Source of the DNA: Mytilus trossulus
Lineage: Eukaryota
Direction of reading: 5' to 3'
Assembly (NCBI RefSeq): GCF_036588685.1
Contig: NC_086377.1
Coordinates: forward strand, 32,798,001-32,862,000
Length of the DNA stretch: 64,000 nucleotides
Shown here: piece after piece, positions 1-64,000 of the stretch
Position numbering within the stretch: position 1 is the first letter of the stretch
Layout: each line of letters starts with the position of its first letter
Notes under the pieces: generated by a model
Databases searched by the model: none
Told to the model about the DNA's origin: nothing
The model's input: only the letters and a program-made list of their open reading frames with translations
Made by a program: the position numbers and the translations under genes

Positions 1-245
1 TGGTCAAAATTCGTAACATTAAAAACATATTCTGGTTTCGAGGCGATAGCGAGTAATTCCGACATCAACACCTTCGGTCCAACACCAATCACAAATATGG
101 TAACACCATCGTACTTCAGGGCCTCAGCTTGTGGTTTAGGTAAGGCTCCAAGATTGTGTTTTCCATCAGTAAGTAGTACGAGGAATTTGTTAGCACATAG
201 ACGTTTTCCACCAAATTTGGGTAGGAAACTTGTTTCCCGCACAAA
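1..245 (-). CDS. Secreted VWA-domain protein (PTMP1-like), exon 4; continues beyond the window edge
   Basis: Acceptor tatag at 246-250 (minus), then FVRETSFLPKFGGKRLCANKFLVLLTDGKHNLGALPKPQAEALKYDGVTIFVIGVGPKVLMSELLAIASKPEYVFNVTNFD. This is the C-terminal half of a VWA domain (LLTDG, IFVIGVG, ELxxIAS). Phase 0 matches exon 3. Confidence 0.92.
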
Positions 246-898
246 CTATAATACATGTAATATTAATTGATTAAAACACTGTTAGATACAGCATTAAAAC
301 AATTAAGTACATACAGATATATCATATATGTATAAAACTGTTAACATTTCTGGCTGAAATACGTTATATAGTCCGGGCTGGATGTTTTATCCCTTGAATA
401 TTGCTTTGATATATGACAGTTTATCCAGTCGCTCCGTCTGATTTTGTCTTTTTGGTTTACAATGAAGTTCGGTATTTTTTTATTACATTTTTTTTATCAA
501 ATTGTCAAACATTGTCGTGTCACTGCTGTAAACCATTGAAATAAGGTTTTAATTGTGCATTGTCATTTTTCAAAACAGTATTTCGACTTCAGGTCAAAGC
601 GTACCAATATGTTCAAGAATAAATGGTTATGCAGTTTTCCTTAGTGAATATACATTTCAGTTCAAACTTCAGTAGAATAGATAATGTAAGAATGACCGAC
701 ATTTAAAAAAACCACAATCAAAACAGCGTGATTCTCATAGTTAGCTTTGCTGAAAAATACTAATACTTTTAGGTCGCCGATCAGATCATTATATATTTTT
801 CAGTGAAAAGATATAAAACATTTAAAAAACAATAATCTTTAACTAAACTGAATAAAGAATGTTAGAGAAAAAAAATATCGAGAAACAGCGAAACTGAC

Positions 899-1197
899 CT
901 TAAGTCCTTCGCCTATCGCAGTGGCACTTCCTTTAAGTTCTGGAAAGATTTTCATATGGTGTACTATGTCTGTTTCTTGTGTGAAGTTGTTAAGGTAAAA
1001 ATAATTTCTGACAGTGTGAGCTACCAAAACCACAGAAACCTGGACCCCATTTGGTGGACCAAAATTAGTGAATGATTGGACAACTGCCACCATGAAATCT
1101 TTCATTTTATGGAATCCGTGTGGATCTGCTACTGGTATAGACGAAGAGTCATCGAATAGAAAGACGATATCGGCACAGATATCACATCCATGGTTAG
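899..1197 (-). CDS. VWA protein, exon 3 (MIDAS motif)
   Basis: Bounded by ag/gt, phase 1 to 0. Reads NHGCDICADIVFLFDDSSSIPVADPHGFHKMKDF...SATAIGEGLK, containing the DxSxS MIDAS motif. Includes most of ORF 839..1105. Confidence 0.92.
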
Positions 1198-2414
1198 CTA
1201 TAGATACAAAAGTTGGAGGACATTTATAGAAATATACACAAACTGTATATAGTTATAAATACTACAATGCGAAGATGTTTTATTAAATATACTGCGTTTG
1301 CATATTTCATTATTCGTCATGATAACATCACCTGCATATGCATGTCTCTAAACTCACAAGTGTCTATTCAATTACGTATAATTGAGCAATATTATATTCA
1401 GTAATAGAATTTTAACACACAATGTAGCTTAATCTGATACCAGTATCTATAATATAGAATGCGTTACGTCTAATATACAGGCCACATTAATTTTAGAATA
1501 GGTAAATTTCAATTTCATCATTTTTCCATCTGGCACCGATTCCAAATAAATGGTTCACTCGCACTTAAAACTGACATGTCTTAAATTGTGAATGTGACCT
1601 TTCCAAAATATCTGACAACACTTGATTTATATCGTTACTATAGTTTTTTGGTCAACTTAAACCATAACACTTTAATTCATGAACAATAAACGTAGTAAAT
1701 GTACCAGGAGGGAATCAGTCATGAACTGCATAATTTTTCGAACTGCTTCAATGCGTGTAATTTGACGAAATTGAATCTTGTTGGGAGTATATGAAACACA
1801 GAGGTACGTGTGTTTAGTTTGTAAATTAGCTTGATAAATGTCATTCGATTTCATGTGACAAAAAAAAAATCTATTTTATAATTTATACTGGCTTCTACTC
1901 ACAAAATATATTATTCGATATACAATGAATATGTCTTTTAAAAATCTATTACAGTACTTTGAAAATTGTACTACCTCACTCCTTGAATTTTGTGAAAATT
2001 GTGCTGCATGATCTACACTTGTATCTGTATTGCTATACGGACTCTAGTTGATGTTTTTATTTAGCTATGGTGTTTCCTGCTTTTCTTTGAGTTATTGAAA
2101 GATATAGAATCTTTTTGTTCTAAAGCACACATTGTATTATCTTACTATATCTAAACGAACTTTGCACGATCAAGTAAAAAATATTAAATATTATCACGAT
2201 GACGGCTAGTCAGAAATCATAAAAATGTTCGTTAATCATAAAGTGTTGCTAAATACATTTCAATGTATGAAGATGAAGAGCTGAACACGAATACAGCCTT
2301 ATTAGGAGTTTGCAATTAAAAGAAACTAAGTAATAGTCTTTCCGAAAATTATACATTCTTTAGCGATAGATTTATCCCTATTTATTAAAAGCACAAGACA
2401 ATACAATACCCTGA

Positions 2415-2514
2415 GACTGTCATTAAAGTGAGAGGGTGAGCGCTATAGAACCAGGTTTAATCCACCATTTTCTACATTTGAAAATGCCTGTACCAAGTCA
2501 GAAATATGACAGTT
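2415..2514 (+). ncRNA. Twister-like ribozyme motif, P5 permutation, family B (partly mutated)
   Basis: P5 GACUGUCAU/AUGACAGUU; GUGA-GAGGG; palindromes AGCGCU and AACC-A-GGUU; U^AA; UCC; AC; P3 CAUUUUC/GAAAAUG; P4 CCUG/CAGA; L4 UACCAAGU. Confidence 0.7.
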
Positions 2515-2620
2515 CTTGTCCATACATTTGTGATACGTTTTGTTATTTAGTTTTGCCATGTGATTATGGACTTTCCGAATTGATTTTCCTCTAAGTTCAG
2601 TATTTTATTTATTTTACTTT
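2415..2620 (+). mobile_element. Short non-autonomous repeat (family B) carrying the twister-like motif
   Basis: Its 3' part recurs at 5481-5615 (+) and, degenerate, at about 61010-61090 (-). A decayed 5' part is at 3501-3600. Confidence 0.7.
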
Positions 2621-2628
2621 ATACTTAC

Positions 2629-2695
2629 ATTTAGAAGATTGAAAGTGATGAGGTAACTTAAAAGGAAACCCGATACACAGACTTAGGGAACATAT
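2629..2695 (-). CDS. VWA protein, exon 2 (end of signal peptide)
   Basis: tttgtag acceptor and gtaagt donor, 67 nt, ICSLSLCIGFPFKLPHHFQSSK. Phase 0 to 1 joins exons 1 and 3 in frame. Confidence 0.8.
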
Positions 2696-4619
2696 CTACA
2701 AAGAAAACATATGGTGTAATGAGAAGCTTAATTATGAAAATTAAAATTCGATTTGCAGTTTTGTTGATTGTTGTTGTCGCTTGCTTAATGTCCAATGAAA
2801 AACATATCATCCATATTTAGGACCAAAGACAATGAAACAAAGTCCAGCAGGAGTTTGGAAGAAAGACTGCTTCTTGAAAATAAAATTATATTGGGTCTGG
2901 GTAAGAAATTGTAACGTTTACGGTAGCTTAGGAACCATTAGAAAGATATTACTGTAGAAGATTCCTGACCGCAAAAGGTGTGTCCTCATTTCCTAATAGA
3001 TATATTCTGACAATACGTGACTGCGTGAATGTAAAACTGGTACAGCCAAACATGTTTGACTGCTAGAATTGAGAATTTTAGGAATGAAAGTATTTCTTAC
3101 AGCCAATCGGCCCATTGTTGGTAGTTTGCCGCATAGCTATGAGGTATACATTTTTACATATTGTGATAGTTTGTTGAAATGCTAAAAATGGTCAGCTAAA
3201 GATAAAGTATAGGGATCGATCTTGTTGATATAATCGATACGACGTAAAGCGTTGTTGACCAACTTGATTCATGTCATTCGTATCCCGCATATTTCAGAGG
3301 TTGATGATGCTCAATTAACGCAGCATGTCATCAAATCTGTATCGCCTATATTGTTTTTAAAAAGGTCTGTACTGCTTTGTTCAGATTCCTATTATATTTA
3401 TTTTTTCGATGGAAAGGACTAAACACATACATTAGCCTATCATGTCTGTAAGGGTTGCTCACCCAATTATTGATAAAATATTTTTACATATACATGTAAA
3501 CCACTGTCTCACAAGATGGAGGTTTATCTAGCTATAAGCTAGCTATAAAGTCATGTTAAACGCACCATTGACTTCTTTACAAAGTCAGGAATGAGCCGGT
3601 TGATTTTATATGTCAATTCGTTCTGTTAGGTAATATAGTTTTACGTTTCCGAATCTCTATTCATTTTGTAACATCATTATCCTTAATTATTGTGATTTTT
3701 CTTACTTACTGCTATTTCTTTTGTGGATAGTTGTCTCATTGGCAATCATCCCACATCTTCTTTTTTAGAAGATCATACTACTTCAAAACTGGTATTTTGT
3801 TATCTTGGAAACTAAATGCCATTTATTTCTGTATGCTGTCATTAGATATTGTTTGGAGGTCAGAGTTCTCTGGTCTTGCAATAAATTTCATAACATTTGA
3901 GGCAAAGCTAACTTGTGGAAACGGCAAGTTTACCATTTCTGTAATTTTTAATGGGACATAACTCAAGAAAGGAGAACATGACACCATATAACGTTTAAGT
4001 TTGTCAGTACTTACGAACTCAAGCCTTATTAAGAACCCGGATCATATCAATACTAATTTTTCATAATCAAAAAGAGTCATAGGTAAGATGTAACTTCATT
4101 AACTATGTAAGGTTGCGCAGCTAAACAATGAATAAACACATCAAAGATACCAAGGTTTAAATTGCGAACGCCAAATCGTCTATGTTGACCATTGTCGCTC
4201 GAATAAAACAAAAAACAAAACAAACTATAAAAAAACCTAAGATATGGATTGTCATATTATGATTGAAGTGATATACCCTTTTTCAAAGAAATGAATTTCA
4301 AGATTAAGGGATTCAATTACATTCATATACAAATGATAAAGTCAATCCAAATTTACCGGAACTTTGGTGTGTTCATTGTTCAAAGTTTTGAAATCGTCAA
4401 CAGAAATTTTGGCAATACCAGCTTGTTACATCTTGCATGTTACTCAGTTGCATATTAGTAAATATATTGACCGCTGTCTTAAATTGAATTGAGTGTTAGT
4501 TTTAAAGATGAAATAATTAGCAACCATAAACTTAAATATAAGGTTTTACTACAACTATCACATACATTTAACATGCTCGCATAAACCAAACAAGAAATAT
4601 GTGAATACCTAACTATCAT

Positions 4620-5340
4620 TTAATACAGCAAATATAGTTAACCTATTACTGATAGTTTCTAATAAACAGACTTAACCAAGAAAACTAAACATTAACCAAT
4701 AAACCATTAAAATAAGATCAAGGTCAGATGACACCTGCCAGCTAGAATTGTACACCTTACAATCATTCTGTACACCAAATATATTAGACCTATTGAGGAC
4801 AGATACGAGAAAAAACTGACCAAATCACAAACCCTTAACTTTAACCACTGAACCATGAACATGAGGTCTAGGTTAGATGACACCTGCCAGTTGGACACCT
4901 TGCAATCATACTAGACCAATAGTTTATGATATCTGAGATTTGGACTTGACCACCAAAACTAACCTTGTTCACTAGTCCATGCAATGAGATCGAGGTCAAG
5001 TAAAAACTGTCTGATCAGTATAAAGACCTTGTAATGTACTCACATACAAAGTATATTTATACTATTACTCATAATAAATGAGAAATTTGCATTACAACAA
5101 ATATTAACCTTTCTTCAAGTAGTCACTGAACCATGAAAATAAGGTCAAGGACAATGAACACGTGACAGACCAAAACTTCGTAACATGAGTCATATATCTA
5201 CAAAGCATGGAGCATCCAGGTCTTCCACCTTCTAAAATATAACGTGTTTAAGAATGTAGCTTACACCGCCATAGTTGGCGCCGTATCACTATCCAAATGT
5301 TGAGCATTCTGCGACGAAAGTTGCAGGTTCGACAAAAAAG
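4620..5340 (+). mobile_element. Helentron-like non-autonomous element with about 147-bp internal tandem units (3' part)
   Basis: Repeated gaggtcaagg(t)ca units. 3' hairpin tgcgac-gaaa-gttgca followed by an A-run. Same family as 24607-25240. Confidence 0.65.
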
Positions 5341-5480
5341 TGTACCTCTTTTTTTAATGAAAATTGTAACGTAATAATAATATATATAATACTACCCATT
5401 TGTTTCTTCCTGTCAATAATCTGTTCATGGTGGATTTTTCAAAAAGTCTTATTCAAACGTGGCTTCTAGAAATCGAATTG

Positions 5481-5615
5481 TGTACCAAGTCAGAAATATG
5501 ACAGTTGTTGTCCATTCGTTTGAAGTGTTTGACCTTTTAATTTTGCTATTTGATTAGGGACTTTTCGTTTTGAATTTTCCTGGGAGTTTAGTATTTTTGT
5601 GATTTGACTTTTTTT
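5481..5615 (+). mobile_element. 5'-truncated family B repeat
   Basis: tgtaccaagtcagaaatatgacagtt is identical to 2489-2514, and the downstream tail is similar. Confidence 0.7.
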
Positions 5616-5960
5616 GTTGCATGCTTAATCCAGATTACAAAGGAGGGAAAAAATTATTTAGATAATTCGACATCAAAGATTTACGAGGCAAACCAAATAA
5701 AAGGTTCCTATGTTTGTGAGTAAAATACTCAGTTTGAAAAACAAGCGTTAACTTGCATGAATAAATTTATATATATGAATACCAGTACCTAAAATATGTC
5801 TATTTGTCTCATTACAGATAACAAAAAGGTCTCTTAAAAAAGAAAATTCGACAAGAAAGCAGTACACCAAATGAACGTTTGACTACCACATTTAATACTG
5901 GCCTAATAATACAATGACTTCTTGAAGTTTTGTAAAGGTCCGTTGTCGCTTTGTTAACAT

Positions 5961-6110
5961 AAGGGGCCAGCTGAAGGACGCCTCCGGTTGCGGAAATTTC
6001 TCGCCACATTGAAGACCTGTTAGTGACCTTCTGCTGTTGTTTTTTCTTGGTCGGGTTGTTGTCTCTAGTTGTCTCTTTGACACATTCCCCATTTTAATTT
6101 TTAATTTTAT
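5961..6110 (+). mobile_element. 3'-terminal fragment of the Penelope-like element (family A)
   Basis: Matches the reverse complement of 21597-21740 (ggggccagctgaaggacgcctcc...gacacattcccc). Confidence 0.85.
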
Positions 6111-6149
6111 GTATATTAAGGAGTTTTCGGACCATAGAAGAAAGGATAT

Positions 6150-6327
6150 ATATAAACTCATCATAGATACCAGGACTAAATTTTATATATAAGCTAGACG
6201 CGCGTTTCGTCTACAAAATACTCATCAGTGACGCTCAAATCCAAAATAGTTAAACAGGCCGAATAAAGTAGGAAGTTGAAAAGCATTGAGGACCAAAATT
6301 ACTAAAAGTTTTGCGAAATACAGCTTA
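6150..6327 (-). mobile_element. Hammerhead-bearing repeat (retrozyme-like fragment)
   Basis: Homologous to 42390-42545 (-) and 61790-62010 (+). Confidence 0.75.
6191..6236 (-). ncRNA. Minimal type I hammerhead ribozyme (core intact, stems mutated)
   Basis: GAGCGUCA CUGAUGA GUAU-UUUGU-AGAC GAAA CGCGCG UC UAGCUU: CUGANGA and GAAA boxes, GUC site, palindromic stem III ACGCGCGU. Confidence 0.75.
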
Positions 6328-6337
6328 CTGTACTTAC

Positions 6338-6367
6338 AATGATAGAAATATACGCTGAATAATACAT
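6338..6367 (-). CDS. VWA protein, exon 1 (start, signal peptide)
   Basis: ATG TAT TAT TCA GCG TAT ATT TCT ATC ATT then gtaagt. Joined to exon 2 it gives MYYSAYISIIICSLSLCIG-FPF, a hydrophobic signal peptide. Confidence 0.75.
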
Positions 6368-8029
6368 ATCTCTGTGCAAATATACAAGTGCTAAATCACT
6401 ACCGCTAAGTACGCAAAAACACCGACATAAACTGTATGCCCTTTGGAAGACAAACTATGTTTAATATACAGCTCAATGGCAAAATCATTGATGTTATATG
6501 TAATATAGATATTTTGTTCATAAACAAGATTTAGTAAACACGTGGATAATTTGTCAAAGCGTAATAATAAAATCCGAAGAGGGCGGGGAGTTAGTTTTTA
6601 TTAACTGGAAATTAATGGAATATCAAAGGAAAATAAAAGGAAAATGTTAAATCTTCTTAGAATGTGTAGAATTTAATTACTTTCTGTACTATGAAGTCAG
6701 ACACAACCGTTATGCTTAACAGATCGTTATGCAGCTGGCTAATGTTTTACTCAATATAAACCAAAATAGTAACCAACGAGAAGAGTGTGTAGCTAAAAGT
6801 GTGCGTTTGTGTAGTTTTGTTTAATCGATATATTCGTACTTGGCATATTGTTGTTCAAGCAATATTGCACTCATGTATAAGCATGTTAAACGGTAACCTT
6901 TTAAAATATAATTACAAAAGAAATTAAGATCAAGAATAGAAAAGTTCTCAGAAAATGGGTTTTTCACTCAACGGTTAAACACTCTAATCTTTGCCTTGTT
7001 GCTCTTTAAGTTGACACTATTCTGTGAGTTGCAGCTCAGATTTTAAGGTAAGTATGACCATGATGCCAGTATAGAGGCTGTCCGGCCAATTGAACGCCTG
7101 TCTTTTTCCAGGGTTGTCTGTCAGATTTGAAAAGACATGTATAAATTTTAATGGCTCGGTTAATCGTTGAGTTCACATTTAATAATTAAATAAAAAAGTA
7201 TTAACAAAAGCAATGCCTACTTGCACAAATATTCTGTATTTTTAAATCGAATAAACTTTTGAGACGACTCTATTTTAAGGTAAAAAACAGTAAAATATCG
7301 TCGCTGGGCTTCTAAAATGTTGTCAATTACAAATTTTGCAATAAAAAAATATCTCACAAACAGGCTTTGAAATTTTTGGCAAAATGCATGCTTCCAAAAT
7401 GTCGTATATGAACTTGAAAATTTTTGTAAATAGCAGTGAAATAAAAACTTTGACATTTCTGGATTATCCAAGAACTTAAAACTATTTTCACAGAAATAAA
7501 GAAATGTACAATTATTTTTTCCCCAAAGCCATTCTACAACGATTTTTAAGTTTTCATAAAACATTTTGGAAGCAAACTTTACAAACAACTGACAATATGC
7601 CTTATTTCACACATTTTGATTGGTCAAACTGTATTCTATTTTGTAATACCAAAGATTTCCTCCCGCCCAGACCATTGGTGTCAAAAAGTATATTTAGCCA
7701 AAAAAGTCATATACGACATTTTAGAAGCCCAGCAACGATATTATTTTCAGGCATCAAAGCACTCTCCGTTTGACAGCATTAAAGCACTAACTAACAAACT
7801 TCAAGACATTAAGTTCACAACTCACTGGAAGTAATGCAAATTCAAAATATAACGAAACGAATTCAATAGACTGAGAAACTTTCCATTCAAACGAAAAAAT
7901 TACCGTATTTGAATAACTTGTTATCACAGATATATGTGTCGCCTTTTTTTGCAATTTTGATTATGCAAATGTTGAAATCGAAATAACAATACTTAAACAT
8001 CTTACACAAGTTATGCAAATATTCATTGA

Positions 8030-9075
8030 ACCATGAGTTACATGGCTTAACAATCACCATGTAAATGAGATGTGCCAATGCTAATACAACTGCATACCAA
8101 ATACCATTGACTTATTATAAGCCGTTCTAAAAACTAAATACAAACATTACCTTGTAAACTATGTAAAAGTTTCAAAGTCAATGATCCATAAAGAGGGGGT
8201 GGGACTATATAATCTCTATGGAAACAATACTTGCAAATGCCAATAAATTTCCATAACAAATATCATTGACCATGTTATCGAATCATTAGCAGATCAGCTT
8301 GGCCTGATCTAATAACAAACTAATACTTGTAAACTAAGATAAGTTTCAAAGTCATTAGACTGTGACTGAGGGGTGAGGCCAAATATTTTCCATGGAAATG
8401 CAATATGACGATTCTTATACAACTGAATACCAAATAATATTGGCCTACCACTAATCGTTCTCCTTGAACTGATTTAATCACAAACTTCAAAAATTCAAAG
8501 TCAATAGACCATAAGTAAGTGGGCGGAGCAAAATTATCTCGGAGTCCATGGAAATGAGATAAACCAATGCTAATACAACTGCATACCAAAATTACCGACC
8601 GTGCAATGGCTGTATAGCCAGTCAAGGTCGTTAAAAACTTTCATATGCATACCAAATATCATTGACCTACCGCTTGTGGTTCCCCATAATCTGACCTAAT
8701 CACACAAACTAATACTAGTACATGTATTAAAATAAGCAAAAGTTTCGAAGTCAATAGACAATAGATTGAGGGGATAGGGCCAAAAAATCTCCATGGAAAT
8801 GAGATGTGCCAATACTTTAAACTGCATACCAAATATGATTGACCTATTACTAGTGGTTCACCATACACTAGACCTAATCACAAACTAATACATGTAAAAT
8901 AAGCAAAAGTTTCGAAGTCAATAGACCATGACTTAGGGGGCAGGGCCAAACAATCTCAATGGAAATGAGATGTGCCAATACTTATACAACTGCATACCAA
9001 ATATGATTGACCTATCACTTGTGGTTCTCCATAAACTAGACCTAATCACAAACTAATACATTGTTGACGCCGTCG
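8030..9075. repeat. Degenerate tandem array of about 160-170-bp units (Helentron-associated satellite type)
   Basis: atggaaatgagatgtgccaat...actgcataccaaata...ttgacc recurs near 8064, 8218, 8391, 8547, 8792 and 8959. Confidence 0.75.
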
Positions 9076-11759
9076 CAGGTACTGTTACTGTTAGCGGTAT
9101 GTTCCTCCTTTCTAAGGAGCACTCCCGATATTCTGAATGACATAAATGAATGACATTAGCTTTGTTGTTTCCAATAATTTTAAACTTTGTGTAATCTGTG
9201 TCTAACAAAATTTAAATAGGTATGTTCGACAAAATCTCTACTATCAATCTAGATTGTGTATTGCTTTGTTTGTTTTGTTTTACCCTTTTCCTGCTCTTTA
9301 GCAATTAGAAACTCGTACTGCCATTACAATTCGGAGGGTAGACTACATTAAATATAAATAAAGTTGAAAATTAGTCCACACATTTCAAAATAGTTAAAAA
9401 CTAATTATAGAGATCTCGAGGTCATTGGAGCTGCTACCTTTTTATTGGGTCCTCACAATGTGCAACTGATCATCGAATTTTAATTTGCTATGAACAACAA
9501 GAGTGTCGCAAGTGGAGAAGAAAATTCTTACTTTCCTTTGCACCCACGTTTATCCCTTTTTACTCTTAAATATGTCGTGTGGACTTTTGCATGTTTGTTT
9601 GTCTTTTTCGGTTTTTTTACTTACTGCCATTCCAACTGATGTTATTATTTAATATTAACATTTTTTGTACTTTTTATCAGTGTGGCCATCAAAATACTTA
9701 TGTAGTTTGATAATCTTTTTTATTACTTCCCGATTGCAAAAAGGACAACGCATTCATGTATATCAAAATGATCCATATATAATATTTATAAGTTTTATAA
9801 AAATCAGCATCAGTAGGTAAATATAAATATAAAAATAAAATCATAAATTGCGTCCGACAAACAAACACAGCATATAACATGTATAACAAAATGAAGAAAC
9901 ATTTTTTTTCTGTAACCATACAGCCTATCATAAAGCAGCTCTCATGACTTGGTGTGAAATTCCGGGTCATTTAAATTTATCATTTCAAATAATTATAGAA
10001 TTTATATTTTTTTTCCTCATTGTAAAAAATGTAACAATTTCAGCAAGAGGTATTGAAAGAAAAAAATTAATTACAAGGTTTGCTTAAAACCATTCCATAC
10101 AATAAATAAAGTTGGCATGTGCTTAGAGTATCTTCAAAAATGTTCCTTTATCACCAAAAACCAAAACGTAGCATTAACCATGGAAAAGGGTTTAGGTGAT
10201 ATGTTTTCTTCCAGCTAGTCACTCAATACAAAAAAATCATTTGACCTATTGCTTTAAGTATTTGAGAAACTGACCTAAAGAAAGCTAAACATTGATCAAT
10301 GAACCATTAAAATGAGTTCAAGGTTAAATGAACCATGCAAGGTGAGTACTGTTACATTTTACAACCATTCCACACAGCAATAATTTCTAAAGAATCTGAG
10401 AAAGGAACATAATCATGAAAACTTTACATTAATCACTGATCAATGAAATGAGGTGAAGACGGTATTACGAATATGACTATACATAACAATCATTATTTAG
10501 AATTTATATAAACCTCATATCACTCACAATAATGAATATTAATATACCTATATACCTAAAGGGTACTAACAATTAAGATAAGTGTAAAAGCTAAGAAATT
10601 TAACATAGAGAAAAGAGATTGAAATTTGACATGTAAACCATATTGAGTATCAACAACTTAAATACAAGAATATTTCAGTAGAATTTTTCAATAGTAATAT
10701 ACAAATGAGATTATGATAGAAACTGTATTTTTAGCAGTAGAAAAACATTATGGCACTAAAATAATTTATGGCAAATTTCATGAACACTAATTTCTTATCA
10801 ATGGCATTTAAACATAACACAATTATCAAAAGGATAATCTGTTGCGTTTGAATACAAACTATAATAGAAAAAATAAAAGTTACTGGTAAAACATGATTCA
10901 TATGTTACTGTATGGCTATGCATTATTATATCAAATAAAAGAATATCAACAAATAAAACAACTATAACTAAATCACATGTATAGAAAAGGTAATATTATG
11001 CAAATCAAGATAATAGATATAATGGATACATTATTCAATACAATAAACGTACTAATGTACTAAATGTACTAAATGAAAAATAGTTGATATATTAAATTGA
11101 CCATGATCCTAAAAATAATTTGAACCTTTGTTGAAAGAGTGCAAGCATTGAAAATGAAACCAAAGAGAGAGACATATTCCTTAAAAACTTAGGTACAATT
11201 AACATTCTGATCAAACTTTTTGGGTAAAATTAATGAAAATTAATTCTTCTTAGAAAGTTACTGTTTGAAATGTTTCTGTGAAGTGGCTGTCCAAGTAAAT
11301 ATCAGGCAAATCCTATGATATGGGTGGCACAACATAATTTTTTCCCACTGAATTTTTGGTTCCAATGCAATGTTTATATCATACAAAGGATATATATGTC
11401 AAAGATATTTTTGAATCAACAGTGGATGGCTCAGAAAATGATTTTAAAGTTTATTAACAATGCAATAAAATTTGTACAAAATTAAGAGTTATCTCCCCTT
11501 TTCAATGAATTTTCAGTGCTTTCTTTTTTTTTTTTCTCTTTATTTGTTGCAGTTTATAAAAAAAACAAAATACAACTTTGAGAAAGAATGAATTTGTGAT
11601 ATAAATAGATGAAATAATTTTGGAAACAAAATATGTCATGTGCCATCCACTGCCTGGTTTTTCAATGGACACCCTCTTAAATGACAAACCATACTGATCA
11701 ATTTAAAGCTTTGTAGACTTTCATCCACATTATGAAAAGAGACCAAAAACAGTCTACTA

Positions 11760-11915
11760 GTATACATATGTTTTAAGGGGCCAGCTGAAGGACACCTACC
11801 GGTGCGGGAGTTTTTTACTACATTAAAGACCCATTGGTGGCCTTCGGCTGTTGTCTGCTCTATTGTCGGGTTGTTGTCGCTTTGACACATTCCCCATTTC
11901 CTTACTCAATTTTAT
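11760..11915 (+). mobile_element. 3'-terminal fragment of the Penelope-like element (family A)
   Basis: Same terminal segment as 5961-6110 and 21597-21750. Confidence 0.85.
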
Positions 11916-12035
11916 TAGTTCATCTGAAAGTTATCCATAGATGATAAATGTCAATAACATAAATATTGAGGAGATCAAACAATTGTAAATTAACAAGTTT
12001 AAAAATACATTTATATGTAAAATAATATAATATAT

Positions 12036-13932
12036 AACCAGATGCTCCGCAGGGCGTAGCTTTATACGACCGCAGAGGTTGAACCCTGAATGGTTGGGGC
12101 AAGTATGGATACACAACATTCAAGCTGGATTCAGCTCTAAATTTGGATTGTGATTAAATAGTTGACACAGCATAGGTTTCTGACACAGAATGAATGTGTT
12201 CTAATGAACTTAAAATTTTGGTTTTCTCTTACAGCAATTCACTATGCTGTTGAATATTAATCCTCTCAAAAAAATGTTTGAAGAAATTTTCTTTTTATTT
12301 ATGAAATTTCAAATGAGAAAATTGAACCCAATTTTTTTAATCACATCCCCCTTTCCCTTATTCCAAAACTAATCTCAATTAAAATTTCTAATGGAGTTTG
12401 CAACAATAACTACTCATTTAAATACATCATAAAATATTAAGATGTAAAAAACTGCTTGTTACCACTGAATGGTAAAGATTATTTTAATTTATCAGTCGGT
12501 AGTAAAAAGTGAATATACATTGTATATTGTATATAACAAAGATTTAAGTTGATTCTGGACAAAAAAAGATAACTCCAATTAAAAAAAATCTTGCAATTGC
12601 ACAATATTGCGCAATTTGATATTTCTTGCTTACTATTCTGGACAAAGAAAGATAACTCTAATTAAAAAAAATATTGCTATTTCACAATATTGTGTAATTA
12701 GATATTTCTTGCCATTGCGCAATACTTTGCAATTGAAAAGACTTGCTATTGCACAATACTTAATATAATAGTTTTAGATCCTGATTTAGACCAACTTGAA
12801 AACGGGGCCCATAATCAAAAATCTAAGTACATGTTTGGATTCAGCATATCAAAGAACCCCAAGATTTCAATTTTTGTTAAAATCAAACTAAGTTTAATTT
12901 TGGACCCTTTGGACTTTAATGTAGACCAATTTGAAAACAAGACCAAAAAATGAAGAATCTACATACACAGTTAGATCTGGCATATCATAGAACCCCATTT
13001 ATTAAATTTTTGATGAAATCAAACAAAGTTTAATTTTGGACCCCGATTTGGACCAACTTGAAAACTGGGCCAATAATCAAGAATCTAAGTACATTTTTAG
13101 ATTCAGCATATCAAAGAACCCAACCGATTCATTTTTTGTCAAAATCAAAGTAAGTTTAATTTTGGACCCTTTGGACCTTAATGTAGACCAATTTGAAAAC
13201 GGGACCAAAAGTTAAGAATCTACATACACAGTTAGATTCGGCATATCAAAGAACCCCAATTATTCAATTTTGATGAAATCAAACAAAGTTTAATGTTGGA
13301 CCCTTTGGGCCCCTTATTCCTAAACTGTTGGGACCAAAACTCCAAAAAATCAATACCAACCTTCCTTTTATGGTCATAAACCTTGTGTTTAAATTTCATA
13401 GATTTCTATTTACTTATACTAACGTTATGGTGCGAAAACCAAGAAAAATGCTTATTTGGGTCCCTTTTTGGCCCCTAATTCCTAAACTGTTGGGACCTAA
13501 ACTCCCAAAATCAATACCAACCTTTCTTTTGTGGTCATTAACATTGTGTTTAAATTTCATTGATTTCTATTTACTTAAACTAAAGTTATTGTGCGAAAAC
13601 CAAGAATAATGCTTATTTGGGCCCTTTTTTGGCCCCTAAATCCTAAAATGTTGAAACCAAAACTCCCAAAATCAATCCCAACCTTTCTTTTGTCGTCATA
13701 AACCTTGTGTCAAAATTTCATAGATTTCTATTTACTTAAACTACAGTTATAGTGCGAAAACCAAGAAAATGCTAATTTGACCCCTTTTTGACCCCCAATT
13801 CCTAAAATGTTGGGACCAAAACTCCCAAAATCAATACCAACCTTTCTTTTGTGGTCATAAACCTTGTGTTAAAATTTCATAGATTTCTATTCACTTTTAC
13901 TTAAGTTAGAGTGCGAAAACTAAAAGTATTCG

Positions 13933-13964
<32 letters not shown>

Positions 13965-14032
13965 AGACGACGACGCCAACGTGATAGCAATATACGACGA
14001 AATTTTTTTCAAATTTTGCGGTCGTATAAAAA
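12036..14032 (+). mobile_element. Helentron-like non-autonomous element with nested tandem arrays
   Basis: Subterminal inverted repeat ttatacgaccgca (12062-12074) / tgcggtcgtataa (14017-14029). Internal units of about 82 bp x2, 262 bp x2 and 161 bp x4. (GAC)n at 13933-13976, 3' hairpin, A-rich flanks. Confidence 0.8.
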
Positions 14033-14782
14033 TGATATGATATGCATAGGAATACAACAATTGAAATGGAATTCAAAATCCTTAAAAAAAGTTATTTACA
14101 AAACATCGATCATATAACATTATACTTCAAATTATAAGCATGATATAAATAACAATCCAAAAAATATATTAAACGCTTTCAAAGAAAGGCTGAAAATCTT
14201 AAACCAATTTGAGCAGCTACATTTATTTATGAGACTGTCCAGTATGGTACATTAACAATTACATTTATCAGATAACAAAATCTCACTCTAACATTGGAAC
14301 AACAATTTACTTTATATAGACATTGATAATACAAAACACATTAAAAACGAAAAAATCTGCATCAATACAGTGTATGGACATTATGTTTTATCATATCATA
14401 CTATGCAAAAAACACTTTTTTTCCCTGAGCATCTATCATGAGATTTTCAAACTTTTCTTTAGACTACAGTGTCAAAGTGTCATGCCTGAGGATATCCTAG
14501 TTTAGAAAAGATATTAGAATTGTTGATGAAAAGGATTTAACTTATAGCTACTAATTAGAAGATAACATAATAATTTTTTATCACTTATTGAAGGTTTATA
14601 CACATAAAAAGATAATTCTTTGAGCATTTGCAGCGACACAGATTTCTTTTATACATCCCTGAAGAACTTGTTGCTAATAAATGTCATGCACATTTATGAA
14701 CAAGTTATGTAAAGCAACAAAAAAATTAACTATCAAGTCTGTCCAGCGGAATGAAGGCACCTTTGTCAGAATTGTTCCTCTT

Positions 14783-17700
14783 TTAAACTGGTACCTTGAG
14801 TATTGATGATTTCTTTGCTTGGTTCTTCTTCAAACTATTCTTCATCAAATCTCCAACAATTGAACCCATTTTGTCTTTCAATTTCTGTATGATACATGGT
14901 TTCACAACTTCATTTTTGTCAGCGATTTTATCATTTGTATTTTTATAACTTGTTGAACATGTTGGATGAAAAGTACTTCCCTTGTTTATTTCTGTTTGAT
15001 TCATACCTTTATTTAGTTTTATGCTTCCACTTTTATTTGAAACATTGTTTCTTTTTGTATTTCTAACAACTGTTTCTAAATCATCTCTAACATTGTCATG
15101 TGTTATTTGTAATTCTTTCATGAACTTCTCACGTTCCTTACATTTAGAACGAGTATTTTCAACAGTGGGTACCACAAATTCTGACACAGCTGCCTTATAT
15201 CCTTGTATATTGTATGGTAACACTTGTTCTGATACACAGGTTTTATCATTCTGTTGTCTGTTTGTCATTTGTTTAGTGTGATCATTAAATTCTTTACTTG
15301 ACACAGGCATTGATATTTCCTGTTGTGAACTTGTTTTGTATTTTTCAAACTTATTTCTTTCCTCAGTTTTTCTCTGTCCTGCCATGTCTGAATTTCGTTC
15401 AAACATTTTAAAATTAGACATGTAAGTATCACAACCTCCATTTTTAGCAAAATTATCCTGAGAATCTGAAGACTCATTGCCAATATATTTGTCTAAATCA
15501 ACACCTTCATAGACTGCTATACTACCTATGCTACTTGTATCATAACTTTCTTGTCTCTTAAACTTGTTTCTCATAGAGCAGTTTTCATCAAGTTCTTTTT
15601 TCTTATCTGATAAATTGTTGGTAGATTCTTTGTTCAGCTTATTTCTCTTTCTTTTAGGAGAGATTGTTTCATGTTTTTGTTTGGGAAAGCTATTAACTTG
15701 CTGTTCTCTGAGTTGATTGGATAGTATTGTTTCGGCCTCTTCAATACCAATGACTTCAAAGTTTTCTATGTTGTCTCTTGATAAATTTTTCTGTGTTTTT
15801 CTTATTGAGTTGTTCCTTGTTTTCCTACTTTTGCTCTTTTTCTTTTCTTTCTCTGGAAAACCTTCGATTGGGGAATCCTTTTGCAAATCATTACGTTGTA
15901 ATCTTGTATTCTTTTGTCTTGGAACCCGGTTTAATTTCACAGTACATTCACTTACAATTATATTTGCAGTTTTATATCTGTCAGGAGATTTTACCGGTCT
16001 GCCACATCGGGTTTTTGGTACAGTGGCATCTACAAGTTTATTGCACGTTTCCAAATTACTTTGTGATACGATATTTTGTTTTTGCACTTTATGTACAGGA
16101 CTTTGACAGACCATTTCACATTCTGTCGAAAACTGATTTTGCATTTTGGGTTTAATATGACCATTTTGTTTTGGCGGTTTCCTACGATTTGCAGGACCAT
16201 TTCTTTTCCTTGGTCTACTCCTTTGAAGCGTTGACTGTGACTTACTTTTGACGTTTTTTGTAACATTTGATAGATCTTCATTCTTTGTTGATAGCTTTCT
16301 TTTCTTTGCTTGTAGAGGACCTACTGATGTTGGTGTAGGTCCATAAACAATTCCTTTTGGAGGCTGCCTCGAATTGAATTCAAGTAATTTTCCTGACTCA
16401 ATTGCTATTCTTTTCTGTGCAATTCGCCGAGTTGCAAATCTTGTCTTATATATTGGACTTTTCAAATTGAAGAATGGCCCCAATGAGGCATATTGAGTGT
16501 TGTGTATTGGACTTGTTAGTCTAAATGAACCTGTAGATTTATGTGATGAGGCATATTGAGTGTTCTGTATTGGACTTGTTAGTCTAAATGAACCCGTAGA
16601 CTTATGTGATGAGGCGTATTGAGTGTTTTGTATTGTACTTGTTTGACTAAATGAACCTGGAGACCTATGTGATGTACGTGGAGGCTTCTGTAATTTAACA
16701 GAACTATTGTCTCTTTCATTCCTCATCCTTTTTTTAGCTAGCCTTTGTGATGCATATCTGGTCTTATATCTTGGACTCTTTATATAGAGTGGACTTTTTA
16801 CAGAAGATCTTTTAGAACTTGTAGTATCTTCAGAAATGTCCAGAGTTGAATGGTTTAAAAGTCCTTGTGTGCGTACATAACTGTCATGAATATTGGGTGG
16901 ACTCACAGTAATGACTTCTTCGGTGTGTAATGCTTCCTTCTCTGATGTACCAATATTGGAATTAAAAACATCTGAATTACGATTTAGTTTTTTCGTTGCT
17001 ATCTTTACCTCTGCATATCTGGTTTTGTAACTAGGACTATTAATTACAGGCATTTTTCCTGATGCAACAATAGGTGTGTCTAGATTGTTTACCTTTTTCT
17101 CGACTAAAGGTTGAAATGTCCTAATTGTTGGTTCTTTCACACAATGTATATCTAACTTTGGAGAAAGGGTTTCAGTAGAAGAATAATCTGTATCTCTGCT
17201 ACTTTTTTCTAACGACTGAGAATTGTTCTTTTTGCTTAATCTATTTATGTTTATACATTGGGAGACTTTTGTTGACGATATCTTTTTATGGGTTTTTAGT
17301 TTACCATTTGATGAGGAGGGTGTCTTTAGTGGAGACGTTTTCTTGATGCTACTTTCTCTACTACTGTTATCACTTGATTTCTTTTTCATCTTGAAATATC
17401 TTCTTTTCACCATTTCTCTAATACTGGCAACCTTGTCTTCTAATACAGAATTATTCTCACCATACTCTTTTCTAATGTTTGAGACAGCTGATTGAAGTGC
17501 TTTAGTTTCATCATTTGAATCCTTTTGATAGAAAGCATTAGATATAAAAGGTCTATTGTTAATTTTGCTGATTTCAAATTTGAAATTCTTTTTCAACCAT
17601 ATTTTTTTCTTCTTCATGCATCTTTTAGTATGCAACTTTTGATGTGGAATGTCAATTTCTATATCACTTTCTATACTAGAGCAATTATCTGTCATTAGAT

Positions 17701-20700
17701 TATCATCGTCTAAAATGCTACCATCCTCAGATTTACCACTTACAGGACTGTACATACAACTAGCTCCCTGCAGGGTATTTTCCACGCTTGAATTATCGTC
17801 CTCATAACCAATATCCCAGAAATAATCGTGGTCAAAATTGCTTTCTATGTCTGACGAGCAGCTATTTTCAGAAAGAGTCCTCTCTGGTGTAGCATCATCG
17901 TCTGGAACAGTACTATCATCAGCGAGATAACTGCCATGGCTACTCAGTGATTTACGGTCATCGCTATCTATACTACTACAATCTTCAATAGTAGTCTGAT
18001 CAGCCAGGTCATTATCTATGCTGCTACATTCATCAAAAGAACTGCAATACCCCAACATTGGATTTGCAAGAAAAAATGAAACGTTCTGATCAGCTTTAAT
18101 AAAAACACCATCTTTTTGTTTTTTCTTCTTACTAAAACTAATTTCATTATCACTGGATTCAACATTCTGATCAGCTTTAATAAAAACACCATTGTTTTGT
18201 TTTTTCTTCTTACTGAAACTAATTTCATTATCACTAGAATCAATATTCTCATGTGTTTCCTTTGGTGCCCTAATAGTTATTTTAATATTTGGCCGCTTAA
18301 AACTTATTTCAACTTCACTGTCACATGTATCAGACTCTTTTGTCTTTTCAAAACCTCTTTGAGGAGAACTTCTTTTTTTCACAATGTCTCGACTCGCAAA
18401 ACTTATTTCATTTTCACTATCATAGCTTTGTGAATTTTCATGACCATTTCTAATCTTTTTCTTGATGTCTGACTTCTGAAAAATCCTTTTTTTATGAGAC
18501 TGAATAAATGATTTAAATTGGGTCTGTTTATCATCATGAATGTTGTCATGGTAATCCGAGCTATAATTAGACTTTGGAGAGAGACAAGCACTTGATTGAA
18601 GTTTGGGTCGAAATTGCTTACAGATTTCAGTTTTGCCAGAGAAATATTTTCCTAATAAGTTTTCTGACATGTTTTGTCTAAATTTCCTTTCCTGGTCAGT
18701 TTTATTTTCATGAAGAAGACTTGACCCCTTTCCAGTAAATTGTCCCCTGAGATTGTCATTTGGATTCATACCATACATTTCTAAATTCTGATTTTTATTT
18801 TGCATTTGTTCTATGTAGTTCATCCTAGATAAAGAAGAAGCATCATTTCGAATTATATCTTTAGTAAATCTGCCTTTAGTGGCAACAGTGTGCTTAGACA
18901 TGTCTTGAAATAGACTAAAATGTGAAGCTCCATTTTTTACATCCTCTTCTTTTTCAGAATGAAATTTAAGCATGGTATCCTGTTTATCAATAGTATGTTT
19001 TAATTGAAAGTTAGGTGTGTTCGAATTTTTAACATGGCCAAGCTGGCTTAAATCATTATTCAGATTCTCGTCTTTGGTAATGTAAGAACTATTGTCTGGG
19101 TTTACAGCTTTTAAACCAATATGACTCCCAGAAGACATAATACTCCGACCAGATAATCTCCTTCTTCTAGGTTTTGAATCTGTACTGTCATCAGAAAATT
19201 CACTTATATCAATGTTTTCGAATAATGTGATATGCTGGGGTGATGGCCAAGATAATAAATTGTCAGTTCCTGCATAATTAGAAAGTTTCGGCAAATCTAT
19301 CATTTGATCACCAGCTTGATTCAATCTGCCATATTCACCTACACCTGTTGAGTTGAAACTTCCTTGTAATGGCTGATTTATTGTATTCATACGATTTTGC
19401 AATGACCTGACAGTACTACTCACTCCATTTTCCCATAGTTCTAAATGTTCTTCAAATTTGTTGTACTTATTAAAACTAATATCTGGCTGAGTTGAAATTT
19501 TGGGATTTTTTCCTTCTAAAGTTTGTCTATTTTCATATAAAAACTCATTCTGTTTAAGATCCTCTAGCTTTCCAAATAACAAAAATGAAACTGGACCTTT
19601 TTGAGATGAATCTAATTCGATGTTCATTTCATCAGTTTCTCTATGACCTCTATTTGACATTGGATGAAAATGTTTGACTGCTTCGTTGTCTGTATCCTCA
19701 TCATCCGTAGATACGGTAGATGACATACCCTGTTCATCAGAGGTGGCGAGAACATAAATATCTGTCTCAGAATCCATCATAGAGGAGACTGTAACAGTAT
19801 CTGACTCATTCTCTTCTGTTGATGTCTCCTCTGTGGAACACGTTGAAGGTGACCTTGTAAGCTGAATCCCACTCAAACCAGTATGCATATGTCTGATGTG
19901 AGTTTTTAATTGATTGTGCTGTCCAAACCTTGCATGGCAAAGTTTACAAGAAAATGGTCTGGGATGCTTGTGAGTCCTCAAGTGCATTCGTAATTCATTG
20001 TCAAATTGAAATGCACTTGAGCAAAAGTTACACCCAAAAGGCTTCTGGCGTGTATGTTGCAATAAATGAGCATCTAAAAGAGGCTTTTGCATGAATTCTT
20101 TATTGCAAATGTCACATTTGTACGATTGTTTATGATGATTTCCTTCAGAAAGTTTTGATGAGTTTCTGTGTGTCCCATGTTCCTCAATTTCATGTCCTTT
20201 CAGATCAGAAATACTTTCAAAGTATCTGTCACAAAAATTACATGGAAACATTGTTAGTTCATGTAATTTCTTGTGATCTGCTAACCATCCTTTATCTAGA
20301 AATGTCTTATTGCAGATATTACATATATACTGTTCAGGTGTGGACTCTACTAGCTCTGAACATTCAACCGACAACTCATCTGAATCAGCAGGATCATCAA
20401 AATGTTTCAGTCTGTGCATATTTAGTTTGACCATTGATGTGAAAGCCGCAGTACAGTGATCACAAACATGATTCTTACTGTTTTTATGCATTCTATTTTG
20501 ATGTATACGTAGATTTTTTATGGTTGAGTAACTTTTAGAACAGAATCCACATTGATATGGAGTATTTCCTGAATGAACTCGTTCATGGATAAGGAGACTC
20601 TCCTGATTTAGGAATTTCCGATTGCAAAGATTACATTTGAAGTGGTCTTCTCCATTCTCATGCCATTTCATATGTGTTCTAAAATTACCTACCCTTATAA

Positions 20701-20965
20701 AACTTTTATCACATTGATCACACTTATAAGCTTTTTCCTCCTGAGAACTTTTTATTTGTTCTCCATGTGATGAGGTATCCTGTTCAGTGTGTGCACTTGC
20801 CTGATGAAGGATAAGATACTGTTTATTAATGAATGCTGCAGGGCACTGTTCACATCTGAATCTAAATTCAGTCGGCTGATTCTCATGAAGGTCAAGATGA
20901 TTTTTCAGTTCAGTCGGCTTGGAAAATCCAATGTTACACAAGGGACAACCATATAGCTTATCCAT
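14783..20965 (-). CDS. 2060-aa C2H2 zinc-finger protein (11 N-terminal fingers, long low-complexity tail), single coding exon
   Basis: Uninterrupted 6.18-kb ORF. 11 CxxC-x12-Hxxx(x)H fingers in the first ~363 aa, with HSGNTPY and HTRQKPF linkers. Acceptor ttttacag at 20995-21002 and an in-frame TAG just upstream of the ATG. Confidence 0.95.
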   Translation of the reverse strand: MDKLYGCPLCNIGFSKPTELKNHLDLHENQPTEFRFRCEQCPAAFINKQYLILHQASAHTEQDTSSHGEQIKSSQEEKAYKCDQCDKSFIRVGNFRTHMKWHENGEDHFKCNLCNRKFLNQESLLIHERVHSGNTPYQCGFCSKSYSTIKNLRIHQNRMHKNSKNHVCDHCTAAFTSMVKLNMHRLKHFDDPADSDELSVECSELVESTPEQYICNICNKTFLDKGWLADHKKLHELTMFPCNFCDRYFESISDLKGHEIEEHGTHRNSSKLSEGNHHKQSYKCDICNKEFMQKPLLDAHLLQHTRQKPFGCNFCSSAFQFDNELRMHLRTHKHPRPFSCKLCHARFGQHNQLKTHIRHMHTGLSGIQLTRSPSTCSTEETSTEENESDTVTVSSMMDSETDIYVLATSDEQGMSSTVSTDDEDTDNEAVKHFHPMSNRGHRETDEMNIELDSSQKGPVSFLLFGKLEDLKQNEFLYENRQTLEGKNPKISTQPDISFNKYNKFEEHLELWENGVSSTVRSLQNRMNTINQPLQGSFNSTGVGEYGRLNQAGDQMIDLPKLSNYAGTDNLLSWPSPQHITLFENIDISEFSDDSTDSKPRRRRLSGRSIMSSGSHIGLKAVNPDNSSYITKDENLNNDLSQLGHVKNSNTPNFQLKHTIDKQDTMLKFHSEKEEDVKNGASHFSLFQDMSKHTVATKGRFTKDIIRNDASSLSRMNYIEQMQNKNQNLEMYGMNPNDNLRGQFTGKGSSLLHENKTDQERKFRQNMSENLLGKYFSGKTEICKQFRPKLQSSACLSPKSNYSSDYHDNIHDDKQTQFKSFIQSHKKRIFQKSDIKKKIRNGHENSQSYDSENEISFASRDIVKKRSSPQRGFEKTKESDTCDSEVEISFKRPNIKITIRAPKETHENIDSSDNEISFSKKKKQNNGVFIKADQNVESSDNEISFSKKKKQKDGVFIKADQNVSFFLANPMLGYCSSFDECSSIDNDLADQTTIEDCSSIDSDDRKSLSSHGSYLADDSTVPDDDATPERTLSENSCSSDIESNFDHDYFWDIGYEDDNSSVENTLQGASCMYSPVSGKSEDGSILDDDNLMTDNCSSIESDIEIDIPHQKLHTKRCMKKKKIWLKKNFKFEISKINNRPFISNAFYQKDSNDETKALQSAVSNIRKEYGENNSVLEDKVASIREMVKRRYFKMKKKSSDNSSRESSIKKTSPLKTPSSSNGKLKTHKKISSTKVSQCININRLSKKNNSQSLEKSSRDTDYSSTETLSPKLDIHCVKEPTIRTFQPLVEKKVNNLDTPIVASGKMPVINSPSYKTRYAEVKIATKKLNRNSDVFNSNIGTSEKEALHTEEVITVSPPNIHDSYVRTQGLLNHSTLDISEDTTSSKRSSVKSPLYIKSPRYKTRYASQRLAKKRMRNERDNSSVKLQKPPRTSHRSPGSFSQTSTIQNTQYASSHKSTGSFRLTSPIQNTQYASSHKSTGSFRLTSPIHNTQYASLGPFFNLKSPIYKTRFATRRIAQKRIAIESGKLLEFNSRQPPKGIVYGPTPTSVGPLQAKKRKLSTKNEDLSNVTKNVKSKSQSTLQRSRPRKRNGPANRRKPPKQNGHIKPKMQNQFSTECEMVCQSPVHKVQKQNIVSQSNLETCNKLVDATVPKTRCGRPVKSPDRYKTANIIVSECTVKLNRVPRQKNTRLQRNDLQKDSPIEGFPEKEKKKSKSRKTRNNSIRKTQKNLSRDNIENFEVIGIEEAETILSNQLREQQVNSFPKQKHETISPKRKRNKLNKESTNNLSDKKKELDENCSMRNKFKRQESYDTSSIGSIAVYEGVDLDKYIGNESSDSQDNFAKNGGCDTYMSNFKMFERNSDMAGQRKTEERNKFEKYKTSSQQEISMPVSSKEFNDHTKQMTNRQQNDKTCVSEQVLPYNIQGYKAAVSEFVVPTVENTRSKCKEREKFMKELQITHDNVRDDLETVVRNTKRNNVSNKSGSIKLNKGMNQTEINKGSTFHPTCSTSYKNTNDKIADKNEVVKPCIIQKLKDKMGSIVGDLMKNSLKKNQAKKSSILKVPV

Positions 20966-21833
20966 TTTGAAATATGCTTCCTATTTTGTAGTTCCTGTAA
21001 AAAAAATAATGTAAATATCAATGATTCTTGGATATCAAATAAATATGAGAAATTTAACTTAGCTAAGAATAGGTTAAACATAATGCTGTTCCATAATTTA
21101 TTTCTTTTATTTTAAAGATATTTTGCCATTCAAAATTTGACAAAAAAAAACAGTCTAGATTTTATTTTTTTTAAGATTGAAACCTTTTCTAATTCAATAA
21201 CTTTGAAAAATAAAAGAATAATTTCTCCATGGGACACAGATGATGCCCTGCTGGAATAAAACTAAAAAATATAAAGGGCCATACCTCGAGAAAGGTAAAA
21301 GTGGTGCCACTTAAATTTGATCTAGATCTGAATTATGTGGTAATAAACATTGTATACAAGTTTCATATTCTTTGGTTGAGTCAAACTAAACAACCATTGT
21401 AGTATCAAAGTTTAAAATGGACCCACTGGACCATAATCATTTGTTACAGTAATGACTACCAATTTGAAAATGGGACCCAAAACAAAGAATCTTAATTCAC
21501 GGTGACAACAACTATGATGACAGCATATACTTATAAGCCACAAACCTTTGCTGTTGTATAATAAAATTATAAAAGAAAATCTGGTTTGAAAGTAGGTAAA
21601 ATTGAGAATGGAAATGGGGAATGTGTCAAAGAGACAACAACCTGACCAAATAAAAAAACAACAGCAGAAGGTCACCCCAACAGGTCTTCAATGTAGCGAG
21701 AAATTCCCACACCCGGAGGCGTCCTTCAGCTGGCCCCTAAACAAATATATACTAGTTCAGTGATAATGAACGCCATACTAATTTCCAAATTGTACACAAG
21801 AAACTAAAATTAAAATAATACAAGACTAACAAA

Positions 21834-21924
21834 GGCCAGAGGCTCCTGACTTGGGACAGGCGCAAAAATGTGGCGGGGTTAAACATGTTTGTGAGATCTC
21901 AACCCTCCCCCTATACTTCTATCC
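21834..21924 (-). ncRNA. Twister-like ribozyme, P5 permutation, family A, in the 3' region of the element
   Basis: GGGG GAGGG U UGAGAUCUCA C AAACAUGUU U^AA CCCC GC CACA-UUUU-UGCG CCUG UCCCAAGU CAGG A GCCUCUGGCC. Same strand as the RT. Predicted cut between 21881 and 21880. Confidence 0.8.
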
Positions 21925-22236
21925 AATGTAGAAAAGTAAACGCATAACAATACGCACATTAAAATTCAGTTCAAGAGAAGTCAGAGTCTGATGTCAGAAG
22001 ATGAAACCAAAGAAAATAAACAAAATGACAATAATACATAAATAACAACAGACTACTAGCAGTTAACTGACATGCCAGCTCCAGACTTCAATTAAACTGA
22101 CTGAAAGATTATGATTTCATCATATGAACATCAGGCACCATCTTTCCCGTTAGAAGTTTAGTATCATACCATCATAACATATATGAGAAGAACATAACCC
22201 GTGTCATGCCAACAACTGTTTTTAGAATAAATGTGT

Positions 22237-23240
22237 TTAGTTCCGACGCAAAGACCTTATCAGTGACTCAATATTAACGCCAAAATATGCAATCTTTAAT
22301 GACTTGACAACAGTATCGTATTTATATCCCTTCTTAATAAGTATATTCAAAGGTTTTGTAAGTTTCTGAGGTGAATACTGACACCTTTGTGCTTTATAAA
22401 GAATATTTCCATAAAAAAATGGATGTGAAATACCTGAACGTATAAGAAGTCTGCATGTTGAGCTATATTTACGAATGATGTCTTTATACTGATGATAAAA
22501 TTTAGTAAACATGGTAAATGTTTTGACTAGTTTGTGATATCGAAAACCCTGGTGTAATAATTTTTCAGTAATACATAAATTTCTCTCGTTAAAATCTAAA
22601 ACATTGTTACATACAAGAGCAAATCGTACAAGTTGAGATATATAAACACCGTAAGATGGTGACAAGGGAACATCATCATCTAAAAACGGATAATTAATGA
22701 TAGGAAATGAAAAATCATCCCTTTTATCATAAATTTTAGTATTCAGCTTTCCGTTAGTGATATAGATATCAAGATCGAGGAAAGGGCAGTGGTCATTGTT
22801 AGTATTAGCTTTATTTAAAGTATTGCAATACTCATAGAATGCTTGTAATCTTATAAGTAAGTTCAGCAGGATAAATTTCATGAATATACATACTGAAGTC
22901 GTCATTATTGAGAGCCAAAGTATCCTCCAAATATCTAAAAGTATTATTGAATTTGTTTATCAGATGTTGTTTTGATGGGTCTTTGCTTATTTTTGTCATA
23001 AATTGTAACTCATAACAATACAAAAGGAGGTCCGCAATAAGTGGTGCACAGTTAGTCCCCATTGGAATTTCCATAATCTGACGATATACAAAGCGAACAA
23101 AAATGTTATCTAGTAAAAATTCAAGGGCATATATAGTATCAAAGCATGTCCAATTAACATAGTTTTTTTGTTTATTGCTACTAAAAAATGACCTAAAAGA
23201 GTTTGAACATATATATTCACATTCTGAAACTTTTTTATGG
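22237..23240 (-). pseudogene. Disrupted Penelope-like reverse transcriptase
   Basis: Split over ORFs 22832..23293 and 22237..22905 by an insertion/frameshift near 22830-22860. The catalytic DD is altered to ED. Confidence 0.88.
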
Positions 23241-23395
23241 CTACACATGGATGTGGATGTAAGCAGATCTAAAGGATTCAGAAAATTTGACAAACAGTCA
23301 AAAACAAGATATTTTTGGTCTTTTGATTGATTTCAGCCATTTCAATTGATATTTCATAATGTGTCCTTCCATGTGTGATGTTAGTATGCACTATT

Positions 23396-23700
23396 GTTTC
23401 AGGTAAGGGTGATGGTTTTGTACCATCAAATGTTTAAACCACAGCAATTGCACCTGTGCTAAGTCAGTAATCTGTGTTTCTAGTTTCTTGTTGTATATAT
23501 ATATTTTACAGTTTGAATGGTATTACACTAGTAACTTTTGTGGCCCTTTATAGCTTGCTGTTCGGTGTAAGCCAATGATCCTTGTTTAACATGTTTAAGA
23601 TCAAACTTTCATCTATCATGGTTTACTTTTACAAGTTGTGACTTGGATGGAGAGTTGTATCATCTGCACTCATACCATATCGTATCTTCTTATATCTATG
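23396..23700 (+). mobile_element. Family C short repeat with a decayed twister-like motif (23396-23475)
   Basis: gggtgatggttttgtaccatcaaatgtttaaaccac-agcaattgca-cctgtgctaagtcag. Homologous to 56232-56501 (-) and sharing the terminal gagagttgt...cataccatatc segment. Confidence 0.65.
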
Positions 23701-24094
23701 GGAAAATATCTGCTACAGATTGATGATATTTAAGCATGATACATGAGACAGTCTTACTTTTTGACTCTCTCAGGATGATAATTTTAACCATACATGTGCT
23801 TTAATTCCTAAAGATTTCATATACCTATTATAAATTTTATTAGGATGAAAGGTCAATGATTAAAAGTCAATTAAAAAAGACAAAGTAAAACCTATTCAAT
23901 ACGTAAACACTTTTTTCCTACAGGTTTCATACACCTGCTCAAAATTTATGGAGTCAGAAGGTCAATGATTAAAAATTATTCAAGGAAATCAAGTCAAACC
24001 CAGTCAATAGACTGATTTTCATCTGTAAACATTTGACACAAACTTTGTAAGATATAAACAATGTTTATTAATAAAAATATAAAGTAATAATTAA

Positions 24095-24391
24095 ATTTTG
24101 GATGTAATGCATCTTCTGATTGGCTGACATTATTTTGTTATGAGCCCATAGACATAATTCAGTCATGTGACCGTGACGTCATCAACGTTTTTTCATGGTT
24201 TTCTATGGTTTAAAAAGGAATTTAGAATTAAATTATAAGAAATGACTGTAATATTTTTTCCGTCTTTTTCAAAATAACATAAAAAAATTGGTGCACACTG
24301 TTAAATAACCCGCTACACAGGTTATTCAGTGAGCACCAAATTTTTTATATTATTTCTTCATAAACAGAAAAAATATTACAGTCATTCCTTA
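24095..24391. mobile_element. Foldback-type repeat with a long inverted repeat at 24236-24391
   Basis: aatgactgtaatatttttt...ggtgcacactg / cagtgagcacc...aaaaaatattacagtcatt. Confidence 0.65.
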
Positions 24392-24606
24392 AATAAATTT
24401 TAACATTAAGATTTTGTATTTGTTTACTGACAATTATTCCCTGGAAATTTACAGCAGTTTTCAGACTATTACCGTAATATGCAATGATATTTTTAAAATG
24501 TCAAACAGCAGTTATGCAATAAGTTTTGTTTGTTTTTTTTTAGTTGATACTATTTTGTGTTTTTAGACATGGCCTTTTCGAGGTCAATGAAATTCATTCC
24601 TACATT

Positions 24607-25240
24607 AACAAGAGTGCACACACTGAAATGTCTCGCCTTCTTTACTAATCCTTGATACTATCTTGATAGACCTAAATATAAAGCTTTATTACAACTGTCA
24701 CATAAACTCAACATTAACCAAGAAAATGAAACATTGATCAATAAACCATGAAAATGAGGTCAAGGTCAGATGAACCATGTCAGGCAGACATGTACAGCTG
24801 ACAATTCTTCAATACAACAACTATAGTTGACTTATTGCTTAAAAATAAAGAAAAACAGACCAAAACACAAACACTTAAAACTTAGCAATGGACTGTGAAA
24901 ATGAGGTCAAGGTCAAATAAAACCTGCGTATCCGACATATAGATCATAAAATATTTCCATACACCAATTATAGTAGACCTATTGCGTATAGTATAAGAAA
25001 AACAGACCAAAACACAAAAACTTAACTATAACCACTGAACCATGAAAATGAGGTCAAGGTCAGAAGACACCTGTCAGTTGGACATGTACACCTTACAGTC
25101 CTTCCATACACCGAATATACTAGACCTATTGCTTATAGTATCTGAGATATGGACTTGACCACCAAAACTTAACCTTGTTCACTGATCCATGAAATGAGGT
25201 CGAGGTCAAGTGAAAACTGTCTGACAGGCATGAGGACATG
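24607..25240 (+). mobile_element. Helentron-like element (5' part), about 147-bp units x4
   Basis: Head aacaagagtgcacacactgaaatgtctcgcc. gaggtc(a/g)aggtca recurs near 24757, 24903, 25050 and 25197. Confidence 0.7.
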
Positions 25241-25517
25241 AGGCGTAGGGCCCCCCTTAGGAAAAGTTCTGGATCCGCCACAGTTTAAACAAACCTTTTT
25301 CAAATTCTGACAACCTTTTTCTTCTCCATTTAGACTTTTACCATGTTTAAACCTTCACCAAACATTATTTACAACCTGCAAAAGATGATCATGCATATGT
25401 TTCAATAATTCTGTTTTCGCTATAATATAGACATATATATTACATATATAACCTTTGAAGGATATCAGATGTTTCAAAATTTTGTTTGCTGTACAGTATA
25501 TGTAGTATAAATAAATT

Positions 25518-26788
25518 AACTAGAGGCTCTAAAGAGCCTGTGTCGCTCACCTTGGTCTATGTTAATATTAAACATTGTACACAAATGAATTCATGACAAA
25601 ATTGTGTTTTGGTGATGGTGATGTTTTTGAAGATCTTACTTTAATAAACATTTTTGCTGCTTACAATTATCTCTATCTATAACAGTAGTTTCTGTGGAAA
25701 ATGTTAGTAAAAATCTACAAATTTTGTGAAAATTGTTAAAAAATGACTATGAAGGGCAATAACTCCTCAGGGGGTCATTTGACTATTTTGGTCATGTTGA
25801 CTTATTTTTAGTTCTTACTTTACTGTACATTATTGCTGTTTACAGTTTATCTCTATCTATAATAATATTCAAGATAATAACAAAAAAACAGCAAAATTTC
25901 CTCAAAATTACCAATTTAGGGGCAGCAACCTAACAACCGATGATCCAATTCATCTGAAAATTCTAGGGCAGATAGATCTTGACCTGATCAACAATTTTAC
26001 CTCTGTCAGATTTGCTCTTAATGCTTTGTTTTTTGGGTTATAAGCCAAAAACTGCATTTTTCCCCATGTTCTATTTTTAGCCATGGCCGCCAATTTGGTT
26101 GGTTGGCCGAGTTACCGGACACAATTTTTATACTAGATACCCTAAAGATGATTGTGGCCAAGTTTCAATTAATTTGGCCCAGTAGTTTCAGAGGAGAAGA
26201 TTTTTCTAAAAGATAACTAAGATTTACGAAAAATGGTTAAAAATTTACTATAAAGGGCAATAACTCCTACAGTGGTCAACTGACCATTTTGGTCATGTTG
26301 ACTTATTTGTAGATCTTACTTTGCTGAACATTATTGCTGTTTACAGTTTTTCTCTATCTATAATAATATTCAAGAAAATAACCAAAAACAGCAAAATTTC
26401 CTTAAAATTACCGATTCAGGGGCAGCAACCTAACAACGGAATGTCAGATTCATCTGAAAATGTTAGAGCAGATAGATCTTAACCTGATAAACAATTTCAC
26501 CCTTTGTCAGATTTGCTCTAAATGCTTTGGTTTTTGAATTATAAGCCAAAAACTGCATTTTACCCCTATGTTCTATTTTTAGCCATGGCGGCCATCTTGG
26601 TTGGTTGGCAGGGTCACCGGACACAATTTTTAAACTAGATACCTCAATGATGATTGTGGCCAAGTTTGGTTAAATTTGGCCCAGTAGTTTCAGAGGAGAA
26701 GATTTTTGTAAAAGTTAACGCAGGACGACGACGACGGACGCCAAGTGATGAGAAAAGCTCACTTGGCCCTTCGGGCCAGGTGAGCTAA
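25518..26788 (+). mobile_element. Complete Helentron-like (pearl/HINE-type) non-autonomous element
   Basis: 5' hairpin aggctc-taaa-gagcct and subTIR gctcacct/aggtgagc. Internal 500-bp period (25921 vs 26421), GAC/GACG microsatellite, 3' hairpin gctcacttggccc-ttc-gggccaggtgagc. Confidence 0.85.
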
Positions 26789-27842
26789 TAATAATGCATA
26801 CAACCTTCAAAGAATATTAGATGTATTAATTATTCTGAGTTCATTGTACAGAATATATAACCTCAATGACTGCTGATAATGTTTCAGGGTGATTGTCACA
26901 GATGTCTACAACCTTGAACCTTCAGAGTTCTACATTGTATATACATGTATTATATTTGAACTCTGCTGACAATCTCTCAAGGTTGTAACAGATGGCTTTA
27001 ACCTTGAAGTTTCTATAAATAATATCAACTTGGTTGTTTACATATTTTGTTGCAAAATTGTCATCTATGCTAATTATGCGAAATTCGTTAAAATAAAAAT
27101 AAAAAAGTGTTTTTTTTACATTTTGAGCTTCAAATCAATGATCTCTAAAAATAAATGATCTTCATTATATACATACATGATATAAAGACCAAACAGCCTA
27201 TTGCAGGGGTGGATCCAGTCGTTTTTTTTAATGAGGTTTCCAAACCCAGGATAAGGTGGGGTTCCTACTATAAGTCCCCATTCAAATGCAACTTGATATA
27301 AAAAAAAAAGTGGAGTTGCAACATTGCAACATACCCAGAAACTCCCCCCACCCCGTTTCCCCCACAAACCTTAATATGCCACTGTTATGCCTAAGGACAG
27401 AGCTATTGGTAAAAATAAAGATAAGCTGTGTCAAGCATGTTTAGAACTGATTATCTTATCACAAAGAGAAATTAAACATGTTAAATTTAATACAATTACC
27501 TTTAATATACATCTATATTTCTTACCAAACAACTATTTAGGGTTCCATTAAAGTGTAGTTAATCATGCTAAGAGTGCCCTTTGAGAAAACATCACTCTTA
27601 CTTTTTCAAAAGCTGCAGGAAACACTTACCATGCTTACATACATCTATCAAACCATGTTCCAAGTTTTTTCTTTTTAAACCATGTTAAGACACTTAATAT
27701 ACAATCAACTGCCTGAGTTCATTAAATAGGTCATAAAAAAATACATTTAAAGAAAGGAAAACCTTTAAGGGTGTATAAAAACACTTTAGCACTATATTGT
27801 ATGATGAGCTTTAAAAAGGTGTCAAAATACATAAAACTTTAC

Positions 27843-27947
27843 CTCAAATATTGTCCTTTTAAATCCTTTCTTTGTTGATTTTCTCTCACATTAATCATGT
27901 CAATGAACTCAACCTGTGCTGGTTTAATCTTCACATTTCCCGATCAT
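27843..27947 (-). other. Probable 5'UTR exon of the zinc-finger gene
   Basis: catttcag acceptor and GAG/gtaaag donor. 105 nt of non-repetitive sequence between the candidate first exon and the coding exon. Confidence 0.5.
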
Positions 27948-30900
27948 CTGAAATGTAATTTTATCACATTTATACACCAAATAATGTACTATAACTTGTA
28001 TCATGATGTATAATTATAATGAATGAAAACTTTTCATTCATAATATTTAAATTGAATTCCGATAATAAGACAATTAGGGATGAAATACACCTATTATTTC
28101 TTTAACTACATTGTACTATGACCGGACCGGATTGCATGTCAAAATAAGTGGGGGAACTAGCTGACATTCTGCGACCCAGTTCCTATCATATTATTTTGTA
28201 GGGTAACTAACTCTGAATAGTGATGGTAGAGCATAGGTATCTCATTGTCTGGTTTTCTTCATATAACGCACAAGAAGTCAATAAAACACTAAGTTCAATG
28301 ATGGTATATTAATTATTCTCGTATAGATAAAGCATTCTTATTTTACAACACAAGAAATACATGTATAAGAATATGCAACATTGCTGCCGATATCCAGGCA
28401 GGCCGGGATCGACTGACACCTAGAATATCAAGAAACTCGCTATTGATTTCATAGCGGCTTAATAAGTTTAAATACTAAGTTCTGAATGTCCTAGCAAGTA
28501 ACAAACAAAAGAATGTATGATTTATGAGTTATCGACAAAATGTATAATACACAAATAAAGTTGCAGATGTCGCTTGACCGTTGTCCGAACTTTTAAGATG
28601 CTCTTTATAACTTTACTAGACATATATATAATTTGGTAACTGCTGCAGTCTCATTGTCCAGACAAGATCAATAGTTTATAAAAGTGCTTATTTGACATTG
28701 GTTGAAGTATCCTACGCTTGAAATGTATAGAACATTTAAACAATAATTTTATGTAAAATAGTTTACAAAGTAGAACCCGCATACATTAACTAATAAACCA
28801 TATGAAATAAAATAAACTACATTTTTCTATTACAATACAAAACTATTCAAAAATATTGCTAAGGAAAAATACCTCATTTTTCCTTGGTGATATACTCTCC
28901 CTTCTTCCACAAAAGATTTTTTTTTTCTTATAGAAAGAAGAAATAACAATAAAAAAAAAATCTTTTCATACATGTGCATAATAAATATACTACATGGTAA
29001 CACACATTATTTAAATTAACATTATTTCATTAAAGCAAATTATTCTACAATAATTGAAATATCCTCATTGAAAGTAAACACATCCTGAATTATGTACATG
29101 AATATCATTATTAACGTCATTGAACAAAAAATGTATTGTCATTCGAACACAGTCTTTTGGTTTTGCTTCTATTGATACGAATCTTTTGATATGAGTCTTT
29201 TGATACGAATCCTTTGGTTTAATATCTCATTATAACGTAATGAATAGTTATTTTAACACAGTCTTATGATTTGAATCTTTTGATATGAATCTTTTGATAC
29301 GAATCTTTTGGCAATAGTCTATTGGTCTGAAATTTTCTGGAACATATCTGTTCTGTTGCGCAAACACGACAAATCTTCTGGAAACAAACAAACCTTCCTC
29401 TCAGAAGAGAGTGGTACCTGAAGGATGTTTTATTAGCATAAACCAGTGGCCTGGTTTGAAGTCTCAATCCACATGAAACTTCTGAATTCCCATTTCTGCA
29501 TGGCGATTCATGCCCCAAAAGTTGTGCTCCACACTAACCAGTCGCCTGGTTTGAAGTTTCACTCTGCTTGAAACTTCAGGATTTACATATAGGCTAGATG
29601 TATGTAAATTGTGAATTCCATATTTGCATGGCGATTCATAGCTAATACACATGTATATGGTTTTCCTGACCTTCGAAGTTTCAATCCGCATGAAACTGAA
29701 GAAATTTACATATGACGGATGTAAACTGTGAATTCCATATCCACATGGAGATTCACCTGATCCACTGATGTTTTACATCAACGAATGTAAAACTTTGAAA
29801 TCCATATCCACATGGAAGTTTAAAAAAAAAACACACAATGAAATGTTACATATTCCGAAATGTAACATGAAATCCATAACCTAATGGATTTTTCCTTTAT
29901 ATAATATTTGACAAGGATGAGGAACCGACACTAGAATGAGGCTGAATATATCTCTTTTTCCCACGAGCAAAGCACAGAACTTGATTGCTTAACTGCAATT
30001 TACTTTGAAAATGTCTTGTATTCTGGTTCTTTTCTGTACTAGAATCCTCTGAAATAGTCTAATTTGATAATCATAAATGTTATTGAAACTTCTTCCATAC
30101 TACTGAGTATAATGAGACACAGCTCACTAAAATCACCTTGTGACAATATATTTTGGCCTTTATTCTTGAAATATTAATATCCTATAAAATTGAGAATGGA
30201 AATGGGGAATTGAAAAACTTCATTCTTAGCCTTTTGAAAAACAATGAGCCAAGTCTATATTTAATAGAGAAACGTTTAGTTTCTACATGTACACAGCATT
30301 AATATTATTCTTTAGTTGATCTTTGAATTTATTAAAAACTATAAAGTACAAACCCTTGGGATTAACTAACACATTACTTAAGAAATATAGGGTAAAAATA
30401 AATTTTCGGACTTTTATAACTGACTGATTAGATATATATATTAATACTTCAAAAACCAAAATTAACAATGATGTATCATAATGTTAAGAAATCAATGAAA
30501 ATGAATTTCCCGAATTTGATAATAATTCAGCATGGAGTCGTCACTTCCATACTAAACTGCCTGTAAGAAGTAAGGTTTGGTTGACGAGACCAACCCTTAC
30601 TCTACAGTTTAAAAATGTTTCTAAATATTTGTCATCACATTAAACAATCATTGTTATTTTTAATTTATGTCTTATTACAATGTACTTTATTTTAGTGTTG
30701 AATGATAAGAACAACAAAAATTACATGACTATTAGAAAAAAAATTGTATTCCATGGTCTTTGTCTAGGACAAGAGCATGAACAATGCTGAAATAAGTATA
30801 TAGATCCTTAAAAACTTATACGAGCATGTCTTTTTAAGAACAAAAGCTCGATTAAAGCAGAACCTATAACATACCCAGTTTTGGTAAGGAACTAGTACAG

Positions 30901-31300
30901 ACTTGGATCATTGCCATTAACCCTTGCATAATGTTCAATAAGTTTTAATCTGAACCTGTTAATGCCATGACCAGATGAATATTGAGTGGGTATTGCTCTT
31001 CGTGTTGTAGGTGTAAAATGGTGCATAAATTTCATTGTTTCAATATCAAACTATTCAAAAATATTGCTAGTACTATCATGTCCATATATCATGTGTGGTA
31101 CACAAAAATCAATGGATTATTGTCATCATTAGATTGTCACATCATGAAACCAAAAAAGTTATACTGCTATAAACTTTCTATCAATTAATTTGTAGATTTA
31201 AATAGCCTTTTCATCATGCTGTCTGGCCTTAAAATCTTCATAAAACATGACAATTAGACAGTATTAATCTGTTAAACTGGTTTGTCAGATTCCCATACCC

Positions 31301-31771
31301 TAAAATTGAGAATGGAAATGGGGAATGTGTCAAAGAGACAACAACCCGACCAAATAAAAAAACAACATCAGAAGGTCACCAACAGGTCTTCAATGTAGCG
31401 AGAAATTCCCGCACCTGGAGGCGTCCTTCAGCTGGCCCCTAAACAAATATATACTAGTTCAGTGATAATGAACGCCATACTAATTTCCAAATTGTACACA
31501 AGAAACTAAAATTAAAATAATACAAGACTAACAAAGGCCAGAGGCTCCTGACTTGGGACAGGCGCAAAAATGCGGCGGGGTTAAACATGTTTGTGAGATC
31601 TCAACCCTCCCCCTATACCTAACCAATGTAGAAACGTAAACGCATAACAATACGCACATTAAAATTCAGTGCAAGAGAAGTCTGAGTCTGATGTCAGAAG
31701 ATGTAACTAAAGAAAATAAACAAAATGACAATAATACATAAATAACAACAGACTACTAGCAGTTAACTGAC
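31301..31771 (-). mobile_element. 5'-truncated copy of the Penelope-like 3' region (family A)
   Basis: Nearly identical to 21597-22071, with the same 3' terminus. Confidence 0.9.
31536..31624 (-). ncRNA. Twister-like ribozyme, P5 permutation, family A, core fully intact
   Basis: P5 AGGU/GCCU; P2 GGGG/CCCC; GAGGG; U^AA; GC; P3 CGCA/UGCG; P4 CCUG/CAGG; L4 UCCCAAGU. Predicted cut between 31583 and 31582. Confidence 0.82.
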
Positions 31772-32641
31772 TGCTTACACTATTCGCATTTTTTTGTCAT
31801 TTCCTGGGTCCTGCAAGACCTCATTTCCCATTTTCACGACACAATAATTTGACTTTCACGTGTCACGCTTACAAAAAATCGGCAATCCCCCGTCATGCTT
31901 AGACCCCAATGAGACCCGCACCTATAACTGTATAAATAGACTCACCAAGGGGGATAACTTTGTAAAAATCAGCTGAATGCTTTTTCACAATCTATTATAA
32001 TGTCAAGGAAATATTTAGGTTCTCAATGATCTAAATTAGTGTTTGTCAAACTGATATAAATCAAACATTTTTTTCCAATAAAGTGTGTGGTTCTAGATTT
32101 CAGACATTTTTATATTTTGGTCAAAAAAGGTCAATTTAGTGAAATGTTTGTAAAAAGTTTATAAAATTAAAACGAACCAAATTAATTTAATTTCTTAGGT
32201 TTTTGGTACCACCTGAAGGTTTTTAATTATCATGAATATGTTATAAAATTAAACAGTCTTAAATAGAAAAACTTTTGTAGTCCTAGGCCAGTGAGCTTAT
32301 TGTTTGATATATATCAATTCATAAATGTTTATTCCTCAGCAATGACAATGGTTGAAAAAAAAATAACAGCATAAAAACCTGCAAAATAAAACAATGAAAA
32401 ATATGCTGGATATGATTGCTTCAGAATTTATCATGTACAATGTACATGTACAAATGAGGTAACTGTATGTCCTTTAACAGTGAACTTAATCCATACCAAA
32501 TAATTTCATGATATTTAGAAAGCTTCATGTATTAATATGATAAAAGGCCTTGACATGACAAATGTCAAATAATTCATTTCGAACAAGAAAACTCAATAAC
32601 TTTCTTAATGTAATTTAAGTCCTGAGCTGGTTGGTTGATTT

Positions 32642-33951
32642 CAAGAGCATGAAGCGTAAATACTCCAGTGTCTTGCCTATTTTTGCTGTAAATCGCAGTC
32701 TCAACAACCATGAGGAAAAAAATCAATAAAAATAAGTCCATTTAAAAGTAAATTACAGAAAAAACAGAGTAATCTTTTTACAAACTTTACTTCTGGATAC
32801 AATCTTATGATCATAAATAAACTTCTGTTCAAGTTTGGTACAAACCCAGGATAGTTTAAGAAAGTTATTGAAATTTTAAAAACTTTAACCACAGAGTGAA
32901 TGTAATAGTTCCCCGCAGAAAAAACAGAGTCCATTTAAAAGTAAAATGTGGAAAAAATGGATTTATTTATTTACAAAATTTACTTCTGGATACTATCTTA
33001 TGATCATAAACAAGCTTCTGTCCAAGTTTGGTACAAACCCAGGATAGTTTAAGAAAGTTATTAAATTCTAAAAACTTTAACCACAGAGTGAATGTAATGT
33101 TTCCCCCCAGAAAAAAACTAAGTCCATTTTTAAGTACATGTAAAATACGGAAAAAATGGAATTTAATTTTTAGAAAATTTACTTCTGGATATTATCTTAT
33201 GATCATAAACAAGCTTCTGTCCAAGTTTGGTACAAACCCAGGATAGTTTGAGAAAGTTATCAAAATTCTAAAAACTTTAACCACAGAGTGAATGTAATAG
33301 TTCCCCGCAGAAAAAACAGAGTCCATTTAAAAGTAAAATGTGGAAAAAATGGATTTATTTATTTACAAAATTTACTTCTGGATACTATCTTATGATCATA
33401 AACAAGCTTCTGTCCAAATTTGGTACAAACCCAGGATAGTTTAAGAAAGTTATTAAAATTCTAAAAACTTTAACCACAGAGTGAATGTAATGTTTCCCCC
33501 CAGAAAAAAACTAAGTCCATTCATAAGTAAAATACGGAAAAAATGGAATTTTATTTTTATAAAATTTACTTCTGGATATTATCTTATGATCATAAACAAG
33601 CTTCTGTCCCAGTTAGGTACAAACCCAGGATAGTTTGAGAAAGTTATCAAAATTCTAAAAACTTTAACCACAGAGTGAATGTTTTGTTTCCCCTAAGAAA
33701 AAACTAAGTCCATTTATAGAAAAATACGGAAAAAATGGAATTTTATTTTTACAAACTTTACTTCTGGATACTATCTCATGATCATAAACAAGCTTTTGTC
33801 CAAGTTTGGTAGAAATCCAGTATAGTTTAAGAAAGTTATTAAAATTTCAAAAACTTTAACCACAGAGTGAATATTTGTTGACGCCGCCAACGACCGAATG
33901 TAGGATCGCTTAGTCTCGCTTTTTCGACTAAAGTCGAAGGCTCAACAAAAA
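32642..33951 (+). mobile_element. Helentron-like element with about 195-bp satellite x6
   Basis: actttaaccacagagtgaat recurs near 32882, 33074, 33274, 33467, 33661 and 33853. 3' hairpin ttcgact-aa-agtcgaa then an A-run. Confidence 0.85.
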
Positions 33952-34552
33952 TGAGACTTTCAACCATGTCATTGATTGTGCTTAACATAAATACTTTTCT
34001 TTTACCTGGTGTAAGTGGTCATGAATTTATTAACAGTACATTTAGTAAAAATTCCTATAAAATCAATTTAGTGTCAATATGTCATTTTAAAGTCATACAT
34101 TTTATTTAAAAGTATGTCAAACAAATTTTTTTTTTTTTTATATAAAATTCTTCAATACTATAACATTGCATAATGTTTAAAATTCATAAAATTGTTAAAT
34201 AGCAGTGAAATTGGTAAATTATTTAAATCTTTAAAACATCTTTTGTACTAATATTATACATGTTGTATATTTAATGTATGAAACGGTACATTAAACATGT
34301 TAAACATGAATTCCAAAATGTTTCAATAACATTGACATTCATATCATGCTACATTTGTACGTATACATTATACACATTATATACACAATATCTTATTAAA
34401 CTACATTTGATTGCTTTAAAGAGAAATAATATTTAATCATTTGATATGCACATTTAATAACTAGCTATTATAATGCACATGATGCATTAAAATAAAGAAA
34501 GACAAATTTCAAAGTATATATTACATGTATTAATGAATATAAAGTTAAAAAA

Positions 34553-35458
34553 TTTGTAAGGGTTCCGCGGAACCTAGTGTCTCGCCTACTTTTGCTGTAA
34601 CTCCCAGGCTAAACAAAAATGACAAAAACAATCAATAAAAATATTCCTCTTGATACTATCTTTTGATTGTAAGATGCTTCTGTCTAACATGTCCAAGTTT
34701 GGTAAAAATTTCAGGATAGTTTATGAATCAAATAATTTTTTTAAAAACTTTAACTGCAGACTGTTTGTAATGTTAACTGGAAGAAAAACTAAGTCCATTT
34801 ATAAGTAAAATACAGATAGACTGCAGGTACCAAATATTAACAAAATTTCCTTTCTAGATACTAGCATTTGATCATAAACAAGCTTCTGTCCAAGTTTGGT
34901 ACAAATTTAAAATAGTATAAGAAATTCAGTTATCAAATTTTTTAAAAATTTAACCACAGAGGATCGAATGTGTTGTTTCCTGGCAGAAAACCTAAGTCCA
35001 TTTAAAGGTATAATACAGAAAAAATGGATTTTTTTTTTTAATTTACTTCTGGATACTATCTTATGATCATAAACAAGCTTCTGTCCAAGTTTGGTAGAAA
35101 TCCAGTATAGTTTAAGAAAGATATTCAAATTTTAAAAACTTTAACCACAGAGTGAATGTAATGTTTCCCCGCAGAAAAACTAAGACCATTTATAATTAAA
35201 ATACAGAAAAAATAGAATTTTATTTTTACAAAATTTACTTCTGGATACTATCTTACACAATGTATGATCATAAACAAGCTTCTGTCCATGTTTGGTAGAA
35301 ATCCAGTATAGTTTAAGAAAGTTATTAAAGGTTCAAAAACTTTAACCACAGAGTGAATATTTGTGGAAGCCGAGGCCGCCGACGACGACATCGATGATGA
35401 TGGAATGTAGGATCGCTTAGTCTTGCTTTTTCAACTAAAGTCGAAGGCTTGACAAAAA
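34553..35458 (+). mobile_element. Second copy of the same Helentron-like family, about 4 units
   Basis: 5' palindrome ggttccgcggaacc then gtctcgcct. Same 195-bp unit and same 3' end as 32642-33951. Confidence 0.85.
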
Positions 35459-35930
35459 TGATCTCTGAGACTGCCCCTTATTGCAACATACTTACATGTG
35501 CAGAGTCCATGTGGTACATTTATATGATTTGGTCAAAAGACTTTACAATGTACATTACAAATTGACTGGGTGCTTTATTTTTCCTACTTTTTCTTGTATA
35601 CCATTTAGTAAACAGTTTGTATTATTAGTCTGGCTCTATATTGTATGTTACAGTGTAAATGTATGAATTATTATAGTCTAAAAACTAAATGTGTCTACAG
35701 ACAACGAAGCAAACGTTAACAACAGCAACATCATTTCATTATACAAACCCCCCAGAAATGTTGCGGTCTTGTTTTTATTGTATTGGTTGATTCGTGTTTT
35801 CAAAAGTAATTTGTTCTAAAAGCTTATATTATAGGATTATCCAAGAACTTGGGTAGACTTGTTTAATCCTTCGGACTTTTATTCAGTTTGAGAGTTAACC
35901 GCCCCGGTTTACACATCAATAACCTCTAGA

Positions 35931-36826
35931 AACAAGAGGCTCTCAAGAGCCTGAATCGCTCACCTTAATTCTTTTGGTTAAATCTCTCATCAATGATTAT
36001 TTTGGCTTTCAATTTATTTAAATGTTTTTTGGATCGTCCTATTTTCTTCAAAAGCCAAAAAAAATAATCATTTTCTCCCATGTTCTATTTTAGCCATAGG
36101 AGCTATGTTTCTTGACATACAAGGAAATAAAATATAAAATTTATACTAGATACTCTGAAACTCATTTTGCCTAAATTTGGCTGAAATTGATACAGCAGTT
36201 TCAAAGGAGAAGATTTTTTTAAAGTAAGTCAACATGATGAACAAATTGTGAAAAAAGTCTTTAAAGGGCAATAACTCCTTAAGGGGTCAATTGACAATTT
36301 TGGTCAAATTGACTTAATTGAAGATCTTACTTTGCTGAACATTATTGCTGTTTACAGTTTATTTCTATCTATAATTATAATCAAGATAATAAACAAAAAC
36401 AGCAAAATTTCTTTAAAATTCCCAATTCAGGGGCAGCAACCCAATAACGGGTTGTCTGATTCATCTGAAAATTTCAGGACAGATAGATCTTGACCTGATA
36501 AACATTATTTCCACATGTCAGATTTGCTCTAAAGGCTTTGGTTTTTGAGTTATAAGCCAAAAACTGCATTTGACCCCTATGTTCTATTTTTAGCAATGGC
36601 GACCATGTTTGTTGATAGATCACAACTTCGGATACAATTTACAAACTAGATACCCTAAGGAACATTCAGTTAAAGTTTGGAAGTATTTGGCCCAGTAGTT
36701 TCAGAGGAGAAGATTCTTGAAATAGTTTACGACGACGACGGACTACGATGACAGACGACGGACGACGAAGGACGCCAAGTGATGGCATAAGCTCACTTGT
36801 CCCTTTCGGGACAGGTGAGCTAAAAA
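35931..36826 (+). mobile_element. Helentron-like element of the same family as 25518-26788
   Basis: Head aacaagaggctctcaagagcctgaatcgctcacc, GACG microsatellite, tail gctcacttgtccc-tttc-gggacaggtgagc. Confidence 0.85.
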
Positions 36827-37343
36827 TGTGTTTAATCCTATAATGTATGTCTTTAACATACTTTTTGTTGTTTACATAGTTATATGTCCAATATCCAAGA
36901 ACTTGGGTAGACAACGGGTATATTTGTATAGACAATGGGAAGACAAAGAAATCAGAAGGAAAACACACTCCCTTTACCCAGTACAAATTCCCCCAAAAAC
37001 AGAAATTTTCATGTATCATGTGTAAAGTCTGGTATAAATTTATGTTTCAATCCAGATCTTATGACATTTTATTATAAAATGTTTAACCAGACGAGGTTAT
37101 GCTAAGGACAAATATGACCTGTAAAATTTTGTCCAGGACAGAATTTTATTATAAAATATTGTCCACTTCTGTGTACAAGTGTCCCTGGCACATGTTTAAA
37201 AGATATCTATTTTGACCTTTGTTGGATGATCTTGGATATTTTTTCATTAACATGATTGACGTCCAAATAATTAATTGCATAAAAGTTTGGTCTAATACCA
37301 ATTTCCAAATAATTTAATTTACCAAAAATAATAGACTGAATTC

Positions 37344-37743
37344 ACAATAGACAACTTTCGAGTTCATCCGTCACCGGAAAAAACTCGTCAATTATACGCG
37401 CCTTTATCATCGTCATTTGTGCGTTTAGGGGCGTCGTCACTTCCTTCCAATGTTGAGCGAGTGGTTGGAAAACTATAATTCTATATTGTACGAATTATTC
37501 GGCAATTTGAATTCTCAAAATTGACAATCAACACTGCTGTCATTAGGGAAATGTCAGTAAGTACCTACAGAGCCACCATTATTTCTAGTTTATCCTGCAC
37601 AAAGACGATCACTAAGACGCTTGATGAACGTAAATAGTGCAGGGATACAGGCGAGCCCCTCTATCTGGTAAATGACGTCATAAAGGCGTGTATAATTGAC
37701 GAGTTTTTGCCGGTGACGGATGAACTCGAAAGTGGTCTATTGT
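37344..37743. mobile_element. MITE with about 75-bp terminal inverted repeats
   Basis: acaatagacaactttcgagttcatccgtcaccgg... / ...ccggtgacggatgaactcgaaagtggtctattgt. TSD is ambiguous (TA or AT). Confidence 0.85.
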
Positions 37744-38023
37744 TTTTAGATACATCATTATAAACATGTATACAGCATGTGGACTCAATGATTTGTTTGT
37801 TACATCTTTGGATTATCATTTATAACAACATGAACAAGATCCTATGTTTTTTGTCAACATGTATGTATAAAAAATTCTATATAATAGCTGTTTATATTCA
37901 CCACTTTCATGACTTTTCTTATGTTGTCTTGATTTACATGATTTAAATTTCAATTATGATTTAACTAATTGAGCTTAATCATTTCCCTTCTTTAGGAACA
38001 AATATAATAAATAGGTCAGTCAA

Positions 38024-38829
38024 AGATATAACTCTATAGGGTTATTACAGAAAATAACTTGGGTGTGTTATTACAGATACTTTCATGAGTTGTCTACCGG
38101 TACTCTTTATTCCTTAAATTTTCTAAATCTGTAATAACATATGTTTGTTATTTGTAAAATTATTTCATTTATAGTGGGCTCTAGGGAACTCTTGAGACTT
38201 TGCGCAGCAACTAAATGCAAAGCCTTGATAACTAATTTTTTAATTAAATTAATTAATTTTTGATTAACCATGGTAAATCAATGAGACGAGGCTATTAAAG
38301 AATAAACTTAGCTGTGATAACAAGGCTAGGTTATTAAAGGAATGTAACTTATTATATAAGACACTTGGGAATTACTGAGAAACTTGCACAGAACCTCATT
38401 ACATGCATGACATGCTCTGGTCATTATTTCTTACAATTAATTAAAATACATTGTAATTAAGCATGATGTATGTCTGAGCAAATGCTTTGAAGTGATATAG
38501 AGAAGCTGTGATAAAACCCTTTAGTTATTACAGGCATATTTTTTCTGTAATAACATATACAATGTAGGTGTAGTACAAAATGTATGCAAAATTGGCAAAC
38601 TTATGATGAACTGTTATATCTTTCAATAGTTAAGTATACATATAGACAAAAGTAATATCAATAGAACTTTTATACATTTTAACTAAACTAATGATGTATA
38701 TTGTCCCTTTTAAACATGTAACATACATATGTTATCACTATTATTTGAATTTTTAGTTCACAATAACAAATGTATGTTATTTTTCTGTAATAACCCTATA
38801 GACATGATAGACATGATAGAGTTATATCC
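38024..38829. mobile_element. MITE-like element with terminal inverted repeats
   Basis: tctatagggttattacagaaaa (38033) / ttttctgtaataaccctataga (38802), with internal ttattacag/ctgtaataa motifs. Confidence 0.65.
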
Positions 38830-39788
38830 CTGACTGTAGGTACACTATGAAAATTTGTCCCTTGTGGCATATTTTTATAATTTAACATCCATGAAATTAT
38901 GTCCAAGTGCTAGGGACAATTTTTCACTAAGGGAGACACTATTTTATAGTTTGCAAGTGTGACATTTTGTCCAGTGACTAAATTTTTTTATCAGATGAAC
39001 TGTGAAATAAAGTTCAAAAAGACACAATATTAATTTCATGGCTTACAGTAACAAGTACATGTAGACTAGGAAGGCCAATTTGGCTACATTACCCTAGATG
39101 CAGAGAGTCATGCAGAGGCTGCAAACATGTAAACATTTCAATGATGAAATAATGTCCAAAAATTATGTAGGTTTATCCTTGGCTTTTCTCATGTAATCGA
39201 AAGGCTCATATATGACTTTGGAATGCTTCTACATCTACATTCTAGGTTACGCTGAATATACAAGCGAGTATAAAGTATGGCAGAAAAAAAACAGAAAAGC
39301 AATGTATAAAAAAGAGGGTGGGGTCCCATTTGCTATTCGTTCATCACGCCCGAACCAATCGTGTTTCTGTGGCGGTACCAGGGAAAAAAATCCCCGCCGG
39401 CACAGCTCCAGTCCATCATTTGACTTACTTGGCAAATAATCGACTGCACAGATTAGATAGAAATAATAAAAGCTCCCTATTGAAAGATACCAAGGAGGGA
39501 GCCTCAGCTAGTAGTGAGTTCCAAATTGAAAATGTCACTGTCACCGGTACTACAACACAATACAATCGGCTTTTCAAGATAAATAATTATTTGCACTTCA
39601 AGTTTGTACAATAATGTAGCAAAGTCGTGCGGCTCGTGCCTTGTTATATCTTTAGACCGCGTCGGTCTCGAGTAGCGAACCATGACAGATGACCAATTTC
39701 TACTTATTTAATCTTCTTAATTGACGTGACAAGCATTTATAAATAAAAATAAACAATGTTTAATATAGCAACTGTAATTATAACTTAC

Positions 39789-39960
39789 CTTAAATTACAT
39801 TCTACATGCTAGTCAAGTCAAATCGAACAAATGCACTGTTTTTTCTCGATTTTTCGCGTGTAAATAAAGAAATAGGGGAAATAACTCAAATGAAAAAGTA
39901 AAAATAAAACCAGACCGGTGTAAAATAACTTGTTTCCGGAAAGATCAGAAAAATTACAAT
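39789..39960 (-). promoter_or_regulatory. Candidate first (non-coding) exon and promoter of the zinc-finger gene
   Basis: Strong donor AAG/gtaagt at 39789/39788, local CpG enrichment, an E2F-like ttttcgcg and the palindrome tttccggaaa. Confidence 0.4.
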
Positions 39961-40576
39961 ATATATATTGGTCATTTTAAAAAGAAATCGAATTTCCAGT
40001 ACAGAACAGTACTCCTTAGCTAAACAAAAAATAAATAAAAATGACATTGATACATAAATGAAAAAAAACCTTTCATATATTTGCGTTCATCGGACAACAA
40101 TTGTCTTTTCATACTACATATATACGGTCGAGAATAAATTTTATGTAGAAAACATTTCAATATTCCAGTACAGTACTTCATGCACGGGTGGTTTGATAGT
40201 AGTTAAAGTCATTCGAGTCATTGCAGTCAAGTGCTCTAGATGCTTTTTTCCAAATAAATAATTATGAAAATTATGAATAAATAATTATAAAAATTATTTA
40301 TTTACAGGTTGATAGTCCAAGAAGAGTTGCAAATATTGATATTGTAGTGCTAGTTAGAGACAGGCAAATCATAATTCTCATTGATATACAATGAATTACG
40401 TGGCTTACATTACCTGAATAAAATGCAAGTGGCTATACTCCCATGTGAGATTTTTGTATGATATTAATAAATGTTTTATGTTCGGTTAAGGTTACGAATT
40501 AGAACATAATACAATGTAGTGGATGGTGGATTAAACGTGGTTTTATACTGTAGCAAGCTTAATTGCTCACTTGTAT

Positions 40577-42179
40577 CAGGGGCGTGTCCAGGATATTGGA
40601 AAGGGGGCGTAGAATAAAATATGTATAATAATAGCGAATTGCACTAATGTTATTACGGTTCCTGACTTAGAGCATGTATATTTTATAGTTAAAGTGTCAG
40701 GGTGTGACATTTTTTATGCCTAGTTCTCTCCATGAATTGTCTATGGTATATTAAAATGATTGGATGGATCTTAACAGCAGTAGACCAATAACGAGAAATT
40801 CCAACAACAATGGATACTAGTCGCATAGCCGAACACGCCGGACTCCGAGAAACGAAATTTTACGGTTGATGATGACCCATCTGTCTGATTGGGGAATCAG
40901 TATAAAAAGAAATCAGATTATGTGTTTAATTAATGAATATGATAAATTGCCATTATTCAATAAAATACTAGCAGATAACGATAGTTGTTTTTTTTTAAGG
41001 GGGGGGGGGGGGGGGGCGTATGTAACAAAAAATTTGTTCCGGCGTGACATTTGTTCCACGGGAACAAATTTCATAGGAAATATGTTCCACCGGAACTTAT
41101 GTCACAGAAAATATGTTCCAGCACTATAAAATTTGTTCCAGAACTAATTTTTTAACCAAGTGTGAAATAAGTTCCGGAACAAAAATTACAGCACCATGAC
41201 AATGTATAAGTTTTGTTCCAATATTAAAATAAAAAAAAAAGTGAAATAGGTTTGTGTGATATTAGTTTTGAAAGAAGGTATTTTATAGAAGTCAATGAAA
41301 ATGTTCTGCTGGAACCTATTTCACAGGAAATACGTACTGTGCTTGCATGGGGTACATTTGCAACTGAAGGCATGACTTTAGAATGAAAATAAGAAATAAA
41401 AGCGGTGATAATGTTTCATAATTTGTATCTATTTTTATCTTTTATGTGGTATTCCACCTCCTTGTTTCCTGTTGATCTGTCATGGGTGTTCTAATCATAC
41501 ATGTACTTAGCTATGGTCATTGCACATTTTTAAGAGAGTGTGTTTTTTGTTTCTCTATGTCTTTAAATATAATTGATCAGTCACTTTGTCCTTTTTGAAA
41601 ACGTACAAATGTTCATCTTTAACTATTATAATATTTTTTTTCCTGAATGACTTTTATTATTATTTCTTATTCTACTCTTTCCTGGTTCATAAGTGTCATT
41701 TTTAGTATTATTAATTGAGTATGTTATTAACTTTTGCTTTACTCCACGTACATGATCCAAATTGGATGTTTAAACTTTTTCTATATTACCTTATGATGGC
41801 TTATCAATTAAGTACATGTTTTTTATAATGACTTTAAACTCACTGATGACAAGTGCTCAGTATAAAAGAAAACTTGTTTAACCAGGGGAACATATTTCAT
41901 AGACAAGGAACTTATTTCACCAGGTGAGGAACAAATCTCACGAACATGGAACTTATTTCACTAGATAAGGAACAAATTTCACCAACCCAGAACTTATTTC
42001 ACCAGGTAAAGTGTGGAACTTATTGCATAGAGATGGAACAAATTATATAGAAATTGTCTGTGACAAAAGTTCTCCCAGAACATATTTCCTGTGACATTAG
42101 TTCCACTGGAACTTTTTTCACAGGAACAAATTTTGGCTCACACGTACGCCCATTACGCCCTTACCTAAACCCGCCCCTG
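40577..42179. mobile_element. Non-autonomous TIR element (CAGGGGCG...CGCCCCTG, hAT-like ends) hosting a nested insertion
   Basis: 8-bp perfect terminal inverted repeat. No clear TSD. Confidence 0.6.
41021..42142. mobile_element. Nested non-autonomous TIR element, TGT...ACA ends, 4-bp TSD (Ginger-like)
   Basis: tgtaacaaaaaatttgttcc / ggaacaaattttggctcaca. TSD cgta at 41017-41020 and 42143-42146. About 21-bp ggaacwwatttcac subterminal repeats. Confidence 0.8.
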
Positions 42180-42389
42180 TGTTTGACAGTCACATATAAT
42201 TCCAATAAATATTGAATACATTTTCATACATAATTTACAATGAAGTCAATACTTCATTAGCTTAACACACAATATGTATGTTCGTCTCAATCCAAATTGT
42301 ATATGCTACATGTAACATTAGATTGTTTACATTACGAATATATACTGTACATGTTGTGACAGACAACAAAATATAAAATGATCTTTAAA

Positions 42390-42545
42390 TAAACTCATTA
42401 TATATACCAAGATGGAAATTTGTATTTACGCCAGACGCGCATTTCGTCTACAAAAAACTTATCACTGACGCTCAAATTCAAAAAAGTTAAAAAGGTCAAA
42501 TATAGTACGAAGTTCAAAGAGCATTGAGGACAAAATTCCTAAGTT
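42390..42545 (-). mobile_element. Hammerhead-bearing repeat with an inactivated core
   Basis: GCGUCA GUGAUAA GUUU-UUUGU-AGAC GAAA UGCGCG UC UGGCGU: the CUGAUGA box is mutated, stem I is intact. Confidence 0.7.
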
Positions 42546-43789
42546 TTAGCTCACCATTATCAAACTTATAAATGCATTGGTTTAATGCCGTAAAAAGGAA
42601 CTAATTTGAACCCTTTTTTATTGTTTTAAACGTAAATACACTAACACCTAACATTTAAAGTTAAAGGAAATTAGGAGATAACTGTATTGTATTTTAAGCT
42701 CCGACGGCATCAATTTGAAATTTGATCGGTCGCAAATTAAGTTTACTGGCGACGCGTTTGTCCCATACTGATCCCTACTGGTGTCCATGTGTTTTGTGTT
42801 GCCAAGAGAAATGAGGCGATGAATTTAAGTTTTCTAAATTTTTGATATGTTTTGTGGTTAATGCCAAACTTTATGTATACCAAATCTTGTTAGAAAAATG
42901 CAGGTGTGATTTTTGTTTTAATCATTATGTTATAATAGACAGATAGGGGAAATTAACTATGTTCTCGGACCTAAGAGGCAGAACACACCTTTTCTGAAAA
43001 TGGACTTTGTGGCCCCATGTTTGCATAATTTGAGGAAAATATGAGGAAATAATTTTAAATTGCAATTAAAAAAAACACAACTTTGGGCACTCTGGTTGAA
43101 ATGTTTTTACTTGTTGACACTTTTATTCAATTTTGCTGCCTGGGTTCATATTTATTTTAAATTTTTTGGGCAAATTACTACAGATACAAATGTAAAAAAA
43201 GTTCTTTAAAGTTTAATGGAGGGAAGAATTCAAAAGTATTCAGGAAATTTTTCAGAAAATTCAGCCCCTTGCAAAAATGGACACTGTCTAATTTCGACCG
43301 GGGCTTGTACGCCCAATGGCAAATATGGGTGATTAACTGCAAGCTTCCAAATACCGACGGATGGAAACAAATGCAAATACTGGTAATCTTGATAAGACAT
43401 CTTGATTTTTAATTACCTAATTTTGATGTTTCGCACCTGTGCCACAACACAAAATGTATTAATGTTGTTCATATTGTGTTAGAGCCACATGGCTTCAACA
43501 ACACCCGAAAATTATGCATTTCATGTTGTCATTTTCTTGTGCATCCAGACCCTTTGCCACCTTGCATAGTACACCTAAAGATGGCAAACAATAATATTGT
43601 TATTATTTATATTATTTATATTTTAAGAAATTATTTATTTATTTATCTTTCTTTCTTTTAATTATTTTATTGATTTAGACAAATATTTCAGACTCCTTTT
43701 TGATTGGTTAAAAGGACATTTGGTTATATTATTTGCTGCTGGTTCGGTGGGTGTCATCTAAGGTGCAGGTGGAAGTGGCCTTTTACACA

Positions 43790-45741
43790 ATGCAGGAACT
43801 GGGTCCAACTGTCCGTTTTCTGTAAACGTCGCACTTCTTTCGGTTTTGCTTAGCTCCTTTCACCACTCTGAGTTAGCCGTTTACGTTTTATTCCTGGCTT
43901 TTTTCATATTCTTGTTTGTATGTATAGTCTCCGCCATTTTGCTCGAAAACTTGAAACTGCTCTCCGACAAATTAACCCCAAAACTTCCACTCATCATTTT
44001 GGCTGACATGCCTGGTTTGTTGTTGTTACGATGTATTCCGGAGGCCAACCTTGCTTGTATGCCTCTTAAACAAATTACTAGTACATTCTTTGGTAAGTTG
44101 ACACTGAGGGCTCTATAAACAACTTCATTCTTATTGAGGGTGGTATATAACTTCATGCTGTTTAATGCTTCCTCACTAAGATTCATCTTCAATATTTCTA
44201 ATAATACTTTGTCTATTTTATCCGTTTGTAGGACATCCTAGATACTTGGACCGAGTCCACAAGTTATAACCCTCATCACCGGTACAAACTATGGAGTACT
44301 GTTTACACATGGAGCAGTCACCATCATAACACCTGAGTATAGCCTCCAGGTCTTTGGGTAAGTATTTACACATATCTTCTATTGATTTGTTGTGCTTCTC
44401 CATCAGCTGTCCAATGATCATTAAGCTCCTGCACTTCACATTTTGGCTAAACGTTTTCTTCATTTCCTTCCTTATCTCTTTCGTACGCCCATAGAACATG
44501 GATTCACTGAACTGAGTTCTCAGTGATGCCCGAAACTATGACTGCCCAAGGTGTACATAGTCTGATAGTCGTACAACTTTCCACATAGGGTGTAAGGCTC
44601 TAGTTGCATCGTCTATTCCTTTAGCTGCACGTCCGTCTCCATCAGTTGTGGCGTTCTTCACCAGGATGTCTTGAAGAGCAAGCTTGGTACCAATTTCCTT
44701 TCACATTTTATATTCTGACAATGGAGCTGCTCTGTGTAGGTTTGCAGTGCAATCTTCATGACCATTGGGACATTCTGCTTTAAAGCCTTTCCCTTTCAAC
44801 CAGGCCCCTTTCCAGCACATCTAATTCTGAGCAAATGATGCCACAAGATTTGTATTTTCTGTTGTTGTCTCAATGGCAAGTGCAAAACCTTGGATAGCAT
44901 TCAGTCCTGGTCTTTCGACTGGTTAATGTCTGAGTGTTGTACCTTCCGTCGACTGTGACATTGATTTCTTTCTCTGTAAGTCCCCTTTCTTGATTTTTGG
45001 CCTTTACATTCTCCAGTTGTTCTCCTATATCTCCATTATTCAGTTGTATCAGTTCTTTTTCAACATTGTGGGTCATTCTTTGCATGCTGGTTCTTGAAGG
45101 AGGAGGACAGTTCATCCTGGCAAGTAGCTCTTGGAGTTTAGTACTCCCCACTAGACAGTCTTGTATTGCTACTGCTACTGCTACATTGGGTTCTCCAGGG
45201 TTGGCACCAGGTAATTGTAGCAATCTCCTTATACAGCTTCATAACTGGACTCACGTAAGAACAGTTCTTGCATCTGAGGGTATATTTCCACCAGACTTCT
45301 CATTTTCCCTGTTTATGTGCAAGCATTTCAGGATTTTTACAACATCTCAACTTCTTTGTATGGACATTTATAACTGTGTTGAGCATCTTCATCCTCTCAT
45401 CATGGTCGACAAACCTCATACCAGATATTGAACACCACTCTTCTTCTGGTTTTTATGTCAGCTGATGGAACCAGTAGCTGGGGAAGAGTCTTTTTGCTGT
45501 CATTGTCTGCAGGTGAAAAAGAAAACGTGCATGGGGATTCATCAATGATAGCATTCAGTTCAACATTCATTTCAACAGCAGGACTATGGTTTTCTTCAAG
45601 ATCTGGTGATGTGGACAGCTGTAAGACAGGGATTTTATTCCATGATGTATTATTATGCTGGAACTTGTAACCAGGTGCCAATCTCCCTCTCTGCAGTCCG
45701 ATAAGGCCCTTGTTGAATGAACTGGTACCCTTTGGAAACAT
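43790..45741 (-). pseudogene. Decayed DDE transposase (Mutator-like/Kolobok-type domain)
   Basis: Fragments in several frames (ORFs 45400..45741, 44870..45223, 44218..44499, 43881..44192). Motifs INVTVDGRY, CWKG...CPNGHEDCTANL, ATTDGDGR, DYVHL and NKNEVVYRAL. Multiple frameshifts and stops. Possible short ends tcccata (42761) / tatggga (45924). Confidence 0.8.
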
Positions 45742-47389
45742 TTTGATGATAAATATAATAATCAGGTGCAGTGTAAAGCGTCGAATGAAACTTTGATGAC
45801 AGACCTCAAAATTGTTAATTTATATACTTTTTTGCATTATGTAACTTTGATGCTGATTTTTAATTGGCTTAACGATTACTGTCAATCATTTTGTTTATTG
45901 TTTTGATCTTATTTAGCTATGGGATGAAAGAAAGTGATTTCTAACTTCAAAGGGTTTAGTCTGCTTCAAAGAAAATGCCTTTGTTTGGCCTTTGTAATGA
46001 GTTTTGTTTTTCCTTATTTTGATATCAAAAGTCATTAGTTTTCGGCAAATTTTAAAGTAGTTCTGTTTAGAAAATTTGATTTTGAGAATTTTTGTTGAAT
46101 CTATTGTTGATTTGAAATAATTGTCATAAAGGGCCAACCCGTGGTAAAATAACGACATATTCAAGCCCCCATGAATTATTTCTTAAATGTACAGATTCCA
46201 TGTATGCATTTCCTCCGACATTTGCATTTAAAAATAGTTTTATTCTGTATTTGAGAATAAAACCATTGTATATAGATATAGGAAGATGTGGCGTGAGTGC
46301 CAATGAGACAACTCTAATGTTTAAATTGATTTCGTTTAACGAAAAATAATGTAGAATTGATATTATCTCAAATACTAACACAACTTTTATAACATTGTAT
46401 ATTAAATTAAAGTTTCTTATCTCGTTGTTTTCAGAAAGGAAGTCTGTTTGTTTACCTTTTTGATCATATTCACTCGGAAAAAAATTGGTCATACTCGTAA
46501 AAAACTGGATCAAATCAACCGAAAAACAACGATCCTAGCCGGACACTATACCTACCGTGATATTTCATCCCATACCATTGAAATCATTAATATTTCCCTG
46601 TAAATATGCCGAGTTATGTAAAACATGCAACTGTTTTTTTTTAGTATATTATCTACTGTCATTCATTCTGTTATCAGTTGTTTGTCGACAAAATATAGAA
46701 ATCGATACCACTTGATCTAAATATTACAAAGTTATCTAACCAGCATTTGGAAATGAGTTTAACTATTTTACTAGGTGTAATATTATTCGGAATAATAAAT
46801 TGTTCGGATACATATTCATCATCTGGTTCGTATATCCAATATCTTGAAGTATTGTACTTTGTCATCCCTTAATTTTATTTCAGAATTTTTATTTAATCTT
46901 TGATTTGTTCATATACTGTCAGCCTGAGAAAGATTCAAAACTTTACATTTTTTAAAGTCTGGTTAAGTGTAAATTGAAATGTAATTTCTACGTCAGTTTT
47001 ATTTGAACAACAAAGGAGAACAAGTAACACATTAGTGCTGTTGTTTTTCGCTCATTAATAACATAAAATCATTCAGAAATTAAGTTTACACTTTAAGTTA
47101 TCTGATAATATTTATGATAAAACGGATGAATTTCTATATAGGTTTGGCTTAAAAAAATTGATATAGCTGTATATCGAAGCGCCTGTACAATCACAGTACA
47201 ATATCATAAATTTTCCTATTAAAATCGAATTTTGATCATTTAAACATGGGAAGCAATCTTATTTGTCAACCTTTAAATGCTCACTAACGCTCGGGATAAA
47301 TCTATTGACAAATCTATTGGCTACTAATGTTCAATTATGTATAGAGCATGGTCAGAATGAATTATTTCTTATAAAACAGATGCGTTAGA

Positions 47390-47740
47390 TACAAGAGGAA
47401 CAGTCAAACTCATAAATGGAAAAAAAAATGACAACGCCATAGCTAAAAATGAAAAAGACAATTATACACATAATAGTCCAAAAGAAACACAATAGAAAAA
47501 CCTTTATCCTGCTGATATTATTACAAACCCGGTAAATAGTCTAATTCAGTAGGTCACATTCATGAAAAGGGAAGGAAATTGTATTGCTAACTTCTTTTTT
47601 TTTCATCATAGGCAGTTCCTGTATAAAGTCAGCCTCATAAAATTAAAGAAATAAGTCGGCAAGACTAAGGGCATACTTGGTTCCCATTGGAATACCGACA
47701 GTCTGTTGACAAACACATCCTTCAAACGTAACAAATATAT
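47390..47740 (-). mobile_element. Internally deleted relic of a second Penelope-like family
   Basis: 47600-47740 reads IFVTFEGCVCQQTVGIPMGTKYALSLADLFL*FYEADFIQEL. 47390-47580 matches the 3' region at 62700-62980. Confidence 0.75.
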
Positions 47741-48031
47741 ATAAAAAGGACATTCAAATAATCTGCACTGTCAAGTTATATTCAACCAAACATGATACCA
47801 TTTGTTGTGTTAGTGACGCCATGAACAATATTATCGTAATCAACGAATATTTCAACACTACCTTTCAACTGAAATAAAATAATTGTTATAATTTACACAC
47901 CGTTACTTTTTCCAGTATAAATATTACAACTATTTTGTTTGTTGTTTCCTTTATAAGTTTACATCATTTTCAAAAAGACCAGTGACTTCGATCTTTAGTA
48001 CACTATAAAGGAGGTGTTCATTATCTCTCTT

Positions 48032-48129
48032 CAATCTAATTAAAATATTGATCTCTGATTACGTTATACTGCATATATGCAGTATAACGCAGTATAACGT
48101 AATCAGAGATCAATATTTTAATTAGATTG
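48032..48129. mobile_element. 98-bp foldback insertion with a 10-bp target-site duplication
   Basis: Perfect 88-bp palindrome plus a 10-nt internal duplication (gcagtataac). Flanked by tatctctctt at 48022-48031 and 48130-48139. Confidence 0.9.
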
Positions 48130-49322
48130 TATCTCTCTTCTGCTGTAAGTTTAATTTAGTTATTTTGTCAGGAATGCCATCTCGTATGTTTTTGATTAAA
48201 GGGGTGTCAGGTTGTCTTACACGTCAATGATACACACACCAAAAAAACGACAAAAAATAAAATAAGGTGCAACATTCATTCTCCATCAAAAGAATACATC
48301 ACATGGATGTAATTTTTGTAAGAAAAATACCAACTTCGTGAAAAGTTGTGTGTTGGACTTAAGAGCCAAGGCAAAATGACAAATATCTGAAAGAACAGAT
48401 CTATTTATGGTTTAAAACAACAACAACAAAAATGATTTTTTTGGGTCATCTGGAACTCATCACAAACAAAGCCCACATGGTTAGCAATGGATAAATAGAA
48501 GGTCACTCTTAAATGATTTTGTTCTCTTAATCAATAAGATATTTTGTGAAATATAGCGGGTTCCCATTACTTAAAAGTTTGGTTCTTTTTTTTACAATGA
48601 ATAAACTTTTTTTTATCATTATTTATTGATATCAGCTCTGAACATTATCATTCTTAAAAGTGAAACTGTAGTAAATGATGGTAAAAAAAATATTTAAAAC
48701 TAATTCCGTAAATGATCTGTTAAAAGAAAATTTCATTTTATGTAAATGATGGTAAACAAATTATTTAAAACAAATTCCTTATATGATCTATGAAAAGAAA
48801 ATTTCATTTTATGTATCAAAATGTGTTAACAAGTGATTATTTAAATCCCCACTTGAAGGCCTCTGATAGACTGAGTGAGCATAAAATCATCGCCAAAGAC
48901 AAACAAGTTATAAGTTAATTTTTCAGTATAATTACTAACAAACGTTTTACCGTCGACCACACTGTTATGAATTTAATTCTATCATACTTTATAAAGTGTT
49001 AGTAAATATAAGAAACACTCATATTTTCTAAGCATCGTTGCAAAACACCTACAATGTATGTTTGGCGATTGCACAGGAGTCAAAGTCATATTATAACATT
49101 TTCATACAATTTTAGTAACATTTTATTTAATTTTTGTTATTAAAATTCATTTCAATTTAAATATAAAACCTAGAATTGATTCGAAGGAACCTGTCAAAAT
49201 TAAGGATTTTCAAGTCTTGGAAAAGTAAAATCAGAAATAAAGTTAAATTACTCTTGTCAATTGCTCAATTGAAATCTTATTCAATAAAAAAAGATATGCA
49301 TTTTGTTTTCATTTATTTTCAG

Positions 49323-49565
49323 TAAAATGTGTTGATATAGTCAGTAATACATTTGGTAGAATGCAGTGTGAACCAGGTAAACACATTCATATTGAAAGTA
49401 TCTCGATAGACAATGAAAAATGTCCATCGAAACCATCGCCATTTAGTATTGGTTATTCTTCAATAACGAGCTTGACATGCCATGGTAACAGAAACTGTAG
49501 TGTCCCATTCAAGTTGCCCCCCGGATATTTTAACAAATACCTGAAGATCCAGTATACATGTTTAG
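49323..49565 (+). CDS. SUEL-lectin-like membrane receptor, domain 1 exon
   Basis: ttttcag acceptor and gtaagt donor, 243 nt, phase 1-1. KCVDIV...QCEPGKHIHIES...KCP...TCHGNRNCSVP...KYLKIQYTC follows the SUEL cysteine pattern. Confidence 0.85.
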
Positions 49566-50453
49566 GTAAGTATATTTAGTTAAATATTTTTTGTAAACCA
49601 TGTTTAAGTTATATATTTGTTAGAATATAACAAGATAGTAATAATCTAAAGGTAATGTAAACATTTAGCTTTGCTCATTGTTGAAGGACGTACGGTGACC
49701 TATACTTGTTAATGTCTGTGTCATTTTCGATTTTTGGGGACAGTTGTCTCATTGGCAATCATACCAAATATTTCTTTTTTTATATTTAACAAAAAATTAC
49801 TTATCAAAAAGTTATATAACAAAATAAGATAAATACACCAAATCAATGTTGGTTTTAAATAGCTGAAGTGGTTAGTTTTTATGTCATGTTGGGTCTTTTG
49901 TATCTTGTTTTTTTTGTAAAAGATTTACTAATTATTGAATTATGAAAAAAGAAGATGTGGTATGGTTGCTTGTTGTGACATATAGTTGCTACGTTGCCGT
50001 TATTTTATCAATGGCTTATTTATACCGCATCTTATTTTCATCTTTTTTTGCGGAACTGTAAGTGATCTTCCCGTTTATTTTTAATGAACACATCTATACA
50101 TGGTGAATGTTCAACATGTTACTGATAACAGTTAATATTGCTTGCCACGAAACTATGATTTTGAACAAAAACCTTTTGAAACGTGAAAACTATTTTACAT
50201 TGTACTTCAGTTAATCATTACTATCTATCAAGTTTTATTTTTTACAAAACAAAAATGATTTTACCATAGTTTCCACGTTTCTTAAAAGGTTTCTCCAAAA
50301 CCATATATTTACTGATATATATATATATATATATATTGATTTAAAAACAGTTCACAGATTTTAAGAAACAATTCACAGATATTGAAATTGAAACTACTTT
50401 TTACAAAAAAAAAATATATCAAAAGACGTTCCAACATTTTCTCGTACCTTTAG

Positions 50454-50678
50454 GTTGTATATCAGTTACAAATGGCGGAACTATAAACATAAGATGCAAA
50501 AGAAACACTATAATTAAAATACAAGATGTGTGGATGAACTTCACAACTGAATGTCCGGCTTACAAAGATACTCATTTAACTAGTTATACTGATATACATA
50601 TAAAATGTAATTTGAAACAGACCTGCAACATTACCAATGTGGATAACCAAATACTGAGTATTTATTTCTACTGTGAAG
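50454..50678 (+). CDS. SUEL-lectin-like receptor, domain 2 exon
   Basis: ctttag acceptor and gttagt donor, 225 nt, phase 1-1. GCISVTNGGTINIRCKRNTIIKIQDV...ECP...KCNLKQTCNI...LSIYFYCE. Confidence 0.8.
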
Positions 50679-51293
50679 GTTAGTGTGTTGTTTAATACAG
50701 TTTGGTTAGGTTATAGTAGAGTGATATTATAGTGTTATTAACTGGCTGTTTCTGTATTGGCCCTGTTGTAGATTGAGGCTAGTTGTATTGGACCAGAGAT
50801 TCGAAGAGCGGGGGGTCGAGACATCTTTGGGAACCTTCAACAGGAAAAATACAGAAAAAGGCAGTTCATCACAATTTTATCCTGGTACCTTTATTAAATG
50901 ATTTTAATGATTTTAATTAGTTGAAACTGACCGTGAAAGAAAAAAGATCTAGAGAATTTCAAACCTAAACTTGTCTTTTTTTGTATTTACGTTAATAAAT
51001 TTTATCAATCACATTCTGAAATTTTATAACTTTTGTCTTATCCAAGCACTTAATGTTATGCTATAACGAGCTTACAGTTAATTTGAGTTATATTACTTAG
51101 TAGGAAGAATAAATAAAACAGTTTTACTATTTTTACTCTTGGATCGTCTGCGTTCTAATGATTGATCAACGGAAATGAAAAACAGTGTCAATAATCGAAA
51201 GTCGTACCGAAAACATTTAGGCTATTAAATTTTTCCTGTCAAAGACTTTAATACGTTACAAAACATTTAAGTACACAAACAAATAAAGTGATA

Positions 51294-51905
51294 AAATAAT
51301 TGATTGGGGCTTGAATGTATCGTGATTTTACCACGGGTTAGCCCTTTAAGCCAAATATTTTACCTTGAGCAATAGCGAGGGGTACAATATCGGCATAAAG
51401 GGAAAACCCGTGGTAAAATCTAGATATATTCAAGCCCCCATGAATTATTTCGATTCTAATAGGACAAATACGGCAGTTCCTTTGAATAGAAGCGCTCTAA
51501 GTGGAGGCAAATATTTGCCGTTCCCATAAATTAACGCACTTTTTGATTGGCGCAAAAGAACGCAACAAACAGAGTTAGTGACATGCTCAAACTATTTACA
51601 ATAACGTTTAAAGATAGATTTGGATGAATTTTAATGATAATTTACTTAAATGTCTTCTATGTATAAAATAATAACTTTATACCACATTTTAGCATCCTTT
51701 ATTTTCGTTTCCTTGTGATGATTTTCGATTTCAGAATCGTGTATTTTCGCGTAATATGCTTAAATTATTACGTCATCATTCTATGACGTCGGGTACTTTA
51801 TTCATAAAAAACATATCACGTGGGAGTATGATCGGAACAGCCAATGAAATATATTTATATTTTACCACGGTGTTTACTCAAAGCGTTCGAAGGACGTCAT
51901 GTTAG
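51294..51905. mobile_element. Foldback-type repeat (long inverted repeat at 51294-51450 plus tail)
   Basis: ggggcttgaat...ttttaccacgggtt...ccttta / taaaggg...aacccgtggtaaaat...attcaagcccc. One arm recurs at 46126-46182. Confidence 0.7.
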
Positions 51906-52488
51906 AATTGTTCGTATCATTTAATAATGTTTCTATTGACTAATTTAACCCTTTTCTGAACCATTTATCGTTTGATATAAAAAATGTTGACATACTAAAA
52001 AATATTCACGCCTTCACTTTGAAGGCACATGTAAAATATCAATATTTCTTCTACTTTCTATTGTATAACTGATTAAATCGGATATATTATAAGGATGCAG
52101 TCAATGAAAAGTTACTTATTAGTGATATGACATATACAAGGTAATTTTGAATTATATTTTTTTTTGAAAAGTTTAAGATTCTTATTCGTTTTGTTTTCAG
52201 TCTCTTTGTTCATGTTATTGTGTATAAACACTTCTTCGTGTGAGTTCACAACAAATGTTTCAGTAAGAGAGGAAATAATTACCTTTTAATTGAAAAACGA
52301 CTGTGTGTGAAAATATCATTCAACAAAACTAAACTGCAACGACTTTAAAATGGTTTGAAACTCGCAATGAGGCAACATGTTCAAGGTATCACGGTGACTT
52401 TAGAGCTGTTATATCATTTAAACGATGTTTCCACTGCTAACTGTATTTATATAATCGTATGCAATTTCTATATTTGTTCTAATTGAAG

Positions 52489-52644
52489 GGTTGACGACGA
52501 CAAACAGACGGAATACGTCCCCAACTACAACAATCTTATCTGTGAACACGAAAACAATTTATTCGTTCATTTCAAACGCAGCATCCTTACAATCAACACA
52601 TATTCCTACAGTGATACCCTCGAATACATCTCATCCAATCTTTA
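52489..52644 (+). CDS. Receptor Ser/Thr-rich stalk exon
   Basis: aag acceptor and gtaaga donor, 156 nt, phase 1-1. LTTTNRRNTSPTTTILS...PSNTSHPIF. Confidence 0.75.
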
Positions 52645-53250
52645 GTAAGATATATATAGCCATAACGAGAAAAAACAAATAATAATAATAGTTTGTCATT
52701 GCAGTTTTCTTACACCAAGGAATAAGAAATCAAAAAATCAAATCGTGTATTCAAAAGGTTAAATAATACACCCTTCAACAAAAAAATAAATAAAATAAAA
52801 CAAATAGTTGTGATGTATTAAATACTGACAGTCATCATTATCTACATCTTTAATATTTGAAAACTGGTTTTATAGCTGGCTAAATCTCTCACTTATATGA
52901 CAGTCGTATCAAATTACATAATAAGGACAACGATATGTGACCAAAACAAACAGCCATTATGGGTAAAAATATAAATAATACAGAAGTAAACATTGCGTTA
53001 TAATCGTAATTACAAAAAAACCCATACAAACATGTAAAGGGTCCAAAAATTTACTAGAGTAAAATTATTAACGAAAATAAAAAAACAAAACACGATCAAG
53101 TTAGCGGAAGAGGTAAAAGTACATACTATGGTAATATTAAAGCAGTTATTCATGCGCACAAATGGTCTCCGTACACATATGTATGGATCGTGAAAACAGA
53201 CACAATGACCATGAACATTAAAACAGTAAATACATATTAAATAATAGTAT

Positions 53251-53393
53251 ACACCTATTGACTGGGTGTGAGGGTAATATCAAGTTTGTTGTCCCTGAGA
53301 TACCAACTATTGCTCGAGGCAAAGCCGAAAATAATAGTTGGTATGCGAAGGGACAACAAACTTGCTATTACCGCACAACCAGTCATTAGGTGT
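53251..53393. repeat. Long inverted repeat (foldback element head)
   Basis: acacctattgactgg...caagtttgttgtccct...ataccaactatt / aatagttggtat...agggacaacaaacttg...ccagtcattaggtgt, with a central ggc-aaa-gcc. Confidence 0.75.
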
Positions 53394-54251
53394 TTTATTA
53401 TACTGAACAACAGTCATTAAGTGTTTTTATATACCAAATTAACTAATTTTCTAAAAGTGTAAATATATCACCTGAAAGAAAAATGTCACATAACTTGACC
53501 TGCATAAGATGAACTATACGTCTTTTTTTAATAGTATTTCATGTATTTATTAATATTTCATTAATTGCAATTTTAGACTAGAAATACTTGTGTTAAAATT
53601 TACTTGCATATGATAAATTCACGCTAAAGTACACCAAAGGTAAATTCACTTCTAGAATATGACGACAAGACCAATATTATGAATAGGTACTATATTTTAG
53701 GGGTTTACACAATGTGCACAAATATTTTCTCTCTTTTATATTTGCTTCTTGTAAATGAAATTACAATCGACACAAACAGATTGTACCGTTTACAATTATA
53801 TTAGAGTTTGACGTTGCCAAGCAAAATAGTCAATGACATCATTATTGTCAAATGAAAAATAAGCACAAAAAGTACCGGAAAGATGATTATGAAACTATTA
53901 ACCGGGGAAATAGTCTTTGAGACTATTGACTGGCAAATAGTCTGTAGAATGAAATAGCACAACTATTCATTATTTTCTATATAGAAAAAAAACATACTGA
54001 GGTATAATGATATCTATTACTGCGTTAATGAGTGCTGAGAGTATTTATGTCGTTTTTTTTAACATGACGTCCTACATCGATATAACATTTGATAAAACAG
54101 AAGACTGCACCAGATGTTTACAGTAGGATCAAAAGGAAACACAATTAAAACATTCTTGTTTCGTCCTTTAATATATAGATATCTTTAATAATATACGATA
54201 TGAATATGATTAAAATAATACAAAATAGCTATTTAATTGCATATTTTTCAG

Positions 54252-54327
54252 CTGGAGCTGTTGCAGGAGGAGTTGTTACTGTAATAATAATAATAATATT
54301 TCTCCCTGTTGGAGTTCTGTTGTACAG
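54252..54327 (+). CDS. Receptor transmembrane exon
   Basis: tttttcag acceptor and gtaaaa donor, 76 nt, phase 1-2. GAVAGGVVTVIIIIIFLPVGVLLYR. Confidence 0.85.
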
Positions 54328-55357
54328 GTAAAATTGTGTTATAAACATTACTTTTTTAAACATACTAATATATGTGCAAATTCTTAAGTTCCTGTTTTAG
54401 TTTTTTTTTTAATAATTTATTCGTTATTTTCATGGTTGATTTTTATATTATAATTTCATTGTGTAAAGCCAAAGGATCTGAATTTAAGCTAAATGCAAAA
54501 TCAAATCGTTCAGAGTGTCAATATAAGAAAGATTTTTTTTAAGGTTAAGAGACTTGAATATTGTGCAACCAACAACCATGAGTCGAACATGGTCGAAATT
54601 CATCCATAATAGAAAGAACGCAACCGCAAAAATAAAACACCATTCACCAAACACGTGTAATACTTACCCAATTGAATACGTGTAACTTGAGAAAGTTTTA
54701 CATTATAACATAACGGCTGAAATTATCGCGTTAAAATCTCCACGAGTCTCAGTCATCTGCTTTTTAAAAAATATGATATATGTAGCATTTATTCTTCTAG
54801 TAATCTTGTGAAATATAAAATTTATAATCGTGGAGAATGTTTTGTAATTTTTGATTGCGACAAATTGTAGGAGAATATATTATTCCACATTATTATGGTT
54901 TAGAATAGTATAATAGTTATGCAATTATTCACAACTTAAAAAATGGAGACTTATGATATTGTTATATGCATATAACGTCTATCATATGTAAGTTTAAGTA
55001 AGGTATGCAAATCATTTAATAATTATAATTTTACAGTGGAGCGATTATTCTGTTTTTACGGTTATTTTCATGTTCATATGAAGACATTTAATTTTAATGA
55101 TAAAACTAAACTCAGCGAACCCCTTATCCGTTTACATATTTCAACAAGATATGTTTTCCAAGAAAAAGTTATAATCAGTAGTTTCTTATAAAAAAAAAAA
55201 CCATTCATTCTGCATTATTATGTACATTTCACAAACTTCCTTATGTTTTGATTTTCAATGGTGTTTTGCACATATCTGTAAAAAGTACTTTTGGTTGCTA
55301 TCAAATAACTCACTCAATAAGAAATAATTCACCATCGAACAACGTTCAATTTTACAG

Positions 55358-55856
55358 ACGAAGAAACAATGATCACACCAAAAGCCCACAAAAACAGTTT
55401 GTTACACGGCCAAACCCAGCTCATGAATCCGACATTGATGTAGGAACAGATGGTTACCCATATAATAACAAAGACAGTTCATTATATCACAATTATTTTG
55501 AAGTACAAAATGATCAGGATATTGTCACACCAACACATATTTATATTAACACAGATAACATAACGTATGACTATGCAAGTGAAATTGGTCCTTTTAAAGA
55601 AGACGATACGAAAAAAGGAGATATGGGCAATCAGCAATTAGAGGAGGTTGACTTTAATACGTATTCTCATTTGCAAGACACTTTCAACGATTCCGATGAG
55701 AATACTTACAATCATACAAGTCATGCCAGAGTCCAAAACATACCAGAGAACGATTACTCTGTGTCCCGATGTCAAATGTCAGACGATGATTATGACGTGT
55801 CTGGAAATCATTATCGTGGTAATCTCAAAAATGGATCTGAGAATATCTATAACTAA
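55358..55856 (+). CDS. Receptor cytoplasmic tail exon (tyrosine-rich), terminal
   Basis: ttttacag acceptor, phase 2, RRRNN stop-transfer. In frame with ORF 55248..55856. aataaa near 55975. Confidence 0.85.
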
Positions 55857-56231
55857 CACTCTTATGAAATTTTTCAGAAAAGTGAATTTTTACTGATTGC
55901 CATTTGTATATAATAATAATTTAAGCAGTCATGAACTGAGAAATCATTCTGTTATGCGGATGGTGCTTTTGTGTAATAAACTATTATTTTAGGATAATTT
56001 TTGTGCTCAAATACATAAAAATGACCAGGAAGAAGATTTTCTGAATTTATACACGATTATCAGATTATATGTCGTGTAATTTATCATAATCATTTGTATT
56101 GAAATATTATTATTGTCTCGATTATATGTCAGATATGATAACAAACTTCCTTGTATATTGCGTTATCATCATATGATCACATGGATGTTCACCTACTTTT
56201 TCTATATCATTCTTTTTTTATCGGATAGATA

Positions 56232-56501
56232 AAGTAAGATGTGGTGTGCGTGCCAATGAGAATACCCTCCATCCAAAAAACAATTTAAAAAAATAAATAA
56301 AGTTAACAATTATTTTCGGCCTTCTAGTGTAAAACCATTCAAACGGGAAAACCAACGGTCTAATCTATATAATAAAACGAGAAACGAGAAGCACGTATAC
56401 ATTACATAAACAAACGACAACTACTGTACATCAGATTTCTGACTTAGGACAGGTGCAAACATTTGTAGCGGGGTCAAACGTTTTAATGGATCAAAACCTT
56501 C
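56232..56501 (-). mobile_element. Family C short repeat with a twister-like motif (56431-56501), 5'-truncated
   Basis: GAAGG UUU UGAUCCA UU AAAACGUU UGA CCCC GC UACAA-AUGU-UUGCA CCUG UCCUAAGU CAGA AAUCUGA. Ends in the ...cattggcacgcacaccacatctt terminus. Confidence 0.7.
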
Positions 56502-59500
56502 AACGATTCAAACGGATATTCAAGATTTGTTCGTGACATTTGACATAACAGCATTTATTGTGAGATCCCTAGGTGAAATCGACAATATTCTTCACAATCT
56601 CAACAATTGTATTCCACTACTCATTATAAATAGTGATTTGTACATTTATCATGTTTATAAATTCAATATATTATGAATGGTAACTCCGTGATTAATATTG
56701 CTACTCGCCGATTCTCGCACGGATAGGTATTTACGAAAATGCAACTATTTCTTTGGTTGCACATCTTACGTATTTTTGAAATGAAAGTAGATGTTTAACC
56801 CTTGATATTGATATCTAGGACTATATGATACAACATAATTATACATCATAATTCTAAGTTCATGTCCTCAAATTACGTATTGATCAAAAATTGATAAATA
56901 CCTTGAAAAATTATTAAAATTTAAACAAGGTCAAAACAGTACTTGCTTATCGTAAAGAAAGAACATCGTATTAGTTAGAAAGAGGTGACGATAAGAACGT
57001 ACTGATGCAACACACGAATTATTGTCTTGTCTCCTTTTTATGGACCGAGCTGGTTTCACAGTTTTGTTACGTAACAACCAGTTTGCGGACGAGAATATTT
57101 GTTCTGACGGTTCAAGTTGTAGAGAATTGTTAAGTTGTGTTTAACCAAAAAATGTAACCCTTGAGTCAACATTCAGGCAGTTATAACACACAATCTCTTT
57201 CGTTTAAAATCTTAAATTCAATCTATAAAATATTTGCTTAATACAATCTTGAAAATGCGTACATATATGAAAGTATAAAGAGTAAAAGTCCCTTTTCTCA
57301 TGAAATAGTTTTTACAGATTATTTTCGATTTTCCTTTTTCCTTGTTATGGTATTCCTTATTTAACTTAATAATTGAAATTTTTTTCAATTATATTGAATG
57401 CACCTATCACATTTAACCCAAAACGAAGACTACTACAGAAACAGTCTAGTTCGTCTCCTATCCTAACATATAAAGAGACTGTTATGATCTAATTTTGTGT
57501 AAAAGACAGTAAATTTCAGCTTCCAGTTTCGAAACTGTCCAGTAATATCTTGCAAGAACATGACGTCATATAAATAAAATCTTACAAACTGATGGTGTTT
57601 AAGCTACCTCAACGATTCCAAAACAATTGGATACATTTAGATAACAATTTGTAACTTGAGATTGGCTTGTTTTATTTTGGATAATATTGTAGTAATCTTA
57701 CATTTTTTGAAATTCAAAATGGCGGGACCCTCCTAAGTTACGTCAAGTCAACTGTGGATTTGACTGCAAATTGTAGCCAATGAAAACCACTCTCACATGA
57801 ACATTGCACTAAAAAGTACAATTAACCGGTAGTTGTATCGAACTTGTGCTAGAGAAATGAAATATGCATAGACTTGTAACGTTTTTATGGTTTAAAACTT
57901 CATTTTGAAAGCTCATAAAAACAAAAGAAAAACCATTGACGTAGAACTAGCAGAACAAGTGTTATTTAAAAGCTATTTATATATAGTATATGGCTGTTTG
58001 GAATTCTTCAATCGATTGAGAAAAAAACCAAATCTTGTTTACAAAGTAAAACAGAGGGAAACACATCAAATGTAAAAGAACAACGACACAACTGAAACAC
58101 AACATAAAAGAACAAAGTAAGTGTGTCGTATCATGCATTTAACAAACTATTGCTAGATCACACTAAGATGATTAACTATTGCTTAAATAAATTATGATAA
58201 ACACTGTTGACTAGATTTGCATGGTCTTTTATGTTTTATATAGTAATGTAGAATACCCTACAAAAAGTACAAGTACGACTAGCGCACATACATGACAAAT
58301 CTTGAAAGTAAACTAAACTGATCGCCATGATATAGTCAAGTTTACTGAAAGAGTCATTAAATAAAAATAAAAAACCCACCCTAGGATGCATACAATTCCA
58401 AACTGTACATAAGATCACTTTCAATGTCGTTCTCGTGTTAATTTTCTTTAAAACATGTACTGTTAACCCCGGCTAACCATACCGTCATATATCAATGTTA
58501 TCAGCAAGTATTGTATATGACCGTGACATATATTAGGATTAGAATTACATTTCGAAAGATGTATGTATCGATATACAACTTTAGCATTTTTATATTGTTT
58601 AAAGTTTAATATTTTGATCTTGGTTTAATATTTTTGATTAATAATTTGACACTCTAGTATTATTTGATGTTACATAGTTTTACATATATTCTCAATTTGG
58701 CCGTTGTTTTGATGAATTTGACGTACAGTAAAGATGTATTCACATTCTGTTTTTTTTTATGAAACTGTCTACTAATATTTGTACTTGACACTGTCCAAAA
58801 GTGGAATTTCCATTTTCTGAAAAGTAGATTTTACAATAACTGAAATTATAAATTATATTGTAACAAATACAAATGTAATTAAATTAATCAACTGTCCAAT
58901 TTGTTTTCTTCCTGTATAAATATTGAAGGATGTGACAACAATCAGTTTTATTCTAATTTTTCCTGGTGTTTTGGTACATTAGTTAATTTGTCAAATAGAT
59001 TCATGAGTGGTTCTCGTATCTCCTTTTGATATAGATTAAACCAATGGTTTTTTTCCGTTTGCATGGTTTTACAATTAGTAAGTTGTGGGACCCTTTATAG
59101 CTTGCTGTTTGGTGTGAGCCAATGCTTTGTTTAATTTAAAAGTATATTTTCTTATTATTTGGAGTGAATATTACTATCAGTTCAACAAAGGTCCTCCCGT
59201 GCATTTATTGAACCACGGACGGGTCGAAACAAAACCTTAAAAAGTTTCGATTGACCGGTTTTCCGTTGTTGCTTTCCAACATTTTTTTGTATGGTGTATG
59301 AAAAATCTTTCTTGATTGTTTTCCATTTCAAAAGAATTTCGTTTCGCTACAGTAGTGCAAAATGATCTGTATCACTTGCCATACGAAGACGCAGTCAATA
59401 AAAAAATCTCACAATCGGGGATAAAAACCCAGCAAAATTGGTCAAAATTACAGGTTAATCAAATATGACATCGACGAATTTGTTATACTATCGATATTGG

Positions 59501-60617
59501 TTTGTAAAGTTATACTTCAAAATGGAAAAAAAGATAGTTGAAAAGAACCAAAAGGACATTCAAAATTATTTTTCGAAAATAAACTGACAAAGATTTGGGT
59601 AGAAAATAAAAACAGACCAACAGACAAACCATATAACGACGAATCACTGACAAGATATGTATCAGTAAAAACAACGCATACAAAAATTAAACTATTAACA
59701 TATACGTTTTTATTTAGCATTTACAGTTTTCAATAAAAATATCTTGATAACAAGGTTATTGTTTGATATTCTTCCTTGTTTATATTCAGTTTGATTATAT
59801 TATTGGATGCGACCTAATTATTGTTTCCGATCTGTTATTAATCGTTTAGATTGTTCTGAATGAAACAATTAATTTTGATTTTGATTAAATAAACATTGGT
59901 GCAAAATGTATATAATAAGTTTCTCGTGTTTGTTGTGTCTCACAAGTGTAAGGATAGTTCATGCATCTAACGGTGTGTATATATGTAAAGTTGTTCAATT
60001 ATTCTTGAAATCGTTATGTATAAGGTAATCGTAAGATAGTTTTCGAAAGTACTGAAAAACCTTATAGATTGTATGGAGCTGTTTCGTTACAGAAAATAAC
60101 ATATAATACAAATAGTTTTCATATAATTCGTATTCATTCTTTTGTATATTTTAGTTTCACTTTAATTTGTTGCTGTTACTATTTTCATCTTTGACACATA
60201 ACGTTACTTCATATTTTGTCCCTTTTTTGCAAAAAATACTTTTTACGTTGTTTTATGTCTCACAACTTTATGGATAATTGGTGCATATGGCAGTCTGGTT
60301 ATATTCATTATGTTTCAATTTTCGAATTATTTCAGATTATTAAGATGTTTAAAATTTCTCGTTAAAAGATAGTTGATAATCATTAAATATATTTTGTAGT
60401 TATTGCCGTTACCGTTAATAGTTTTGAATATACAAATATACATTTTATTTGTAATATCTTTTTCATTTTTGAATAAATGATAATGCAATTCATGGTTCAT
60501 TCTAAACATTTATTTTAATGTGGTCCTCAATTGTAAACATATACACATTTGTAACTACATTATTTGTCTTTTGTTTAGGTTAAGGGATTAAAAGCACAAA
60601 TTTTTCATTTATTTTAG

Positions 60618-60845
60618 GAGAAAGCTGTCTCTTTATTGACAAACAACATGCATCAACTACAAAAAACTATATTGATAGGATTTTGTCGGCAAAAACGCAA
60701 CACTGTAAATCACATGGATCTGCAAGCAATTCTACAGGACCAGTGCAAATGAATTATGAAGTCAATTCCAATTGTTATGTAACTTTCGAACGAATTTGTC
60801 GACAAAACATATATAAATACAGAAGCATAAGATTTCAGTGTAAGA
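60618..60845 (+). CDS. Probable exon of a tandem paralog (divergent SUEL-like domain 1)
   Basis: attttag acceptor and gtaagt donor, 228 nt open, phase 1-1. Ends NCYVTFERICRQNIYKYRSIRFQCK. Confidence 0.55.
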
Positions 60846-61789
60846 GTAAGTAATTTTACATACAAAATGTCCTTGTATGTTTTACTTGATCCCCTATCCA
60901 AAATATGTTTTAAAAGAAATTCATTATGATTGGTCGCGTATGAATCTCACGATTAGTTTCTTTATAATGTGTTGAATCTAGACTTGCAGAAAATAGAAAA
61001 ATAAATATTTAATTACTGAACTCCAAGAGAAATTCAAATTGGAAAGATCTTATTAAATGACAAAATCAAAATGCTTAAACACACGAACTCCAAAGGAACG
61101 TCACTTCCGGTGAATATAAAATATTAAACTCGGTAAAATTTAATGGGCCCGAATTTTCGGAACGGCCGATTTACATTAAATAGAAAATCTGGTCTGTCAA
61201 ACTTATCGAGTTTTTAATTTTATTCTTGTTGGAAGTGACTTATTTTGCAATTGGCAGCTGTGGGATGTCATGTTGAAAGCAAAATAAATATGTGTCCACC
61301 TCAAATGTAATCGTACCTTATTTTATGATTTCTTTTGGATATTTCTGGAAATATTCTGCACCAATAAGCACAACGGGTAGGACTATGTAAAAATGTCTAG
61401 CCGGCAATTAAAATTTCATGTGAAAATTAAGTCGCAAAGTCCCCCCTAAAATTTGCTCTCAAAGTCCAGACGTACAAAATGGCTTCAGCGATATGACGTC
61501 GTATGAAAGCGTCCCAGAACAAATTTAAAATAGCCTTGCCATACGTCATAATTATTTGGACTACATGAATGTTAAAAGGAAACTTTGGACTATTTCAAAA
61601 TCTCAATGGTATGTCAAAACGATAAACGCATGATTTTAAATTAAATCTTACAATGTTTTATTTAAAATTATATTTCCAAGCATGTTTTCCTGTTTGAAAA
61701 ACATTGGAAAACCCATACTTAAAGTATTGTTTGGAGTCATAATCAGCTTGTTAAAATTTCTTATTATAAATTAACGGTAAACAACAATT

Positions 61790-62010
61790 GAAATTTTTGA
61801 AATACTAAGGCTTTTCTACCTCAGGAATAGATCTGTATTTGACAATTCTTTAAGGATTTTTTTGGGTCCTCAATGCTCTACAACTTCGTACTTAATTTGG
61901 CCTTTTTGATATTTTGTATTCGAGCGTGACTGATGAGTCTTTTGTAGACGAAACGCGAATCTGGCGAACATATAAAATTTCAATCCTGGTATCTATGATG
62001 AGTTTATTTA
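61790..62010 (+). mobile_element. Hammerhead-bearing repeat (retrozyme-like fragment)
   Basis: Reverse-complement homolog of 6150-6327. Confidence 0.75.
61922..61967 (+). ncRNA. Minimal type I hammerhead ribozyme (stem III mutated)
   Basis: GAGCGUGA CUGAUGA GUCU-UUUGU-AGAC GAAA CGCGAA UC UGGCGA: perfect stem II and core boxes. Confidence 0.7.
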
Positions 62011-62699
62011 ATATATGGTTTAAACCGTTTGAAATTTGTGGGTGTTTTCTTAGATGACATTCATTGTACTGGTATACTAAGCCTAATAAATGCAAAGTTA
62101 ACTGATGAAAATGTCCTTGTAATAAAATAAGAACACTGTGACCTTATTTCATCATATCGAAATTCTGATAGCGGATTTGCTCATAATATAAAAAAACACA
62201 GAACAGACAAATAAAATTTGCCAAAACAATGATCGGATCAAACACACGATTTTTGTCATAACCCTATAAATGTATAGTTTGCATTGAGTGTGAGTTAACG
62301 GAAACCGGAATGAAACAAGAACACAATGTCACAAGAAATCCATTATATAGAGGTCAAAATATGGTCTTTAATAGTAGACATGCAGTATGTCAAACTCTAA
62401 TCCGTCTTTTGTCTTACACATTGTGATGATATTCTACAAAAACAATTAAAGATCTGCCATTCACATCAAATTCTGCATATGTAACACACAGTTAAGAGAA
62501 AACAAATGGCAACATCTGAAGGTTCCTCAATTGAAACAAGCGTTTGAACATGTGCCGCAAGGATATTATTTCTTAAAATATGATCCTAGCCGTATTTGAA
62601 CTGGAGTAGTGGCAAACAAATTTGAATGGTACTTTACAGAAATATTATATTTTTTAGTACTTGAGATAGAGCTCTTCTTCATATTATATATATTAACGA

Positions 62700-63078
62700 T
62701 AAAAGAGGATAAAAAATACAAGAAAGGCAATTATACTCATTGATTAAAAACAAACTGACAATGCCAACGTTAAAAAAAAGAAAAATCTCGAATAGACAAA
62801 TAATAATACACAAGACAAGAAAACTACAGGAACCCCACAAAAAAATGGGTGTAATATCAGGGGCTCCATAAGGGTAAGCAGATTCTGCTCCACATGTGGC
62901 ATCCGTCATGTTCCTCATGTTCTTACAAGCTCGGTCAATAGTTTAATTCGGTAGGACACATTCGTGAAAAGGAAACAGGTAGTTACGACATATTCAATAT
63001 CATCTATGAAACGGATATTCCATTACGGTCAACAAACTCGTGATGGCGTCAGTACTATTTACGGTGGGAAGATTTCAA
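62700..63078 (-). mobile_element. 3' end of a second Penelope-like family (decayed RT C-terminus and 3' region)
   Basis: LKSSHRK*Y*RHHEFVDRNGISVS*M aligns with the KLVKTF..KFYHQY region of the 22237 RT. The tail is shared with 47390-47580. Confidence 0.65.
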
Positions 63079-63367
63079 CATGTTCAACTTTTCCTAAGTT
63101 TTAGAGTAAATATTGATTTCAAATTCAAATTGGAAAGATCTTATTAAATGGCAAAATCAAAAGCTTAAACACACGAACTCCAAAGGAAGATTTCAATATG
63201 TTAAACTTTTCCTGAGTTTTAGAGTAAATATTGATTTCAAATACAATTTATTATCAATGATGACCTGGAATACTTGACGAAAAATAAAACAAAGATAGCC
63301 TCTCTTCTTCTTTTTTTAAAAACGTAAAAATTCCCGAAAAAAATGTTTTTGTAATTATTTTTTGTAG

Positions 63368-63583
63368 GCTGTTCGTCAATAGAAGATGGTACAACAGTTG
63401 CAATCACTTGCCCATATGACCACTATGTTAATAATGAAGATGGACAAAATGGTGACAGTAGTATTTCAGATTTCACATTTTCTGAAATATTTAACCACAA
63501 CGCTTGTAAAAAATCGATGATATGCCACATTCGAACAAGAAAAGATAATATGCAAAAATCAAATATGAATTGGCTTTGTGAAG
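63368..63583 (+). CDS. Probable exon of the tandem paralog (SUEL-like domain 2)
   Basis: ttttgtag acceptor and gtttgt donor, 216 nt open, phase 1-1. CSSIEDGTTVAITC...ACKKSMICHI...NWLCE parallels exon 50454-50678. Confidence 0.7.
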
Positions 63584-64000
63584 GTTTGTACATAATTATC
63601 ATAATTAATTACTTGAAAACTCAATTTGTATGTTAAACTTACTACCAATGCAACTTCTCTCCATGACAATGTCAACTTGATTCGCACATCGTCTAGATTA
63701 ATGAATATGAATGAATACTTTATTGCAAAAAGCATATATATGCTATAGCAACGAAAAACATATTTACAACATGACAAATGACAAACAGCACAGCACAATA
63801 CATATAAATCATTACAAGAAAGCAAATAACATTAAGTAACAATATGTGACCACGCAGATTTTATGTAGTTACACAATTTTTTAATATGTAAAACAGACTT
63901 TGATTTAGATAGATACTGTAATTTAGTAAGGTTTGGCCAAGAACAATAGAATTTTGGCAAATATATAGGCCTAATTAATCTATAGGCAGGGCATACTGGT

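Follow-up and report, generated by a model that had tools for sequence, protein, structure and literature searches.

Twister ribozymes, a class reportedly described by Roth et al. 2014, include a type P5 (Rfam RF02684, clan CL00120), in which the elements follow one another in the order P5, P2', GAGGG, P1 region, U^AA, P2, GC, an optional P3, P4 with its loop L4, and P5'. Twister variants have been described in the Schistosoma mansoni Perere-3 / RTE non-LTR retrotransposons (PMC8501958; PMC7761336), where these T-variants have type-P1 order, occupy the 5' end of a LINE-type element and release that end, with the target-site duplication adjoining the cut. Even poorly P1-paired variants cleave in vitro and serve the Schistosoma retrotransposon (PMC8501958). 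Penelope-like elements, in turn, carry minimal hammerheads working as dimers (Cervera and de la Pena 2014; Lunse et al. 2017; review PMC6765202). Naiads, the Penelope-like elements diagnosed by an N-terminal GIY-YIG with a CCHH finger, a CxC motif and a DKA motif (Craig et al. 2021, PMC8557442), were reported to be devoid of hammerheads; that study reports no ribozyme in Naiads, and the word twister does not occur in it. In the literature that we searched, twisters were found at the 5' ends of RTE elements and none in Penelope-like elements.

We analyzed a window of 64,000 nucleotides from the mussel Mytilus trossulus (contig NC_086377.1), in which a stretch of the minus strand is very likely a 5'-truncated, dead copy of a Penelope-like retroelement of the selenocysteine-type Naiads, referred to here as family A, the class being assigned from homologues, motifs and fold. 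Its main parts are as follows.

21597..23240, minus strand: Naiad copy of family A, with a 3' end common to the copies and variable 5' ends
22237..23227, minus strand: RT coding remnant, the frame broken by an insertion of ~37 nt at about 22818-22854
22121..22185, minus strand: decayed SECIS in the 3' untranslated region (Rfam SECIS_1, 19 bits)
21834..21924, minus strand: whole twister-type motif, type P5 (Rfam RF02684, 23.1 bits; our own models R1 and R2, 144 and 106 bits)
21597..21833, minus strand: 3'-terminal part of the element, 3' of the twister motif, common to all copies up to 21597

Alignment within the genome yielded 29 further copies at 94-98% identity, sharing the 3' end at 21597 and differing in their 5' truncation points; the identity among family A copies is 94-99%. 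The element is young and very abundant, being present in thousands of copies, most of them dead. Because all copies continue to 21597, the twister motif lies inside the element. The depth of RNA reads and contigs peaks over 21597-21833, as expected for an element whose copies are 5'-truncated; loose RNA-read ends beyond 21597 are AT-rich, and so are the insertion flanks. The RT remnant comprises 2 open reading frames (22237-22905 and 22832-23293), in place of which intact copies have a single open frame of 480 aa. At the insertion, the alignments of other copies are interrupted at 22822/22851 and RNA reads jump from 22817 to 22855. The RT stop codon, TAA, is at 22239-22237 (minus strand). The SECIS is better preserved in the intact copy L044 (SECIS_1 32.8 bits, E 0.0011, L044:6930-6994), and RNA reads disagree with the window copy at positions 22139, 22143, 22154 and 22155 of this structure.

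Full-length copies elsewhere in the genome are 4.0 kb long and combine an N-terminal GIY-YIG region, CxC, DKA and a telomerase-like RT with four in-frame TGA codons and a SECIS, which together identify a selenocysteine-type Naiad. In the full-length unit L044 (frame 7401), a GIY-YIG-like region and a CCHH finger at the N-terminus are followed by CxC, DKA and RT, with CxC and DKA (instead of DKG) directly readable both in L044 and in L046, which is an intact copy of family B. Pfam GIY-YIG matched 8 of 19 homologues of the N-terminal piece (best E 1.7e-5) and not the N-terminal piece of family A itself; likewise, sequence searches of Pfam and PDB with the protein pieces of family A gave nothing significant, the RT producing only weak matches to Pfam RVT_1. 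However weak at the sequence level, the RT has a predicted structure (pLDDT 84.6) whose ten best PDB matches are all telomerase RTs, and a search recovered 4348 protein homologues. The open reading frame stops ~190 residues past the RT core, with no C-terminal endonuclease; head-to-tail tandems are common, with a period of 4.02-4.03 kb that falls within the 3.4-4.4 kb of Naiads, which likewise occur in partial or full tandems and insert at AT-rich or (TA)n targets; and an Rfam search of a full unit found no hammerhead. The element does not fit the canonical hammerhead-bearing Penelope-like elements (Penelope/Poseidon, Neptune or Nematis), having neither a C-terminal GIY-YIG nor a hammerhead match. 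We also dropped a reading of the GGGUUGAGAUC stretch as a tRNA-derived SINE: the stretch is the 3' region of the element, which has its own RT.

The element closely resembles the selenoprotein-encoding Naiads of clams and spiders (PMC8557442), the host being a mussel instead. Its domains follow one another in the same order (N-terminal GIY-YIG and CCHH, CxC, DKA, RT), its in-frame TGA codons fall on the same cysteine positions, namely one ahead of GIY, the first Cys of CCHH and one located eight residues past DKA, and both have a SECIS 3' of the stop, tandems, AT-rich targets and no hammerhead. An initial sequence-only reading of the window had noted that the RT ends without a GIY-YIG domain, inferred a likely Naiad from this and proposed that the element bears a twister and not a hammerhead. 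The missing C-terminal GIY-YIG and the absence of a hammerhead held in our analysis, and the Naiad assignment is supported by the full-length copies with their N-terminal GIY-YIG, CxC, DKA and telomerase-like RT fold. The twister elements had been placed at 21924-21834 of the minus strand; every conserved twister element is indeed present there, in type-P5 order, the motif beginning 313 nt 3' of the RT stop and lying 284 nt before the 3' end of the element. In the 5' to 3' direction, the motif consists of the following parts.

21924-21916, minus strand: P5 5' strand GGAUAGAAG, pairs with 21842-21834
21911-21908, minus strand: P2 3' strand GGGG, pairs with 21878-21875
21907-21903, minus strand: catalytic strand GAGGG; its first G is the presumed catalytic guanine and its GGG pairs with CCC of L4 (pseudoknot T1)
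21893..21900, minus strand: palindrome 1, GAGAUCUC, occupying the place of helix P1
21881..21890, minus strand: palindrome 2, AAACAUGUUU, its last letter being the U 5' of the predicted cut
21881/21880, minus strand: predicted cleavage site U^AA, homologous to the twister U^AA
21880-21879, minus strand: AA, 3' of the predicted cut
21878-21875, minus strand: P2 5' strand CCCC, pairs with GGGG at 21911-21908
21874-21873, minus strand: GC of pseudoknot T2, pairs with the last two letters of L4
21872-21861, minus strand: P3 hairpin, with one pair broken in the window copy
21860-21857 with 21848-21845, minus strand: P4, CCUG/CAGG, covarying across families
21856-21849, minus strand: L4 loop UCCCAAGU, fitting the Rfam twister consensus
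21842-21834, minus strand: P5 3' strand CCUCUGGCC, pairs with 21924-21916

The motif shares with known twisters an L4 of the kind UCCCAAGC, core letters that match the Rfam consensus and covarying T1 and T2. It differs from type P5 in having no P1 hairpin at the cut, where there are two even palindromes instead, as well as in a P3 that is always present, a long P5 (15-27 bp) and a sub-threshold score. Rfam at curated thresholds does not call a twister here. Both the P5 and the P1 models produced matches, but below their cut-offs. Twister-P5 (RF02684) matched 21845-21911 (minus strand) with an E of 0.005 in a search of 211 nt, its score falling short of the gathering threshold, 37.6. An 8-kb search did not list the match, nor did the whole-genome search with RF02684 return any. 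Despite the sub-threshold score, all conserved core positions are matched in the RF02684 alignment. Twister-P1 (RF03160) gave partial matches in other families at 23-24 bits versus a gathering score of 67.2. A pattern describing the core matched twice in the window versus never in 100 shuffles. Single-strand folding of the window copy was no better than that of shuffles (z +0.96); we gave this result no weight, since a pseudoknotted RNA in which two pairs are broken is expected to fold poorly. The two broken pairs are the pair of P5 broken by A at 21917, where 98% of the RNA reads of the family have G, and the pair of P3 broken by A at 21871, where ~87% have G.

Family A alone could not establish the fold, as its copies are too alike, and a genome search with our own model retrieved family A only. 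The evidence comes from other Naiads. The motif was identified in 35 of the 80 Naiad contigs of marine metagenomes, in all cases on the plus strand, in the sense orientation and 3' of the RT, and, among the metagenome contigs that reach 50% protein identity and have 700 nt or more of flanking sequence, in 14 of 16. It spans families and metagenome contigs with proteins 42-84% identical, its offset from the RT stop being constant within clades. The motif is, however, missing from 9 of the 13 more distant Naiad-like contigs (40-49% identity) searched with our model R2, and Rfam finds neither a hammerhead nor a twister in these contigs; thus, the motif is not universal in Naiads. A core-pattern search of viral contigs gave no match.

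Across 44 sequences, 90.7% of the cells were paired versus 69.7% in shuffled alignments, a value reached by 0 of 500 shuffles, and the covariation score was 0.485 versus 0.163 shuffled and at most 0.047 with the partners slid. Changes on both sides were seen in 18 of the 21 pairs, including T1 and T2, the two pseudoknots having been left out of the search model. In a second parse of the pairing, which relied on unpaired anchors only and 2000 shuffles, none of the shuffles was as high as the observed pairing for P2 (83% versus 63% shuffled), P4 (97% versus 77%) or T2 (95% versus 75%), T1 standing at only 86% versus 81%. The replacements can be followed from family to family: the last pair of P2 is G-C, A-U, U-A, C-G or G-U; P4 reads CCUG/CAGG, ACUG/CAGU, ACCG/CGGU, GCUG/CAGC or GCAG/CUGC; the first pair of T2 is G-U, A-U, C-G, U-G or G-C; and T1 combines GAAGG with UCCU, GAGGU with UACC and GAGGA with UUCC, and has A-U, U-A and G-U replacements. 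Across families, the mean z is -5.3 for P3, in which all 4 outer pairs are changed on both sides, and -4.8 for the P5 duplexes. The GA of GAGGG is invariant in 35 of 35 aligned metagenome copies, as is the AA in the copies aligned with the model. One large clade departs from the pattern, with a conserved C-A or C-U mismatch or bulge in P2 and a lost third pair of T1 (U-U). Collectively, these comparisons show that P2, P3, P4, P5 and both pseudoknots are kept through compensatory changes and that selection has maintained the motif as an inherited component of the 3' region across a large group of Naiads. Sequence comparison thus leaves little doubt that a homologue of the twister fold is conserved in Naiads, and on this point, too, the sequence-only reading held.

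A feature not included in that reading is the replacement of P1 by two palindromes. A canonical P1 in cis is missing, the letters after GAGGG and those before U^AA not being complementary, and in nearly all families the place of P1 is filled by two even palindromes spaced by 2-4 nt. The position of palindrome 1 is occupied by at least 17 different even, GC-rich versions in other families. Palindrome 2 is conserved across families and adjoins the scissile U in every one of them; in some families it contains internal G-U pairs, which points to pairing at the RNA level. Homodimers are predicted to be more stable than two monomers by 8 to 17 kcal/mol. Whether the ribozyme would need dimerization is our own reasoning from sequence, without a 3D model, and we consider such a requirement possible but not the likelier alternative.

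Three RNA runs show that the element is transcribed, with hundreds-fold depth on both strands. At 21881/21880, where the depth is 380 to 720, we found no pile of molecule ends in these ordinary RNA reads, the detection threshold being one fifth of the neighboring depth. Thus, efficient cleavage of bulk transcripts is not supported, with the qualification that the reads pool thousands of mostly dead copies from both strands and that the libraries were not made for 5'-OH or 2',3'-cyclic phosphate ends. Similarly, none of the 40 scored insertion junctions starts at the cut site in the manner of Perere-3 (one starts 43 nt further on), so that there is no footprint of cleaved RNA serving as a template. 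The proposal of a twister acting as the processing ribozyme of the element accordingly remains an inference, there being no cleavage data and no end pile. Catalysis was not assayed; we nevertheless infer, with modest confidence, that the motif cleaves in some context.

Our preferred reading, to which we assign a probability of about 0.6, is that the Naiad tail carries a self-cleaving twister in which P1 has been swapped for two self-complementary segments, both the cleavage and the action as a dimer being inferred. The long P5 closes the motif, P2, P3, P4, T1 and T2 form the twister core, and both the catalytic G that opens GAGGG and the A on the 3' side of the predicted U^A cut are in place. 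With self-complementary segments substituting for P1, a stable helix beside the cut would arise only when two copies pair, the partners being either units of one tandem transcript or separate RNAs of the element. Cleavage would yield unit-length RNA from multimeric or read-through transcripts, and circles may form. Such a role in Naiads would be equivalent to that of the dimeric minimal hammerheads of other Penelope-like elements, with which the motif shares its small size, its location in the terminal-repeat or 3' region, frequent tandems and a cut-side helix that is weak in cis and palindromic, although its class is twister and its action as a dimer is inferred from the palindromes only. The Perere-3 T-variants, too, are twister-class, borne by and co-transcribed with a retrotransposon, and weak in or devoid of P1, but the Naiad motif lies in the 3' region, has type-P5 order and shows no insertion boundary at the cut. 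A bolder version, which we regard as tentative and, on balance, less probable than its negation, holds that the motif is an obligate-dimer twister: the palindromes of two RNAs would give a strand-swapped substitute for P1, so that cutting would occur only when units meet, perhaps with religation to circles, and the palindromes would double as an RNA dimerization signal.

Three other explanations deserve consideration. The motif might be an ordinary monomeric twister that cleaves in cis without P1, the palindromes serving packaging or template switching like a retroviral dimerization site. The core retains its nucleotides and all of its helices, some twisters can do without P1, and in vitro activity persists in variants carrying as many as four P1 mismatches (PMC8501958); GC-rich even palindromes also resemble dimerization sites. 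However, a twister that cuts efficiently in cis would be expected to produce, in sense RNA, a strong accumulation of ends at 21881/21880 together with fewer reads crossing that point, neither of which is reported by the RNA reads. In addition, palindrome 2 adjoins the scissile U in all families, exactly at the place of the P1 5' strand, which links the palindromes to the active site and speaks against a separate task. We consider this explanation unlikely. Also unlikely, in our judgment, is a twister-derived fold that has lost cleavage and serves as a 3' handle for the RT or endonuclease in target-primed reverse transcription, or for RNA dimerization. It would agree with the lack of an end pile at the predicted site, with the P2 mismatch and weakened T1 in one clade, and with the observation that all insertions run 284 nt past the motif to the fixed 3' end, from which it follows that the template RNA was uncut there. 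On the other hand, the residues required solely for catalysis, namely G and A in GAGGG and the AA 3' of the cut, are invariant down to ~43% protein identity, a constraint that a mere scaffold would not require, and in other Penelope-like elements the ribozymes at the corresponding location have stayed active (PMC6765202).

A chance twister look-alike in a young, abundant repeat is all but excluded. The Rfam scores are under the gathering scores, and the copies of family A, being 94-99% identical, carry no independent information, both of which would fit a coincidence. Against it, the motif recurs alongside proteins that are only 42-84% identical, with two-sided changes in 18 of the 21 pairs, among them two twister-specific pseudoknots, and its strand and position relative to the RT are always constant; the comparative data thus reject this explanation.

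If the preferred reading is correct, Naiads would represent the second retroelement class with a twister, and a large natural set of twisters would have been missed by the standard Rfam thresholds. It would also become possible to label thousands of copies in each annotated genome, and the motif would account for recurrent twister-like matches in mollusc repeats. The design in which palindromes stand in for P1 offers a natural, testable case of a twister that is possibly gated by concentration or dimerization; the obligate-dimer reading, if true, would be convergent with the dimeric hammerheads and provide the first natural twister regulated by its oligomeric state. In marine invertebrates, few retroelements are more abundant than Naiads, and the lack of hammerheads in Naiads had raised doubt whether ribozymes matter to these elements. 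A ribozyme that has been swapped, and not lost, would be an argument that self-cleavage has a genuine function in the Penelope-like life cycle.

On the minus strand of the Naiad-type Penelope-like element copy at 21597-23240, the twister-type motif begins 313 nt downstream of the reverse transcriptase (RT) stop codon (22239-22237):

21924-21834, minus: whole twister-type motif, element order of twister type P5
21924 onward, minus: P5 5' strand, UAUA, GGGG (P2 3' strand), GAGGG and UU
up to 21881, minus: at the place of P1, an 8-nt palindrome, AC and a 10-nt palindrome with its final U at 21881
from 21880, minus: AA, CCCC (P2 5' strand), GC and a small P3 hairpin
to 21834, minus: CCUG-UCCCAAGU-CAGG (P4 with loop L4), AG and P5 3' strand

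The sequence-only reading had described a twister core in this permutation, and the observation is confirmed, with all listed elements in their places in type-P5 order. The Rfam search that it had proposed yielded a Twister-P5 match at 21845-21911 with each conserved position matched, yet its 23.1 bits lie below the gathering score of 37.6 bits, and the match appears only in searches of short stretches; a majority-type copy scores the same. The window copy carries two pair-breaking changes, at 21871 (P3) and 21917 (P5), where approximately 87% and 98% of the family RNA reads, respectively, have the pairing base. Four further copies of the motif lie within the 64-kb window, one from the same family (family A) with an intact P3 and three decayed ones from other families, including one with UAA changed to UGA:

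31511-31637, minus: twister-type motif
2402-2539, plus: twister-type motif
23382-23505, plus: twister-type motif
56403-56527, minus: twister-type motif

Three further families in the same genome carry the motif with compensating differences from family A. Family B has P2 GGGA/UCCC, GAAGG with L4 UCCU, and different, still paired P3 and P5; family D has its own P3 and P5; and family E has GAGGU with L4 UACC. The latter is an old, abundant repeat (window 2402-2539 and, in fetched sequences, L044:2572-2699, L008:2545-2674 (minus) and L007:384-518 (minus)). Its L4 UACCAAGU pairs with GAGGU, its P2 is bulged and its P5 is 8 bp long; the repeat could be a non-autonomous element or form the tail of a different Naiad. 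For independent lineages, JGI and ENA metagenome contigs were searched with a 41-sequence Naiad RT profile, which returned 80 contigs at protein identities of 40-99%. Scanning these contigs with a covariance model of families A, B and D gave about 30 matches, and remodelling on those matches gave 35. All metagenome matches were on the coding strand, 3' of the RT, with a stop-to-motif offset constant inside clades. Where 700 nt or more follow the stop, the motif was present in 14 of 16 contigs at ≥50% identity and in just 4 of 13 at <50% identity; the remaining contigs at <50% identity contained neither twister nor hammerhead according to Rfam.

Across 44 aligned sequences, standard pairs fill 90.7% of cells versus 69.7% after shuffling (reached by 0 of 500 shuffles), the covariation score is 0.485 compared to 0.163 shuffled and at most 0.047 with partners slid by 1 to 3 columns, and both partners have changed in 18 of 21 pairs. 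This alignment is biased towards the nested helices, which were included in the search model; the pseudoknots T1 (GAGGG with L4) and T2 (GC with the end of L4), which were outside it, behave like the nested helices. In a second count, 29 distinct cores were parsed by unpaired anchors alone, without pairing information. Pairing exceeded that of shuffled sequences for P2 (83% versus 63%), P4 (97% versus 77%) and T2 (95% versus 75%), each reached by 0 of 2,000 shuffles, and for T1 (86% versus 81%; 45 of 2,000). T1 is little variable, its first pair changing from G-C to A-U and its third to A-U, U-A or G-U, and these few changes are informative; the third pair is lost on both sides in one large clade. 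P3 hairpins (mean z −5.3) and long P5 duplexes (mean z −4.8) are far more stable than their shuffled counterparts. No variation is seen in the G and A of GAGGG or in the AA that follows the cut, letters that in the twister class serve catalysis, not folding. The comparative tests support a twister-class fold that is very likely real rather than due to chance. The claim of a twister core thus held for the fold, and the absence of covariation, which had been named as a refutation, was not observed.

The assignment of the element to Naiads is likely correct, resting on domains, motifs and the fold of the RT model, without an RT tree. An open frame of 480 aa, bounded upstream by an in-frame TGA immediately after ...ADKAANNIIIV, recurs in many copies. 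A head-to-tail pair in L044 shows the complete 4.03-kb unit, in which a 5' region of approximately 360 nt is followed by a single long frame that encodes a finger rich in Cys, a GIY-YIG-like core arranged as CCHH, the CxC and DKA motifs and the RT. The sole interruptions are four TGA codons at conserved cysteine positions (L044 8064, 8157, 8190 and 9465); the TGA-bearing frame is seen in L044:7899-10000 and L046:4557-6617, both assigned to the family of the window copy. Three of the four TGAs occupy published selenocysteine-type Naiad sites, which are located ahead of GIY, at the CCHH motif's first Cys and eight residues past DKA (Craig et al. 2021, PMC8557442), and a SECIS element lies 3' of the stop (L044:6930-6994; Rfam, 32.8 bits, E 0.0011). 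Because of the TGAs at conserved cysteine positions and the SECIS, we assign the element to the selenocysteine type, which now probably extends to a mussel genome, whereas Craig et al. listed only clams and spiders as hosts. Pfam had no match in the protein pieces of family A itself and recognized GIY-YIG in 8 of 19 homologues of the N-terminal piece. Modelled with AlphaFold (pLDDT 84.6), the RT part had telomerase RTs as all ten best PDB matches, a likeness expected for Penelope-like elements, the sister group of telomerase. The Rfam search found no hammerhead in the full unit. The GIY-YIG homologues, CxC, DKA, telomerase-like RT and hammerhead absence all support the Naiad claim of the sequence-only reading.

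SECIS_1 matches of 23-33 bits, just under the Rfam cut-off, were also observed immediately 3' of the RT stop in many marine-metagenome Naiad contigs (L104:945-1005, L082:2825-2891, L075:2825-2887; also L076, L070, L057, L085 and L114), and selenocysteine use might be widespread in this group. Separately, the public protein P0181, "sulfotransferase 1A1-like [Mytilus edulis]", is 84% identical over 13% of the Naiad N-terminal piece and is probably a gene model that took in part of a Naiad.

The 1.3-Gb genome holds at least 1,485 candidate copies, the best being 98-99% identical (161-nt query). Alignments to 29 fetched copies all end at window 21597 and begin at varying points between 21964 and 23234, the pattern of 5'-truncated retrotransposition. 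The motif therefore sits within the retroelement, 284 nt short of the 3' terminus, and is not a separate insertion. The copy in the window is dead, with a truncation inside the RT, a decayed SECIS and a 37-nt insertion at ~22818-22854 that is absent from nearly all other copies and from RNA reads and divides the RT frame into two overlapping ORFs. Directly downstream on the same strand lies a 2,060-aa ORF (14783-20965, minus) with many N-terminal C2H2 zinc fingers. Head-to-tail tandems with a 4.02-kb period are common, and flanks are AT-rich. Arrays of at least three full units (period 4.01-4.02 kb; C10:32727881-32736600, C14:74288158-74296885 and C13:47963166-47971017) were also observed and are compatible with multimeric or rolling-circle templates, although this remains only a possibility.

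Catalysis is a well-motivated inference, without a cleavage assay. Three 2026 RNA runs labelled as the same species cover the element on both strands at depths of ~20 to 1400, climbing towards the 3' end in parallel with the copy number of truncated copies. No pile of RNA ends (at least one-fifth of the neighbouring depth beginning or ending at a place) was found near the predicted cut, 21881/21880, in these runs. This result argues against constitutive, efficient cleavage in cis. It has no bearing on a conditional cleaver, because most reads must stem from dead, solitary copies inside other transcripts. Of the top 40 hits for a tandem-junction query, none begins at the cut site; thus, there is no footprint like that which proved cleavage of Perere-3 in Schistosoma (PMC8501958). 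Hence, while the motif observation held and the Naiad assignment and fold are supported, the proposed role as a processing ribozyme remains inferred, as does the dimer mechanism considered below.

In the open-access literature searched, no paper combines twister and Naiad. Craig et al. described Naiads as lacking canonical hammerheads, without mentioning twister; PMC6765202, PMC7761336, PMC10085705 and PMC13725137 tie Penelope-like elements only to hammerheads or have them in reference lists; and no titles or abstracts of the remaining open-access papers with both terms link the two. Twister has been described at the 5' ends of RTE elements, Perere-3 among them (PMC8501958; PMC7761336), whereas the Naiad motif is in the 3' region. 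Twister in Penelope-like elements and the substitution of palindromes for P1 thus appear to be undescribed, with most subscription journals outside our search.

Unlike known twisters, the Naiad motif has no P1. At its place, each family has UU, an even GC-rich palindrome of 6-12 nt, 2-4 nt and a second palindrome, the last letter of which is the nucleotide 5' of the cut. The central four letters are self-complementary in all of the at least 17 different first palindromes, which a hairpin loop would not need. Pairing in some second palindromes is maintained only via G-U and therefore points to RNA rather than DNA. As inferred from sequence, these segments cannot fold back on themselves, yet would pair well between two copies, and RNAcofold predicts that homodimers gain 8 to 17 kcal/mol over two separate monomers. 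In predicted folds, GGUU (GUU in family A) after GA(G) can also pair in cis with AACC or AAC, the first half of the second palindrome (window 21903-21890; same place in L075 and L085). This would sequester the T1 strand, possibly as an inactive monomer opened by dimerisation. Two copies may pair via both palindromes, placing a helix against each cut site with strands swapped. Such a palindrome-mediated dimer is a well-motivated inference without bench data, and would parallel the minimal hammerheads that act as dimers in other Penelope-like elements (reviewed in PMC6765202).

Follow-up and report, generated by a model that had tools for sequence, protein, structure and literature searches.

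A type-P5 twister motif with two tandem palindromes in place of helix P1 in a Penelope-like retroelement of Mytilus trossulus

The ribozyme motif and its locus

The window analysed here, that is, the whole stretch of 64,000 nucleotides of Mytilus trossulus DNA, contains two copies of a repeat (31301-31771 and 21597-22071), which are 97-99% identical to each other and both belong to a retroelement family that we call family A. The first of them is 97-98% identical to the 40 genomic copies that were scored, out of 3348 candidates. Each copy holds a twister ribozyme motif on the minus strand. The features of the two loci are listed below, those of the ribozyme in the 5' to 3' order of the minus strand.

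31301-31771, minus strand: family A 3'-tail copy of 471 bp, 5'-truncated and dead, which holds the ribozyme
31536-31624, minus strand: type-P5 twister motif without P1 (strict pattern with 9836 matches in the genome, reversed control with 0)
31617-31624, minus strand: 5' arm of P5, GGUUAGGU, with a 2-nt deletion relative to the GGYUAGAGG of most copies
31610-31613, minus strand: 3' strand of P2, GGGG
31605-31609, minus strand: L1 GAGGG, whose GGG forms pseudoknot T1 with the CCC of L4
31594-31603, minus strand: palindrome 1, UGAGAUCUCA, 1 nt past L1, at the expected start of the 3' strand of P1
31583-31592, minus strand: palindrome 2, AAACAUGUUU, ending at U-1
31583 (U) / 31582 (A), minus strand: predicted cleavage site U^A
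31581-31582, minus strand: L1 AA
31577-31580, minus strand: 5' strand of P2, CCCC
31575-31576, minus strand: L2 GC, pseudoknot T2
31563-31574, minus strand: P3 hairpin, CGCA-UUUU-UGCG
31547-31562, minus strand: P4 with L4, CCU-GUCCCAAGU-CAGG
31536-31544, minus strand: 3' arm of P5, CCUCUGGCC
21834-21924, minus strand: second family A twister, inside the element copy 21597-22071 and downstream of remnants of a reverse-transcriptase ORF, with both palindromes intact and substitutions in P5a and P3

Read from 31624 to 31536, the minus strand presents every conserved twister element in the circular permutation of type P5. Its 5' part runs through P5a GGUUAGGU, AUA, P2' GGGG, L1 GAGGG, U, UGAGAUCUCA, C and AAACAUGUUU^AA, and its 3' part through P2 CCCC, GC, the P3 hairpin CGCA-UUUU-UGCG, CCU-GUCCCAAGU-CAGG, A and P5b (G)CCUCUGGCC. 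The core comprises P2, P3, P4, P5, loop L1 (UAA/GAGGG) and loop L4 (GUCCCAAGU). As in known twisters, L1 has U^AA on its 5' side and GAGGG on its 3' side, P4 is closed by an L4 loop of the form GUCCCAAGY, and P2 and the pseudoknots T1 (GGG of L1 with CCC of L4) and T2 (GC of L2 with GY of L4) are present, with covariation among eight sequences from one genome. The P1 helix that a twister carries next to its cleavage site is missing. This analysis confirms that the minus strand at 31536-31624 is a type-P5 permuted twister motif with a complete core and without the P1 helix.

In place of P1, the 22 nt from GAGGG to AA contain two perfect 10-nt palindromes, and two non-overlapping palindromes of such length in a 22-nt segment have a probability of 4e-5 (100,000 shuffles). 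Since palindromes 1 and 2 of this copy have no complementarity to each other, P1 cannot form in cis. The initial annotation of this DNA had described both the lack of a normal P1 duplex between GAGGG and U^AA and the two adjacent self-complementary blocks in its place; both descriptions were borne out, the first also by an Rfam alignment that skips P1. This alignment was obtained on an intact sister copy (L063), to which the Twister-P5 model (RF02684) aligns over its full length, positions 1-58, skipping 20 P1 positions and reaching a score of 23.1 bits, below the gathering score of 37.6. At gathering level, the search of the whole 64-kb window with Rfam returned zero matches to any model, hammerheads included, and a permissive search gave for the window copy just a partial match to twister-P1 of 13 bits. 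The catalytic core is that of a twister and not that of a hammerhead, and Rfam thresholds overlook more than 16,000 twister copies of this kind in a single genome.

The host element and its ribozyme families

Genomic copies of the element have a sharp 3' end (...CAATTTTA) and variable 5' ends, from which we conclude that they derive from retrotransposition with 5' truncation; the sense strand carries the ribozyme. The ribozyme is located about 280 nt from the 3' end of the element, downstream of the reverse-transcriptase ORF, and longer copies reach more than 3.2 kb further upstream and encode the reverse transcriptase. Its motifs include PKLHK and YLDD, in addition to DKA and CxC. The DKA motif and the CxC upstream of it were read by eye in the ORFs of one locus, L032 (...PADKAANN... 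and ...SCNCSN..., with a YxDD core), and this combination is diagnostic of Naiad-type Penelope-like elements (Craig et al., PMC8557442). On these motifs, the host element is a Naiad-type Penelope-like retroelement. The homologues of its reverse transcriptase are eukaryotic retroelement enzymes, the nearest protein cluster being molluscan, and a scan of viral contigs with the reverse-transcriptase alignment retrieved zero relatives. A Pfam search on the element ORFs, in sequence that falls short of the true 5' end, gave no significant domain and no GIY-YIG endonuclease.

Among Penelope-like elements, Naiads are the most abundant in bivalves and in numerous other invertebrates; they have been reported without canonical hammerheads, which are found in all the other clades, and twister goes unmentioned in their description (PMC8557442). 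In the literature that we searched, no link of twister to Penelope-like elements was found. As for other features of the window, an open reading frame of 2060 aa (14783-20965, minus strand) lies just downstream of the element copy 21597-22071, and tandem repeats with periods of about 193 nt (8-9 units), 147 nt, and about 500 nt, unrelated to the ribozyme, occur on the plus strand at 32667-35372 and 24716-26719.

The genome (1.3 Gb) was searched with strict patterns, which for families A and D together was GAGGG, gap, TAA, N4, GC, gap, GTCCCAAG, with the same pattern reversed as control. Matches numbered 9836 for families A and D, 3354 for family B, and 3164 for family C, with 0 for the reversed controls. 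The total on strict patterns exceeds 16,000 genomic copies, against 0-1 for the reversed-pattern controls. The layout of two palindromes is retained, with differing sequences, in four to five families, always in the order L1, 1-2 nt, palindrome 1, a linker of 1-3 nt, and palindrome 2 ending at or next to U-1. The families are described below by their commonest natural copies rather than by a consensus or a repaired element, and the forms of B, C, and E were counted by eye among the first 100 matches listed.

Family A: P5 GGYUAGAGG/CCUCUGGCC; P3 CGCA/UGCG; palindrome 1 UGAGAUCUCA; palindrome 2 AAACAUGUUU
Family D: P5 CAGGU/GCCUG plus CCACUG/CAGUGG; P3 ACAU/AUGU; palindrome 1 UGGGAUCCCG; palindrome 2 AACAUGUU
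Family B: P5 ACUGUCAU/AUGACAGU; P3 AUUUUC/GAAAAU; L2 ACC; palindrome 1 UAGCGCUA (B1) or UAGCUAGCUA (B2); palindrome 2 AACC-A-GGUU
Family C: P5 UCAGA/UCUGA; P2 UCCC/GGGA; P3 UGCAAA/UUUGCA; L1 GAAGG; L4 GUCCUAAG; palindrome 1 in three forms of UGG(GC/AU/UA)CCA, namely UGGGCCCA, UGGAUCCA, and UGGUACCA; palindrome 2 AAACGUUU
Family E (old): palindrome 1 UUGGAUCCAA in one copy, the other E copies resembling a CpG-decayed GGCGCC; palindrome 2 AAACUAGUUU

Two of these families are also represented in the window.

2416-2513, plus strand: family B copy, with AGCGCU at 2439-2444, AACCAGGUU at 2449-2457, the cut site at 2458/2459, and GUACCAAGU as L4
56431-56501, minus strand: family C copy, 5'-truncated at L1 (GAAGG), with palindrome 1 decayed to UGAUCCA, AAACGUUU at 56476-56483, and the A after the cut site mutated to G

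Both copies agree with the initial annotation, which had given AGCGCU plus AACC-A-GGUU for family B and a decayed UGAUCCA for family C. Its broader claim, that the other families keep the layout with different sequences, also stood, as palindromicity is maintained across the copies and families of this one genome. The commonest genomic forms of families B and C have intact palindromes, unlike the family C copy of the window with its decayed palindrome 1. In addition, the plus strand at 3500-3600 holds a B-like copy in decay, in which UAGCUA units are duplicated (3528-3545) and what is left of the P4 region reads ...AAAGUCAGGAAUGAG.

The P5 arms are family-specific and complementary within each family, and P3 also covaries between families. 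The pseudoknots follow the same trend: in family C, the GAAGG of L1 coexists with GUCCUAAG in L4, a compensatory change that puts an A-U pair in the place of a G-C pair in T1, and in family B, the ACC of L2 coexists with an L4 ending in ...AAGU, producing an A-U pair in T2. In an alignment of eight sequences from one genome, 91.7% of the cells of the core structure were paired, compared to 24-45% in slid controls, and five pairs were found changed on both sides, compared to 0-1 in these controls; the both-side changes include the P2 pair 21-53, the T1 pairs 24-91 and 26-89, and P3. Pairs were counted on the core only, as MAFFT set the palindromes of families C and B out of register. The core pairing and the both-side changes, set against the slid controls, argue that the twister fold has been maintained by selection in the source elements, for which catalytic activity is predicted. 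The commonest form of family B presents a G-A mismatch in T1, which one B2 copy restores to a U-A pair; given this mismatch, family B may be weakly active.

Self-complementary blocks and probable pairing between copies

For the A, D, and C forms, shuffling of the segment of 21-24 nt gives a probability of 3e-5 to 9e-4 for two perfect palindromes that do not overlap and are each 8 nt or longer. Palindrome 1 exists in at least seven distinct perfect forms among multi-copy lineages, and at least seven compensatory events were counted in it, a direct count with no formal phylogenetic test behind it; all the families are from a single genome and of common descent, so that the independent events are modest in number. 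Among the 100 matches listed for family C, the centre of palindrome 1 was GGGCCC in 48, GGAUCC in 33, and GGUACC in 11, and the remaining ones were 7 non-palindromic single variants and 1 family A copy. The centre is therefore palindromic in 92 of the 99 family C copies among the matches listed, and non-palindromic intermediates appear as singletons only. Within the matched 64 nt, the sole difference between the three family C subfamilies is the central dinucleotide of palindrome 1 (GC, AU, or UA), with the centre self-complementary in all three. Likewise, B1 (UAGCGCUA) and B2 (UAGCUAGCUA) differ by a central UA, and palindrome 2 has CAUG, CG, CUAG, or CCGG at its centre. Self-complementarity, the centres included, has thus been under selection. 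Imperfect blocks are carried by a D subfamily with UUUGGAUCCCG, where an outer pair is lost, and by family B, whose palindrome 2 has an odd central A that would produce an A-A mismatch in a duplex. Family C copies with GGUACC show more private substitutions than those with GGAUCC or GGGCCC, which suggests a successive replacement of source elements in this family, each bringing a new self-complementary centre.

A hairpin, with at least three unpaired bases in its loop, leaves the centre of an 8-nt palindrome unconstrained; as the centre covaries, the whole palindrome must pair, and such pairing of the whole block requires a second copy of the same block. A second copy of either palindrome was not found elsewhere in the 3.3-kb element, which points to another ribozyme copy as the partner, so that pairing between two copies is well supported by these comparisons. 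As in the dimeric ribozymes of other Penelope-like elements, the closing helix is both unstable in cis and self-complementary. In cofolding with a nested model that ignores pseudoknots, palindrome 1 is predicted to pair in trans, and the dimer is favoured by -8 to -16 kcal/mol. The initial annotation had proposed that the palindromes may pair between two copies and that cleavage would depend on it; the first part is strengthened by the compensatory changes, those at the centres included, and the dependence of cleavage on the dimer is plausible. On a separate note, in families A, B, and C the GG(G)UU that follows L1 could pair with AA(Y)CC at the cut site and beginning of P2, a pairing that appears in the nested minimum-free-energy fold and possibly represents an inactive alternative fold of the monomer.

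On this basis we propose a dimer model, to which we give about an even chance, in which the palindromes would pair across two ribozyme copies, replacing P1 and favouring cleavage where two copies meet. In the geometry that we infer, the strands of P1 would be replaced by two self-complementary segments joined by a linker of 1-3 nt, whose hairpins of 2-3 bp would be unstable within one molecule. Two copies, either on separate RNAs or within a tandem (pLTR) transcript, would pair through their palindromes 1 and, separately, through their palindromes 2. Strands of the type X-linker-Y could form X:X and Y:Y together, as antiparallel helices lying side by side with a U-turn through each linker, and the result would be two helices of 8-10 bp with one ribozyme core per end. 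The GAGGG entry and the U^AA exit of each molecule would be at the same end of the bundle, and at each end the core stack would meet helices X and Y in a three-way junction in substitution of P1, the same junction as that of a monomer with two hairpins but made by strand exchange. A lone copy would be poorly active, which would leave the 3' tail on the RNA used as template for retrotransposition, and only the meeting of two copies would favour cutting, as in the dimeric minimal hammerheads of other Penelope-like elements. A stricter version, possible but in our opinion doubtful, is that of an obligate-dimer twister, where P1 would be formed only by strand exchange between copies and the central bases GC, AU, or UA would constitute a pairing code of the subfamilies. 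If this were true, only RNAs of the same subfamily would activate each other, and the system would represent convergence with the dimeric hammerheads known from other Penelope-like clades.

Alternatively, the twister could be constitutively active without P1, with the palindromes acting as RNA dimerisation sites for another step of the life cycle (template jumps/pLTRs or co-packaging) and occupying the position of P1 merely because insertions are tolerated there. We regard this as unlikely, in spite of several points that speak for it. According to high-throughput assays and previous studies, twister cleavage in vitro can dispense with P1 and is not lowered by imperfections in it (PMC11662667; PMC8501958), in agreement with the tolerance of P1 truncation stated in the initial annotation, and a monomer might consequently cut without a dimer. 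Furthermore, the covariation of the centres reflects pairing in trans and is silent on catalysis, and Penelope-like elements typically insert as partial tandems (PMC8557442). However, both palindromes are found exactly at the P1 strand positions in every family, and a cut about 280 nt from the 3' end would split the ORF from the 3' tail.

The 5' ends of the insertions bear on this alternative too. Reverse transcription of RNAs cut at U^AA would produce many family A insertions whose first bases are exactly AACCCC. Nearly all those listed from the 279 family A copies with a base other than T before AACCCC were full copies with a point change, and only about 3-4 per 100 matches listed had unrelated upstream sequence, that is, a 5' end at the cut site. 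At a control site 6 nt downstream, the figure was about 3 per 100 matches listed, so that no excess above background exists at the cut site, and around ten thousand insertions span it. This lack of excess implies that cutting there practically never happens to the template RNA, for which the ORF and the 3' tail are both required. It fits a ribozyme that would be silent as a single copy, and it also fits cut fragments that never serve as templates, or a low activity of the ribozyme in vivo.

Regarding the arrangement of the copies, most of them are solo. Among about 100 loci in the first 10 Mb of contig 1, a direct pair occurs once, its members separated by about 4 kb, and inverted pairs occur a few times. 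For family C, tandem arrays similar to those of retrozymes were considered, with a period of 473 bp as the one period tested, and discarded, as a single occurrence, just one pair, was found. Inverted pairs of family A tails 3.1-3.5 kb apart were observed at L018/L019 (G000:C9:70002763-70006798), C1:80996/84249, and C1:1702964/1706085, in the head-to-head arrangement described for Penelope-like insertions.

Returning to the palindromes, each of them could fold in cis as a mini-hairpin, and P1 would be replaced, in a monomer, by a three-way junction. The topology of this junction would be the same as that of the dimer, and the outer pairs of both blocks covary as such hairpins would have them do. 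Nevertheless, the hairpins would have just 2-3 bp, the inner pairs of UGGGCCCA, UAGCGCUA, and AAACGUUU are impossible around a loop of 0-2 nt, and the centre stays self-complementary through the GC/AU/UA changes and through central insertions, which makes this explanation very unlikely. We give even less credence to palindromes working at the DNA level without RNA function, either as sites for dimeric proteins (e.g., the endonuclease of the element) or as products of template switching. All the forms are indeed DNA palindromes similar to restriction sites, and Penelope-like elements are prone to inserting beside earlier copies (PMC6765202). Against this, nothing but self-complementarity is conserved among GAGATCTC, GGGATCCC, TAGCGCTA, GGGCCC, and GGTACC, which makes a protein with sequence specificity improbable. 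Snap-back templating, for its part, has no way of copying the centre of an 8-nt palindrome without spacer, and the blocks coincide exactly with the positions of the P1 strands in an RNA motif. Finally, an inactive hitch-hiking relic of a twister, with palindromes due to chance or inheritance, would account for the score under the Rfam threshold and for the damage seen in every window copy, but is the least probable of all in view of the compensatory changes in P2, P3, P5, T1, and T2 between families, the invariant core nucleotides, and palindromes that are significant against shuffles and maintained through at least seven sequence forms.

Relation to known ribozymes

The motif is a real twister variant, not known to have been described before with two palindromes for P1. 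It shares with the type-P5 twister (RF02684, clan CL00120) the permutation, the UAA/GAGGG loop, P2, the GC of L2, an optional P3, P4 with the GUCCCAAGY loop, the pseudoknots T1 and T2, and the open end at P5. In contrast to the 8-bp P1 hairpin of the RF02684 model, the Mytilus motif has two tandem self-complementary blocks.

The closest parallel in the biology of these elements is given by the dimeric minimal hammerheads present in the pLTRs of Penelope-like elements (Cervera and de la Pena 2014, PMC4209133; Lunse et al. 2017 on dimeric hammerheads, as cited in PMC6765202). Their helix III has 1-2 bp and a small loop that is palindromic, and it is as dimers that they cleave, the single motif being inactive (PMC4209133; PMC6765202), in line with what the initial annotation had stated on minimal retroelement hammerheads with a palindromic stem III. 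In both cases the ribozyme is in a terminal region of a Penelope-like element, its closing helix is palindromic and too short in cis, and the sequences are highly variable yet covarying within one genome. They differ in that a hammerhead with one palindrome is found there and a twister with two palindromes here, and in the host, as Naiads were described without canonical hammerheads (PMC8557442). Moreover, dimer-dependent cleavage has been demonstrated for the hammerheads, whereas the twister is known from its sequence.

Twisters in retrotransposons with an unconventional P1 have also been described as T-variants in Perere-3 of Schistosoma (2021, PMC8501958). Those are of type P1 and located at the 5' end of the element, the 5' strand of their P1 comes from the target-site duplication, and the insertions have 5' ends at the cut site. 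The Mytilus twister, on the contrary, is of type P5 and close to the 3' end, and shows no excess of insertion 5' ends at the cut site.

At the level of the palindromes, a further likeness exists with retroviral RNAs. Their palindromic dimer initiation sites are placed in the loops of stable hairpins and serve genome dimerisation. As in the twister, these are short self-complementary sequences whose centres vary by lineage, providing lineage-specific RNA-RNA pairing; the twister blocks differ in having no supporting stem and in being inside a ribozyme.

A twister in the position of the hammerhead in Naiads would imply that Penelope-like elements in general require a self-cleaving ribozyme of some kind. 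If dimeric by design, it would be the first twister in nature to operate in this way and a second, independent case of a copy-number-sensing ribozyme in Penelope-like elements. This makes an old question open to direct testing, namely what the ribozymes of these elements are for and the reason for their being dimeric.

A scan of metagenomes retrieved mostly chance bacterial matches, one low-GC contig resembling eukaryotic sequence, and one family of tandem twisters, the prokaryote-like twisters of the same scan having ordinary loops. The low-GC contig (L160; JYMV01044764.1, 33% GC, with no ORF of 100 aa or more) presents the same layout at 1655-1814 on the minus strand, with GAGGG, a decayed palindrome 1 (GGGUCC), AACCGGUU as palindrome 2 directly before U^AA, and GUCCCAAGU as L4. 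It is the only case from another source, and gives a hint that the layout may exist outside the Mytilus genome.

The tandem family consists of type-P5 twisters spaced 350-600 bp apart on three contigs, Ga0098035_1041916 (L117:84-1560), Ga0098047_10005786 (L180:576-3630), and Ga0098034_1005328 (L183:986-3470). These twisters pass the Rfam threshold (54.6 bits) with a canonical P1, which is itself a perfect palindrome of 30 nt with UUUAAA at its centre and compensatory changes between repeats. In their organisation, the arrays look like a twister counterpart of the hammerhead retrozymes, probably belonging to a marine organism.
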